A stretch of 64,000 nucleotides of DNA from Auanema rhodensis (taxonomy: Eukaryota; Animalia; Nematoda): positions 13,082,001 to 13,146,000 of the forward strand of contig OZ059897.1 in assembly GCA_964057225.1 (NCBI GenBank), given 5' to 3'. Below the pieces are notes generated by a model. That model did no database searches. It saw only the letters and a list, made by a program, of their open reading frames with translations, and had not been told where the DNA came from. Both the position numbers and the translations under genes were made by a program. Below, in pieces: positions 1-64,000 of the stretch. The number at the start of each line of letters is the position of its first letter. Within the stretch, counting starts at the first letter, position 1.

Positions 1-970
1 ATTTTTTCATTTTGAAATTATTCAAATATGGATGATTATGATCTTTCTGGACTGTTTCAATATCTCAGATCACTGTTTTGATATTAATTCAAATGATGAC
101 GATATGTTATTGTTTCCAAGAAAAGAAATTACTTACATCAATTTTTTGTTTATTGTTTTGAAATAGAAAATAATTATCAAACGATTTATAATCACATAAC
201 TATATGTACATATATACATGTATGTCTTTATCATCTATATATAGATGTTAAGAAATAAAAACAGATATAGAGATAAAGTGGTGAAAGAGAGGGAAAAGAA
301 ACAGAATGAAAGAAGGAGAGAGAGAGAGAAAGAGAAAGAGAATGAGTTACATATACAACAAATATAGCTAGTTTTATATCTGATAGATAAAGATGGGCCG
401 TAAGCGTTGCCCAGGGCAACTTACAAAAAAAGTCAAATGAGATCCTTTTCAGTTATGTACCCCTCACTCATCTCTCTATTTCTCTTTACCTATACCACCA
501 CCATTATCTTTTCTTTGCTTACTCCACTGCTCATACTCTTTCTTCAAATTTACCCATGTTGTCTATCTATCTATTCAGCCATCCGCCTAGCTGATTCTGC
601 TTCTTTCGTTACCACAGAAGCTTACCAACCATAGTCATTATCAAGAACTGAACCTACACTCGTGCCGCTCATGTTCCACCTCTGTTCCAATCTTTCTCAA
701 TTTTACATAAATATTGTGTAATAGTATTATAAATTCCTTAAATATTCACCGAATATTCTTCTGAGCCTATTTCTCAACAAAAATCATCCATTCTGCCTGT
801 CTAGCATAATTACATATATTATATAATCAAAATACTTGAACGCATTACCTATTCAGAGAAAAAAACTATTATTCCAATAACCATAACTATAAACAGTATA
901 AAGAGGTTTCTTATTTCTACTGAAATAGCTTTTCCTAATTCAAAAAATTTCAGTTTATCCCTCGCACATA

Positions 971-1992
971 ATGGCTTCCCGATGGAGTCAAACGGGGTAT
1001 CTATCGAAATCTACAAGTAATTTAAGTAAAATTACTTCTCTTGGGTATTCCATTAGTTTTTTCTTTTTTTTTTAATTTTTAAAAAAAGTTTAATATAATT
1101 CTGAATTTTTTTTCAGTTCGACTCCACAGTTACATGATCATCATGAACATCTTCAGCATCATCCTGCTGATGCTTATCTATCAACTAGTGCTCGTATTAC
1201 TCCACTAGGATATAATGCTCGACATCGACGTGTATCAACTGGCGGACAATATCGAAGGTTAGTAAACGAAAATCAAAAGAAAAATATTTGAAGGAAATCT
1301 TCTTTTTTTTTTGTGAAAATCATTAATTTATAAAAGATAATTATCAGTTATCATTCTCAATTTGTTCTTCGCGTGAGTTTTGAGAAAAGAGTTTGAATTT
1401 GATTGTTATCTTCATATTCATTTATCAAGAGGATATATCGGTTGTTTTTATAATTTAATTCATTCAATTCAAATTGAATACAGATGTATGTAGATGTATG
1501 TATATGTATAATATATACATACACTTAGTATATTATATACATATAGTGCATATATAAAACAAATTAATATTTTCATCATATGTATAGTTAAATCATCTAT
1601 CTTTGATCCATTGTTTTCAACATAGCTTTTGATGTATAAAAGATATTAATAAACTTCAAAAAGATATAATTATAATTGGCAATGGGTAAGAAACATTGAC
1701 GACATCTTCAAATTAATTGAAGCATAAATAAAAGTTAATCTAATGGATATATGATTATGTAAACTTAAATTCTAGAATTTAAACTTAAATATTTCATTTG
1801 TATTCTGACAACTGTTTACATATAAATTGGCTTAATTTGATATTTTTCTTTCTGGTAGATCGAATCATGTGATAGCGAATCTCATGAATCTTAAGGTTTA
1901 GTTGAATAGAGAGAAAGAAGAGGGGATAGAAAAATACGAAAAAGGAATAGCTAAACAAGCTGATACGAATAAAGAATAATTTGAAACATTCT

Positions 1993-2048
<56 letters not shown>

Positions 2049-5000
2049 TATATACTAAATACTATGCACAACTACGGAAATTATTTTGTAGTTAAAGCTG
2101 GTGAACCAATGTGCAAAGAGTTTAATACAAAAATGTGTATTTCAGCATCTGTATGTACCATCTGTATGTACATATACATATACATATTACATAGAAAATA
2201 GGTAAAAAGAATAATATAATATATATTTTTTTGGTTTTTTGCTTTCTCAAATTGTTTTTGTAATATATTAAAGCGTTTTGGTTGTAGTTTGTGATTTTTT
2301 CTTCACAAAGTAATTTATGAAGATTCGATGTGCGTGTTTGTACCCTACTAAACTATATCACTTAGATATGCTTGATTATACGTATAGCTTTGTATAATTA
2401 GGAATTTGATTTTGAATTTGAATTTGCATTCTATGTTCTTTTCATATTCTTTTTAGAAATAAAATATATTAAAAGTCATATACAAATATATATTCTATTT
2501 AAATAATTCTTTTTTTTTGAAAACATATCAAAATCGTCTATAATTTCATATCTTGGACTTTTTAACTATTATCTCCACTTTATTCTCTGCCACTCTTGCT
2601 CTCTCCCTCTTTTTCCTAATTTTATAATCAATTTTGAAAAAAAAAATTAAAACAGAGAACCAGAGGAAATAATAATGACAACATTGTTCGTACTATGTAT
2701 GTTGTATCTTCATGTATGCCCTTAATAGCCGCAGACATCTGGTTATCCATATAAGTTTATAACATTGAATCAACTATGATGATCATATATCACACTATAA
2801 CAGCATTTTTTATTCAAAATTTCCTCATTCGATTACTTTAGTGTTATTTTATGTTTTGCATTTTCTGCTTATCTTACTTCGCTTTGCAAGCATCCTGATC
2901 AAAGTCGTAGGTGTAGCTGAGAATGACATCACTTACTTCGCTCATTATGCTGAAACTCAGCTTAATGTATGTTGTTCTATCAAAAATAATAGTTGTTGTT
3001 CGTAATAATTTGATTAGCTTAGACTTGGAACATTACCCAAAACTTTTACTCCCACATGTCTGTCAGGCTTCTCCTCCCCTACACAGCACCTGCATGTGTC
3101 CACGACGACGACAACGATGGCGGCAGCGGCTTATAGACTGCCAAGCTGCATGTATGGTTGTTACTTCCAGTAAATCATAAATCGCTTCAATTCCTATTCA
3201 ATTTTCCGTCTTCTGAATGTTTTATAAATGAAAAAGAAATATCTGATCTTAATAAGGATTTATCATTATCAAATAATTATATTTTTCTAATTTCTTTTAA
3301 CATTTTTTCTTATCTACATACATATATTCACATATAATTAATGTTCTACCATACTATATTATTTTGAAATCTTAAAAAAGAATTTTTATGGAAATTTCTG
3401 TTTTATGTTTACTTGCTATTCAAAGTACATGATTTTGAATTGACCTGTTATGCTCACATGAAATCAATACATATGAAATCATTATATTAAATTTTGAGGT
3501 GAAATTATTAAAATTGCTATTCGTTTTTCTACTTCTTCCTTATTCAGTAAATTCAAAAAAATGTTAAATCGATCTTCCCTGATAATGTAGGAAGATTAAC
3601 ACCTGCTGCTGTTTCAATTGAAATATTCACATGAATCTGAATTCATATTCTCTTTTTCTTTAAATTTGTTCAACTTTCTCAGCTATTCTCATTATTTTTT
3701 CCACATTTTTTTGCCAACTTTAACTGCAAGCTGAACGAAAGAGGATAGAAGAAAGTTGTTATTATTCAACCATTCAAACTAACACTTCTTAGAACTATTT
3801 CTCTTTTTTTTTCCTTCATTTCTCGCTCCACATGTTCAGGTTCTGTATGCATTTTCATTAGTTTATTCCAATTGTCTATTCAAAACTAAATATTACTTGA
3901 TTTCTATTATATTACTTCATATTCTAGACAACAAGCTTAAACACTTAACCGTCTTATCACCAAGTATATATACCTTAAATTCAATTTTCATATAGACATA
4001 TAAGTCAATATTTCTTAAAATTTCTTGAAGTATCTTTTCTCTTTTTACTGGAAATGTGATATATGTATACTATATACATGTAATATGTATAGAAAAGTTA
4101 AAAACTTGACTTATATATTGATATAGTTTATATGAATCATTATTATAATCTAATATATATATATATAAATAACTGATAATAATGTTAAAAATTAGAATAT
4201 ATAATTATATATATATGTTATTTTATATTAAAAGGTTAATATTTATTTTTATTATAGCACTTTGCTCACCAATCAGTCGGCAATGTCTTCAGAAAGTAAC
4301 AGTGCCGCCTCAACCAGACCGTATGTTTTCTACTTTTTCCATATTTCTTTCTTAAATATCTTAATATTTAACTATTTTTAATGTTTTAAGACAATCGTTA
4401 CGGTCACGAGCATCATCAGCTGCTTCAAGTGCTCTGGATGCTAGCCAGATTCATATGTTGTTGAATAAACGAGACAGTCGAAGTAGTATAATAACTAATA
4501 ATAGTCAAGGTAACTGATGAAAAACAATCAACCAAAGTCTAAGTGTTGTATTGAAGATCAGTCCTCACCTACCAGTGCCACTAGTGCGACAGATATTCGT
4601 TCTGAATGTCACAAACCCCACATAATCACAGTACGAGTAAGTTCAATTGATTAATATTTCATTTTGCCAAATTACTTTCGTATTATCCTCGTAACATAAT
4701 GAAATTGTAGTCACGTGGTAGTTTATCATCTGAAGCTAATACTGTCTTAGCAGAAAACTCCACACCACTAGAATCTGAGATTGAGCGGAAAAACTCACAA
4801 GAACATGAAGGTTTAATTTGAAAAAAAACTATAATCTTCACAATAATTTTTAGTCACAAAATTATTTAAAAAATTGGAACGTAATCAAACAGCACCTAAT
4901 ATTCCATTCTTGAATGAAACTATTTGGCAGGTATATTATTAAAAATAGTATTTTTTTTGTATTATAATAATTTTTATTATTATTATTCAGATTGATGAAC

Positions 5001-5506
5001 TTGTCTATGTTGGTACTATGGAATCATCAAGGAATATGTCATTACTCTGTCGTTTAGGCATAGAGTATATCTTAGACGTTTCTCATCAACAACAAGATGA
5101 TGAACCGTAAATAAAAAATTTATATCTTTTCATAATTGTTTTCATTTATTTTTTTCAGAAAGAATTCAAGTATTTGGCAATGTTCTTGTCGTACGCGGCA
5201 TTCTCGTTATGAAGTCAATATGATTGTACCTGAATCCGAAAAACAACTAATAAATGTTCGTTCTATTATAGTGAATTTCTTTTATTTCAAAGAGCATATG
5301 TATTAATCTATACATTTTAGCCGATCACTCAACACAAAATGAATATGAACGAACGATTTGATCAATTTATTGAAATGGTTGCGAAAGCTCGTAAAGTTAA
5401 ACGATCTGTTTTAGTTTGCAGTGGTAAAGCTCGAAACAAGTTAGTTTCATTTCCTTATTTTGAGCTAGTTATTTTAACTTTTATAAAAATTTTAAAATAA
5501 TAATTA

Positions 5507-5546
<40 letters not shown>

Positions 5547-6291
5547 AATAAAAAAACATATACCATAATTAACATGATCATAAAACATCAATTAACTCAA
5601 AATATTTAAAAACCCTTTAGCCAAAACAATTATATAGATGTATGTATTTGTTCGTTATATTTGTTGTTTACTTTAGTATTTCATTTATATTTTATTTTCA
5701 AATTTAAAATATTATTTTACTTTATTAAAGTCATTTAATAAGACTATTCAACATTTTTATTAAAATCTTGACTCTTTAAGGGCACCTGCCTTTGCCGCAG
5801 CTCATTTAATGCAAAGCCAACAAGTACCACGAGCTGCTGCTGTTCAGAAAGTGGCCCATGCGGTTTGTTTGTTTTTATTTTATACGATTTGTTGTTGTAG
5901 ATAACTGATGACTACCTAATCAGTAATATATATGTAAATTCATTCAAATATTTTTTTTATTCAGAAAATAATCAATTTTTCCCTCAACAACTTAATTCTC
6001 TTTTTCATATTCATATTTCTTCTCTTTTTCTCTATTTCTTACAAATTTTCTTCCTTATCTTTCACTTTTGGTTTTCATGAATATGTAAAGGAGCAAAACT
6101 AATTTTTTTAAAATAAAGTGAAGTTTTTCATATTTCAGATGTCATCGATGCGTCCAGCTATGTGCATTTCTGATTTTTTACAAAGATCTCTTATGAGATA
6201 CCAAGTTTATTTGGGAATCTCTCCAGATACTGCACATGACCCAGCTCATACAATGCCGTTGTTTCACGTAAAGCGAACTGCGTGGACCTAA
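971..6291 (+). CDS. Dual-specificity phosphatase (DUSP)-fold protein, probably catalytically inactive, with a long Ser-rich N-terminus
   Basis: Manually spliced frame-consistent exons start at 971, ~1117, 4258, 4391, 4557, 4711, 4854, 4991, 5159, 5321, 5781 and 6139, with the stop at 6289-6291. DUSP-like segments are IDELVYVGT..LCRLGIEYILDVS, FDQFIEMVAKARKVKRSVLVCSGKARNKAPAFAAAHLM and MRPAMCISDFLQRSLMRY. A TTTCAG acceptor lies at 948-953. Confidence 0.8.
1996..2047. repeat. (TA)n microsatellite
   Basis: Pure TA run in an intron; shorter runs at ~5510-5541, ~6633-6658 and ~50321-50340. Confidence 0.95.
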
Positions 6292-7268
6292 ATAATGCTC
6301 TAGGAAACGTTCACCTTCTCATTCAATTACTTAATGCTGTTTTCTCATTAAGACCTGACAATTCTTCAGACATTTTGATTCAAAAACATTATTCTGAATC
6401 AAATTGTTCACAAGTTGCCTTATATTCATTGTTCAATTTGGATATTTTCATCCTTTCCAAATATATTCTTCAAGTTTAATTAGGTCAATTACTATCTTTT
6501 TTCTTTTATACATATTTTTTGATATGTTAAAAAAAGCTTCATGTCTAGTCGGGTAACTCAGCTCACACATTTACCATTTTCCAACTATATATCTCATTTA
6601 TATATTTAATTCTAATATACATATATAGATGAATATATATATATATATATATATATATGCATCTGTATATCTTTTTTAATTGCTTTATATTGTATATTTA
6701 TAATATAAAATACTTAATTCGAACTACATATGATCATCTTTGTTAAATTAGCCATTTTTTAAATAAACAAAGTTCAATTAACATTATATTATTTTGTTCA
6801 AATTATAATATTTTGTATTAAATTCAGATAGTCTTTCTACACTTTTATCATACACAATGTTCTTTCAATTTTATTTATACTTTCTCTCTGATATTCGTTT
6901 AAGAAATAATTTATATACTATGATATAGTAATAGTTTGTTCTAAATGATCTATTTGGCTGCCTTATATTATATTAAGTTTAATATTTTATTTGCATCATA
7001 TACATTATATTTAATTAAGCTTATTATTATATTTATAAAATCAATATAACGAAATTTTAAAAAAAATATTCTTTGAGCAGTATCCCATCTTAGATTATTC
7101 ATTACCTCTGAAAGTATCAACAATTTTTATATTTTCCTCAACTATAATTTTAAAAAGTAGATTTTTTGTACATGAATAAGAACTATGCTTCCTTTTTCGA
7201 ATAAATTTAAGTATTGATTTGATAAAAATTTTAAAATTCAAAAATTAAATGTATGACTTCCGGTTTGC

Positions 7269-8136
7269 TTACCCTCCTAATGTTCCACAAAGTGCCAAGC
7301 CAATCAGAGATTCAATTATTACCATGGTTCCCTGTATGCAAACGAGAATCTCTTCTATTAACAGAACTGAAAAATACGAAAATATATAAATAAAGTACAG
7401 CGTGTTCAATAAGATCAAAGATGTACTATTAAACTTACCAAAATTTTGAAAAAAAGCTAAATAAATACAAATCAATATCATGGCAACACTGAGAAAAAGA
7501 GAGAATGCCAGAAAAGTTGGTGTTTCTGTTAAATTTCCTCTTGAACCTGAAATAATGTTATATTGGAAATTTAAAATATATTTTATGCTATCAATTATAT
7601 TTTTTATTTAATGCAACCGCTCTATCATTATTTCATCCAAGATATGTGAAATTGTATTATTATGTTTTCATAACCATTTATATATTTTTTTCAATGGTTA
7701 ACAAATATTAGAAGGGCACAGTCCTTGTGACATTTTTTTTTTGGAAAAAGCAATGTTCATATAATGATTTTAAAATTTTATAAGTTAAAATAATCCATTT
7801 TGTTTGATTCTTATTGACTAAAATGGTACCCCATGCAATCCTGACTGCTTCAATCGGAGCAAATGCTAATATAATCAAAAACTCCATAACTCTAATATGA
7901 TATTGATATGGGAGAACGGTTCCTGAAGTAAGAAAATAGAAAAACAACACTCATTATAAAAAATATTGTTATTACCTTTATAAAAGAAAAGCAGTATTAA
8001 AGCTATAAAAAGGAAAAATGAGTAAGGTTTATTAACATGGAGAATCATTTGATATGTTAAGGACGATCTCTGAATAAGATTTATCATTTATATTGTAAAA
8101 AAATTGTCTAAAACGTACCACATTTGTGATCATCAT
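7269..8136 (-). CDS. mks-2: TMEM216 / MKS-2 ciliary transition-zone membrane protein
   Basis: Spliced product reads MMITNV-RSSLTYQMILHVN..LFFYK-GTVLPY..IEAVRIAWG-SRGNLTE..FFQN-FVLLIEEIL. This matches remembered TMEM216 motifs (FLYKGVLLPY, GTKGNL, LQTYVLRLE). A short last exon at 7095-7107 is possible via a GTAAGC donor overlapping the 7269 stop. Confidence 0.88.
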
Positions 8137-8232
8137 CTTTAAAACTTTAAAACTTTTAAAACAATTTTCTTGGCAAAATTGAAAATATTTAGATAGGCTG
8201 TTAGCTAGTTATATTAATATAGGGCGACCTTT

Positions 8233-8246
8233 GTTGCCATGGAAAC
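8233..8246. promoter_or_regulatory. X-box (RFX/DAF-19 site) of mks-2
   Basis: GTTGCC-AT-GGAAAC is a perfect match to GTHNYY-AT-RRNAAC and lies ~97 nt upstream of the ATG of a ciliary gene. Confidence 0.92.
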
Positions 8247-8515
8247 TAGATGCTCTCTTCGCTACGCATTAACAAGCAAAATGATCTCTCAGTATTTGCA
8301 GCAGGAAATGGATCTCTCACTCTCTTTATCATTTGGATTCAAAATAAAAAGAATATAAACAATCAATTTTATAAAAATATTTTATTAAGCGAAAAATATT
8401 AATTTATTAAACAGCACAACACAAATCAAAAATATGAACAAACAGTCAAACCATATAAATTTTAACATCTAGCTTTACTAGTAAAACATAGGAGTGTGTC
8501 AGAAGAAATTTTATT

Positions 8516-10583
8516 TTACTTAAGTTGAGGGAAGGCCATTTGTGGCTTAACCTCGGTAAGAGCCTCATTCCAGTATTGGGTGACGGTCTTCCATTGGGTG
8601 TAGAAGGCAACTCCGGCCTGAATTTTTTAAAAATATTATAAACACTGGTGGCAAGACTCAACCTTTCCATAGAAATTCATATCTCCACGGAACGATCCAC
8701 GAGATCCAGTGAAAGAGAACATAGGGAGAGGAACTGGGATGGGGACATTGACTCCGATTTGTCCACAGTCAACTTCAGCAGTGAATCTTAAATATATCAA
8801 TAAATATAAAATTAACTGAATAATTTTTACTTTCTAGCAGTAGCTCCATTGCTTGTGAAAATAGCGGTTCCATTTCCGTAGGGATTGCTGTTAATGATGT
8901 TCACAGCATCAGTAAGATTTTCGGCTTCCATGGCGACAAGAACGGGTCCGAAGATTTCTTCCTATAGTGAAAAACTTTTCAATTAGATTGAATTAAATTA
9001 CAAACCTTGTAGCAGGTCATGTTAGGGGTAACACCAGCGATGATAGATGGGCCAACAAAGTTTCCGTTCTCGAAACCAGGAACGACAAGATTGCTACCAT
9101 CAAGAAGAACATTAGCTCCTTCCTAAATAAAAAATACTAAAATTCTATCTGGAAATGGATGAAACCTTCTTAGCTCCCTGAACAAGAGCGTTAACACGGT
9201 TCATGGAGGCTTTGGAGATCAGTGGTCCAATATCGGTATCTTTCATCCATCCTTTAAAGAAAATTAGTGAGAAGGAAATAGAGGAAAGAAATCATACCAG
9301 CATTAACCTTGAGCTTCTTGACCTTTTCAACCAACTCTGGAAGCCATGAGCGGGCTTCTCCAACAAAGATAGCAGTGGTCAAAGCCATACAACGTTGACC
9401 GGCAGCTCCGAAGGCAGCGGCGGTGAGCTTAACATTCAACATGAATGAGAGAACAAATTGTGAAAATACCTGATTCAAAACTTGCTCCTTGTTGGCATCA
9501 GGCATAATAACTCCGTGATTCTTTGCTCCCATATTGGACTGGACACGTTTTCCATTCTTAGCTCCACGCTCATAAATGTGCTTTCCCTAAAAAATACTGA
9601 TAAGATTCAAAGCACAGCAAGAAAAACAACATACAGCGACGTCACCTCCAACAAAGGAGATAGCTTGGATATCGGGATGGTCACAGATGAAGTTAATTGA
9701 ATCGTGTTGTCCGTGGATAACGTTGACGCAACCATCAGGAACACCAGCTTCCTTAGCCAATTCAACAAGCATCATGGATGCTCCAGGATCTTGCTCAGAT
9801 GGCTTCAGGATCATTGTGTTTCCAGTAGCAAGAGCGATTGGGAACATCCAAAGGGGAACCATAGCTGGGAAGTTGAATGGACAAATACCAGCAGTGACTC
9901 CAAGAGGAACTCTCCAGGAGAAGGTATCCATATCGCGAGAAACGCTGAAATATATCATTTTGTAAGGGTATTTGAAATGAATACATACTTTGGAAGAGTT
10001 TCTCCCATCATCAGAGATGGAACAGAACAAGCGTGCTCTACAACTTGAAGACCACGGCTCACATCTCCTTCAGCATCGGGAAGAGTTTTTCCTTGTTCCT
10101 GTGTGATGTTTTCAGCGAGCTTCTTCATGTCACGTTTGATGAGAGCTTGTAAGCGAAGCATGGTCTGCTGACGAGTAAGAGGTGATCTGAACAAGATAAA
10201 GCTAGTTATTATTTTGACACCATCTATACTCACACATTCTTCCAGGTACTGTAAGCCTGCTTGCAAGAATCTACAGCAGCATTCATTTCAGCCTGGGTGG
10301 TCTTTGGGACACGAGAAATAACCTCGTTGGTAGCCTGAAATATAACACTTAGGAATAATTCATAAATATGAAACGTACGGGGTTGGTAAGCTCTACCCAT
10401 TCGTTGGTCTTAGACTCAACGGCTTGCCCATCAATCCAAAGCTTAACGGTATCCTGACTTCCCAAAACAGCACGGGAAGTAGAGAAAGCAGCGACTTGTT
10501 GTCCACATTGGACCTAATATACAGCATTTATTTTCTATAACAAAACTTAAACGTACTGGGAGCTTAGAAAGACGGGAGAGCAT
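8516..10583 (-). CDS. alh-8: Mitochondrial methylmalonate-semialdehyde dehydrogenase (ALDH6A1)
   Basis: Motifs include MLSRLSK.. (targeting peptide), [61 protein letters not shown] (catalytic Cys), EEIFGPV and C-terminal MAFPQLK*. A TTTTCAG acceptor lies at 10599-10605. Confidence 0.97.
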
Positions 10584-11140
10584 GGTTATCCGCAAGTTCT
10601 GAAAAAAAATGATAAGAATTGACTAGAACAGAAATAAAATGTGACTGAAAAATAAGAAATGAAAACGTTAACATTGAGATATAAATAGAGAAAGACCAAA
10701 GCCACGAGAGCAAGTTTGATTACGATCAATACTCGAAGAATACTGTAGCAAAACTCATTTGTAAAACTTATTAAAAAAATTTCAAGCCTTCTAAAGCTAA
10801 AACTCTTTGTTTGAAAACGGAACATATATAATAAGAATCACAGAAAGATGAAAATAGAATTTATAGGAACTGTCTAAAAAAATGAAACGAAACTGAGAAG
10901 AGACAACGTGGTAGAGAACGTGATAGTCCTTCACAATTGTGGCTCTCATCATTCAGGGCAATCTCTGTCAGTTGTCGCCGGTGGTCTGATTGTAACCACG
11001 TGCCTTTATCTCTCTTTTCCTCTCAGAAAAGAAAAAGAGAGATAGAAACATTGAAAGAAGTCAAACAACTTTTCGCACAGTTGATCTGAAATGATAAGAC
11101 CAGGGTGAGCATCCGCGCAGTCACTTTCTTAAAACGTGTA

Positions 11141-11172
11141 AGTTCACGTGAACTGGTTCAGTTCAAAGTTCA
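11141..11172. promoter_or_regulatory. Cluster of nuclear-receptor half-sites around an E-box, upstream of alh-8
   Basis: AGTTCACGTGAACT is a 14-bp palindrome, followed by GGTTCA and AGTTCA-A-AGTTCA (DR1). TGATAA GATA sites are nearby (~10610, ~11092, ~11410, ~11701). Confidence 0.5.
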
Positions 11173-11966
11173 TATAGACTATACTACTAGTTCTAGGAGA
11201 ATATGAACAAGCAAAACGCATGCACCCAAACAGCCAAAAATAAGAAAACAAATTTGGGACTGAGAAGTTTGAGGAAAATCTTCTCCGGGATATGATCAAA
11301 AATTTAGCTGCGCACTTTATGCCTGTTACAGTTGAAGGCGCACTTCGAGAAACAATTGAAAAGTTTTTTAAAGGTTTTAGTTTAACCAGAGGTCATATCG
11401 AGAAGAAATGATAAGAGTTGTGCTAAAACGAAATATAAAAGAAAGAAATATTCTGGATGTTTTCAGCACGTATTGTCATATTTTTGTGATGTAGGATGCG
11501 AGGTTGGTAGAAAATTAAGTTGAAGAGAGCTAAGCTGGAACGAAACTGACATAAAATGGGTTGTTAATCTAGCTTTCTCTGAATATCACACAATAGTTAC
11601 AAATCAGAAGGAAGGTTGAGGAACAACTGTTGCTTTTTCGAGTGCAATTCGAAAATTCAATGAAAAAAGGAATCATCCGAGATTTTTGTCTGAACCTTGC
11701 TGATAAAGTTCGAAGAAATTAGAAAGAAGAAAACATTATGAAACATTATGAAACAAGAAGAACGATAAAACTTTATTTTACAGCTTATCACAATCTTTTT
11801 GGGGAGAATTACCAGTAATTTGTTTTGAGGCAAACTGTAACCCGACGGCTAACGACAAGGTTGCCAGTGCAAATAAAACTCTTAGACAGAAAAAAAGAAG
11901 TCAACAAGCTTATATATACTCAAAGATTTCAAAAAATTAGAAAGTGTCTTGGTAAGCAATTGGAAC

Positions 11967-13294
11967 TTAATAGAAACGGCTCTTTCTATTTCTGCGATTA
12001 GTATATTCTTTCACTCCGAAATAGGCTACTACGACAAGAAGAGCGAGAACTCCTATGTAAAAAATCCATTTAATGAATGTGAAGAAAGCGCTTCCACTGT
12101 CAGTTGCTTAAATTAAGATGGTTTAATAAAAATAAAGAAAAATTGGCCTACGTGGCTCGGTAACAGTGCCAACAGCACCCGTATATTGTGGAACAGGGAC
12201 GTTAGGTTTTCTTTCAGTACTTTGGAGATGGAAACTATAAAATGATCGAATAAATTAAAAGAAATTAAAGATGAACACACAATTTCACGTAAAGAATTTC
12301 ATGGCTACTGTTTAAGTCTCCAGTAGAAGCTGATAATCCCAAGTGATAGTTAAGCGGAAGCTGCATGTCTTAAAAATTGTACTTTCCAAACATCTTTGAA
12401 TGAATAATTACCATGATATGAATTACACAAAGACCAAGTGTCCCCTTTTCCACTATAGAAAATGCTGAGTTTGTTATTTATATAACGAATCAAGATCATT
12501 GAAGCATTCTTGTTTCTGATATCAACCCCATCTCGCAAAGCAAAACTATAAAAAGATAATGAATAGATGATATGAAATAAAAAAACCAACTCGAAATTGC
12601 ATGAAATGTCGCCAGCAGGAGCTAGATTAAGACCGTCTTTACTATCGTCATACTTTTTGGTTCCATCATTGAAAAATGTGATAACATCTGGTCTAGTAAA
12701 AACGCCATTCTTTCGGTTTGGATAAGTATCAATAGCTGAAAACATTATAACATTGCAAAATTAAAAGTTTCATATAAGTCATATGTTATCATACCAACTC
12801 CAATGCCGGAAAACAGCTCAGGGGCTCCGTAAGCACTTCCAGTACCAGTATGCTGAGTGTACCAAATAGCAAGACCATCTGCTGGACTTGATTCGCCTGA
12901 CACACGGAAGCCAACCTGAACACAATAATAACAAAAACTTCCTTATGGTCAAGACATACAATTAATTCCCAATCTTGAGATGTAACTGGAGTTTTGCTCC
13001 ATATGGAGCCTCTTAGACTATTCTCATTGCGTGTAAGACGAAGGTGATTAGAAGTCAATAAAGCATCACCTAGGAAAATTACGATGCTGCTTTTACAAAA
13101 CTTCATATCAACAAACCAACAAAATCCCAATGCATTGCATTTGAATACGGAGCTACAAGTTGCAAATCTTTAATAGGATATCCTCTAGTTTCAAATATGC
13201 TAGAACCGTCTATCAGCTCAGACTCATCAGCTAAAGCTACATAGCTTAAAATCCATAAGAAACTCAGTATTTTGTATATACGGTATCCCTGCAT
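11967..13294 (-). CDS. ile-2: L-type lectin cargo receptor, VIP36/LMAN2-like (ile-2-like)
   Basis: Signal peptide, HWDFVGDALLTSNHLRLT, GSIWSKTP, ADGLAIWYT, IDTYPN, YHLGLSASTGDLNSSHEI, one TM helix and a C-terminal RKSRFY* tail of VIP36/VIPL type. Confidence 0.85.
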
Positions 13295-14343
13295 TTTCCT
13301 AAAACATATTTTGAGATTTTTAGAGGTGAAATGCATCGATAACATCAAGAAGGATTTTACCAATTGAAAAAAACAGTATTTCGCTTTATCATATATTATT
13401 AGAGTATATATAATCTTTACAGATAGTAAACTATAAATTTTAAAACGCAGAACTAAGGTTTTGAAAAGGACTTGACCAGTTGGGACATAATTATTGATGT
13501 TTCGATGAAGGCAGACATCAGAAAATAAAATAATACAACAGAATAGAAAATGACCAAATCAGTAAAGAATAAGTGAAGCTAGGCAACAGGTATAACATTG
13601 TGAATAGATGAACATATTGGGTCGTCCCTCTGGTATAGAATGTTTATGAACAGCTCAGACACTTGTGTATAATTACTTTTAGAAGCGCCGTTCCTAGCTC
13701 ACAAATCACAGCACAACGAAAATAGATATACATCTGAACAAGTGCTGAAGTGTATTACAACAAAATAACTTAAAGTTCCTAAGCTGCCAAAGTTTTCTAG
13801 CAAAACATGAACGTGGAGACTTGCAAGCAGAACAAAGGCAAAGAAGCTATAGTCACCGAGACGGTACTAAACCTAGAAAATGAGAAAACTCGGCGACGTG
13901 GTCGCCTGCTTGGGTACGAAATCATGGCAATCACCAACCGCATTTTCATAAGCAGCCACCCAAAACTATTTCCATTTGCCTCTAATAAGGTGGCAGCTTG
14001 AGAATTAAAATGCATTTAGAGTTTAAATATGACTTAGTAATACACATATGAAGCTGACGGCGGTCCAGCCAATATTTTATATACACCGCTTTTAGACAAA
14101 TGCTACAAGTATGGACACTTGGTCTTCTTCTGGGTTGGGAGCAAAATGCTTACCCACATAGAGATACAAGGAAACTGACAATCTGTGGCAAGTATGAATA
14201 TTGTGGGTAGCTATATAGGTAAACAAGAGGTTCTCCTATATGATAACTTCCAAAAAGGCAAGGCGACTAATTGTTAAACTAGTACAAAAGCCGCAAAAGA
14301 AAAAAAGGCACCCATGAGAGGTATTCAGAAGCACTTCTTTGGT

Positions 14344-16886
14344 TTAAGGCAGGTTATCTTCAGTAACATCTTGCTCCTGTTTGATGCGACTACGGTCAAC
14401 TACATCAACTGGTGAATCTTCAACTGGCTGAAAAATATAACATGAAAAGGACATTGAAATAATACAAAACCTCGCAATGAACTACATCAACTCCAGGATT
14501 TGTATCATACAGTGCATTTTGACCTACAGCTTCACCATCTTCGCCTTTGTAAATCTGTAAGTACAATTTTGTAAAAACTAGTAAAAGAGAAAGTAAATAA
14601 ATAAACCTTGTTGTTGTACCCGTCATCTTCTTCTAATCTCATTTGATCTTGTGCAGCAGCATCACGACTGTATTGTATAGCCGATTGAGCTACACTTGTC
14701 ACCTAAATAAGCAGAATAAGAAAAAATATTAGCAAGGATTATATAGACATGAAAGGCATAAGGTCGAGGCAAAGTTAGGCCACAATTCGAGACACATACC
14801 GTGGCTTCAACATGCTGCATGCTAGCTGGAACGCGACGGGTTCGGTTATTCGCCGTCCGTGGAGGAGAATCAGGTGGTGGAGTCACCGGATGAACCTATA
14901 CAAACAGAGTCAGGCTTAAATTCGGGCGAAAGCGAACAAATCTTCATATATATGAAGGAAAAAGCAAAAAAAAAGGGCAAATCGGGCAAAATTTGAAATA
15001 AATACCTGTTGATATGGTTGAGGCTCGTCCTGATTAGAACCAGCTCGGCTTCTACGTCTTGCGTTCATAAAGAAATTTGCCACAGTAGATAAATCTAATC
15101 TCAAATGTTCAGCAATTGTCTGTTGCATTTCTCTTGAAGGACGTTGAGTCTCTTTGAAAATCGCCTTAATCGATGTTAACCTAATTATTTAACATTATAT
15201 ACATACTTGTAAAGTTCGTTTTTGTATGTCAGTGAAAACCAATCTAGGTCTCTTATTAGCTGGAGCATCACCATCTATGCTTCGTCTGTTAGCATGTCGT
15301 ACATTTTGAGCGGGAGTTGGAGGAGTCATTCCCATAGATTTGGATAAGCCATTTACAACATCCTCATTTTCTAAAAAGAAATCATAGTATAACAATATTG
15401 CAATGAAATATTACCATTTCCGTTTTTATACATGTCCAAAATTCCTAAACGCATTGATAATGGCTGTTGAACCCAGTTAAACATTCGGCGAAACGTTTCA
15501 CGTCCAGATTTTAATTTGTTCCAAGGCTTGGGATTCCTGAGCAAGTCAGACAAGGTGCCCTGACTCCTATAGACAATATTATAATTGAAATAAACTTAGT
15601 AATTTCGTTAAACCTGCATAAAATTCTTTCGGCGAATATGGCCTGAGGAATGGAATGTTGTTTGAGTTCATATGCTATACGTTTACACAATTCTTTCGTA
15701 TCAATGTATATATCGTCATCAATCTCAGCGTTTAAAGGATCGTTACTATCTTTTGTTGAATAAATTCTTCTTTCTGAAAGATTTTGAATAACATAAGCTT
15801 TCAAGAAATATATAATACGTTTGGGAGCATAAGCTTGTCTTTGGTAGGCAGCATCACGGTCATCTCCATTAAGCTGACTTCGCACTTCAGAATCTTCATC
15901 GTGTTTGATATTTCCTAATCGCGATGGAATCATAGATCCTGAAGGCGGACCTGAGTAACTATGAGGAGACGGTGATGAGTTCCGCTAAAGAATAAACATA
16001 ATATACAAAAAGCACAAGTAATTAGTTACCTGTTCACCAATTAAACTAGCAATCATCGTACTCGCTAATTCAACATTGCTAACTGCTGGCGGAGTTTCAG
16101 CTTGAGCTATCCTATCTAAATCTTGTTGTTGCATAGATAATTGAGATCCCATCATCATATGATGCGAGCCATCAAGAGTATCAGGCTCTTCCTGGAACAT
16201 TTACATATGGAGAATGTTTTAAAATTATGTTATGTTACCTTAATAAAAACTGAAGAGCGACTGAAATCACTACCAGCGTGAGTTCTCCGAGCATCCATAT
16301 GTAGGGGAGATAATAAACCGGCGGGTCCGTTGCCAAAACTGTATATATTTTGTTTAAGAATTCATAAAATAGTTAATTACCTTGTTTTATCAATACTCGA
16401 GTACTGACTTGGCAGTCCCATTAACCCAAAGCTACTACTAAACAAATAAACGGTTAATATAATTATAGAAAAAAAATGCCTTTGATCAGAAGCCATGCTC
16501 ATTGGAGCTAACGGTGCAAGTTGAGGACTAGAAGAGTGATCATTTATCATCACCGATGTAGCCGGAGCTGAGGATTGTTGAGGACTGATTTGTTCGAGGA
16601 AATTCTCTGGGAGATCATCGAAATTTCTTGAGTTATTAATGAATGTACTGGACGGGTCAATTTGAAGATAATCAGCCCTTCGTGGCTTTTCTCTATAAAA
16701 ACAACAATATACATTTAAACCGTAAAATACAAAGAAAAGAAGTTTGGATACGGTAACAAAAGGGGAGTGGCAACACAATTAGATGCGAAAATTCTATTGA
16801 GCTTAATCTATGAATTAGGAAACTAACCCGTTCGACGATCCCATCGATGTAACTGTGCTACAAGCTGTTACAGATGTGGGTTCCAT
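14344..16886 (-). CDS. ceh-38: ONECUT-class CUT + homeodomain transcription factor
   Basis: CUT domain DTKELCKRIAYELKQHSIPQAIFAERILCRSQGTLSDLLRNPKPWNKLKSGRETFRRM. Homeodomain KRPRLVFTDIQKRTLQAIFKETQRPSREMQQTIAEHLRLDLSTVANFFMNARRR carries the ONECUT F48/M50 signature. The ceh-38 assignment rests on recalled sequence and adjacency to malt-1. Confidence 0.9.
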
Positions 16887-17490
16887 ATCGTAGCAGATTC
16901 ATACGAATCGTCGTTTAAGCTATTATTACGATACAACCAACTTTTGATGGACGCCTAAAAAAACTAAAAAACTATAAGTATCGAAAATCTATAAATATCA
17001 GTATATAAATTTGAATTTTTTTCAAGCTTATAAATAGCATAAATCAATTAAGTTAATTTTAAAAATTGAAAAATATTGATTGATCGACAGAAATTGATTT
17101 TTCTGGCTAAAGCAGAACCTGCAAATTGTGTACATTGTTTGGAACGCCCTGCGTTCTCTGACGCGATGCTTCTCTGCGCTCTGACCTTCGAAAGCACGCA
17201 TAGCAAAAGATACTCAGTAAACGCCCAATGCGAATGCTAAGCAGCCTCAGCCAAGAATCCATTTTATCTCGATTACGGTATTGGCAAAGTGCCACACTAG
17301 GTTTATTTGCTCAAGCTTCTCCTTTTGATTGAGAAATAATAATAGTATTCCTTGGTTGTTTTGTTATTTGAAATAATAGAAACTTCTTTGAATTTCGTTT
17401 TGTTTCAACTTTTGTTCTAAGTTTTAAATAAAAATTGAAAATGAAATAGAATATAACTTATAGGTAGTTAAATCATATTGTAAACAACAC
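16887..17490. promoter_or_regulatory. Divergent (bidirectional) promoter region of ceh-38 and malt-1
   Basis: The two ATGs are head-to-head ~600 nt apart. A GC-richer core at ~17140-17300 contains CTGCGTTCTCT and TCTCTGCGCTCT motifs. Confidence 0.6.
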
Positions 17491-19987
17491 ATGCTTGCAT
17501 TGAACACGAATTTAGCTGATTTACCATCAAGTGTACTTCCAAATTTATCTGCATGTTTATCTGCCAATGATTTGTGGTTAAAAATTATCGATACTGACAG
17601 AAGGAGCACATTCTATTTGAGGTATTCTCAACATTGTATTTTGTTGGTGGCGTAACAATTTTTTTTAAAATTCAGTCCTGAAGACATTGATAAACATAAA
17701 AGATTTGATAATTCGGGGGAGTCTTTACTCCGCACATGGGGCAATAGAGGAAATACTGTTCTTGATTTTTGTAAACGCTTGCAGGTATACATAATTCAGT
17801 CTTCGTGAAGATATGAGGTTAACTTATGCTAATTAAGGAGCTATCCCAACAATATGGAGGACTCATGGATCCACCTCAGCTTATGCTATATCGTAAATTC
17901 AGTAATAATTTGTTTTTTCCTACTGGCGTAAACTAACTTCTCAACAGAATCTTTAAAATGGGGGAGGCCTGAGGAAATACAGGTCTCTGTAGTAAATAAT
18001 GGAAAGGATATAGCCCTACGGTCAACAGCTGTTGGGTTCCCATTCCCCTCATTTGAATGGTACAAGGATATGCAAAAGATAGAACATGCGAATTCTAATG
18101 TTTTAATCATTAGAAGGTTGGTATTCATCATCTAGTAAAAATAGAGTTAAGGCTTATATAGGTGTCAATGCTTCACTAATGTTGAATTTACTTGTAAAGC
18201 TATGAATGTAGTTGAGGAGGGAGAAACCTATTCTTATTTTTATCGTAAAAACTCGAAACAATTTGAATCCGAAATAATGTCTGGTCCCGTAACTGTTAAA
18301 CATTTAGTGGAGGATTCAATGAGTAAGCTTTGAGTGTTTTTTTATTAGTATTATACGATGGCAATTAGAATGCTCAATATGTCAGCAAGAAGAAGAGCTC
18401 ATTGCCGCTGATAAAGTTGCTTTAATTATATCTAACTGTGTATATAAGGAATTACCGGAACTTCTAACTCCTAGATGTGATGCTGAGACTTTAGCTGGAG
18501 CTCTTCAGGTTTGTAATAATTAATTTGTCAATATTTTAAATCTTTTAAGGAGTTGAAATTCAAAACTATGACCTTAGCAGATTTAAATTTGAGCGAGATG
18601 AAGATGATGGTCAAGCAGTATACTAGGCTTCTTGGAACTGGTGTGTACGGTGAGTTATACCTGAGGAGAGTTTAATAACTAACCTTTGTTATAGCTGTTT
18701 TCTACTTTGTTGGTCATGGTTTCGAAGTTAATGGCCAATGCTATCTTTTACCCGTCGATGCACCCAAAGAACCTCATCATCCAGATAATTGTTTATCAGT
18801 TGATTGGATTCTAGCTGAATTCGCTCCATATAATCCCTCACTAAATTTGTTACTTCTAGATGTGTGCAGAAAATATATTCCGTACGTCGAAAAGAATATA
18901 ATATTGATAATTTAGAAAATTTAGAATTGACTGTGTTGGACCCTTCATCCAGTATGCCGAATATTTCAAAAATAAAAAAAGACCTAACCGAAATACGGTA
19001 TATGGGTTCTCAACTAGTGATGGTATTGGGGCATATGAGGTGATGCATTTATTCATCTTCTTCATATTGATTTTCGCTTTCTATTCAGATTCGAGGTGAT
19101 GTGAATGGAGTTTTTATGAAATACTTGAAAAATCATGTGAAAAAACCAATTTCGGTTGTCGAAATGATGAATCACGTTCTCCGAGGTGTTTTGACATTTT
19201 AAAAATAAAATAACTTTTTAAATGAAGATATCGAAGAAGATAGTAAAGTGTGTGATTATCAAGTTCCTGAATTGAGATCGACTATCACACGACCTAAAAG
19301 CTTAGCAGATCCTTTGGAATATTCTGGCCATACTATTTCATTTACACATCATACAGGACACTGGAGGCTAATGCATGGTGAATTTTTTTTCTTCACATTA
19401 ATTATATTTTTTTTATTGATAGAATTGCCTACGCCTATAACAGTGAATTTCTTCGAACATAATCTTTCTGTTACAATCTGGGTAGACTTTTGCGGTCATT
19501 TTACTAATCTTGTAAGGAAGTTCTACTATAATCCTCAAATAACTTCCTGTTGTAGGCTTTTGTCTTTTCATCTGTTGGGGATATTGTGGGAGATCTTGAT
19601 GATAACGAGGAAAGACGATTATCAGAAAAAGCTTTGAATCATCGAGCTTTTCTTCAATTCCCTCCGGTTTGTTTTTCGATGATGAAATTTTCAATTATAC
19701 CAATAACACGTTTGGAAGTTTTAATTTGTTTTTCAGGAATTACACATTTCCAATCAACGCATTCTCGAAGTTGCCGAAGAAGGAGTTACCATACGTTGTA
19801 TGCTATCTAATCTTCAACGATGCAACGTTTGACACCACTTTTGTATGAAATTTGTTATATTTTCTTTCAGGGTCTTGTAACATGCAAAATTCAATTGAAA
19901 CATAAAGATGATCTAAATCAAACAGTTGCTGAAGCTGATGCTGTGCTGGGTCACGTTTTAATAACAAAGCTTCAACTAGTCACTTAA
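17491..19987 (+). CDS. malt-1: Paracaspase MALT1 (death domain, Ig domain, caspase-like domain, C-terminal Ig-like domain)
   Basis: Motifs include MLALNTNLADLP.., LLRTWGNRG, AVGFPFPSFEWYK, ADKVALIISNCVY, AVFYFVGHGFE (catalytic His), LLLLDVCRK (catalytic Cys) and QVPELRSTI, ending LGHVLITKLQLVT*. Confidence 0.93.
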
Positions 19988-22900
19988 ATTAATATTTGTA
20001 AATATGAGAGAATTAAATTAATAAAAAATGATTTCTTTTCTTGTGAATATGTTCTCCGTGTATGAAAAACAGAGCAATAGTTTTTAACATCACTTAAACA
20101 ATTCCAAGGACATGAGCAACAAGCTACTTGTCGGATATTGTCAATGCTTATTTGGTTTGAAGCTGTGTGGCCGCTGTGTGGATCGATGTGCGGTTGTGGT
20201 GTGGTGGGCAAAGGAGGTTGACAACAACATAGCTTTACTTGGTCATGATAATTGCCTTCCTAGCCTTGTGTTCCTGCCTGTCCTTTTCCTATTTCAATTA
20301 CTACTAATTAGTGCCTAACTGCAGTTTTATATCATTTTCAAATTTGATCCAACTGTCACAAGACGCACTCAATTACCGCACTTTATGCTATCAACACCCT
20401 CTTATGTCTCTTACTCACCTAACTGGACGAAATTACTCAGGCGGAATTACTGAAGTTTATTGGTAGATGTTGAATCGCAGAAATGATGACAAAGTAAGGC
20501 AAAGGTAGCCAAAACCATGCTTTTTTCTAGTTCGACAACGATATTTTGTTCAAACTCAAGTTGTGATTGATGGCTTTTTTTTACCGCCAGAAGTTTCCCA
20601 TGAGTCGTTTGTGAGCTAGCTTTTATTTGACTGCTTAGCCTATCTAACTTTGACTCTTGTCACTACATATATAGCAGCGAGATATTCGCATGTCAATGTT
20701 TTTTCTAGTTCAGAATCAAAAAAATTCTAGCTACTAGCTCCGTGCTTTTTCTCTTCCTTTTATTAGTTAGTATACAAGTGTTTTTAGAGGAATCTTTTTA
20801 AGCTTACAAGCATGCATAGCTAACCATTTTTCATCGCAGATACTGAATCGAATTGGCCTGTTTTTATACGAACATGTCATTTTACTTGTTGTCATTTCGT
20901 TATATTTATCTCTCTTTACTCCTAATAACACTTCTTAGTTTTTTTTGAAAAATATATGTTGGAAATTCAGTTATTTTAGTTATGAAGGTTAGATTTTGCG
21001 CAGTTGTTGGCCCTCTTAAAGTTATTTATATATTAAACAATATATTTTAATTCTTTGTATACACTTTATATAAATTTTTGAAAATATGATTAAAAGACTA
21101 GCCGTTTTCTTTGAAAAGTTAAGGAATTCTCGAAGGTGAAATTTTTTAGATATAAGAAAAAAAAAGGATAAAGAGGATAGAGTTGAGAGAAAGAGGAAAG
21201 AGAAATAAAGAAAAAGAAGAGAGATGTAAGATAGATAGAGAGCCCTAATTAAAATCGAATACGAATAGGCTCGTCTGCGTTTCTCTCTTTAGGCTTTGTA
21301 TGGCATGGGCAGTACGAAGCAATGAATGTGTATGCAGATATGTGTGCTTTTGGTGTGTATGTGCCGTCGTAATCGTCACGGTAATCGTCTACTTTGCAAA
21401 AACCTTGATTTGAAATTGAAATGTTTAAGAAGCTTATTCTATTTATTAAGAGGAAAGAAGCTTTAAATAGAGGTAATTATATTATTTTCATAATTTCTCC
21501 GAAAATTAGCTTCATTTCCGTTAAACTGGTGGCCATGCCGCATTCCCTGAAAAAATGACAATAATAACTTGAACAGGGAAGCAAACCTCAATAATTGAGA
21601 ATAACTTTTTGTTATTTTTAAATTTTTCAATGCATTCATCAAAGTTTCTATTTTCGTATCACTATAAATTGGCCTTACACTGCATTAAAAGCCAATGTTT
21701 TATATCTTGTACCTATGTTGACCACGGAACACAAACTTCACGTGTAAATTAACATAAAGCTGAGATTGACGTGAAGTTTGCATTTGTCATTTTGCGGTTT
21801 TAAGATAATTGGTTGCATTTAATTTTTTTCTTGCTGAGTGCTTTTAGTTTCGTATTCAACTTTTTTTTTACTTTTTTAATTACTATTTTTGTTATTAGAA
21901 ACACTCAATAAATACATTTATATAAATATACATAAAAGTATAAAAAATATATATTTATATACAAAAAATATATTTTATATGGCAAATTTTTGCCATTTAT
22001 CATTAATTCGTACAATAATCTCACTAGAGGGCATTTTTCAAATGTCCATTGCTTTTCCCACTATGATTCTTATGTCATTCAACCATTTCATTCACTTTTT
22101 TTTCGAGTCCATTATGAGTTTTAAATTCTAATTACGCCAATCCTATGTTTCCGTCGAGTTCAGAGAGTACGACAACGACGACGCCTATGAGAGATGTTCC
22201 ATGAATACATACTACATGCCTATATGGCTCCACACACCATGCATGGAAGTAGATCGCAAGAAGAAAGATGAAGCAGATTTGAGAGAAACAGAGCTTCTCC
22301 TTTTCTTTTCTGCTTCTTTTCTGCTCGTCGTAGCCTACTAACAGCCAGGCATGATGCAATTTCTTCATTGATTCTCTCAACGTTCATTTCTTATTTCCTA
22401 ACCGCCATATAAAATTGTTAACCGTTCTGCTATCCGCTGTCATCTGCTTGAATACGTATATAGATGCTTTTATCTAAACATTTTATGATGAGATTCAGTT
22501 GATCTTTACAATTGGTTTAGTTTCAGTTTGATACGTTGATCCATACATTTTGTGATTGCTAATTTTGAAAATTGGATATCAAACATGTATAACTTCTCAA
22601 TATTTATTTGGCAACTACCAAATCTACTATTCTTATCAGAAATCTAATTTTTTCGTATTTTTAGACAAGTTGATGTCAAAATGCAGACACCACTATTTTC
22701 TTTTCCATAGCCAAACAAAAAAAAATGAAAAGAAAGGCAAGATATTTGATGTTGAGAAATGAGAATAAATACATTGATATCTATACATATACGTATGTTG
22801 TCACTATTATATAGTAAATTATTTGAGTTTCTTTTTTGCATTAAATCTCAAAAATAGTTGTAACTTCAATTTTCTAGTATTGGGTTAATGTTTTTTTCGT

Positions 22901-24921
22901 ATTATTCAGTTCTTTTTTTCTCGAGCTTCTTTTGTTTTCATGAAACTGCATTTTCTGAATAAATTCATTTTCCATTTGCCCGTTAACTTTTTTTTTAACT
23001 TATGAAACAGAAATCTTTTTTAATGCTGTATTTTAATATCATTTAAATGTTTTTTTTTTCAAACATTAAAAATGTCTTTAAAATATATTATTTGATATAA
23101 TATTATATGAGCATACATTGTATTGAAGGCGTTTTTTTTACTCATTTTCCTGCCTTTTTTTTTTGGTTTATATGAGTTACTCATATAAGTCATTGAAGGA
23201 TTAACTACAAACTAATATGATATTCATTTCATTTTATGACTCCTTATTCATATCTATTGTATTGATTATAACCATATAATTTAAATGAATATTAATATAA
23301 TATGTTATCATAAATATCTTTTCGTAAAATCCATCTGTTTTCTCACTTATTCGAGAATATAATCGTTATTCTACTTCTATTTCACTCGTTTTCTTATTCT
23401 TTCTATTCATTTTTCCATATCTTACTTCCTTTTTAGGTTTTTTTACTTTATAGAATAATGCTTTTATAGTTCATTCTTTTGAGAATCATAAAACTATTAA
23501 ATGTACTACTATAAAGGTTTTTCTTTAGTTTTATTTAAACTATTTTTAAAAATATAATAATAGTTATATATATATATATATACAACTTAAATTATTCTAT
23601 ATATATATTTATAAACTTTGTTTAACTTTTTGTTTACCATTTCTCTATTTTTTCTAAATCTTCAAGACTTCCAAATTACTGCTCTTTGAATGTAAAAACT
23701 TAATCATATTAGCAGCTAATGGTCTATTCAGTCCTATGATGTCGTTCTTTGACACTCTTAGAAAATCCGCTGAACTCGTGTCAATCGTTGTCATTCTCAT
23801 GTTTTTCGTATACTTTCTACTCTACATACCAAGCTTTAATCTTCTTTTATCTTCAAATCCTTCTCTTGGAAAATCTTCTTATTTCCTATTTCATACCTGG
23901 GCTTCCTTATCGGCTTCTAATCCCTTCTCTTCTTTCACCATATGATATACATGATAGTTTATGATATAACCAATATTCGTTAACATACTCTGTTTTATTT
24001 TAAAATATAAAAAAAAATTTTTTACTTAATAAGAGTTGTTATGATTTTCTAAAATTTATTTTATTTTGCAACTTGTCTTCTATTCTTTTTTAACTGCTCT
24101 TTGTTCATCTCATGGATATAACAAATTTCTTTCATATAATCTACTATTATTATTTTGTTTTTATAATTTTCTCTTTCAGTCAATAATTCTCTGCCGTCTC
24201 ATATCTTTTTCTATATTTTTATTTTTGCTCAAGCTATCTGCATCTGCTCTTTATATCTCTTTCCTTTTTAATTTCCTTAATCATTACGTTTTTAAAAAAT
24301 TTAAATAGGATTGATGTTAATGTTTCTAGCAATCTGATGCTATAATCAATTTTCTTACTTTTTTATATTTTCATTTGAGCCATATCTAAGCAACACCTAA
24401 CAACTTGTTAATGGAATTTCCTTATACGTATATATCTTGGAAGTCAATATAATTGCGTTCGTTTGCCCAACTTGGCGTGATTCGCATTCATTTACAAACC
24501 AATTGACTTTTACATTAGAAGAACTAATCTTTCTTTTTTTTTCATCTAACTATTATTGAAAAGTGTTCTTTCGTATATTTTACTAGTGGTATAATCTCTT
24601 CATTTCATCCGTTATTTCATTGATAATCTTAACTGCTTTGAGCTCCATCTTTTGATAATTTGGTGCCTCCTCTTCCTCTGCTTATTTCTGCTAGCCTTTT
24701 CGCATGTTCCAAAATTCATGATTCTAGTTTGACAAGAAATTTTGATTTCAAATAGAAAACTTGGTGACTCAATCAGTTATTTATGGAACTTTCAATATTT
24801 ATATTTGACACTGATATTCTGATGTCAATAGCTATTAGTTTTATTTTTTTGTTCCTTCAAGATATTGTTTTGTCTTTCTTCTATTCTTACATTGATGTCT
24901 TGAACAAATTTTAAATATTAG

Positions 24922-27900
24922 ATGTCAATGCGATATCACGATTCACATGAATTTGATGATGATGATGACGATGAAGATGAATTGGAGCTCACTTTAATAA
25001 AGGTTTATTTTTCTTATTAATATTATTTTAAATAAAATATATTTTGTATTGAATTCTTTAATTCTTTTTATATATTCATCTTGCTATTGCATTTAGTCTC
25101 GTTCGGAAGCTTCAAGCCCCTGGGGTCATCCTATCATCCCAACAACTAGTAAAGAAAAGCGGGAGAATGATGAAGATTCTGATGCGGATAGGTATATACA
25201 TAAGAAATCACAGATTATCTTAAATACAATTATGTAGTGACGCTGAATTTGCTGTACATCCTATTCTTCGAAGTTTAATTAAAAGTAAATCAGCGTACAC
25301 TGTACCAATTACATCTAAATCAAATATGAGGAGCAGTAAAACAACATTCGAGGTATATTTGATTCAAAAAAAAAACTTTAAAAATAAATTTCAAAGTATT
25401 TTCCATTTGTTCTTCATTTAAGATGAATTTATCGAAAATGTGGGCGTCAACTAATGAAAGCATTTTAACTGAAAACGAAGCTCCAGTTGTCAATTGTTCT
25501 ACAATTCGTCTGGAAGAGAAATGGCCAGAGCCTGAAGATGATGTTGTAGCCGATACAAAAGAGAAGAAAGGAACCGACAAAGTATTATATAATCATTTAG
25601 TTAATATATTTGTTTTATTTTCAGTTGTTTAAGCCGTCTGGTTGTTGGTCATCTCCTCCCAATGTTGTGATGGATGACAATATTTCAATAACTTCGTATG
25701 ATTCTAGTATGTTTTTCATTTCTTGAATATTTTTTTGAAGTATTACATATATATATTTTGTTATATTTTGCATATTTAAGCTCAACAAGAAAGAATAAGC
25801 TGTTGGTCGGCACCAGAATATGGTGATAACGATGATACTGAGTTTGATGATGACGATGACGACGATGATGATGTAAATGATGATGTGATTGTCGAAGTAG
25901 AAGAAGATGAGCATGGTGTTTATGAACAAGATGAGAATTTGGACCCTCTCATCTATCAGCCTCATCTGCTCTTTTCAACAAGCTATCCTGTTATTGAAAC
26001 TCCTGATCCGGGTATGTTAGCCAAAAGCTCGTGATGATTGCCCGAATATTTTCAACAAAAAAATGCTTTTTACTCAACAAGTTTAAGCTAAAGAGATAGA
26101 GATAGTTGAACACAACCATTCCTTCTGCCTATTCTATTGAAGAACTCTTGAAATGTCCATAAATCAATAGTAACTTCTGAATATTTCATTAAACTAAGTG
26201 ACGACAAAATGTCACAAACTATTAGGAAAGGCTAGTTAGTTTTACATAAATATATGTATAATAATATAAAAATATTAATATATTATATATTTTGTCTAAG
26301 CTATTTTGTTGTTCAGATCTCTACATATTTACATGAAAGTATGCGATTTTCTACTATCAATATTTTAGATATTGTGAAAATACGCGAAAGAACAAATCCA
26401 GCCTTTTTTTTTTGTGAAATCCTACCAAACATTTCTGACAAAAACTATAGTTTTCTATAGTTTTATGTTAACATCATGTCTTGATTCATTTTGCTTCAAC
26501 TTTTATACTAATATTGTTTAATTTTATTTTTATAATTAGAGAATAGTTCTTAGACACAAAAATAGATTTGATAGCTAAATTTGGACTTTTCTGTTTTATT
26601 TTACAGTTTTGAACAAATATCTAAGGCTATTTCAACTTTATAACAGCGTATTTGATCATTTTAAGAGTTGATGCGACTATTTGTTAACTTTATGGTTGAA
26701 CATGCTTAGCTAATTATTCTAAATTAGAACTTGAGCTTGAGAAACCTAAAGTTAAATCTCACTCTATTTGACATTTTTTTGCAACTTTTTACTATTTAAT
26801 ATGTAAAAAAATTCTTTTGAATATATTGTATTCATAATTGAATTAGTTATAATTCTACAATCTATTTTTAAAAGTTCTCAGAAAGCTCAATTCACTCTAC
26901 GGAAAAAGTCTAAAAAGGCTTCTACAAGGTAACTTGAGAAGTAGCATTTTTGAAATGGGAGATAGCCACGCCTTCTGGAATATACTAAGTATTACTCAGT
27001 CAGTGCTATTCTGATTCACATGGCTAGGTACAAACATATATTTTCTGAAAAAAAAATTATTCAATTTTTCCTTCTAATTTGAATAGTTAATAATATTTTT
27101 CTAAACATTTCTATAAGCATAAGGTCACTCTGCTTTTTATTCTTTTCTCAACTTAGTAATGTATATTAAAATAATTATCAAATAATAATACTATAGTATA
27201 TTTGAACTTTGATTATATTTATATGATTAAGTTAAAATTATAATTGAATTTTACAGTATCTTCGTTGTGTTCTATACGACTGCCATCAAGCTCTGGATCA
27301 GTGCCATCGCCATCTCCTCCTCGACCTCTTTCTCCTGTTCTAGGAAAGCCTGGTATATTATTCGAATTCTTTCAATTTAATTTTCAATTCGAATATATTT
27401 TTCATTTTTGACATGATTTACAATTAATTCTTGATTTGTCATCAAGTTACACTATCAATGGCTTAAATGGAAATTCAATTTTTAAAAAAAAATTAAGTCG
27501 CCTTAATTCGTGTCAAACCAATGAAATCGTCGGAAACATAATATTGAGCATAGAGATAGATGAAATAGAGAAAAAGAAAAGAAATGAAGAAGAATGAGAT
27601 AGATGAAGCCCAATAGGAATGACCTTCGATAATGTAAGAAGACGAAGAAGAAAAAGAAGATGAGCTAGTGTAGAAAAGAAAAGAGGAAAGGAGCGTAAAG
27701 GAGAGTAAGTGGTAAAACAACTACTGGTTGTAGTTTTCGTATCCTATTGAGTTTGTGGCTTGTTTAGACCATAGAAACGAACACCGTTTTGTCTTGGTCT
27801 TCTCTATATGTCAGCTCATCTCAACCTTGTTCTTTCTTTTTCATCCATTTAGTTGTCAGCAAATTCTATACACCCTGTTGACTATTTCATTCAACTTGTA

Positions 27901-30900
27901 CTTTTTTTTTCTTTTTTACTCAAAAAAAAGTGAGAAATTCGTCATATTTTCCTTTAAGTCACTTACTACCACAAGCTTCAAATAACCGTCGCCAAGTTAA
28001 AAAAGGACATTACGGTTGAAATATTACAGCTTTGTGCAAGCTATTCATCAGTTTTAACTACTATATTATCTAAATTTTGAACTTAACAATAGGCCTGAAC
28101 TTTGAACAAAATTCTTATGAATTGGCTTGGTTTTTTTTTTATAATTTTATATTTTTCACATACCTTCTAAATGATATTAATATAAGAGTTTTTCACACAC
28201 AACGACTAGTTTCTTAGCATCATTTGCCAAGTTCGTTTTCGTTTTTTGTTAAGATTAACCAAAAAATTGAGCTAATACTTGTGATATTTCGAATATACAT
28301 GCTATATATTGCTTTTCAAAACTTTAAGAATAATTCACTATCTCTTGTTGACATATTTTGAAGTTTGTTTCTGTGGAGAAGTTGCGACTTGCTTTATCCC
28401 ATTAGATCGTTTTCCATGTTCATTTGCCATTCCTTCGTTTTTCCCTCCTTCTTTCCTTCACTCCCACCCTCTCTTTATCCCTATCGCTTTATCGTTTGAA
28501 CAACAAAATCTTCTTTTTTTTGTTTTATAGATGATTTCCTCTGAATCTGTATATCTTACTTTATTCTTTTTTCTTCTTCCTTATGATGTTCAATATACAT
28601 ATACTATGAACTTTGTTGAAGATGGAATGTCCATGTTTCTTGAAACTTTTCTTATACATATCTCAATTCTTAGTTAATTAGTCATCTTTCTCATCATCAA
28701 CATCGTCAATACTTCATTTCATCTTCTAACTATCTCGTATTTTCCCAGAAAATAGTATATGCAACCATTAAAGGCAACTCAGCTTGAGTTTATTAAAATG
28801 CTGGACAGATGGGATGTCCTCTTGATGTGTCCAAGTCAAGTAAAGAGAATTTGGACGAAGTTTAGCTTTCAAGTGTATCTCAAGTGTTTTCACTCGTTGT
28901 CATATTTCTCCAGTCAAACTAACTGCACTTGCTTCTATTTTTTAGTTAAACGATACATACATAGAGCAAAGAGGGAATATGCATGAGAGAATATGACGAT
29001 TTTTCTAATTTGTTTCTTCTTAAATTAGCTTTGAGAAAACTTTATTTTTGTCCAAGATATATTCATATTTGAACTATATATGTATATAGTTCAAATATAA
29101 ATATATACTTGAACTATATATCTATATATCTATATAAAGGAATAGCCTTATGTTTAAACAAAAGTTTTTTTTTAAAAACAGCTCTACATTTTCATGCAAA
29201 AAAGCTTTCTATTCCATAGTTTTTCATTCAAATTTTTTAATTTTTTTAATAAGTTTATTCTTTTGTTTTGGTTTTTAAATAAATTGCCCTCGTCGTCACA
29301 CATCCATCAAGCCACTATAATTTGTGGAAAAAAGATTTCCTCATCTCTTTCTGAAGATTTTATCCTGTACACTATGATTTAATTGTTTTATTCTGAAAGC
29401 CACTTAATCACCATTATACCCGAAATCTAGATATATACTTCAATATAGTAAGATAAATTGAGGAATTAAGAAGTTTAGATGAAAAAAAAATCAAAAAAAA
29501 AGTGCTGAATGTCCATGGAGCTATCTTAAATTTCATGCCCATGGGATCAACTTGTCGCTCAAATGGCATTAACCCCATCCGACAGCTTTTCGTTTTTGTT
29601 CAAAAGCCTATTCCTGGCGAAATCAGTTTGATACTTTTTGATTTTCATCACATACTAGAAGCTGAACACTTGCTGTTTGTAGCTTTTGGCTTAAAGAAAA
29701 AATTCATCCTTTGTTTTTTTGGCAAAATTCCTAATTTAATTCACATTTGCCTTATATAATTTGTCGTTTTTTACATATCAAAAAACTAATCTAATTAAAA
29801 AATATTTTTTTCTCAGTCAGAATATTAATGAAAATAGTTATAGGTGCGCGTATGTCAACGTCACGATCTCTTCAACTTAGACCACGTCCACGATTAGAAG
29901 AATTACTGTATGATGACATAACTCAAGCTTCTGATGATGATGTTGAGGATGATGACGACGAAGATAGTGTATGGCCACAAAAAGATCCTTGGCCTGAACA
30001 AGAGGTCTGTTATCTTTAGAGCTTTTCATGATTTTCTTGTCAAAATTGGACGAGCTCCAAGAAAAAAGAGCAAGAACGAGAGGGTGTGTCTCTTATTCGA
30101 CTGAAGACCTTATTTAACTCATTTTGCTGCCATTTTCATAAGCAAAGCAAGCATTTTATAATTTCGTTTCAATATCGATGCAAAATTACTTTGAAATATT
30201 CTTTTCATTAGCAAAACTTTCTTTTCATAGGTTTGGCCTGAAGATAGAATATTTTCACATCATCCAAGAAATAGCTGGGTTGATAACGAAATTCCACGTT
30301 CTGTTTCTGTTCAATTTCGACCACAATCACATACTCGACCTTTACCAAATTCATATTCTGCTCACGGACATATTCATAAGATTGAGTCATCGTTTGTTGA
30401 AGATTCAGAAATTCATTTATCTGTTGATGATCAAAAAATGACAGCATCTCAGAATACTTCATCTGCTAATAGTTCAACTCAAATGCTAAGCGAAACAGAG
30501 AGGTTTCCCTTCCAAGTGTATGTCGATCATTTAACTTATATTATTTAAGATTTGAATTGGTTCGACGTTCGGCATGGCTAGAACGTGGAAGCTTAGTTCA
30601 ATTATCAAATGGATCTGATTATCAAAGTCTTCAAATCCCCTCAACATCAAATCAAATAAGACGTAGTTGTACGACAGACGAATTCAGAAGACCTCGTCGA
30701 CGTTTACCTCGCCGACCTGACGACGTTGGTTATCGAGGTTTGTTTTTTTACTAATTTTATCAATGTAATCAATCATTTATACATTATTTCCAGGAGATTT
30801 ACCATATTCAATGTCAATGTATGATAAATGCCTTTATGAAGAGCAATGTAATCAGCGTTTTGGTTTGCAACGAGCTCAATCATTACGTTCATCCACACAC

Positions 30901-33900
30901 TTTTTGAAAGAGGATTCAGAACCAGTAATATTATGGTTTGTTTTTAATTTGAAAATATTAAAAATAAATGTTTACCTTCAAATAATTCATGAATATATAA
31001 TATATAGCTCAATACTAATTAAAATCATTTTCCATTTTTTTTAAACTCTGTCTTTTAATTGAAAATTTATGAGCATTTTTGCAAAAATACATATTTGAAA
31101 ACAAACAAAAACAGGTTATATTCTGAATCTTTAGCTCAAGAATAGTCAAAAATTCTTTAAAATGAATATAGCGACAAGACGATGATAGCTACTTTCTAAT
31201 TCATGATTCCATTCTCTAAGAATGAGAAACACATGCCTTATACTTCTATCAAAAAACTTCGCTTTGCAGCTCAATGTTTGTAAAGAAAAAATAATTTTTT
31301 TTTTAGTTCAAGCCCGATGGCTTTGAAGCCTCGTCCTCCGTCAAGTTTACCAATAGCTGAACCTGGATCTGTTCAATTTCAAACTCAATCTACTCCAACA
31401 TCACAACCAGCAGTAACTTCAGTTGGAGCTCATTCAACATCATATCAACCGTATAGTTCTAATAGAAGGTACTTGTCGATCCGAAACAAAATATAAGATT
31501 TTTATAATTTTCTTCTGATATATAGTATAATTAGAAATTAAAAATCAATAATATTTTGATTAATATATAAATTTTTCATTAAAATATTGAATAATAACTC
31601 ATTAATATTTTTTTATTTGTTCATCTTCTCTTTTCTACTTCAATTTATATCAAGCTGCTTCACGTGATTCACGTGAAACTTGATGCTAAGATTTATTTTT
31701 TCATTTTTTTTTGAATACTGCACGGTTGAATATCTCATTTTTCTTTAAATTTTCATTCAAAAATATAAAATTTCTTTTTATACTTTCACCTTCATAAAAT
31801 TATTATATCGTTTATATAATGTTCTAATTCTTTCTGGAAGTAATTGGAATCATTTGTCAAGTTTAGCCATTCTGCCTGTCAAGTTCATGACTCGCTTAGT
31901 CGGTATAGCGAATGTGCACGGGATGGTGCTTAAACTAAACTGGACCACAAATTTCATTTTTTTCTTTTCTGTTTCTTGCCATATCCTCATAGCTTATGGT
32001 CCTTTTCCTCTTCTCCGTCTCATTTCAATGCAGCTTATCCTCCTTCGGTTTAACATCGTCTGTCGGGCCGGGCCGTCCCTATGTTCGTAATTGGTTGCCT
32101 CTATTACTAGCCCTGAGGCTGTTGGTCGGCCGACGCTCCTTACTACTCAGTTACTGCTTTCTTCCGATATACGACCCTTCAGAAACTTTTTTAGCGTTAT
32201 AACATTCCGATTATTTGGTTATTTTGATTTTCCTCTAAAATATTCAGAGAAAATAAAAAACTCTTCGTGATACAAACGCAAGTTCAATTTAATTTATTTT
32301 GTAAATATCGTAATTCCCATCTCTCTTGGAGCTGTCATTTCATGATATCATTCCTGCTGATTCTACTTGAAGCAAGATGAAATTATATTATTCAAATTGT
32401 TTTTTTTTCCGAATTTTGAATCAAATAGACATGAAAACAAAAGTTTCATTTTTGATTTATTTTAATGATTATTGTATTGCCATTGTTTTCAGTGCAACAC
32501 GACAAGCCTACGCTGATCTTGCAACACCAATGTCGCCACCAAAACACTGTAAGTTGATTATATCTGAGATATTTTAATCATATACTTAGTCATGTTTACG
32601 ATTTAATTTATATCATATAAGATCTTGGAAAACAAGGTTTACTAGCTCACTGTGTTTATTAATTAGCATATGAGGCTTGAAAGGATTAGTTACATGTTTA
32701 CGAAGCTAAAGCTTTTGTGTTTCTGGAAATATGCTTATTAGGTTCTGAAGGAAACCATGCTCTCTTGATCTCGTTACTCCAATTTTCATGTGATCTCTCT
32801 TTCTATCACTCTGCTTCTCTATTTATCTCTTTCTACTTCATATTCTTTTTTCTAGATCAGTAAGCAAAGTGTCTGTGTCCTTCATTCAGTAGTCCACCAT
32901 AACTAAGCACTACCAGTAATTTCCTAGCGAGCCCAGTTAAGTATAGAAGCTAGCTTGAATGAACGAAGGATCGATTGTTCATACTGCTAATTCTTGCTGA
33001 AACGGCATAGAAATGTCTCTTAATCATTTCAAATTTCCTACTACTCTTGTTTTCGAATAATACAAAAAACCCAAATACAAACGCATTCCATTGAAACTTT
33101 TTTATTTTTTGAATTTTCATGAATTCATCTGGTCAAGCTTTATAGTTCTACTTCTACTGAGTTGACTAACTCTACTGAGTTGACAATGAACAGCGGAAAG
33201 TTGAGAAAATTTGTTTTCTGTCCGTGTTGACGACGTTGATGTCGAGCAAATGAAGGAGGGCGAGTACCATCAGAACTGGATAACTGCTGTCTTCGTCGCA
33301 TGGGAATATGTAGCTTAAAATCTCGGCTTGGAAAGAAAACACGTTATAGCAAGATATAGCGTTCTGAGATGTTTCTTACTGTCTTTGCCTTATTTTTTTG
33401 AATCTCCTTGATTTCGCCTGCAATCTGCGTAATTAGCTTTCTCATAGTCTCCTTCTTTCATCCATTCTCTCATATGAACCCTTTGGCTTCTTTTTATGCT
33501 GTTGATACAAAGCTTAATTAAATCCTCAACCACTGGCAACTGTCCTTATGTGTATAAGCTGTCCTCCAGGATACTCTAATGAGGACAGACATGACAAGCC
33601 TTGCATGGCGAATAGAACGTCCATCAAGAGAATTCGAGAAACAGACGAATTTAAATAAGAAATAGATGAAAGAGATAGAGAGATAGAAGAGAAGAGATAG
33701 AAAGAGAGAAGGGGATAGCAAAGAGAAGAAACGGAGAGAAAAGTGGGAGACTACATGTCTGCAGTCTTGTTGTCTTTCATGTGCTCATCATGCTCTGCTT
33801 CTCTGTCTCATTGACGTCGACTCTGATTCTAAGGCAGCTATTGATTCTCGTTTCGTCAGCTCCGACCACCATTTAAGGTCGACAAGATGGTTTTTGTGTA

Positions 33901-36218
33901 TAAAACCTTCAAAATCTCTCAAATATCCTTGATATTTATAAATATTTTATCAATTACATTCGTGAATCCTTTGCTCATGTGGGACAAGGATACATTGAAT
34001 CTTTGTTTAGATTTTCATCAATCTTAATTCCAAGTATTATTTTCGATAAAGCTTACTCTACTGAAAATAGTTTTCAAATTTTCGAAATATTTCTTTTTTT
34101 TTTACAAGATTTAAATTCAATAGTTATTTTCTCGTTAGGATAGAAAACAAGCTGTCATTTTTAACTAAAGCTAATGTGCGAAATTCACTTTTCTTTCTTT
34201 TTTTTTCAATTTTACGACAAAATTACTACTTTTATACATAAAATATAATTGAAAAAAAAAAAAACTTTTTTTTTCAAGTATTAAACATCATATCATTTCA
34301 TTATATAATGTTCTGATCATAATCTAACACAAAACAACATTTCTAGACTTTTTCTCCATATTTTCATCTATCTAAAATGCATTTTTCATTTAAAAAAAAG
34401 AAAGTTAATATGAACTATTCTCTGTTTTTTTGATATTCTTTGTCAAAAATATTCTTAAAAACTATTTATTCTGCTCGATTCAAGCTCATACCTTGCCCTT
34501 TCCTACTTCTCACATTTACTATTATTCATTAATGGCTTGAATCGTCTTGGACTCTAAAAGGACAATCATAGTTCTAAATACATTACGATCATTCACATCA
34601 AAATCATACACAAAGAAAGCTTAATCTAAGCTTTTTTTTATTTTTATCTCTTCTTATTACATACTATTTCCAAATTCTTTTAATTATATTCCTTTTGAAT
34701 GAATTCGTATGATTGAAACTTCTTCTTCTTCGAGGCTTCGTTGAGCTCATTGCTCTCATCTCAATTTCTTTGATATCATTTCTCTTTTTTCATCAATTCA
34801 CTTCATCATTTAACTATTCTTTTTTATAAAAATTATTTTGTTATATAGATATTATTTATATATAACAACCTGTTTTTTAGTTTTCTATTACTTCCTATTT
34901 CTATCCAATTTTTGGTTTTTTTTTATTAGAAAAAAAGAAGGAAATTAATTATTGAATGTTGTTCCAATTATAAAATTATAAAAATTATATTTTTGATAGT
35001 TTATATTGTATTATTATTTCAGTTTTAATTTACAATATTCTCTCATCATCTAATTGAACATAGCGAATCCAAATTATTTCATTTTATAGTCAATGTCTTC
35101 AGAATTATTTCATACACTCTCTAATATTATTATATATAATAATATATATTTAAAAAAAATCTTTTCATAAAAATTATTTCTTGGAAATGACTATGTATTA
35201 TGAAAATTCTTAAATAACATTAACTAAATTTGTTTAGATCTTTTATGATTTTCTTCTTTACTTTAAATATTAAAAGCTTATTTTATATATATTTATCTAA
35301 ATATAAAGTTATATTATTATCGAAAATACTAATTTATATCTTTTGAACTTGAAAAAAAAGATGAAAAGATAACATATTGATATGTATATTTAAGTTGTGA
35401 AGACCTATTGTTTATGAAGAAATTTCCAAAAAAAAAGGCGGAGTATATACATCTTCCTCCTTATACCCGACTGAGCTTATTTCACTTTGTTTTTTCAATT
35501 TTCTTCTTTTCTTTTTTTTTTTTGGGGAAGAAATAGCATTGAGGCTTTATTATCAAAAACCTGGTCATAGAATTAAAGAGATCGTATTCTTTATAAGCAT
35601 ATTCTATGGAAGTAATATTATATCTTAACGAATTATACACAACCATCTTAAATATGGTAAAACACAATGATGTCATTCAACTATTTCTTCATATCGAATA
35701 GCAAAACCTTTAGTCTCGTCATTTCCTTTCTTACAATTCTATTCAAATCTATACTATATATGTATTATATTCATTTTTAATTTCTTATAATGATTCATTT
35801 ATTATTGAAAATCATGTTTTTTCTTATTTGAGGGAACTACAAGATTTTATAAAAATATCTATGTTAGGCCTTTTCCGTTCATTTATTTTATATTTCTTGA
35901 TCTATGCCAAGAAAGTAGTGCAGATTTTGGCTAAAATAAAAAATAGAGAGCAAGGATAGAATACTAAAGCATGTCTCTCAATTTTTTTTGTGAAATTCTG
36001 TTCTAAATTGGGCTTTATTCCATAAATTGTTGTTTATAATATGATTCTTAAAATTTGGAAAACATTCCTACAACTACATGCTAGTTAACCATGTGCATGT
36101 TGGCAATTTTTTTGTTAAAAATATATTTTAACGTTTGTTATTCTGGAAAGATAAGACAAAAATTGGAGCTAGTAATGATGATAGTCTTAGAGGTCATATA
36201 TAGTTTTAGAAAATAGAT

Positions 36219-36260
<42 letters not shown>

Positions 36261-39026
36261 TTGAACATAAGTAATCTTTACTTTTATATTTTCCTTAATT
36301 GGCTATTTGAAGTATATGTTGATTCATTTTATTCTTTCATTCCTTCAAATCGAAGTTTTTTCTTTTCTTTGAAGTAATGAAGAGCCATACAATAATGTAA
36401 GTCTTTTCTTTCATTTCTTTGTTTTCCTTTCATGATGATGACATATGGAGAGGCACGAAAAGAGATATACGGAATTGCAAGCATGATGAAGACTATAAAC
36501 ATGAATTTCAACGACTTGTGCAGACATTTTCCAACATTCATTTTATCTTTATGTATAAGTATGTATATGCATATATCTAAATATATATAGATAGATATAT
36601 AAAGATGGATAGATAGATAGATAGATAGACATATGTATGTATGAAGTATGTATGTTAAGACAAAAAAAAAGTTGAAAAATGGAGGAAAGAATCGGGAAAT
36701 AAATCAACTTCTAAAGTTCTTTTTTTTAATTTCGCTTAAGTTATATGTAAGTGAACTAGATCTTTATGTACTTTTAATTTTTCAAATAACAGCAGTAAGA
36801 ATTGAATTGAATCGCTCTTCTTGTGAGTAAAAGCTAAAATGACGTCAATGAGACTAAGCAGGCTTCAACTTTTTTGTTCTTCATTGCCTCATTCAACTTC
36901 CTTGTTCTAAAAGTCTGCTGTATTCTAAAATTTGCAAAGAAAACCTTTTTCCATATATGTAGATAGTATTTTTTAAATTAATTATTTCATTCATATGTAA
37001 TTGTTACTTTATATATATATATATATATTTAAATTTATTAATTTCAGTACTCCCATCACCTCATTCTACTGGACGTCGTTTACCACCACTTCCACTTAAT
37101 TCAACTTATCTTGCTAGATTTCCAACAATGAATGTACCACCTCCAGCTCCTGTACCAAAGAATGATCATACTTTGTGTTTCATTGATGGTTTGAAATATA
37201 TTTATTTGATTTTCATATTTTCATTCGTTTGTAGGAATGACCGATTCGGTATTGGCTAGAAGTACGTTTGAGGAATCGTATTATGAAGATGATAGCATTA
37301 ACGGTAATTCATCTTACCGACGACAACGAAAATGTAATTCACAAATTCAAAAAAGAAAATACAAATTTACATTAATTTAAATGATTTCAGCATTTTTTTC
37401 GCCAGACGATTCATCGGGAGTCTCCTCATGCACAACATCGGATAGTGTAAATCCAACTCATCGAGTTCAATCTTCATTCATTCCTAGGTTAGTTAAATGA
37501 AGATAAGATTTGTTAAAGAAAATAACATATTTCTATTTTATTTGAAAATTAAAATAATTAATTTTTCAGACATCATGATGAATTACTTTTGGATATAGGT
37601 GATGCTGTTCATGTAGAACGAACTTGTGAAGATCATTGGTGTTATGGTTAGTAAAATAAACATTTATTCTTATATAATATATTATTTTTGTTTTTGATAT
37701 ATTTAACTATTTTATAAAATAAGGTTTATGTTTACAATTTTCAGGAACAAACCTTCGTACTAATCAGTCGGGTATTTTTCCATCAGCAGTTGTGTGCGAA
37801 ATCGATTTAGTAGAGGAAATCTGTTTAGGCGCATTGCCTACTAATGCAAATAGTAAGTATTTATTTCATTAAAAATATAATTATATTTTGTAATTTTAAT
37901 AGATTTAAAATAATTTTGTTGATGAAAAAAAAAGAATTTAAGTATATTCTTTCATTTATTTATTTTCAGAAGTTTTAACATCTGAACGTGATACATTCTA
38001 TCTTACAATGTTAGCATCAATAGAAGTTGCACATCACAAAGGAAATGATGTTCTCACGCAAGCTATGAATAAGGTATATTTCTTTATAATTCATTATAAA
38101 TGTATAAATTTTTAGTTTAAATATAAAAATTATTTAAAAAAATTATTTCTTTGTAAGTCTTATACAATATTATTTATTTTTTATTCTTTTTAGGTCTTAG
38201 CATTGTATAAGAATCGTGAAGAAATTATTGTACCACAAACAGTTCTTATGGAAATATCATTCAGAGGAATTCATGTGATTGATAAAAGAAAAAAGAATGT
38301 AAGTTTTTTTTTAAATAATCAGACTGTGTTTTCCCTTTTTTTCTATTCAAAGAAGAAAATATTATTTTTATTTTCAAAAATATATAGATGAAGATGTATA
38401 TACACAGTTATATATATATATATATGTATATCTAATCTTATTTTCAGTTTTTCCAATGTCCAACATTCGATTTCTTCTATAGCTTACAAAATATTTCATT
38501 CTGTGGAGCTCATCCAAAACAGTTAAAGTTCGTTTATATCGCATTTCTTTTTCCTTTTTTGACAAATTCTTTTTTGAAAAAAATAAACATATCAATAACT
38601 TTTCAGATATTTTGGTTTTATCACAAAACATCCATTACTGCCACGGTTTGCTTGTCATGTCTTTATGTCGAATATGACAACTCAGCCAATTGTTGAGTCA
38701 ATAGGGCAAGTTTTTATACAATTTTATAAAAAACATTACTAAACTTATATGAAACTTGATGAAAAATAGTTTCATCTATGCTTAAAAAAGAACGTGACTA
38801 ATCATATGTCGTATATCGATAGGTTCTATTTCTTTACAAATATGATTGTCCCGCATGAAGTGGAAATATTTTGTTTATTTTCGTTCAAGTTTCAATTATA
38901 TTTATAGATATTTCCTTTTCTGAAATTAATATAAAAATTGATTGTTTTTATAGGCGTGCTTTCAAACGTTCTTATGATGAATACATGGCTTTTGCTCATC
39001 CAACGGAAGACATTTATCTAGAATAG
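24922..39026 (+). CDS. jip-1: JNK-interacting protein 1 scaffold (acidic disordered N-terminus, SH3, PTB, kinesin-light-chain-binding tail)
   Basis: SH3 ([30 protein letters not shown]), PTB ([45 protein letters not shown]) and C-terminal HPTEDIYLE*. Upstream exons at 24922, 25097, 25238, 25423, 25625, 25781, 27257, 29844, 30231, 30550, 30794, 31221, 31307, 32493 and 37049 (approximate) join in frame. The 5' end is less certain. Confidence 0.9.
36224..36257. repeat. (GA)n microsatellite
   Basis: Pure GA run; related (GATA)n at ~36608-36628 and (CT)n at ~39255-39310. Confidence 0.95.
38706..38953 (+). other. Non-canonical GC-AG last intron of jip-1
   Basis: ATA GG|gcaagt...tttatag|G CGT GCT TTC is the join that restores the conserved SIGRAF and the PTEDIYLE tail. 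Confidence 0.85.
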
Positions 39027-39254
39027 TTGTCAATACAATATATATTCTTCTGTCATTTTTCTTCTATCAAATTTAGCTCAATCACTATTTCTCAAATATT
39101 TTTCTAAAAATATTTTCTTTTATTTCAATATAACATTGTTAAACTTACAGCTAGGCTTTACTATATTTATTGTGAATATATATAACATTTGTATAATATA
39201 CATACTCATAAGTCATGTTAACGGGTAACAATTCTGTCAAGTTTTTGACTCTAA

Positions 39255-39286
<32 letters not shown>

Positions 39287-42200
39287 TTTTTTTTTCTCTC
39301 TCTCTCTCTCGATATATATCTATATATATATCTTTCTTATTCCTTTTCTCTCTGTTAATTCATATTTCCATGATAAACCTTGAGATTTCATGTTGTAAAC
39401 AACAAGCTAGAATATAAATTTTTAATAATTTCAATTGTGTTATTTTTATTAAATATCTTATATAAATTTTATTTGAGTTAGCAAAGTAGTAGAGGATGTA
39501 AACCAGGATCGTAACATTGAATGAAATGACTAAAGCTTGCCATATGCTTTGAAAATAAAGTTGAGAAAGCTCACACAACCATTAATTATCTAGGGAAATA
39601 ATAATTAAATTAAACTGTTTTTCTGATGTAATATTGTGAACTATTATGCCAAGGCATAGCTTAAATTCTTTGGTAAATGGAATGAAAAACAAGCAATATC
39701 TACCTTAAATTGCAATATATTCATAAAATCCTTGAAAATTTGCGAAAAAAATAACAAAACGGATTAAACTCATCGTATTTTCCCCCTATTTTAGTATGTA
39801 TTTGAATTTATTTTTCACTAATGTAAGATAAGGTTGAAGCTAATGCTCTTGCAGATGCATCTCGAAAACTAAATGCTTGCTGAGGTTTTTTCCCTCCCTC
39901 TGCACAGCTTGTGGAGAATTCTGAATTAGCTAGTACTGCGTCGTCTTTTAGTTATTCATTCGTTGTTCTTTGTTTTCATACACCTTCATAAGACATTTCT
40001 TCTTATGTTATTCATGTTCGGAATGTCACATAGCTGATTTTATAGATACCTGTATGAGAGAATTAGAAATAGGGAGTATAAGTAAGTAAGAGAATAAAAG
40101 AAAATTGACGGTGAATATGCCTCTAGATAACTTTGCTCTCTCATATGATGTATGCAGATGTGGTTTAAAAGAGCAAAAATTGTTAGATTTTTGAAAAGAG
40201 ATGGAGAGTGAAAGGGAAAGAACTGCTTCCGAGAGACATATAAACTAGAAGAAAATTATTGGGAGAGAGAGAGAGAGAGAAAGAGCAAAGGAAAAAGAAG
40301 AAGAATAGAAAAAGAGATAGAGAAAACGAAATGAGAGCAAAGCAGTAACCACGAGTGAAGACGACGGGAAGAAAGATGAGTTGAACAAGAGCGACAATCT
40401 GAATTTCCGCGTAGGCTATTCCTTTTTTGATCTTTTCAATTTAACTTGTAATTATTTTGTCATAAAATATTTTTAGCATTGTAAAACAAGCGATTGATGA
40501 CGAATAGGCCAAATAATAAAAGAAAAAGTGAAATAGAGGGGTGGAGAGTATGAAAGAGAGAGAGAGATATAGAGAGAGGCATTGAATTTGAAGAAATCAC
40601 GAAAAAGCATGCATATTAAGAACAAAAAGAGTGGGAAAGAGGGACAGTGAGAGAGAGAGAGAGGAAAAGAGAGAGAGAGAGAAATAAAAAGTGATCGAAA
40701 GATAGAGAGAAACACGAAAAAGAGATGAGCCAAGCATGGCCACAAGTAAGATGACGAAGTCGAAGTTATTTATTTTCTAGATGTTTTCCCTTTTTTCCTC
40801 TAAAAAGAAGTTAAACCAACTTTTGTTTATTTCAGCTTATTTTCAGGTTTTACTCAAGTTTTAGAGCCCTCTTTTCACTACTGACTATTAAACATCCTTT
40901 AGACTATCATTTTGCAGTTCTCCACAAATTTCTTTGATGATTATGTATCATTACTCTTATTTCATTTTTTCAGATTTTTAGAAGAAAAAGTAATTCATTC
41001 CTTTCTTTTTTTATTATTTTTGCAGAATATTTATTTCATTTTATAGATATATGTATATGTATATTTTCCGGTAAAATGAGGTAAATCATAATCTTTATTT
41101 GGCCATTTATACGAATTTTACTTCCTTTTACTTTTCATGTGCCATGTCTTCTTAACTTCAGTCGTTTAAATTCAAAAAAAATGAGATAAATGGAAATTCA
41201 ATAATAATTTATTTTTGATTTTAGCTTTTATTCAACCATTTTAAAATAACAGAATTTTTCTACTAATTGCTTGACTTATCCGAACAAACAGACTCCGACA
41301 TCATCCTATTTCTTTTCAATCGTATTGGTTGTATTATTTTTCTTGTTAAAAATTAATTTTTTATTTCATTTTCGTTCATTTCTATCATTCATTCAGCAAG
41401 TTATATAACTCTATAAATATAAATGCTTCGTTGAAATTAAAGAAGCTTGTCGTTCTACCTACATATAGCCTCAGGGTAATTACAAGATTCCAAAAAAAAC
41501 GATGACCAACAAAAACAAAAAAAAAGAATAATAGGCGGACACAAACGAACCGTGGGGAATACGTTTAGCTGCATCCGATTTTTTGGTCATCCTCTTCTTC
41601 TTTTTCGTCTTTGAGGACAACGACATCATCTTCCAACTTCATTTTATTCTATTATAATTCCCGAGAGGAGTAGAATATGAAATTCTGTGTGTCTTCCCTC
41701 CTTCTTCCCTCTTTCATTCAGTTTTCTAATTTTTGAGTGAAAAAAAAACCTTTCGGACCTTTTTGTAATCTTTGTGAGAAAAAAACAAGAGAAGGCGTTG
41801 AAAACGACGAAAAAATACTAATTTTTTGAAATTTCTTTGCTTGTAAATCCTCCGATGGTCTGTTTTTTTTATCCTCGCGTATGCATGCATATTCCATTCA
41901 GTCACAGTTTTTTCCATTTTTGGCTCACAATTCTATTTAGATCGAGTTTTGAAAGGAAAAAAATATTTAAAAATAAAAATTTCCTTGTTCTGTAGTGGTA
42001 GACAGATAGATACTATGCATGTGCATCGTTCTCAAATTTCTTGAAAAGCGATGAGCAAAGTAGGTTCAGACAGAAAGTAGTAAACGAAACCCAGAGGGAG
42101 CTATTAACATCCTTCCTTTGTACCTGCTTTTCTCATCTATTTCTCAACACACAATGAGTGTGATTTTGCAGATGAAGTAATATCCTGACGAAACTCAAAG

Positions 42201-43920
42201 GAAGAGCAGGAATTACATTTGAACTTCTTCAAGGGGAAAATTGCTTCCGATATCATTTTGCACCGTTTGATCTGAACTCAGCATTATATTTTCTTTCAAT
42301 TATCTCCATATTATACTTTAAAAAATAGTTTTATAATTATTCCATGAATTTAAGTCCATATTCATTCAAAGTGCTGACTTTTTCCATAATTTCATCGTCA
42401 ATTTCAACACAACAATTATTATATTTGAAAGCTTGTTCTTCTCACGTCCGTAGCAGGAACAGCCTGAATAAACGTTTCGTCAACTTAACCAGGTCCAGCC
42501 AGTCTTATTATAGATTTGAAAGAATTGTCGCCTATGATGTTTGTATAAATCTAAAAAGTTTCCAAAATGGTTAAATTCGTCCTATTCGTACAAATCATTC
42601 TCTTCTGAATGTTTCAACTCACACATCAAAACTCAAATTCAAATTTTGATATTGTTATTATTTCCATTTATTTTGACAGATGTAAGCTGAGATACTGACT
42701 AGTATTTCAAATAATTAATAATATAATTATATTTATATATTATTAATGTTAAATCATTTAAAAATCTCAGATATCTTTCTCTCAATAACTGATTTCAGAA
42801 TATCTGTACAATACAACTTTCCTACCCATATCATTTCACTTTGCTTTGTCTTCATAACTATACAATTTGCTTTTCTTGCCTTTTTCTTTCTTTCTTTTTT
42901 ACTTTTCAACTTAAGTTTCGTTACTCTTAACTTTTAAAATATTCTCTTTTATATGTTCTTTGTAAAGTTTATACCTCATTAACATCTTCAACTACTTCAA
43001 TTTATATTTTCATCTCAATCTTTCATCTTCAAAACAATACAATTCATCTTTTTTCACTGTTGGATTTTTTTTTCAAAAAAGATACTTTAAATGCTATTTC
43101 TCCATTAATTCTTTAGTTTTCTTCATTTGTAAAATATCTTTTTCCTGTGCCTTTCTCTCTGTACTCCTCCCACATCCGTCCATGTGTGCAATGTTACTAT
43201 ATTTTTCCTTATTTCTTTTTCTCTCTCTCTCTCTTTCTCTTTATTCCCTCCCTCCCCTCATTTCTCCCTCTCAGTCTATTTTTATTTATATCCTATTCCC
43301 TGCTTTTCTTATGTATTTTGCCTCATTTTTAAATTTCAATATGTTCTAGTCTTTTTACTCTACATTTATTATGCTACGTATATAACTATGCTTACATATA
43401 CATATACATATATATGTCTATACACTATATAGGTATATGCTCTAAACTAATTTTGAACTTATTCAAAAGCATTTAACTATATATCATCATATAAACAGAC
43501 TATATATAATATATAATATATAGATATAGATAGATATAGCACTATCTGGATCTTCTTCTTCTTTTTCTACATACTCTTATTCACAAAAAAAAAATTGTAT
43601 TCCTATGAGTACCGTTGAAAAATATTTTTCTTTCTTTTTAACTAATAATTTGCTTCCAAACACCAATAAGTATGCAACCGCTATCGTAGGCACCAAAGTA
43701 ATAAATGACATTGTTCACGTAACTACGTGTAAACTACTTCATATTCTAATTTTAATATTATATTATGTTATTACTCATTTATTTATATACATATATATTG
43801 AATATTTTACTTTTTTTTATATATTATATACATATTCAATTATTTTGTTGTATTTTGCTTTATTTTATTTAGTTTAGTAATTCAATAATTTACTAATTAT
43901 GTTAAACTAATTTAGAAGAT

Positions 43921-46900
43921 ATGCCGTCCTCTGCACTTCTCACAATACCGGATGCCCATATGGGCCGGAAGCGGCGTGTATCAGATTTTCCGCATCGAAA
44001 GTGAGTTCCATACTTTCTTAATTTATATAATATTTACAATAAAATGCTTTATTTGAATTTATTATATAAGAATAATTTATTAAAAATATTTGATTTATCA
44101 TATATACATGTGTATAGGCATATATATAATATATATAATACATATAATATATATAATATATTATACGATGTTCTTGTATTTGGGTCAAACATTTGAAAAT
44201 AAATTTGTTAGGATTTTCATTTAAAAAAAAACAGAAAGTGCTTTGTGAATTGTCGTCAAAGTAGAAACAAAAAAATCCGCTAACGAAATTTCAACTTTAT
44301 AAAAAATTTATTCCTAAAACGGAAAAGACCATTATAAAAATGTTCATATATTACCAATTTTCTCCGCAATTTCTTTTACTGTTCGATTATTTGATGTCTT
44401 GTTTCTGAATTTTTGACATGTTCTAAGAAGATGAAAAAGAAAACTAGTTTTCAACATAATTGCCAAAATATTGAAAATTGTAAAAGAGGTTGGCGTACGT
44501 AGTATGTTAAGAGAGGGCTCTCTCTATACATATGTAGTATCTAGTATATATACATATACACATATTTGCAATTAGAACAGATTTTCGTCCAAATATTCAA
44601 AATATCAATTTGACACGAGTGCACTTTAGAAGCATAAAAACTTTTTTCCTCTTCTTCCTTCTAGTTCCTAGTCATTTAAAGATTTTTTTTATTGTTAGAA
44701 TGTTTTGAATAGGAAAAATGAACTGAAAATTGAGCATAGTATGCATATATTGTGCAAATATGTAGATATAAATAATACAAAAGGAAAATTGATACGACAT
44801 TCATAAACATAATTTTTTTTAAATTTTCTGATGTATAACCTTTAATATATTTTTGAGAAAATAAGATTGATTCAAAGAAAAAAATATATATGTTGTATAA
44901 TATAATATTAACTATATACAATATGAATAGTATGTATGTATGTATGTATACTTAATTAAAATTATTCTATTTCTATTTTAAATTTTTATGAAATTCAAAA
45001 TCTATCAAGATAACTATAATATTATGTATTTTTCAAACGTATCTATGACATACATATGTATATAGATAACATAAATACATATATTTCATATAGTACAATT
45101 CATTTCCTATTGTTTTTGCCTTCGTAACCCTTTCTTAAATGTAAAAAAATAAAAAGCTTCGTAGGAATAAGATAAGATGGCAGAAAGATAATCAGATGCT
45201 GTGACACTGATGAAATTATTTTACTGTTTGTCTATCTTTTCAATCTATTAGTCTAAATATTGTTTTTTTTTAATTTGTATTGTCTATATATCATGTTAAG
45301 AGATGATGCATACAATTACTGTTGTTTTGTACCTTAAGTTCACTAGTCTCTTATAAACTATAAGAGAAAACTTTTAAAAATAAAAATTAAATTGATTGTC
45401 AATAACAAAATGTGCAAATAGAAAAGCTCTTTACATTATTTGTTCTCTTTCGATCGTACTTTATCTAATTCAGCTTCTTAGCTTAGCTTTCTCATACTTC
45501 TCACATGTGTCTCATTTCTACTTTTATATATTTTCATTGTATTTTTAATGAAATTTAGCAATATACATGTATCTATACACGAATATATGTACATGTACCT
45601 TGTTTTGCCCTTTTATAATTTCTGTAAAAACTATAAATTTGCTATTTTCTCCTAAATTTCGTTCAAACAAATGAAATATATTGAACATATTGTTTTTGAT
45701 TTGATCAATTTTATATTCTTATAGTCTTCAATATATTAAAAATAATTGAAACTATTTATATATCTATATATTTACATAATGTTGATGAGATAGAAATTTG
45801 AAATATGTTTTGGATAATTTGAAAATATATCTGAAAACTTAAGTGAACGTATCGTCATGTATTGAAATTAGAATGATTATTTAGTTTTTTTTTCATTAAA
45901 TTCCACTATATAACAGCTATCAGTTATCTTCATTCAGAGAAAAAAAAAGTAAATCAGAAATAAAGATAAAGTGGAAGAAAGAAGTAATATTACGAAAGGG
46001 AATATCATCAAGTGAATTATATTTTTTTTTACTTTTCTCTGAATGAATATTATCTGTTTTTATATAAAGCAGCAGCAAAACGACATAAATGAACATGTTT
46101 TTTTATAATTTAAAGAAAAAAACAAATAATCTATCTCATGAGAATACCATATATATATGCATATATATATGTTTATATTTAAGATCAATTACTTTCTCAA
46201 TCTAAAAGATGCTGAATGACATTACAGACAGTGTGTGGTAGTCAACATAAAACTCATTAACTTATCATTTATTTTTTTACTCTAAATATTACTTAAAAGT
46301 TGACATTTTTCTTTTTTATTTGATTTAAAAAATAAAATTTATTACTTAATAACTGTGGACTTATATGTTAATCAATTTGTTTTTTTTATAATTATTTGAT
46401 TATAAATTTAAATAATTGTCTGTACTGTTATCATTATTTTGATAATTAAAGTTGCAACCAGCTGTGCTCATCTGCTACAAAAATAAACAAAAAGAAGATT
46501 TTTTTTTTGCTCATTTATAGATCATTTCTTCTTCATTTTAATATTTCTATCTCACATTAATACGTTTTGTCTTGGGTATTGAACCGAATATTAACTTCCG
46601 CTATTAACTTTTCTTTTCCGCCTGGTGAAGCATTAAGAAAATATATATTTCACTATATTATATAGTAGATATTCACATTAGTTGTAAGTAAGAAAGGATA
46701 AGACAATATAATAATAGAAGCAATGTCATCAGCTTATTTAGTTCAAATGTGTTAAGACGAGTATCATATAGAATATGAAATATGTAAAGTTTTTTTTTAC
46801 TTTAATGTATCGAATATATCATTCAAATTCTATTGTTCAATATTCTTTAAAATATTAATAATTCTTTGGAAAATTTATTAGCTTCTGCTAAATATTACCA

Positions 46901-49900
46901 GATAGAAAAATTTAATTAATGGATTTCACATGCATGCTCAACATATCAGACCAATGGAATGAAGTCATAGCTAAGAAAGTCATTCAAAATATTCCATTAA
47001 GTTGATTTGGGCTTCTCTAATTCTCTATATCTTACAATGTATTTTCTTTTCTCAATACTCGATCCATTTCTTTTTCACTTTTGATCTGTTGTCGACTCTT
47101 AACCCTGAGACCATCTCTCACATCTCATTCGTTTATTTGTAAAGTTTCTTTGCTTTTCTAGAGAGATCAAAGCTATCATCTGATTGGTTCCATAACATCG
47201 AGATTTGGTATCCTAGTCAAATTGCAGCATTATGGCTTCTACTTCCTTTCGTTAACATCTTATTTATTTTTTTATTTTATAACTTGTACGATACTCTTGC
47301 ATTTTTACTTATTGCCCTTCAAGCTCGCCTCGTCAAGCAGTGATGTTCATGCATGAACACATGAACTTCATTTTTCAAGTTTCCTTTTTATCTTCCTCTT
47401 GACAGCCTACGTAGAATACTCATAAGTTATGAAAGAAACTAATCTGCAGAGAAATTTCTGAAACTGAGCTAGAATCTTGATGTGGAAGTACACACGTGGC
47501 TCTTCAAAAGCTTTATGTTAAAACTTGGTTTTCCTTTTTTGTCATTTTCATCTCCCTATACTCTCATCCTCTACTTCATTTACCATTCAACTTCTCAGTA
47601 TCCTTTCATTTTCACTGCTTTAACTCGTTTGAAGTAACTTGTCTACTGCAGACCATAAACTTGAAATCGGTTCTCTCATACCCCTCTTTGTCTCACTCCG
47701 TTCATTGTATGAGCTCATGCCGCATACTCTACTGATCCGTTTGCCCTTAAAGCAGTTCAGATGTATGTATATAACGACTTTTTCTTTTAAAGTCATATAA
47801 TATTATTAAATCCCAAGAGGCCCAGCAACTCTCTGGACTCTATGTTAGTGCAATTTTTTTTCTGGTCAGTCTCTATAAACCTCGAAGCTGACCTTTCTCT
47901 ATCATAAGTTCAACTACATCACATTCATATTAGATAGCTAGAGATCATTTTAAAAAAGCCAACATATACCATTGTTATTCAACAACTATATAAATCTTAT
48001 TTATAACTAGCATTAGTTGCAAGTTTTACTTTTTTATTATTTATTTTTATTTGGAGTTTGTGAATCTAATAGCCTTGAAATGAGGATGGTTCACCCAATT
48101 TATCCTTCTATCTCCTGTTGTCAACTTCCTGTTTTTCTCTATTTGATTCTTTATTACTTTTTTCTATTAGAGCTTTCTGGTTGAATGATTACAGCATTTT
48201 ACCTTGAAACAAAGCGCATTTACTGAGATTTTGTTTATTATTGGCTTGCCAAACCCTAAGAAAACATTGGCTGTTCTGAATTCTTTAATTATCTTTCATG
48301 TTCGTTTATTTTACCTTTCATCCCTTCCTTGGACATAAAAAAACAATGTGTGTGGAATTAAGTTTTTGTTATAAGCACATCCATGTTCTAACAAATTAAT
48401 GTCAAAAGCAACTTCTAGTTAGTTAGATTTCTGGAAATCAAACTTTCTCACTAACAGATATGTTTTCCCTATTTTAACTTTTTTTTTCGTCGAAGAATTC
48501 ACAACCTGCTCAAGAAAAATTACTAGACGGAACTAACATTTCTTTGATATCGTAATTTATCTTATTGAAATATAAACTATTTACTAATTGTTTTTTAAAA
48601 AATATTTTCAATCATATGAATGCATATGCCAAGTCTTGTGATGAGCAAATCAACTTTGAAACATCAACAACTTTCTAACATTCATACGGATATGCTTTTC
48701 ACAATTTTTTTATAAGTTATAACATAAGTATATATCATTATGTACTCTTTCTATGCATTATTTGATGTTTAAACTGTGAGATTTGAACATAGCTCATAAA
48801 TACTATCCCAACAAAGATTTGGTTTTAACATTGAAAAGGAAGGATAGGTCATCATTTGGATCAAAACAGATTTCTCATGTATGTTGTTGAGCCGAAGTTG
48901 ATAAATTGGCTGGTTAAGCAACCTAATACTATAAGATCTTTGGATTTTTAAAAGAAAAACATAAATACATTCCACATTTTTAGAATATTGAAACTATTCA
49001 TAGATATTATAAACTAAAATAATTTACTTCTTTTAATTAATCAATCAAATAACTTTTTATGATAAATATTATTAAAACATATCAAAATAATTAAATAATG
49101 ATATATATGCATTTTGATTGTATTTAATAATGAAATGAAAGCTTAAAGCATCTGTTAAAACACCTGCTATCAGCTGAAAGTTCAATTGTTCTTTTCCTAT
49201 ATACATTAGTCTTTTACTAAATATTATAGTTCATTCTATCTTTATATAATAATGTTTATTATTAAAATATTTTAATCTAAATCTAGATTCTAAATATTCT
49301 TTTATTTCTTCTTTCAATATATCAAATAAATAATACTATTGATACATGAACTTTCATTATTTGCTTTAAGCTTGTTAAGATTACAACAATCTGATCAATA
49401 TCAATGAGAATGTCTAATCTAATTAATTATCTATTTTATATATTTCTTTTAAACTAATTCTTTCAAAAACTAAATAAACTAAATCAATAACTCATTTCCA
49501 ACTTTGTAATCTAACTGATTTTACTTTTTTTTTTCTCAAATGAATCGTCTTTTCTGCCGATTTCCTTAATTTGTTGTTCCTTCTCCTTTGTTACTTGTTA
49601 TATGTTAAAAATTCCGAAAGCACAATCCCACTTGCTATTCCTTTTTCTTTTTTCTTCTTTCTTCTTCCAATATTCAAAATTTCAGCTAATTTATCTTTTT
49701 TTGTCGCTTATTTTTAGACTTCACTTGTTTCAATCAGTCAGTCCATTGATATCAAAAAGCTATTATTCTTCCTTTCTTTAGTCATTTATCTTTTTCTGCT
49801 TACTTTTACTACTTTTTCGTTCAGTTTATACTTTATCATAGTCGTATAATCTTAGTTTCAACTATACTTTGAATATTTATAAATTATATTAATTAATATT

Positions 49901-52900
49901 ATAGTTAGTACTTTATATATAATATATTTTACTTTTCCTAACTTTCAATTATATTTTCTATTTGTAGTTGTATTAAGTTCAACTGAAATTGTACATGGAT
50001 TAATACATTTCTCTTCATTATAAACAGAAAATTTATAAAAAATAGATAAAAAATAAGAAATTCCAATTCAAATAGCACTGAAACATTCATATGTTCTTTC
50101 TTTATCTGCTATAAAGCGCAGAGCATTTGAAAGCTTTTCATTTTTATTCTTGTAAACACATCATAAATGCTTAAATCTATTAATTTCTCTATTAGTATAA
50201 TCAATACTTTAATTTTAGATTCAACTATACATAAATCAAAAATTTTTATTATTTCATTTGTATTTATTTTACATTGTATTATCTATATTTAATACATTGT
50301 AACACACACTTATATAACTTTATATATATATATATATATAAATGTATAAAGATAATAGTAAAATATGTATAGAAATCTATATTTTTATAAGAAAGTTTAA
50401 AGAAATATAGAATAAAGAGAAAGGAAGAGAGAGAGAGAGAGAGAGACAGAAAATGAAATAATTGAAAATCAAAAGATTACAACTTGTAATCAAGTGAAAA
50501 TAAAATTTACTCCATACATTCATTGTTATAGTTCTGTTTTGAATAATAAGGTGAGAAAGTTTGCCTAGGTTGTCTATTGACATGCGCCTAACTTATAAGC
50601 TTCAGAGAAGATTTGAATTTTTTTTGATGCCAATCAGCTTTTAAATTAATCAAATTATGCTAACATATGCCATCAGTTATTACGAGGTAACTTCTATTTT
50701 GATTTTAGTTGAGGAGATTTCTGTTCCTATTCCAACTTCCGCTTCCCTAGATTATAGAATAAGGTCAACAAATAACAATAATACTTAAATAGAAATGATC
50801 ATTTTGCTTAATTCAACGAGCATCAATCACATATCCTTATTGAAAATTTTGAATATTTTTCAATTTTGATTTTTGTCATTGCAGAGCTAAAAAATTTGAA
50901 AAAAAAAACTTAACTACTAATTAAAGATTATGCTACTGATATTGATAAGCTTATCATCATGTCACTTGCAATTTCATTATTTGACTCCAGAAACCCACGC
51001 ATAGTTAGTGTTTCGCATTTATTCTTCTTTTCGATGTATATAATAATATAAAAATGCAAATATTTGGTTAAAAATATTATTTTTATTGTACATTTTCTGA
51101 CATTTCACAACTTCTTTCTTTTACAAGGATATATTTGTATATTATATATTCTTATCATTTATTAATTCAATAATCTTTTTAGTCTTCTTGTCATTATTTC
51201 TTTTTCTTTTTTTTTGTTTGAAATCATTCAGATGTTTTCAAAGAAAAAAAAATTCTATATATATAGTAAAGTTTACTTGAAGGTCTGTCATGCGACAAAT
51301 ATTAACTATTTCTAGCATAGCTAACTAGAAAAGAGGCTCTCTGACTGACAGTCAGCGACGATTAATTGTAAATATTGGAATATCAATACATAGTATATAT
51401 ACTATACAATTTATATTTTATACATTTTACTTTCTTTGCTAAACTCTTCTTTTTCTTTTTTTTTGCGTTCACAATGATAACTTTGATGGCATTCAAACAT
51501 TTCCAGGCAGTTTTCGATGAACTTGTTCAATCATTTCTTCCTGCATCATTTTTCATTTTCTCTTCCTCGTTATGTTGTCAAACTTTTAATTCAAAACACA
51601 TGTTTAGTATGAAACATGATTGAATGAACTCTATCTGTACCTGTATGCATTGCTATTAACCGTTTATTACACACATTATCTTTGAAATACTTAAGTTTCA
51701 AAAACCATGTTTTCATGATTTGCGAAGCTTCATTGTTCAAATATTCGGAAAAAGTTCAAATCTCTAATCTACATTGCTTGAGGAAGATAGTTTAAACTAT
51801 TTTTATTAAATTAACATAACGTCTTCTTTGAAACGTTAACAAAGTTGATTCGAACATCTTCTCAAGTTCATCCTTATATTTTCTTAAGAAGAGTATACTT
51901 CATATAGAAAACAACTTCAATTCAAAAATCACATAAGTATGTCCATTAACTATATGAATAGTTGAATATATATTTTAGAAATATTTCTTTCTCTTATTGT
52001 TTTTTTTGTTTTGTAATTTACTACGATTAGTTTATGTTTTTGATCAAATTTCAATAAAAAAATGAATAAAATTGAAATCACTTATTTAGTTGATCTGATG
52101 AAATATGAAAATTTTTTAGAGATAATTATCTTCTATTTCTTAGAAAATACTGTTTATACATGTCAAATGATTCTATTTGGATTAAAATATCCTCGTAATT
52201 AATATCATATAATTAATTTTTTTCTCTTTTTCTCCTTTTCTCTTTGAAAACAAATAGCACTTTGCATAGAGACATTTCATGTTTATGAAATGAATAGTTC
52301 TTTCCGACTTGAGAAATAGATGCTACTCGTTCAATTTCACTCGGCCAATTACTTCTTCAAGCCTAGTAGAAGGAAAATAAAACAGATTGTAGAACGGAAA
52401 GAAGGGAGAACAAGATGAATGAATAGAGAGAGAGATAGAGAAATAAAGATTGGTGTAGAGCAAATGATGTGAGATGCAACTGAGTGAGAAGACGAATCCG
52501 GCAGAACGAAAGGTACAGAACAAACGTAGGACAATCAACTTAAGATTCTCAAATTACAAAAATTCCTCTAGAAAGCTCTTTGTTTCTTGAAGTTTTAAAA
52601 CGAGTTAGATTGTTTTAAGATGTGAAAGAGCAAACTGAGTGAACTTAGCAAAAGATATTCTACACGGGAATTGAATCTGCTTTTGTTGTACAATTCGTGA
52701 GAATAAAGACGAATGTACAGTTCAAGCTTTATTGAGATAATTGGACTTTTCTATTTTCCTGCTTCAAATCATGTCAAGATATGCTAGATTTGAGAAAAAA
52801 ATGTTTTTTTCAAATAACTGGTTACAATCAGTTCAAGGACTTCTACTCAGCAGTGTCATCATGTTGTTAATTATTTATTTTAAAAATCGTTGTCTTGTTC

Positions 52901-55900
52901 TTCCTTGAAATCAGGTACATTGACCGGAATGATCCATGCTTATCCAACTCTCAAAAATGGAAAAGTGGACATGAAAGACATCATGAAAAGAGAGAGGAAA
53001 TGAGATTGAAAGATAAAAAAGACATGAGACTCATCTTGGAAAATGAGAAGAATAAGATAGATGGACAGAAGAGTCGTTGACAAACTCTGAAGACTGAGAA
53101 AGAAAAGCCGAAAAAGGGCAACAAGTTTCTCCTTGGCTTCACTCCGCCCGAATCTGCTCAGCTGTATCTTTAGTAACATCATCATCATCACAACCACCCA
53201 ATACTTCTTCGACGTTTCAAAGTATATTGTCTAGTATCAACAACGTTTCTCTCTATTTTGGCTATCCTATTTGGCTCAGTTTCATCTAGTCCTTCATTGT
53301 CATCTTCATTTTGTAATCAGTTGCTATACTTTTGCCGGATGGCAGCCGTCACGTTGACGAATTCGACATCACTAGCTGCAGCGTCCATACTTTCAAAGCC
53401 TATGACCCTTGCGGAAAAAGTAACACTAGTTGAAAAAGCTATTGATGATGCAAGCAGTACGAGCAGCAGGAGCAGCACTAGTCCACTTCGAGCCAATCAT
53501 ACTGATGAACCTTATCACCATCACGAACCTACTGAATCCCGTCGTAGCTCTGTCGCAACAACGGCTACTGTAATGACGGCAACGGCTTTAGACCAACAAG
53601 AATCTGTATATGTAATAGCTTCCATGACTACTAAGCCATACTCTGGAAGAATTAACCGAACAACGTCCACTCGCAACGCTACAACATGTCGTCGAGTTCG
53701 ATTCCATGATAGGCGCAGAGGCACTACAGGCCAAAGGTATTGAATTTCATGAAAATAGATTTCTTCTTTGATATTTGAAAGCTTTAATAGAAGTGTTGCT
53801 TCAGAGCATGCTCTCATTATTCTATTTCATTTTCTTTTCAAAAGCTATGCCAATATACATCAGATATATATCTTATATCTATCTCGTTTCGCAGTCTGCT
53901 CCTTCCACATATCTCTTGTTCTTTCTTGTTTTTTTAAGAAGAAAAAGAAACTATGATGAACAAAAAAAAAGATTTTTTGTGAATAGGGAAGTAAGAGTAA
54001 AATAAGAAATATTGAGATTGAGGAAGATAAACCGAGAAAAAACGAGATATGCGTATATGAAATGAAAATGTAAGAGAATTAAAGAAATAAAGAGATAGAG
54101 AGATAGAATATGAAAGAAGAGTAAGTGTTCATGACAACCGTTCTTCACGTATGACTTCATTGAGACTAATAGATATTGGACTTTTTTCACGTGTGTCACG
54201 TGTAACTTAACGTATTACGTATCCCATATTCATTTCATTAGCATCATACCCTTCTTACTTAGTAATAGTGAGACGCGGTGTCACAGATCTTCATGACCAA
54301 TGAGCTTTTAAACAGCCAAGGAAACCTTTACTAGTATAACCAAATGTTTAATTTCATTTTCATTTTATCTGTTAATCTTATTGATTTTTATCTTTTTGCA
54401 ATAATTTTTATAATGTTGATGTCGTTCATATTCTCATACTTTCACATCTTATTAAGTCTCACCTTTGAAGCCATGTGTGTATACGTATTTGAATAATTCA
54501 TTTGCTCTAAGTCTTCAGACAACAGTTTCCATGGACATTCATAGTTTAAGTTGGAAAAATTGTAAAAAGCTAATGAGACAGAAAAGCAGACAACAAGACC
54601 AGAAAGAATTGCATAGAAGGTATGACGAGTTAAATGGAAAAAAAATAGTTTCTGATCAGAGGAATGAGTCGAAGTTAAAGCCGACGAATAATTAAAAAGT
54701 TCAATGTGAACTATGACATCTCTTAGAAAATGAATTTGAATTTTGGTTATGAATATTATCTAAGTGCTTCTCTTCTTTCATTTTTTTTTCTTGTTACATC
54801 ATAGATATGAAGAACAAAATTAGTCTTTTGAGAGTAATCCATCCATAGTACATTGTTAATATTTAGTGAAAATTGAAAAGTTTTTTTTTATGATCATTAT
54901 GAAGAATTGAAGAGCTAATATTCGCACTCGCTGTTAAGATTTGACAAACTATTTTTTAAATTTTTCTTTTTGTCTTTCATGTCCAGTTCACTCATACCCT
55001 GTTTGAACTTTTATCTGTTTTCTGATTTTTACGCGCAGATACACACACTTTTACAGCTTTCCTATATCCGCACAACATAGTTCGAGAAAGCACATATTAT
55101 ACATAGACATACATAGATGTATTTTTCATTTTAACGAAGCAGAAAAAAAATGTTCTAAAAGGAAAAATGTTATGTTTATTAGAAATTCTCTTGCTCTCTT
55201 TTCTCTATTATACACCTCTTATGGCAAATAGTCAATCTATATGTTGCTTATAACTTTATAGCTATACCGATGGATTAATATAGTTCTTATACACATATTC
55301 CTTAATTATATATTAATAACTTCATTTAAAATTATTTCAGAACAGAACTTTTGATTAAGTAATTTTCTTGTTTTGTTCTTAAAATGATCAACGTGTAGTG
55401 GAGGGAAAGAGTTGAAAGTCTGAAAAAGCCTTTTACCAATAGTTGTTGTATCTGATAAACTATCAGATGGAAATCTTTTTTAATTTATATAATCTAATCA
55501 TAGATTAGAAAACTTTCATTTCTATCTAGTATTCGAATGAAACTTTGTCTTCATTTCGTCACCTGTTAAACGTGTGCGTGTAGGTTTCAGCCTTGTTTCA
55601 TGAGTATATTCATATAAAAATCCTTTTATATGCAATACACCCACAGAAAATCCTCTGTTTCACTCAAAACTGAAGTCAGTTGATGCTAATGCAGAAGAAG
55701 AGGAGAATGTAGAGAGATTTGAGAGAAAAAAAGAGAAAAAGGAGGAAAAAGAAAAGAGGAAGGAAGGTATCACTTGTGCCCACAAAGTAGACAAATCGTT
55801 TTTAAATCTATAAATACACCTGAATATCTTCATACTCATCCATCAGTAACAATGATTAAAAAGAGTTTTGAATTCAAATTATATCATATTACAAGTTTTT

Positions 55901-58900
55901 TTATCAAATTTCGAAGTTATTTTGTGTCTCTTTCATGTATTCATGAGCTTGATCTGTTTATTTATACTAATCATTAGTAACAAATACAGAATAAGTTTCT
56001 TTTTTTCTAAGTAACTATATATAACTAATTTAATTATAAATATAAATTATATACAAATAATGAATATATATATAGTATATAGTATATAATCTTTTATTCA
56101 AATTTGCTCGATGTTCAGTTTTAAAATTTCTTTGAGAAAAAAAAACCATTGGATTTTGCATAATAAATTGGGGGGAAGATTTTTTTTTTGTTTTCACTCA
56201 AAAACATTCTTTTTCCTACTCACGAAGAAAAAAGTGTTAAATCATCTTAGGATTCATAAAATTGCATGGAACATTTGGGTGGTACAAACTACTTTTTGCT
56301 TTTTCTTTTCAAAAAAAAAGAAAGAGAAAGATTATTTTGGAAAAATGTTACTCTATCTTCAAGATAATATTTTTAGAATGATCAATTTTGCAGCAAGTTT
56401 ATGTCAGTGAATATCAGAAATAAAAGACAAAAATCAAAGTTCGAGCTATTTATCTAAAAGAAAGATGTTTTTTTTTATTCATACTGCTGTTCACTTATAT
56501 TATTTTTTACAATCTATCTTCATCTTTAAAATTACTTTTGTTTATATTTCAAATATTATGCTTTTTTTTAATAATGAATTGTCTTATGAATACGTTTTGA
56601 GAATATCTTTTTTAGATCAAATGAGTTATAATATTTTTCATATTTCGATGTTTCTTACATCATATTCTGAAAATTAAACATAATATATGTAGACATGGTA
56701 TGGACATGTACATACATCTACATACATATGTATATAACTCTCTACTGTTATAATGAAATCAAACGATTTTATTTCAAAAATAATTATTAATATATATATA
56801 TATAATAAAATAATTCATAATTTTATATTGTTTTCATAATATTCATTACGACATATGTGAAGTTTTAGAAGAGCATTCATTCTTGCACTTTTCTTACTTT
56901 TTTAATTTGAAATTTCTAAATATACATATCTAATGGGAAATACAGTTACAACAAAGTTTTTTGTTTGAATATTAATTAAAATTCAATAATAATAATGTTC
57001 TCAACTAACTATTTTCAACTATTCTTCTGTTATTTTGATTTTTCCATTTCATTTGTATTAAATATAGTTTTATACTGTTACTGTTGCATAACTCCGGAAA
57101 GTGACTGCGACTTTAACCAAGCATTAATGTTTTAATTATATTCAGAAACTGAATAATATTTCTGAATATATTTTTTTAACTGGGAAAATGAAAATTTGCA
57201 TTTTTTTCAGCTTATTGTTCATTTGTGAACATGATTTCTGGGGGACTTCCAGCTAGCTTTGTCTCGCTCTCTCTTTCTCCCTCTGTGTGTATCTCTCTCA
57301 GAGTTTTATAGAGATCAACATTGACTTCCCTAGTTGCTTGTCATATAATTCATATTTTTCATTTGAAAAATAGAAAATCTAATTATAATTAATAACTTCT
57401 TCAATTTTGCAGGATGGTCTCCTCAACATCACTGGCTTGGACGTGCCTTTTAGTACAATTGGTTTTATCTTGTGTATGTTTAATAGCGTCATTGGCTATA
57501 ATAGCTGCGAAATTGCAATCTACATCAATACATCCAGAAAAGCAGCATATTAGGTTCGTAGTAGATTTTAAGTTTTGTCGTTTTGTTTATTTCTTTGTTT
57601 TGGCTTAATTTGAAAAAAAAAGATATTTCTTTTCATAAGAATTATAAGAAGAAATGAAGACTTGACATAATGAGATGACGACTTTTGATATTTTGAAAAA
57701 AAAATTTTAAATAAAAAACAAATTTATTATATATATATATATAATAAATTTTTTGAAGTTTTATAATATATGTATATATATTATAAAACTTAATTTAATA
57801 AATGCCGTATGTTATGGTACATTTATGAAACTTCTATGGGTATAAACCAATAAATAGCTTCGTTTAGTAAGCTCTTAAAAGAAAGAAAAATATTTTCTTT
57901 TAAGTTTCTATTCAATTCTTTAACATTTTTCTTTTTGAATCCTAATGGAAAAAGTTCTAAAGTAGATGTAAACAAGAATAAAGTTTCTTTCGAATAAAAG
58001 CAAACCAGACTGATCTTATAAATGAGTGTCGAATGGCGTGAAAACAGGAAGTAAAGTATGGTTTACGTGAGAATATTGAAGCAAAAGTCATTTTATAAAA
58101 AAAATTTGAATAAAGCGGTCCATTCTCATAATTCTATATAAATAATCTTTTTCTTTTCAGCATCGAATGGTGGTCCTTTTGTGTTATGAGCTTTTTAATG
58201 ATATGGGCTACAATCTTTTCAATGTTAGGATTATCAGGACATAAAAAAATGTTAATTCTGCCTCATATATTATTATTGGTAAGTTTAAAATTATTTTTTG
58301 GATAACAAAATAAGAAATTAAACTATAATATTATTATTATTATTATTTTGATTTCATAGAACTGAATATATACAATAAACTTACATACATACATCGTATG
58401 TATTATTAGATATGTTAAATATAGATATTTATATATTATTTACATATTAATGAATGTTATAATTTGTTTACTATGCAGTACTATTACGTACATATGTGTA
58501 TATCCGTATCTAAAGTCCATCCTAAACCGGACCAGTAGTGTCAGAGCTGTCGCCATGGGTGATAATCTCTAAATTGCCTCAATGGTTCGATGGCTGAATC
58601 ACACCTACACATGAACTACTAACCTTTCACATTACATTTGAATTCTAAATATATTTTTTGTTAATTTTTCTTAAAATTTAAAGCAACATTTGACAATTAT
58701 CTACAGTTTTTTTGTATTTCAGCTTGTATACAGCTTATTCGTTGGACGTGTACTTCTTTTAGTTTTATTAGAGTTTGAGTTAACTGAACTCAATTGGCTA
58801 ATTGGAGTTTGTGTCTTAACAACAGCCGGTAATATCATTTAATCAAATAATATCCTTCATAACAACAACATTTAGAAATATTTCTAACGTGCTCAATTGT

Positions 58901-58934
58901 TTTTGAATTTCGAACGGTTACGTCTATGACCTAG
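43921..58934 (+). CDS. Small four-TM membrane protein, cluster gene 1 (unknown function), isoform with distal first exon
   Basis: First exon 43921-44000 (MPSSALLTIPDAHMGRKRRVSDFPHRK, GTGAGT donor, phase 2) is phase-compatible with core exons 57413-57553, 58161-58278, 58723-58828 and 58876-58934, which encode four hydrophobic helices. The core is well supported; the 13-kb join is inferred. Confidence 0.72.
53339..53736 (+). CDS. Alternative first coding exon of four-TM gene 1 (Ser/Thr-rich, ~132 aa)
   Basis: GC-richer open frame MAAVTLTNS..CRRVRFHDRRRGTTGQR ending AG|gtattg (phase 2), compatible with exon 57413. It is preceded by GA-rich promoter-like DNA at ~52330-53150. Confidence 0.7.
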
Positions 58935-58956
58935 AGTATATTAGAAATAAAATATA

Positions 58957-59695
58957 ATGGCAATGGATTATCAGGTTAGTTAGAATAAAGAATATATAAA
59001 TTATTTTATTTTTTATATATTAAATCATTATTTAGGTTGTTCTTGCTGGTGAAATGGTACTTCTAATTACGGGTATTACGGCTATTGGTATGTTGCATGG
59101 TTGGACAGAAGGTGTCGGCTATCATATGAGGGAATACTATACTCCTTTGTACGTTTATATAATTTTTTTTTGAAATTGGTAATATTATCTATTTCAGATG
59201 GGCATGTGCTGTATTAATGTGTGCTCTTTTACTATTAATTATATCATTAGCAATGGTTTTCATCTTTCTTCACTTTAATTGTCCTGGAATTATTAAACAA
59301 CATATCTTCGCATTGGTATTAATTTATAATTTATATATTGAATTTGGATATAATTAAGTCACACAAATACAATAATTTTTACTCTTAAAAAAGCTTTCAT
59401 ATATCAAACGATCAATATATCTTATACCATATAGGGAAAATTCTTAACTATTAGGCTTAAATCAGCATATAAATCATATAGTATATGAATATATAAATCT
59501 AATTAAGATATTCATGATTTTCAGGCTGTTTCGTGGCCGTTATCGTTATGCATCACAGTATCAGCAGTAGTTGCTGGAGCTCCAATACTTGTCGGAATTG
59601 TCTTAATTCTATTTTTCTCATCATTACTTCCATTTGCGTATATATATAGTCATGCTGAATGGACTACAGCAACTGAAGATTCACCCGTAATATAA
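58957..59695 (+). CDS. Small four-TM membrane protein, cluster gene 2 (~139 aa)
   Basis: Exons 58957-58974, 59036-59148, 59198-59315 and 59525-59695 are in frame: MAMDYQ-VVLAGEMVLLITG..-WACAVLMCALLLLIISLAMV..KQHIFAL-AVSWPLSLC..EDSPVI*. An extra intron from 59687 could give a slightly longer C-terminus. Confidence 0.8.
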
Positions 59696-59924
59696 ACAAT
59701 TTACAAATAAACAGTTCTCACCTTCCTCACTAGAATCCTCATCTAGCTTCCTCTCGCTTCACTCCTCCTCTCTTTCTTTTTCCTCCTGATTCCTAGTTTG
59801 TGAGCTAGAAGTTCTGATTAGTAAGTACTCCTTTACTTGTTATTTTGTTATATTCTTCCTTATTTCCTTAGTATAAACGAAAACAATAAGATTATCTTCC
59901 ATTCTTGTGAGCTGTGCAGTGATT

Positions 59925-60488
59925 ATGTTACGAACGATGACATTCAATTCTGAAGATCCAAACATCTATCTTCCTATTAAAATTCCTCTTCTCATCATTA
60001 CTATCTTTCAACTAACTTTTACTGTCATCTTTATTGTTGAAATTTCACTAACATTAACAAGAGATGATCAGTACTTTGTGAATAGCACAACAAGGTAAGC
60101 CTATTCAAATCTCTATCCTTCCCCTATGGATAATATCTTAATTTAGAATATTCTCTATCATATACTTAACTATCAATATACTTTGGGCTTTAAGCCTCGG
60201 ATGTGTTGTATACGTGATGATAACTAATCGATATTCTTTCTTAATCCCCCATTTAGTATATACGGTAATACATGAATTCTTTATAATTTCATTGAAGAGT
60301 TCTTCTTATTTCAGTCTATTTTGGAAATGTTTTATTTTTTATCTACAGCACTACTTTTCTTTGATGATACCGAACCATTATCATTAATATTTATCATATC
60401 TTTAACTATATTTCTGGCAATTTGTATCTATCATGAAATCAAATGTTATAGGAAAATGCGAATGTATGTTTGCAATGATGTGTTATAA
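59925..60488 (+). CDS. Small four-TM membrane protein, cluster gene 3 (~153 aa)
   Basis: Exons 59925-60094, 60147-60264 and 60315-60488 are in frame: MLRTMTFNSEDP..IFQLTF..-IFSIIYL..RYSFLIPHLVYT-SILEMF..IFLAICIYHEIKCYRKMRMYVCNDVL*. Confidence 0.8.
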
Positions 60489-60850
60489 TTTATAAAACGA
60501 AAAATCCCTTGATATTGATATGCTGAATATCTATTCTTACCAACCTTGTCACATGCTGTTTTTTTGTTTAATTATTGTCATGTTTGAACTTATCACTTTC
60601 TCCAGGTCACTTATTTTATAAATTAATAAAAATTATGTGAATTAATCGTTATTGAAACTTAATACAAATATATGAAAACATTATTAATGAAAACTTTAAA
60701 ATATGAAATATAAATAAAATTATTTATAATTAATTAAGAAATACATTAATCTTATCTAATTATAGTATGTTTTCATAATACAAGAATTAAATAAGAATAT
60801 TTTATAAAAATATTCTTGTTATAGCTAACTATTCGCATATTATATACAAA

Positions 60851-63031
<2,181 letters not shown>

Positions 63032-64000
63032 TTTCGTTAATTTTGTCTGAAATTTTTATAATTTTATATAAAATTTATTCGATGAAAAATAAATAACATG
63101 TATGACCAAAATTAAAAAAAAAACTACAATATGCAAGTTCAAGCATCCTGATACACATGTCATGTTTGGTTTTGATAACGAAAAATTATTTGACTAATCA
63201 GTTAATAACAAACAAAAGATCACGTTCTTTGTATTTATAAGTTTATCAGATTTGTAATCAAAGTTAATGACGATTTCATTTTACTTCATGAAACTTTGAT
63301 GAAATATTAAATAAATTAAATGAGATTCTTAAATAATTCTATCATAATCTATATAAATGAAAGAAAAACATTTTTTTAACAAAATGAAAAAAATAAAATT
63401 GGAGCTCTTTCTCGGATGTTACTAGCTTTATGACTTTAGAATAATTTATTTTCATTTACTGATATACATATGTATATGTAGATGAGATTAAACTAGACTA
63501 CTTTTAATTATTTATCAAACAAACACATTTTAATCAAAAATATACTAAAGATAAGAATATTTTATATATTTCTTTATTGAATAAATATATTTTAGATTAA
63601 TCTTCGAATTCTTTATAATGGTTCGATGAAAAGGAAAAGCAGAAATAAAAAACAAATGCATAATTAGATCAATAGGCTACAAATTAATTTTCATATATTT
63701 TTTATAAGTTAAATATAAGTAATTTATATTTCATTTTATTTTATTTTTACATTACTCATCACACAGTTATTTTTTGTTTCTGATATTGATTTTACTCCCA
63801 TACTATTCATGAATGTCCGAATAAGAAACTAGAATATTTGTTACTAAAGAGGATTCACCTCATTCAAAATGTCATTAATCTAACTTGAAATATGTTCAGG
63901 TTTATCTTTCCTCATGATTCTTTAATCAGATGGTTTTAACGATATTTCCGCTTCTATTTAATGCTTAATGCTTTGCAGTTTTCCTCGGCATTTTGTCTAA

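Follow-up and report, generated by a model that had tools for sequence, protein, structure and literature searches.

Three small genes lying head to tail on the + strand of an Auanema rhodensis contig (OZ059897.1) raise the question of whether they are old relatives that have stayed together and whether they are read as one unit. Within the window (the whole 64,000-nt stretch of DNA analyzed here, to which all positions refer), the genes, designated g1, g2, and g3, encode proteins of 140, 139, and 153 amino acids, respectively. Hydropathy analysis predicted four transmembrane (TM) helices in each protein and, together with the gene models (Table 1), bore out the claim of the initial annotation that these are three tandem four-TM genes. 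We lean toward the view that they are an ancient set of three paralogues for small four-TM proteins, which nematodes have conserved and transcribe as a single unit.

Table 1. Exons and spacers of the g1-g2-g3 locus, with positions in the window.
Feature	Position	Strand	Content	Evidence
g1 alternative first coding exon A	43921–44000	+	In-frame ATG 43921, donor GT 44001; adds a basic N-terminal extension of 27 amino acids	Loose 5' end of RNA contig (runs X1, X2) joins 57413; exact unique match 43971–44000
g1 alternative first coding exon B	54531–54619	+	In-frame ATG 54531, donor GT 54620; adds a basic N-terminal extension of 30 amino acids	Loose 5' end of RNA contigs (runs X3, X4); exact unique match 54588–54617
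g1 common exon	57413–57553	+	ATG 57414; TM1; 140 coding nt; ends in phase 2	RNA joint 57551/58159, GT..AG
g1 118-nt exon	58161–58278	+	TM2, short basic loop, LILPH at TM3 start	RNA joints on both sides
g1 exon 3	58723–58828	+	TM3, loop, TM4 start; 106 nt	RNA joints 58277/58722 and 58827/58875
Shared g1/g2 exon	58876–58974	+	g1 C terminus (short fourth exon 58876–58934, stop TAG 58932–58934); ATG-free 22-nt spacer with AATAAA at 58946; g2 start mini-exon (ATG 58957, 18 nt)	Contiguous in RNA contigs, spliced on both sides
g2 exon 2	59036–59148	+	TM1 and first loop; 113 nt; ends in phase 2	RNA joints
g2 118-nt exon	59198–59315	+	TM2, loop HFNCPGIIKQH, TM3 start	RNA joints 59148/59198 and 59314/59524
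g2 last exon	59525–59695	+	TM3-TM4 and tail; stop TAA 59693–59695; AATAAA at 59706	
g2-g3 spacer	59696–59924	+	229 nt, pyrimidine-rich, no ATG	
g3 exon 1	59925–60094	+	N terminus, TM1 with QL motif; 170 nt; ends in phase 2	ORF and splice sites
g3 118-nt exon	60147–60264	+	TM2, loop TNRYSFLIPH, TM3 start	ORF and splice sites
g3 last exon	60315–60488	+	TM3-TM4, E-x-K-C-Y-R-K-M tail; stop TAA 60486–60488	

The gene models were compared with RNA contigs from four runs (X1 to X4), four similar samples of one study; such contigs drop rare variants. GT..AG joints were found at all six introns of g1 and g2 (57554–58160, 58279–58722, 58829–58875, 58975–59035, 59149–59197, and 59316–59524), confirming every intron predicted for these two genes. 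We noted that g2 appears to be missing from the A. rhodensis protein set. The g1 common exon is joined, at 57412|57413, to one of two alternative first exons, whose ends are at 44000 and 54619. These lie 13.4 and 2.8 kb upstream, and RNA from such far-upstream promoters runs through all three open reading frames (ORFs). The RNA is continuous across 59524–60602, with contigs passing the g3 stop to about 60602. In Bursaphelenchus xylophilus, six spliced RNA contigs span the ORFs. The co-expression put forward in the initial annotation is thus plausible, given ORF-spanning spliced contigs in two species, and co-transcription of g1, g2, and g3 is likely, but contigs that cross gene boundaries are no proof of one RNA molecule.

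The g1-g2-g3 order recurs in Haemonchus (H. contortus), Ancylostoma (A. ceylanicum), Bursaphelenchus (B. xylophilus), Halicephalobus, and Aphelenchoides (A. bicaudatus). Using the g2 last exon as a query, we found g2 orthologues in at least 15 nematode genera; this one g2 search returned no orthologue from Caenorhabditis. Compared with H. contortus, identity was 72% for the g1 common exon (against g1 exon 1) and 85% for g2 exon 2. The 106-nt length of g1 exon 3 is also found in H. contortus and A. ceylanicum, and g3 exon 1 has orthologous exons in both of these species and in B. xylophilus. Between H. contortus and A. ceylanicum, dN/dS was 0.075 for g1 and 0.10 for g3, and dN was 0.12 for g2; in this comparison, the triplet is under purifying selection.

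The reading frames lie very close together. The g1 stop and the g2 ATG are separated by 0 nt in H. contortus (TGAATG) and A. ceylanicum (TAAATG) and by 22 nt within one exon in A. rhodensis. Between g2 and g3, the gap is 20–23 nt in H. contortus, A. ceylanicum, and A. bicaudatus, and the two ORFs overlap by 34–43 nt in B. xylophilus and in an environmental contig (L009). Longer spacers, of 97 to about 170 nt, separate g1 from g2 in B. xylophilus, A. bicaudatus, and Halicephalobus, and one of 229 nt lies between g2 and g3 in A. rhodensis. In SL2-type operons of C. elegans, the intercistronic region measures roughly 100 nt, while in SL1-type operons poly(A) and trans-splice sites are adjacent. 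Only the longer spacers fit the SL2-type length of about 100 nt or more. The short and overlapping junctions do not, because gaps of 0–23 nt or an overlap leave no space for a 3' UTR plus such a region. Moreover, where stops and starts abut, lie 20–23 nt apart, or overlap, separate processing cannot yield two mRNAs that are both complete.

The triplet resembles nematode operons in its same-strand genes, one upstream promoter region, conserved order, and RNA over all cistrons. It differs from them in its abutting, 20–23-nt, or overlapping stops and starts, in a cistron boundary placed inside a cis-spliced exon, in a cis-intron within the g2-g3 spacer (51 nt, GT..AG, 59821–59871; joint 59820/59872 in run X4 only), and in that the cistrons are paralogues. 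A compact but otherwise ordinary operon, with mRNAs split by 3'-end formation and SL trans-splicing, proteins acting independently, and linkage persisting solely because the downstream genes lack promoters of their own, is possible but rather doubtful. It would account for the close spacing on the same strand, and linkage by an operon suffices for conserved order. The 97-nt g1-g2 spacer of B. xylophilus also ends in a U-rich tract and AG right before the ATG, and in A. rhodensis the AATAAA 11 nt past the g2 stop is followed by a pyrimidine-rich stretch with possible acceptors before the g3 ATG. The absence of the spliced leader from the contigs is uninformative, because its 22-nt branch would probably be trimmed as a short tip during assembly. 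However, the 0-nt, 20–23-nt, and overlapping junctions are too tight for such an operon, mature-looking RNA has the g1 end and the g2 start in one exon with splices at either side, and paralogues are likelier than random operon partners to have a common function.

If the triplet is instead read from one transcription unit as a set of paralogues, the tight ORF spacing (0–23 nt or overlap) would couple expression of the three genes, and this coupling could reflect either non-standard operon processing or re-initiation on a polycistronic mRNA. A more specific version seems unlikely to us; it holds that a genuine polycistronic mRNA, predating the clade IV/clade V split, yields ORF2 and ORF3 by termination-reinitiation, in fixed proportions, as paralogous subunits of one tetraspan complex. 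The features cited for termination-reinitiation are TGAATG, TAAATG, the 20–23-nt ATG-free gaps, and the short overlaps. ORFs that abut or overlap, retained in species far apart and under purifying selection, do not match the expectation from standard processing of nematode operons; this makes the locus a compact natural test case for downstream-cistron expression in animals.

The splicing predicted for g3 fared differently from that of g1 and g2, as its junctions were unmatched in the four A. rhodensis runs, an outcome that the initial annotation had listed as counting against its reading: both g3 introns (60095–60146 and 60265–60314) were retained in 4/4 runs, spliced in no RNA contig, while all six g1/g2 introns were removed. 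With its introns retained, g3 encodes only a 57–amino acid fragment, and run X4 depth over g3 (9.6) was comparable to that over g1-g2 (16). Given this retention, g3 protein may be absent from these samples. These data would suit a g3 that is silent or decaying in A. rhodensis, with mainly a long 3' UTR downstream of g2 and only g1 and g2 functional. So would the rate of change, since g3 is the fastest-evolving member (21–30% identity to orthologues versus 55–74% for g2), and the situation in Mesorhabditis belari, where we found g1 and g2 but no g3 within 5 kb. We nevertheless regard decay as improbable. The 153-codon ORF is intact over three exons in DNA of 30% GC, where stop codons are frequent, and both introns are canonical GT..AG introns at ancestral positions, with the 118-nt exon length preserved. 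The family motifs are likewise intact (QL in TM1, N-R-x-x-F-L-I-P-H, and E-x-x-C-Y-R-x-M). Furthermore, purifying selection acts on g3 in strongylids, and its introns are spliced out in B. xylophilus. The A. rhodensis RNA comes from a single study of four similar samples and from contigs that lose rare variants.

The kinship of the three genes is most visible in one exon. Each contains an exon of 118 nt, preceded by a phase-2 and followed by a phase-0 intron. This exon codes for TM2, for a short loop, and, where TM3 begins, for a His that is near-invariant across all three families. In every case this His occupies full codon 35 of the exon (LILPH, IIKQH, and FLIPH), and the coordinates, phases, and codon position proposed in the initial annotation were all exact. 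An exon of the same length and phases is found in g1, g2, and g3 of B. xylophilus (RNA-proved), H. contortus, and A. ceylanicum; for g1 it is kept in these three species and M. belari, and for g2 in four other species and contig L009. Among about 200 ungapped offsets, the register defined by the exon scored highest in each of the three gene pairs (z 4.1–6.6; column-shuffle p ≤ 0.001 for every pair). Thus, the shared exon exceeds chance.

Profile comparison by hhalign aligned g1 with g3 over 120 collinear columns (probability 95.6%, E 1.3e-8), while reversed controls gave scores of 11–15 (P 0.19–0.52). By this measure, g1 and g3 are clearly homologous. The comparisons of g2 with g1 and g3 were marginally above the null (P 0.004 and 0.055; controls 0.17–0.52), and g2 is joined to the other two because it shares the exon and its phases, the in-register motif, and language-model neighbors with them. 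The exon-structure argument recovers the kinship of g2 and g3 with a DUF family (see below) where sequence searches fail. That the genes encode three unrelated small hydrophobic proteins, with coincidental exon length and His, is hardly tenable: direct pairwise similarity of the A. rhodensis proteins is weak (z 1.45 for g1-g2, −0.15 for g2-g3, and 2.85 for g1-g3) and hydrophobic composition raises similarity scores, but the exon with identical phases in three further species, its register in every pair, and the His all stand against it, and for g1 and g3 the profiles already contradict it.

The same 118-nt exon with the same phases therefore traces all three genes to one ancestor. As nematodes of clades IV and V both have the triplet in the same order, the suggestion of an old duplication that stayed linked is upheld; the duplications are older than the clade IV/clade V split, and the g1-g2-g3 order has been retained since. 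Of the three branches, g2 is the most strongly conserved and also the most divergent.

With regard to family, the resemblance to LAPTM/DUF4728 tetraspans suspected initially was a good lead. B. xylophilus g1 matched Pfam DUF7027 (PF22954) at 24.7 bits (E 2.3e-5), slightly below the gathering score of 27 bits. B. okinawaensis g1 (P0033) has a precomputed PF22954 match and the UniProt name "DUF7027 domain-containing", and g1 of Halicephalobus, M. belari, and A. ceylanicum have weak precomputed DUF7027 matches. The g1 orthologues also match DUF4728 (PF15860) weakly. A. rhodensis g1, searched as separate exon pieces, gave no DUF7027 match. The 118-nt exon of A. rhodensis g3 alone matched DUF7027 weakly (E 0.021, 15.2 bits), B. 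xylophilus g3 did not match it, and 0/19 g2 family members matched any Pfam family, including DUF7027 and DUF4728, at E ≤ 5. Language-model neighbors of g1, g2, and g3 fell in the same nematode cluster and in arthropod DUF7027/DUF4728 clusters, the nearest named ones. On these matches, the g1 family appears to belong to DUF7027, close to DUF4728, while g2 and g3 seem to fit no Pfam family; these two Pfam-orphan families would then be ancient paralogues of a DUF family.

In Drosophila, DUF4728 is the mark of the pasiflora junction tetraspans, a wider family that includes Pasiflora1/2, Fire exit, and CG15098/ikebana (PMC4582180; 10.1101/2024.04.13.589362). The domain has been described as arthropod-specific (10.1101/112664), and nematode members are absent from the pasiflora family list (PMC4582180). 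Like the triplet, pasiflora proteins have about 140–170 amino acids, four TM helices, and a Pro-containing motif starting TM3. This motif is PW in all nine fly members (PMC4582180); in the alignments, g1 and g3 have PH at this place and g2 has Q/H-H (K/H-Q/H-H), without Trp; the motif keeps its position, and g1 and g3 keep its Pro. The pasiflora VxSQYQ (or VxS) at the TM4/C-terminal boundary is absent from the g1, g2, and g3 alignments. Its place is taken by E-x-x-C-Y-R-x-M in g3 and clade IV g1, a C-terminal motif that A. rhodensis g3 has in common with clade IV g1 and with g3 orthologues, and by P-F-A-Y-I-Y-x-x-A-E-W in g2. Several diverged fly paralogues are reported to act non-redundantly, and a co-transcribed triplet arrangement is not described for the fly genes (PMC4582180).

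By sequence, then, the triplet would represent relatives, so far unstudied, of a family of cell-junction proteins in flies. It may be the nematode branch of the DUF7027/DUF4728 tetraspans, a group that takes in the septate-junction proteins of the Drosophila pasiflora family and, in a looser sense, LAPTM. Nematodes would thereby gain a pasiflora branch, which opens the question of pasiflora-like proteins at their apical junctions. Made together, the three products could also work together in cis within a single membrane complex, either as its subunits or as its scaffolds; a cell junction or an endo-lysosomal membrane would be the likeliest site.

LAPTM4A, LAPTM4B, and LAPTM5 (Pfam Mtp, PF03821) are of similar size and four-TM topology, and LAPTM4 has been placed in the same broad family as ikebana (10.1101/2024.04.13.589362). 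LAPTM4A clusters were more distant language-model neighbors (scores 0.83–0.86), no piece or orthologue matched Mtp at E ≤ 5, and alignments of the triplet tails contained none of the C-terminal PY motifs (PPxY or LPxY) of LAPTM. Several g2 orthologues are automatically named "MARVEL domain-containing protein" in UniProt, and MARVEL (PF01284) is also a four-TM family; 0/19 g2 members matched the Pfam profile at E ≤ 5, and the names probably stem from another profile. Structure and PDB searches returned generic helix bundles only, with synaptogyrin as a non-significant Foldseek row, and AlphaFold models of one g2 and one g1 orthologue are four-helix TM bundles (pLDDT 87 and 90, respectively).

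The three tandem plus-strand genes (g1, g2 and g3) could be rebuilt exactly as first described, across 57413-60488, with an exon of 118 nt, the same flanking phases and a histidine at codon 35 of that exon in each. The window is AT-rich (GC content 29.7%), and its introns are of nematode style: short, GT..AG, with TTTCAG-type acceptors. Each gene encodes four hydrophobic segments. The coding sequence 5' of the 118-nt exon amounts to 140 nt in g1, 131 nt in g2 and 170 nt in g3, leaving two bases over in every case, and the 3' end of the exon coincides with a codon boundary in all three. Thus, g1, g2 and g3 share a phase 2/118 nt/phase 0 pattern. The histidine, the 35th full codon of the exon, lies in LILPH in g1, IIKQH in g2 and FLIPH in g3.

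Features of the window, with positions as window coordinates
Feature	Position	Strand	Remark
g1 coding exons	57414-57553, 58161-58278, 58723-58828, 58876-58934	+	140 aa
g2 coding exons	58957-58974, 59036-59148, 59198-59315, 59525-59695	+	139 aa
g3 coding exons	59925-60094, 60147-60264, 60315-60488	+	153 aa
Upstream exon A	43971-44000		part matched by the 5' end of contigs in two runs
Upstream exon B	54588-54617		part matched by the 5' end of contigs in the other two runs
g3 introns	60095-60146, 60265-60314		retained
Spacer intron	59821-59871		51 nt, GT..AG, one run
Ser/Thr-rich ORF	53258-53743	+	161 aa, local GC 39%
Cytochrome P450 exon	60767-61033	-	C-terminal exon
ORF within the P450 exon	60851-61033		presumably CYP4-like, from its translation
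ORF pieces	9254-10266	-	presumably aldehyde dehydrogenase, methylmalonate-semialdehyde type, from their translations
ORF	15511-15933	-	presumably with a CUT DNA-binding domain, from its translation

Spliced RNA contigs for the locus were available from four runs of a single study. A contig of ~1.87 kb matched 57413-57551, 58159-58277, 58722-58827, 58875-58972, 59034-59148, 59198-59314 and 59524-60602 with zero mismatches. The RNA contigs confirmed all g1 and g2 introns and, with them, the 118-nt exons of both genes. Termination of g1 at the TAA at 58842 was ruled out by the RNA joint 58827/58875, which leads into a fourth exon instead. This single exon (58876-58974), spliced on both sides, carries the last coding piece of g1, its stop codon (TAG, 58932-58934), a 22-nt spacer and the mini-exon with the g2 ATG. 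A reading of g1 and g2 as one gene with an internal repeat was also ruled out: the TAG at 58932 closes the g1 frame within the spliced exon, more stops follow on read-through or when exons are skipped, and g2 is read in a separate frame. In the same exon, a 17-nt stretch (58900-58916), ending 15 nt 5' of the g1 stop, is identical to A. ceylanicum sequence just upstream of position 9917 of locus L008, with an overall protein identity of only about 56%; conservation as an RNA element could explain it, as could mere codon constraint on F-E-F-R-T.

At the 5' side, each of the two upstream exons ends at a GT donor, is joined to the acceptor 57412|57413 and supplies an ATG that shares its frame with 57414. 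Thus, two alternative first exons of g1 lie 13.4 and 2.8 kb upstream; they add N-terminal extensions of 27 or 30, mostly basic, residues. Within the g1 introns, other RNA contigs match just at 58072-58114 and 58608-58669 and then run into unrelated sequence; their appearance is that of transcribed copies of a dispersed repeat.

Orthologues were found by a search with the last exon of g2. A Panagrolaimus protein, used as a second query, matched g2 proteins of Panagrellus, Halicephalobus, Ditylenchus, Acrobeloides, Aphelenchoides, Bursaphelenchus, Heterorhabditis, Haemonchus, Necator, Ancylostoma, Cooperia, Mesorhabditis and Strongyloides, with no Caenorhabditis protein among the matches. The names given to these orthologues range from "uncharacterized" to "MARVEL domain-containing" and "conserved plasma membrane protein." The g2 of the window itself was missing from the same matches, consistent with the earlier remark that it is absent from the ORF track. 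When the stop-free stretch across exon 1 of g3 served as query, a word-index search gave no match within a length window that excludes full-length proteins.

Comparisons of the spliced proteins relied on orthologue references and local scripts. A small gene lies upstream of g2 in all six other species examined for genomic context; in five of the six, a small gene also lies downstream, as an annotated gene or one revealed by spliced alignment. M. belari, in which g1 and g2 both retain the 118-nt exon, has no g3-like gene within 5 kb downstream of g2 (L007 8645-13641). Orthologue models were built with a purpose-written protein-to-genome aligner validated on the window's g1; the B. xylophilus structures were proved by a transcript contig against the genome and were identical in six RNA contigs from six runs. 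Exon sizes are altered in Halicephalobus and Aphelenchoides. A GC-rich metagenomic contig of 680 nt (L009) carries, at 222-679, the 118-nt (39-codon) exon and the last exon of g2, followed by a g3-like ORF missing the first intron.

Coding exon sizes (nt) of orthologues and stop-to-ATG distances (nt) between neighboring genes
Source	g1 exons	g2 exons	g3 exons	g1 to g2	g2 to g3
Window				22, no ATG inside	229, no ATG inside
H. contortus	140/118/106/59 (as in the window)	12/113/118/165	158/118/162	0 (TGAATG)	20
A. ceylanicum	140/118/106/62	12/113/118/165	155/118/162	0 (TAAATG)	23
B. xylophilus	140/118/177	128/118/177	179/118/165	97	overlap of 43
Aphelenchoides				about 130	23
Halicephalobus				about 170	60
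Contig L009					overlap of 34 (g3-like ATG inside the g2 ORF)

The window proteins are 55-74% (g2), 29-59% (g1) and 21-30% (g3) identical to their orthologues. Between Haemonchus and Ancylostoma, g1 had a dN/dS of 0.075 and g3 one of 0.10, and g2 had a dN of 0.12 with dS saturated. These values indicate that all three are real coding genes. In the clade IV species examined (L001, L005 and L006), an ERMP1-type M28 peptidase gene of opposite orientation lies 3' of the triplet, with a small unannotated gene in between in B. xylophilus and A. bicaudatus; upstream, these two species have a JmjC gene and a Chromadorea_ALT gene. Because the neighbors in the window are different, synteny across clades is limited to the triplet itself. 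The first 29 nt of a B. xylophilus RNA contig (L013 1-29) have no match upstream of g1 and join inside its first coding exon; either an alternative 5' exon or an artefact of assembly may explain them.

Direct pairwise similarity between the window proteins is weak, with z values of 2.85 (g1-g3), 1.45 (g1-g2) and -0.15 (g2-g3). The family profiles of g1 and g3 aligned by hhalign with a probability of 95.6% (E 1.3e-8) over 120 collinear columns, which span the QL in TM1, the N/K-x-x-x-L-L-P-H loop and the E-x-x-C-Y-R-x-M end; the score was 55, as compared to 11-15 for reversed-sequence controls. By the same method, g2 was marginal (P 0.004 to g1 and 0.055 to g3), with both alignments falling exactly on the 118-nt exon. 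We then scored the profiles against each other over the 39 codons, ungapped, at the offset preset by the exon boundaries. For all three pairs, this register was the best of about 190-200 offsets (z 4.95, 6.58 and 4.14; p <= 0.001 by column shuffles). Given this result, the equal exon length and phases in four species, the near-invariant histidine and the topology, we accept a single ancestor for g1, g2 and g3 as the reading of these sequences. The triplication predates the split of clades IV and V. The proposal of an old duplication that stayed physically linked is thus upheld by paralogy from profiles and exon register and by a triplet order kept across clades.

Pfam searches with nine exon pieces of the window genes returned sub-threshold matches only, and an NCBIfam search returned none. 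B. xylophilus g1 reached 24.7 bits for DUF7027 (PF22954; cut-off 27; E 2.3e-5) and E 0.045 for DUF4728; PF22954 is annotated in B. okinawaensis g1, named "DUF7027 domain-containing," and three other g1 orthologues have weak precomputed DUF7027 matches. No Pfam family, MARVEL included, was matched by members of g2. As a lead, the suggested DUF4728/LAPTM-like affinity is supported for g1 and g3. The nearest named ESM-Atlas clusters, the same for all three genes, were a nematode cluster, next arthropod DUF7027/DUF4728 clusters, and then TMEM217 and LAPTM4A, a lead toward DUF7027/DUF4728 kinship. AlphaFold models of one g2 and one g1 orthologue were confident four-helix TM bundles (pLDDT 87.3 and 89.6). 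Foldseek against the PDB and an ESM Atlas shape search with these models retrieved generic helix bundles only, among them MFS transporters and designed bundles, and a PDB sequence search with the family profiles gave no meaningful match.

DUF4728, described as arthropod-specific (10.1101/112664), has been reported in Drosophila CG15098/ikebana, a protein assigned by the authors to the pasiflora family of tetraspans (10.1101/2024.04.13.589362). Two members of that family, Pasiflora1 and Pasiflora2, belong to the core of the septate junction; the defining features of the family, listed without nematode members, are four TM helices and, where TM3 begins, a PW motif, with VxSQYQ after TM4 in Pasiflora1 orthologues (PMC4582180). 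In the nematode proteins, by contrast, PH or Q-H stands where PW would be, and VxSQYQ is absent. By these criteria, they read as relatives rather than members of the pasiflora family. Our literature search on DUF7027 or nematode pasiflora homologues found nothing relevant. The three genes appear to represent an unstudied nematode branch of DUF7027/pasiflora-like tetraspans, arranged in a three-cistron unit that is conserved and unusually tight.

In standard SL2 operons of C. elegans, the intercistronic region is roughly 100 nt. The triplet spacing, in contrast, is in several species too tight for a complete 3' UTR plus such a region, and the overlap in L009 is an independent repeat of the g2-g3 overlap in B. 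xylophilus. The co-expression proposed in the initial annotation gained support from spliced contigs running across the g1, g2 and g3 ORFs: co-transcription is likely, with the proviso that a contig spanning several genes is not proof of one RNA molecule. A polycistronic mRNA with downstream ORFs translated, for example, by re-initiation is possible, as is non-standard processing into mutually exclusive or overlapping mRNAs. A literature search on re-initiation in nematode operons found nothing relevant.

RNA was continuous over 59524-60602 and, in X4, one of the two runs whose contigs start in exon B, over 59872-60551. The modelled exons agreed with the RNA junctions throughout g1 and g2, but both g3 introns were retained in all contigs of the four runs, in which the six g1 and g2 introns were removed. 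The depth in X4 was comparable, 9.6 over g3 versus 16 for the g1-g2 contig. The unspliced form of g3 is predicted to yield a product of only 57 aa. The retention could reflect regulation or a silent g3. The additional spacer intron, between g2 and g3, was found in X4.

The P450 exon converges on the 3' end of g3 and is covered by separate RNA contigs over 60767-61000. The Ser/Thr-rich ORF lies within the long first intron of g1, about 0.8 kb upstream of exon B, and may be a separate gene or further 5' exons.

Follow-up and report, generated by a model that had tools for sequence, protein, structure and literature searches.

How is a gene expressed when its start codon lies 22 nt downstream of the stop codon of the preceding gene? 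We address this question in a stretch of 64,000 nt from the genome of the nematode Auanema rhodensis (hereafter, the window), in which the TAG stop codon of one open reading frame (ORF1, 58932-58934) and the ATG of the next (ORF2, 58957) are separated only by the sequence AGTATATTAGAAATAAAATATA. According to the textbook view, spliced-leader (SL) trans-splicing always separates the precursors of nematode operons into mRNAs of one gene each, and polycistrons of nematodes are thought to be resolved in this manner. In SL2-type operons, the poly(A) site is followed at about 100 nt by the trans-splice site, and both UTRs come in addition to this distance. The original prediction on this DNA had described the TAG, the 22-nt spacer and the out-of-frame ATG, and had argued that readthrough cannot join the two ORFs. 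The window sequence confirmed the former, and the latter was upheld: the ATG of ORF2 is in frame +1 relative to ORF1, and a TAA three codons upstream of this ATG closes the ORF2 frame, so that readthrough could not produce a joint protein. We propose that the locus gives rise to a conserved polycistronic RNA, and we infer that ORF2 is most likely reached by reinitiation after termination at ORF1 (with a probability of roughly 0.55 for this reading).

ORF1 encodes a protein of 140 aa from the ATG at 57414, or of 170 aa from the ATG at 54531, and ORF2 encodes a protein of 139 aa. The two ORFs extend over 4-5 and 4 exons, respectively, remaining free of stop codons in DNA of about 29% G+C, and the hydropathy profile of each protein has four hydrophobic helices. 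ORF1 and ORF2 are genuine genes for four-helix membrane proteins. Homologues of the last ORF2 exon were found in nematodes only. Full-length ORF2 orthologues (135-147 aa) are present in clade IV (Panagrolaimus, Panagrellus, Halicephalobus, Ditylenchus, Acrobeloides, Aphelenchoides, Bursaphelenchus and Strongyloides) and in clade V (Heterorhabditis, Haemonchus, Necator, Ancylostoma, Nippostrongylus, Cylicocyclus, Auanema and Mesorhabditis). Orthologues of ORF1, of ~139 aa, were identified in strongylids. One ORF1 entry of H. contortus bears a name given by its depositor, “Y51H7BR.4 isoform a”, which refers to C. elegans; this name is the only link to a Caenorhabditis orthologue, none being found by word-index search, and publications that name the cosmid were uninformative.

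The closest relative of the window is Auanema sp. JU1783, in which the exons are colinear with those described here and protein identity is 95% for ORF1 and 88% for ORF2. Between the window and JU1783, dN/dS is 0.018 for ORF1 and 0.048 for ORF2, at a dS that is saturated (1.4-1.8). In a pair of strongylids, the corresponding values are 0.024 and 0.133. These ratios indicate strong purifying selection on both ORFs, from which it follows that the two proteins are produced and that translation of ORF2 takes place in vivo. Given that ORF2 is located downstream of a long ORF in the same RNA, one might instead suspect a relic that is carried in the 3' UTR of gene 1 and never translated; with an ORF2 dN/dS this low in both comparisons (including that with saturated dS), and with orthologues across clades IV and V, we consider this scarcely credible.

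Our database searches used exon pieces and the identifiers of homologues rather than the whole spliced proteins of the window. The ORF1 proteins of a strongylid and of B. xylophilus scored 22.6 and 24.8 bits against the Pfam family DUF7027 (PF22954), whose cut-off is 27, and precomputed PF22954 matches are on record for several strongylid ORF1 orthologues. The Atlas cluster of ORF1 is labelled “MARVEL domain-containing protein”. For ORF2, no Pfam family was found with either exon pieces or full-length orthologues, and the “MARVEL” label derives from UniRef entries only; Pfam searches with single window exons returned nothing usable. We also considered ORF1 and ORF2 as recognisable paralogues, and rejected this for lack of sequence support (Smith-Waterman score 46, z 1.45 versus shuffles). 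The two genes are alike in their exon pattern only, sharing a 118-nt exon and the same phases.

The RNA evidence for the window comes from k=31 contigs of four runs, all belonging to one study. These runs contain ~46% of the sampled words of 57300-60600, the share expected of spliced RNA, and each yielded one contig of ~1.9 kb (54519..60604), which in run X1 is in two pieces. All joints within the contigs are GT..AG, with 0 mismatches in 4/4 runs (Table 1). In all four runs a single spliced contig covers ORF1, ORF2 and the ORF3 region, that is, the co-transcription expected of an SL2-type operon. The stop codon, the spacer and the ATG all fall in one 99-nt internal exon, cis-spliced on both sides (the bridging exon). 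Its first part, 58876-58934, is the last 19 codons of ORF1 with the TAG; the spacer follows at 58935-58956, and ORF2 contributes its opening 6 codons at 58957-58974.

Table 1. Features of the locus in the window and length of the ORF1-ORF2 spacer across nematodes. A slash marks a splice joint.
Feature	Position in the window or length	Strand	Basis
5' exon	54519..54619	+	Loose 5' ends of the contigs; conserved in JU1783
ORF1 exon	57413..57553	+	Joint 57553/58161 in 4/4 runs
ORF1 exon, 118 nt	58161..58278	+	Contigs; length and phases equal those of ORF2 exon 59198-59315
ORF1 exon, phase-1 end	58723..58828	+	Joints 58278/58723 and 58828/58876
Bridging exon, 99 nt	58876..58974	+	Unbroken, 0 mismatches, contigs of 4/4 runs
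ORF2 exon	59036..59148	+	Contigs
ORF2 exon, 118 nt	59198..59315	+	Contigs
Last ORF2 coding exon	59525..59695	+	Contigs; stop TAA 59693-95; exon continues to about 60604
Optional 51-nt intron, ORF2-ORF3 spacer	59821..59871	+	Low-depth GT..AG joint, run X1 only
ORF3, third cistron	59925..60488	+	Splice model, translation, homology by eye
ORF1-ORF2 spacer, window	22 nt		
ORF1-ORF2 spacer, Auanema sp. JU1783	14 nt		
ORF1-ORF2 spacer, H. contortus	0 nt (TGAATG)		
ORF1-ORF2 spacer, N. brasiliensis	5 nt		
ORF1-ORF2 spacer, a strongylid known from RNA contigs	5 nt		
ORF1-ORF2 spacer, M. belari	69 nt		
ORF1-ORF2 spacer, B. xylophilus	97 nt		
ORF1-ORF2 spacer, A. besseyi	118 nt		
ORF1-ORF2 spacer, Halicephalobus sp. 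NKZ332	170 nt		

At the 5' side, the contigs have a loose end that matches 54588-54617, whence the upstream exon was delimited. This exon is joined to 57413 across an intron of 2.8 kb, and its ATG at 54531 starts a basic N-terminal extension of 30 codons that continues in frame with ORF1 into exon 57413. The exon, its ATG and its frame are all kept in JU1783, where indels are multiples of three. The ATG at 57414 is, in the alignment of orthologues, the start shared with the strongylid proteins (MVS...). Gene 1 as drawn in the original prediction lacks the coding exon at 54519-54619, which is conserved. The acceptor of the 5' exon (cttcag/ACA) is a possible SL site. In the strongylid RNAs, SL1 or a different 5' exon takes the place of this exon at the equivalent acceptor. 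No SL1 gene was found within the window, and an Rfam search over the window gave no match. Upstream of the first exon of the transcript, and outside the contigs, there is a Ser/Thr-rich open frame of 161 codons (53258-53743) that ends at a GT donor.

Downstream of ORF2, a third cistron (ORF3) is composed of three exons (59925-60094, 60147-60264 and 60315-60488) encoding 153 aa with four helices. It is homologous by eye to the ORF3 of a strongylid, of A. besseyi and of the locus L002, and is included in a continuous contig piece (59524-60600). Both ORF3 introns (60095-60146 and 60265-60314) are retained in the window contigs. The orthologous introns are retained in the strongylid contigs L010-L015 as well (about 1086-1139 and about 1257-1308 in L010), and the strongylid contigs L016-L019 end exactly at the first ORF3 donor. 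This pattern may reflect conserved regulated or inefficient splicing within the polycistronic RNA, and it suggests that part of the spanning RNA is incompletely processed.

RNA contigs from two further species have the same form. For the strongylid, 17 Logan contigs with ORF2, drawn from many runs, are on record in two SRA accession series, and every one of the 10 that we examined holds ORF1 and ORF2 with the 5-nt spacer between them, plus the beginning of ORF3 (10/10). Four of these contigs open with the final part of SL1 (..CCAAGTTTGAG), attached upstream of ORF1, and another terminates beyond ORF3 with AATAAA and, 14 nt further on, a poly(A) run; the SL1 and poly(A) ends are on different contigs. 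In B. xylophilus, six runs gave six RNA contigs, each of which covers ORF2, the 97-nt spacer before it and the end of ORF1. No SL was seen at or near the start of ORF2 in the contigs of the window (4), of the strongylid (10 of 17) or of B. xylophilus (6). The assembled form is therefore a spanning spliced RNA in three species from two clades.

The cluster ORF1-ORF2-ORF3 is kept in clades IV and V, in the same order and on one strand at every genomic locus examined; for M. belari, and likewise for three short contigs, the sequence covers only part of it. The original prediction had proposed to compare spacer length at orthologous loci. We found that it ranges from 0 to 170 nt, and that the short-spacer layout recurs in other Rhabditina. 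JU1783, H. contortus and N. brasiliensis have a bridging exon like that of the window, with its acceptor ~55-60 nt before the stop codon and its donor directly after codon 4 to 6 of ORF2. All four short spacers outside the window lack both AG and AATAAA; spacers of 0-14 nt of this kind could not accommodate a poly(A) signal together with an acceptor for trans-splicing. Very short gaps between cistrons are seen repeatedly in the cluster, at its first junction as at its second, and in different lineages. The ORF2/ORF3 spacer is 9 nt in A. besseyi (L001 7264-7278) and in the strongylid (L010 922-936), the corresponding junction is ~20 nt in H. contortus, and in the locus L002 stop and start overlap as ATGA (766-769). 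In the window this spacer is 229 nt, with the optional 51-nt intron.

The layout also bears on the idea that ORF1 and ORF2 form a fused eight-helix protein, through stop readthrough, frameshifting, or splicing from a donor at 58917 (ACG/GTTACG) to exon 59036. Such a donor would give an open fusion frame in the window, and in H. contortus and M. belari the two ORFs happen to share a frame. However, the offset of the ORF2 frame relative to ORF1 varies among species (0, 1, 2), as does the spacer (0 to 170 nt), and several species retain both the ATG of ORF2 and, around DYQ, a conserved N-terminal motif; in the window, the ORF2 frame is closed three codons before its ATG. The varying frame offset shows that the ORFs are separate, and excludes a conserved fusion by readthrough or frameshift. 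As for splicing, the original prediction had named in-frame splicing of gene 1 into gene 2 as an outcome that would speak against it, and this was not what we observed: across the contigs of the four runs, 58917 is not used as a joint in the bridging exon, and loose ends are absent at both 58945 and 58957. A single-gene model in which the 58917 donor makes the stop and the ATG intronic was rejected on the same basis, since the exon is continuous over 58876-58974 in all runs. Altogether, we regard a fused product as highly improbable.

A much stronger competitor is an operon with overlapping signals (SL1-type, or with alternative cis- and trans-splicing), in which some pre-mRNAs would be trans-spliced just upstream of ORF2 to give a monocistronic ORF2 mRNA. 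The candidate sites would be TATTAG/A (58945), the AG of the stop codon, or the acceptor of the bridging exon at 58876; in the last case the leader would bear only a two-codon mini-ORF (AUG-ACC-UAG). The spanning RNA would then be the message of ORF1 only, or a precursor, and the ORF2 mRNA would be made at the expense of the ORF1 message. This is the normal way in which nematode operons are resolved. Suitable acceptors are found in relatives with longer spacers (tttttggacag/gATG in B. xylophilus, and ctctttccag 10 nt upstream of the ATG in M. belari). Further, the tiny-spacer species for which genomic sequence was seen have an intron and an acceptor 60-80 nt upstream of the ORF2 ATG, while A. 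besseyi, with its long spacer, has no acceptor at that distance.

The contigs must be read with this competitor in mind. A contig across two genes is not proof of a single molecule, and rare SL-bearing forms or a minor trans-spliced ORF2 mRNA could be missed. Short tips such as the 22-nt SL or poly(A) are clipped by assemblers, so that a missing SL on contigs is uninformative. In addition, the candidate acceptor at 58945 is exactly 30 nt from the donor at 58974; consequently, a single contig would also result if a gene-1 RNA extending past 58974 were present alongside an SL-ORF2 RNA. In ordinary nematode operons, polycistronic precursors that are already polyadenylated are easily caught (PMC1657053; PMC7704054), and spliced polycistronic intermediates have been reported from Brugia (PMC1657053).

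Several observations speak against trans-splicing at ORF2. Among the contigs examined from the three species, none starts with an SL at ORF2 or close to it, a cut at any of the candidate sites would ruin the ORF1 message, and cis-splicing normally outcompetes trans-splicing where an acceptor has an upstream donor. The candidate signals themselves are not conserved. TATTAG (58939-44) and AATAAA (58946-51) are both located within the 22-nt spacer, where the original prediction had placed them as possible processing signals; their presence was verified, but the 14-nt spacer of JU1783 has neither, an 8-nt gap taking out TATTAG. Among random 22-mers of the window, 2.7% contain AATAAA and 13% a YAG-like acceptor. 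Because the two motifs are absent from JU1783, and given this background frequency of AATAAA, they are probably chance occurrences. Of the two alternatives that had been put forward, the dicistronic mRNA thus agrees with the RNA contigs and with the conserved shared-exon junction, whereas mutually exclusive processing loses the signals on which it was based. On balance, we regard trans-splicing at ORF2 as a possibility to be taken seriously, if not the one that we would favour, and it could coexist with reinitiation on a polycistronic RNA. A second AATAAA (58985-58990) is found in the intron directly after the bridging exon; retention of that intron could yield a short mRNA of gene 1 only, and none was seen among the contigs.

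The reading that we prefer, reinitiation on a polycistronic RNA, would operate as follows. One transcript carries three small four-helix ORFs; it opens with the 5' exon (54519-54619), continues through six more exons and closes with a long one that reaches ~60604. The RNA, as assembled, is cis-spliced through the bridging exon and uncut between ORF1 and ORF2. Ribosomes (or 40S subunits) would terminate at the stop codon of ORF1 and restart at the next AUG, 22 nt downstream, which has an A at position -3. We infer both that the spanning RNA is a translated mRNA and that reinitiation is the mechanism. Reinitiation after an ORF of 140-170 codons is normally very inefficient in eukaryotes. Ribosomes could otherwise arrive at the ORF2 AUG by leaky scanning past the start of ORF1, a mechanism employed in algal polycistrons; however, 11 AUG triplets precede the ORF2 AUG in the mRNA, and ORF1 is not depleted of AUG in the window, the strongylid or B. 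xylophilus, making this route very unlikely.

We searched the junction for elements that might assist translation. Between the window and JU1783, synonymous codons in the exonic parts of 58898-59060 are conserved in 18/22 cases, versus 101/215 elsewhere (Fisher p 0.003, for a zone chosen post hoc, after viewing the profile), while the spacer and introns between these codons have diverged. In the strongylid pair, the comparison was not significant (10/16 versus 88/189, p 0.30). The conservation at the junction fits an RNA-level constraint, which may correspond to splicing enhancers of the small exon or to a translational element. The UGGGA motif (TURBS motif 1) was absent from the 120 nt upstream in both the window and the strongylid mRNA, the bridging exon folded no better than shuffles (z -1.68), and no conserved consensus fold was obtained from five species (-2.1 kcal/mol).

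Comparison with known systems helps to place the locus. With the SL2-type operons of C. elegans and other Rhabditina it shares same-strand genes, a single precursor and a cluster conserved between species; its relatives have spacers (69-170 nt) as long as those of ordinary operons, and an acceptor closely precedes the downstream ATG in B. xylophilus and M. belari. Unlike in those operons, stop and ATG are 22 nt apart here and 0-14 nt apart in other Rhabditina, well short of the usual spacing; the stop and start of the window lie in one cis-spliced internal exon, and an SL at ORF2 was not seen in the contigs. SL1-type operons, which Williams et al. (1999) are said to have described, reportedly have a poly(A) site that abuts the trans-splice site, processing of the two genes being mutually exclusive. 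The locus resembles them in that it has no intercistronic region and that processing of gene 1 or gene 2 could be mutually exclusive; it differs in that theirs is a 3' UTR with a poly(A) signal before the acceptor, while in the window AATAAA follows the candidate acceptor and neither is conserved.

Outside nematodes, termination-reinitiation is known from viruses (calicivirus VP1/VP2, influenza B M1/BM2), where the TURBS motif UGGGA is complementary to helix 26 of 18S rRNA. As in the viral cases, stop and restart overlap or are a few nt apart in some of the nematodes (0-5 nt in strongylids, ATGA at ORF2/ORF3 in L002). Unlike in the viral cases, there is no UGGGA and no conserved structure, and the spacer is 22 nt in the window and 69-170 nt in other lineages. 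Among animals, Drosophila stoned A/B and Adh-Adhr are cited as dicistronic mRNAs in PMC5025045, and the “rule-benders” of FlyBase include dicistronic mRNAs (PMC4528330). In the Drosophila cases, a single mature, polyadenylated mRNA holds non-overlapping conserved ORFs that are separated by a short spacer, an arrangement to which the present locus is likened at the contig level; the downstream ORF there requires non-canonical initiation, as it would here. The differences are the nematode host, the presence of three tetraspan cistrons and the location of the junction in a small internal exon. In the literature, we found no description of this locus, nor of translated unresolved polycistronic mRNAs in nematodes. 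A more specific proposal is that of a tricistronic nematode mRNA, SL1-capped at ORF1, polyadenylated after ORF3 and not resolved by trans-splicing, with efficient TURBS-free reinitiation, after ORFs of a full 140 codons, at AUGs 0-22 nt downstream; we advance it tentatively, as something that may well turn out otherwise.

Public annotations obscure the arrangement. The A. besseyi model KAI6208052.1 (L001 6001-7265) fuses ORF1 exons to ORF2 exons, a 259-aa model of N. brasiliensis (L028 7200-9494) apparently fuses ORF2 and ORF3, the JU1783 model (L020 4001) places the start of ORF2 at its second ATG, and the H. contortus model (L007 9537) places the start of ORF3 downstream of a conserved N-terminal motif. 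Since gene models fuse or truncate these genes in four species, similar cases are probably under-annotated.

Distances of 0-22 nt between cistrons are found in several distantly related species, in genes whose two proteins are under strong selection. Either the downstream cistron is translated from an unresolved mRNA, or a cut is made within a coding exon, so that each precursor yields one protein. Both outcomes would be informative on translation reinitiation, on escape from nonsense-mediated decay and on the evolutionary shrinkage of intercistronic regions. The locus may thus serve as a testable candidate for an animal mRNA coding for more than one protein. If the tricistronic reading were true, production of the three small tetraspan membrane proteins would be coupled, and these proteins might work jointly.
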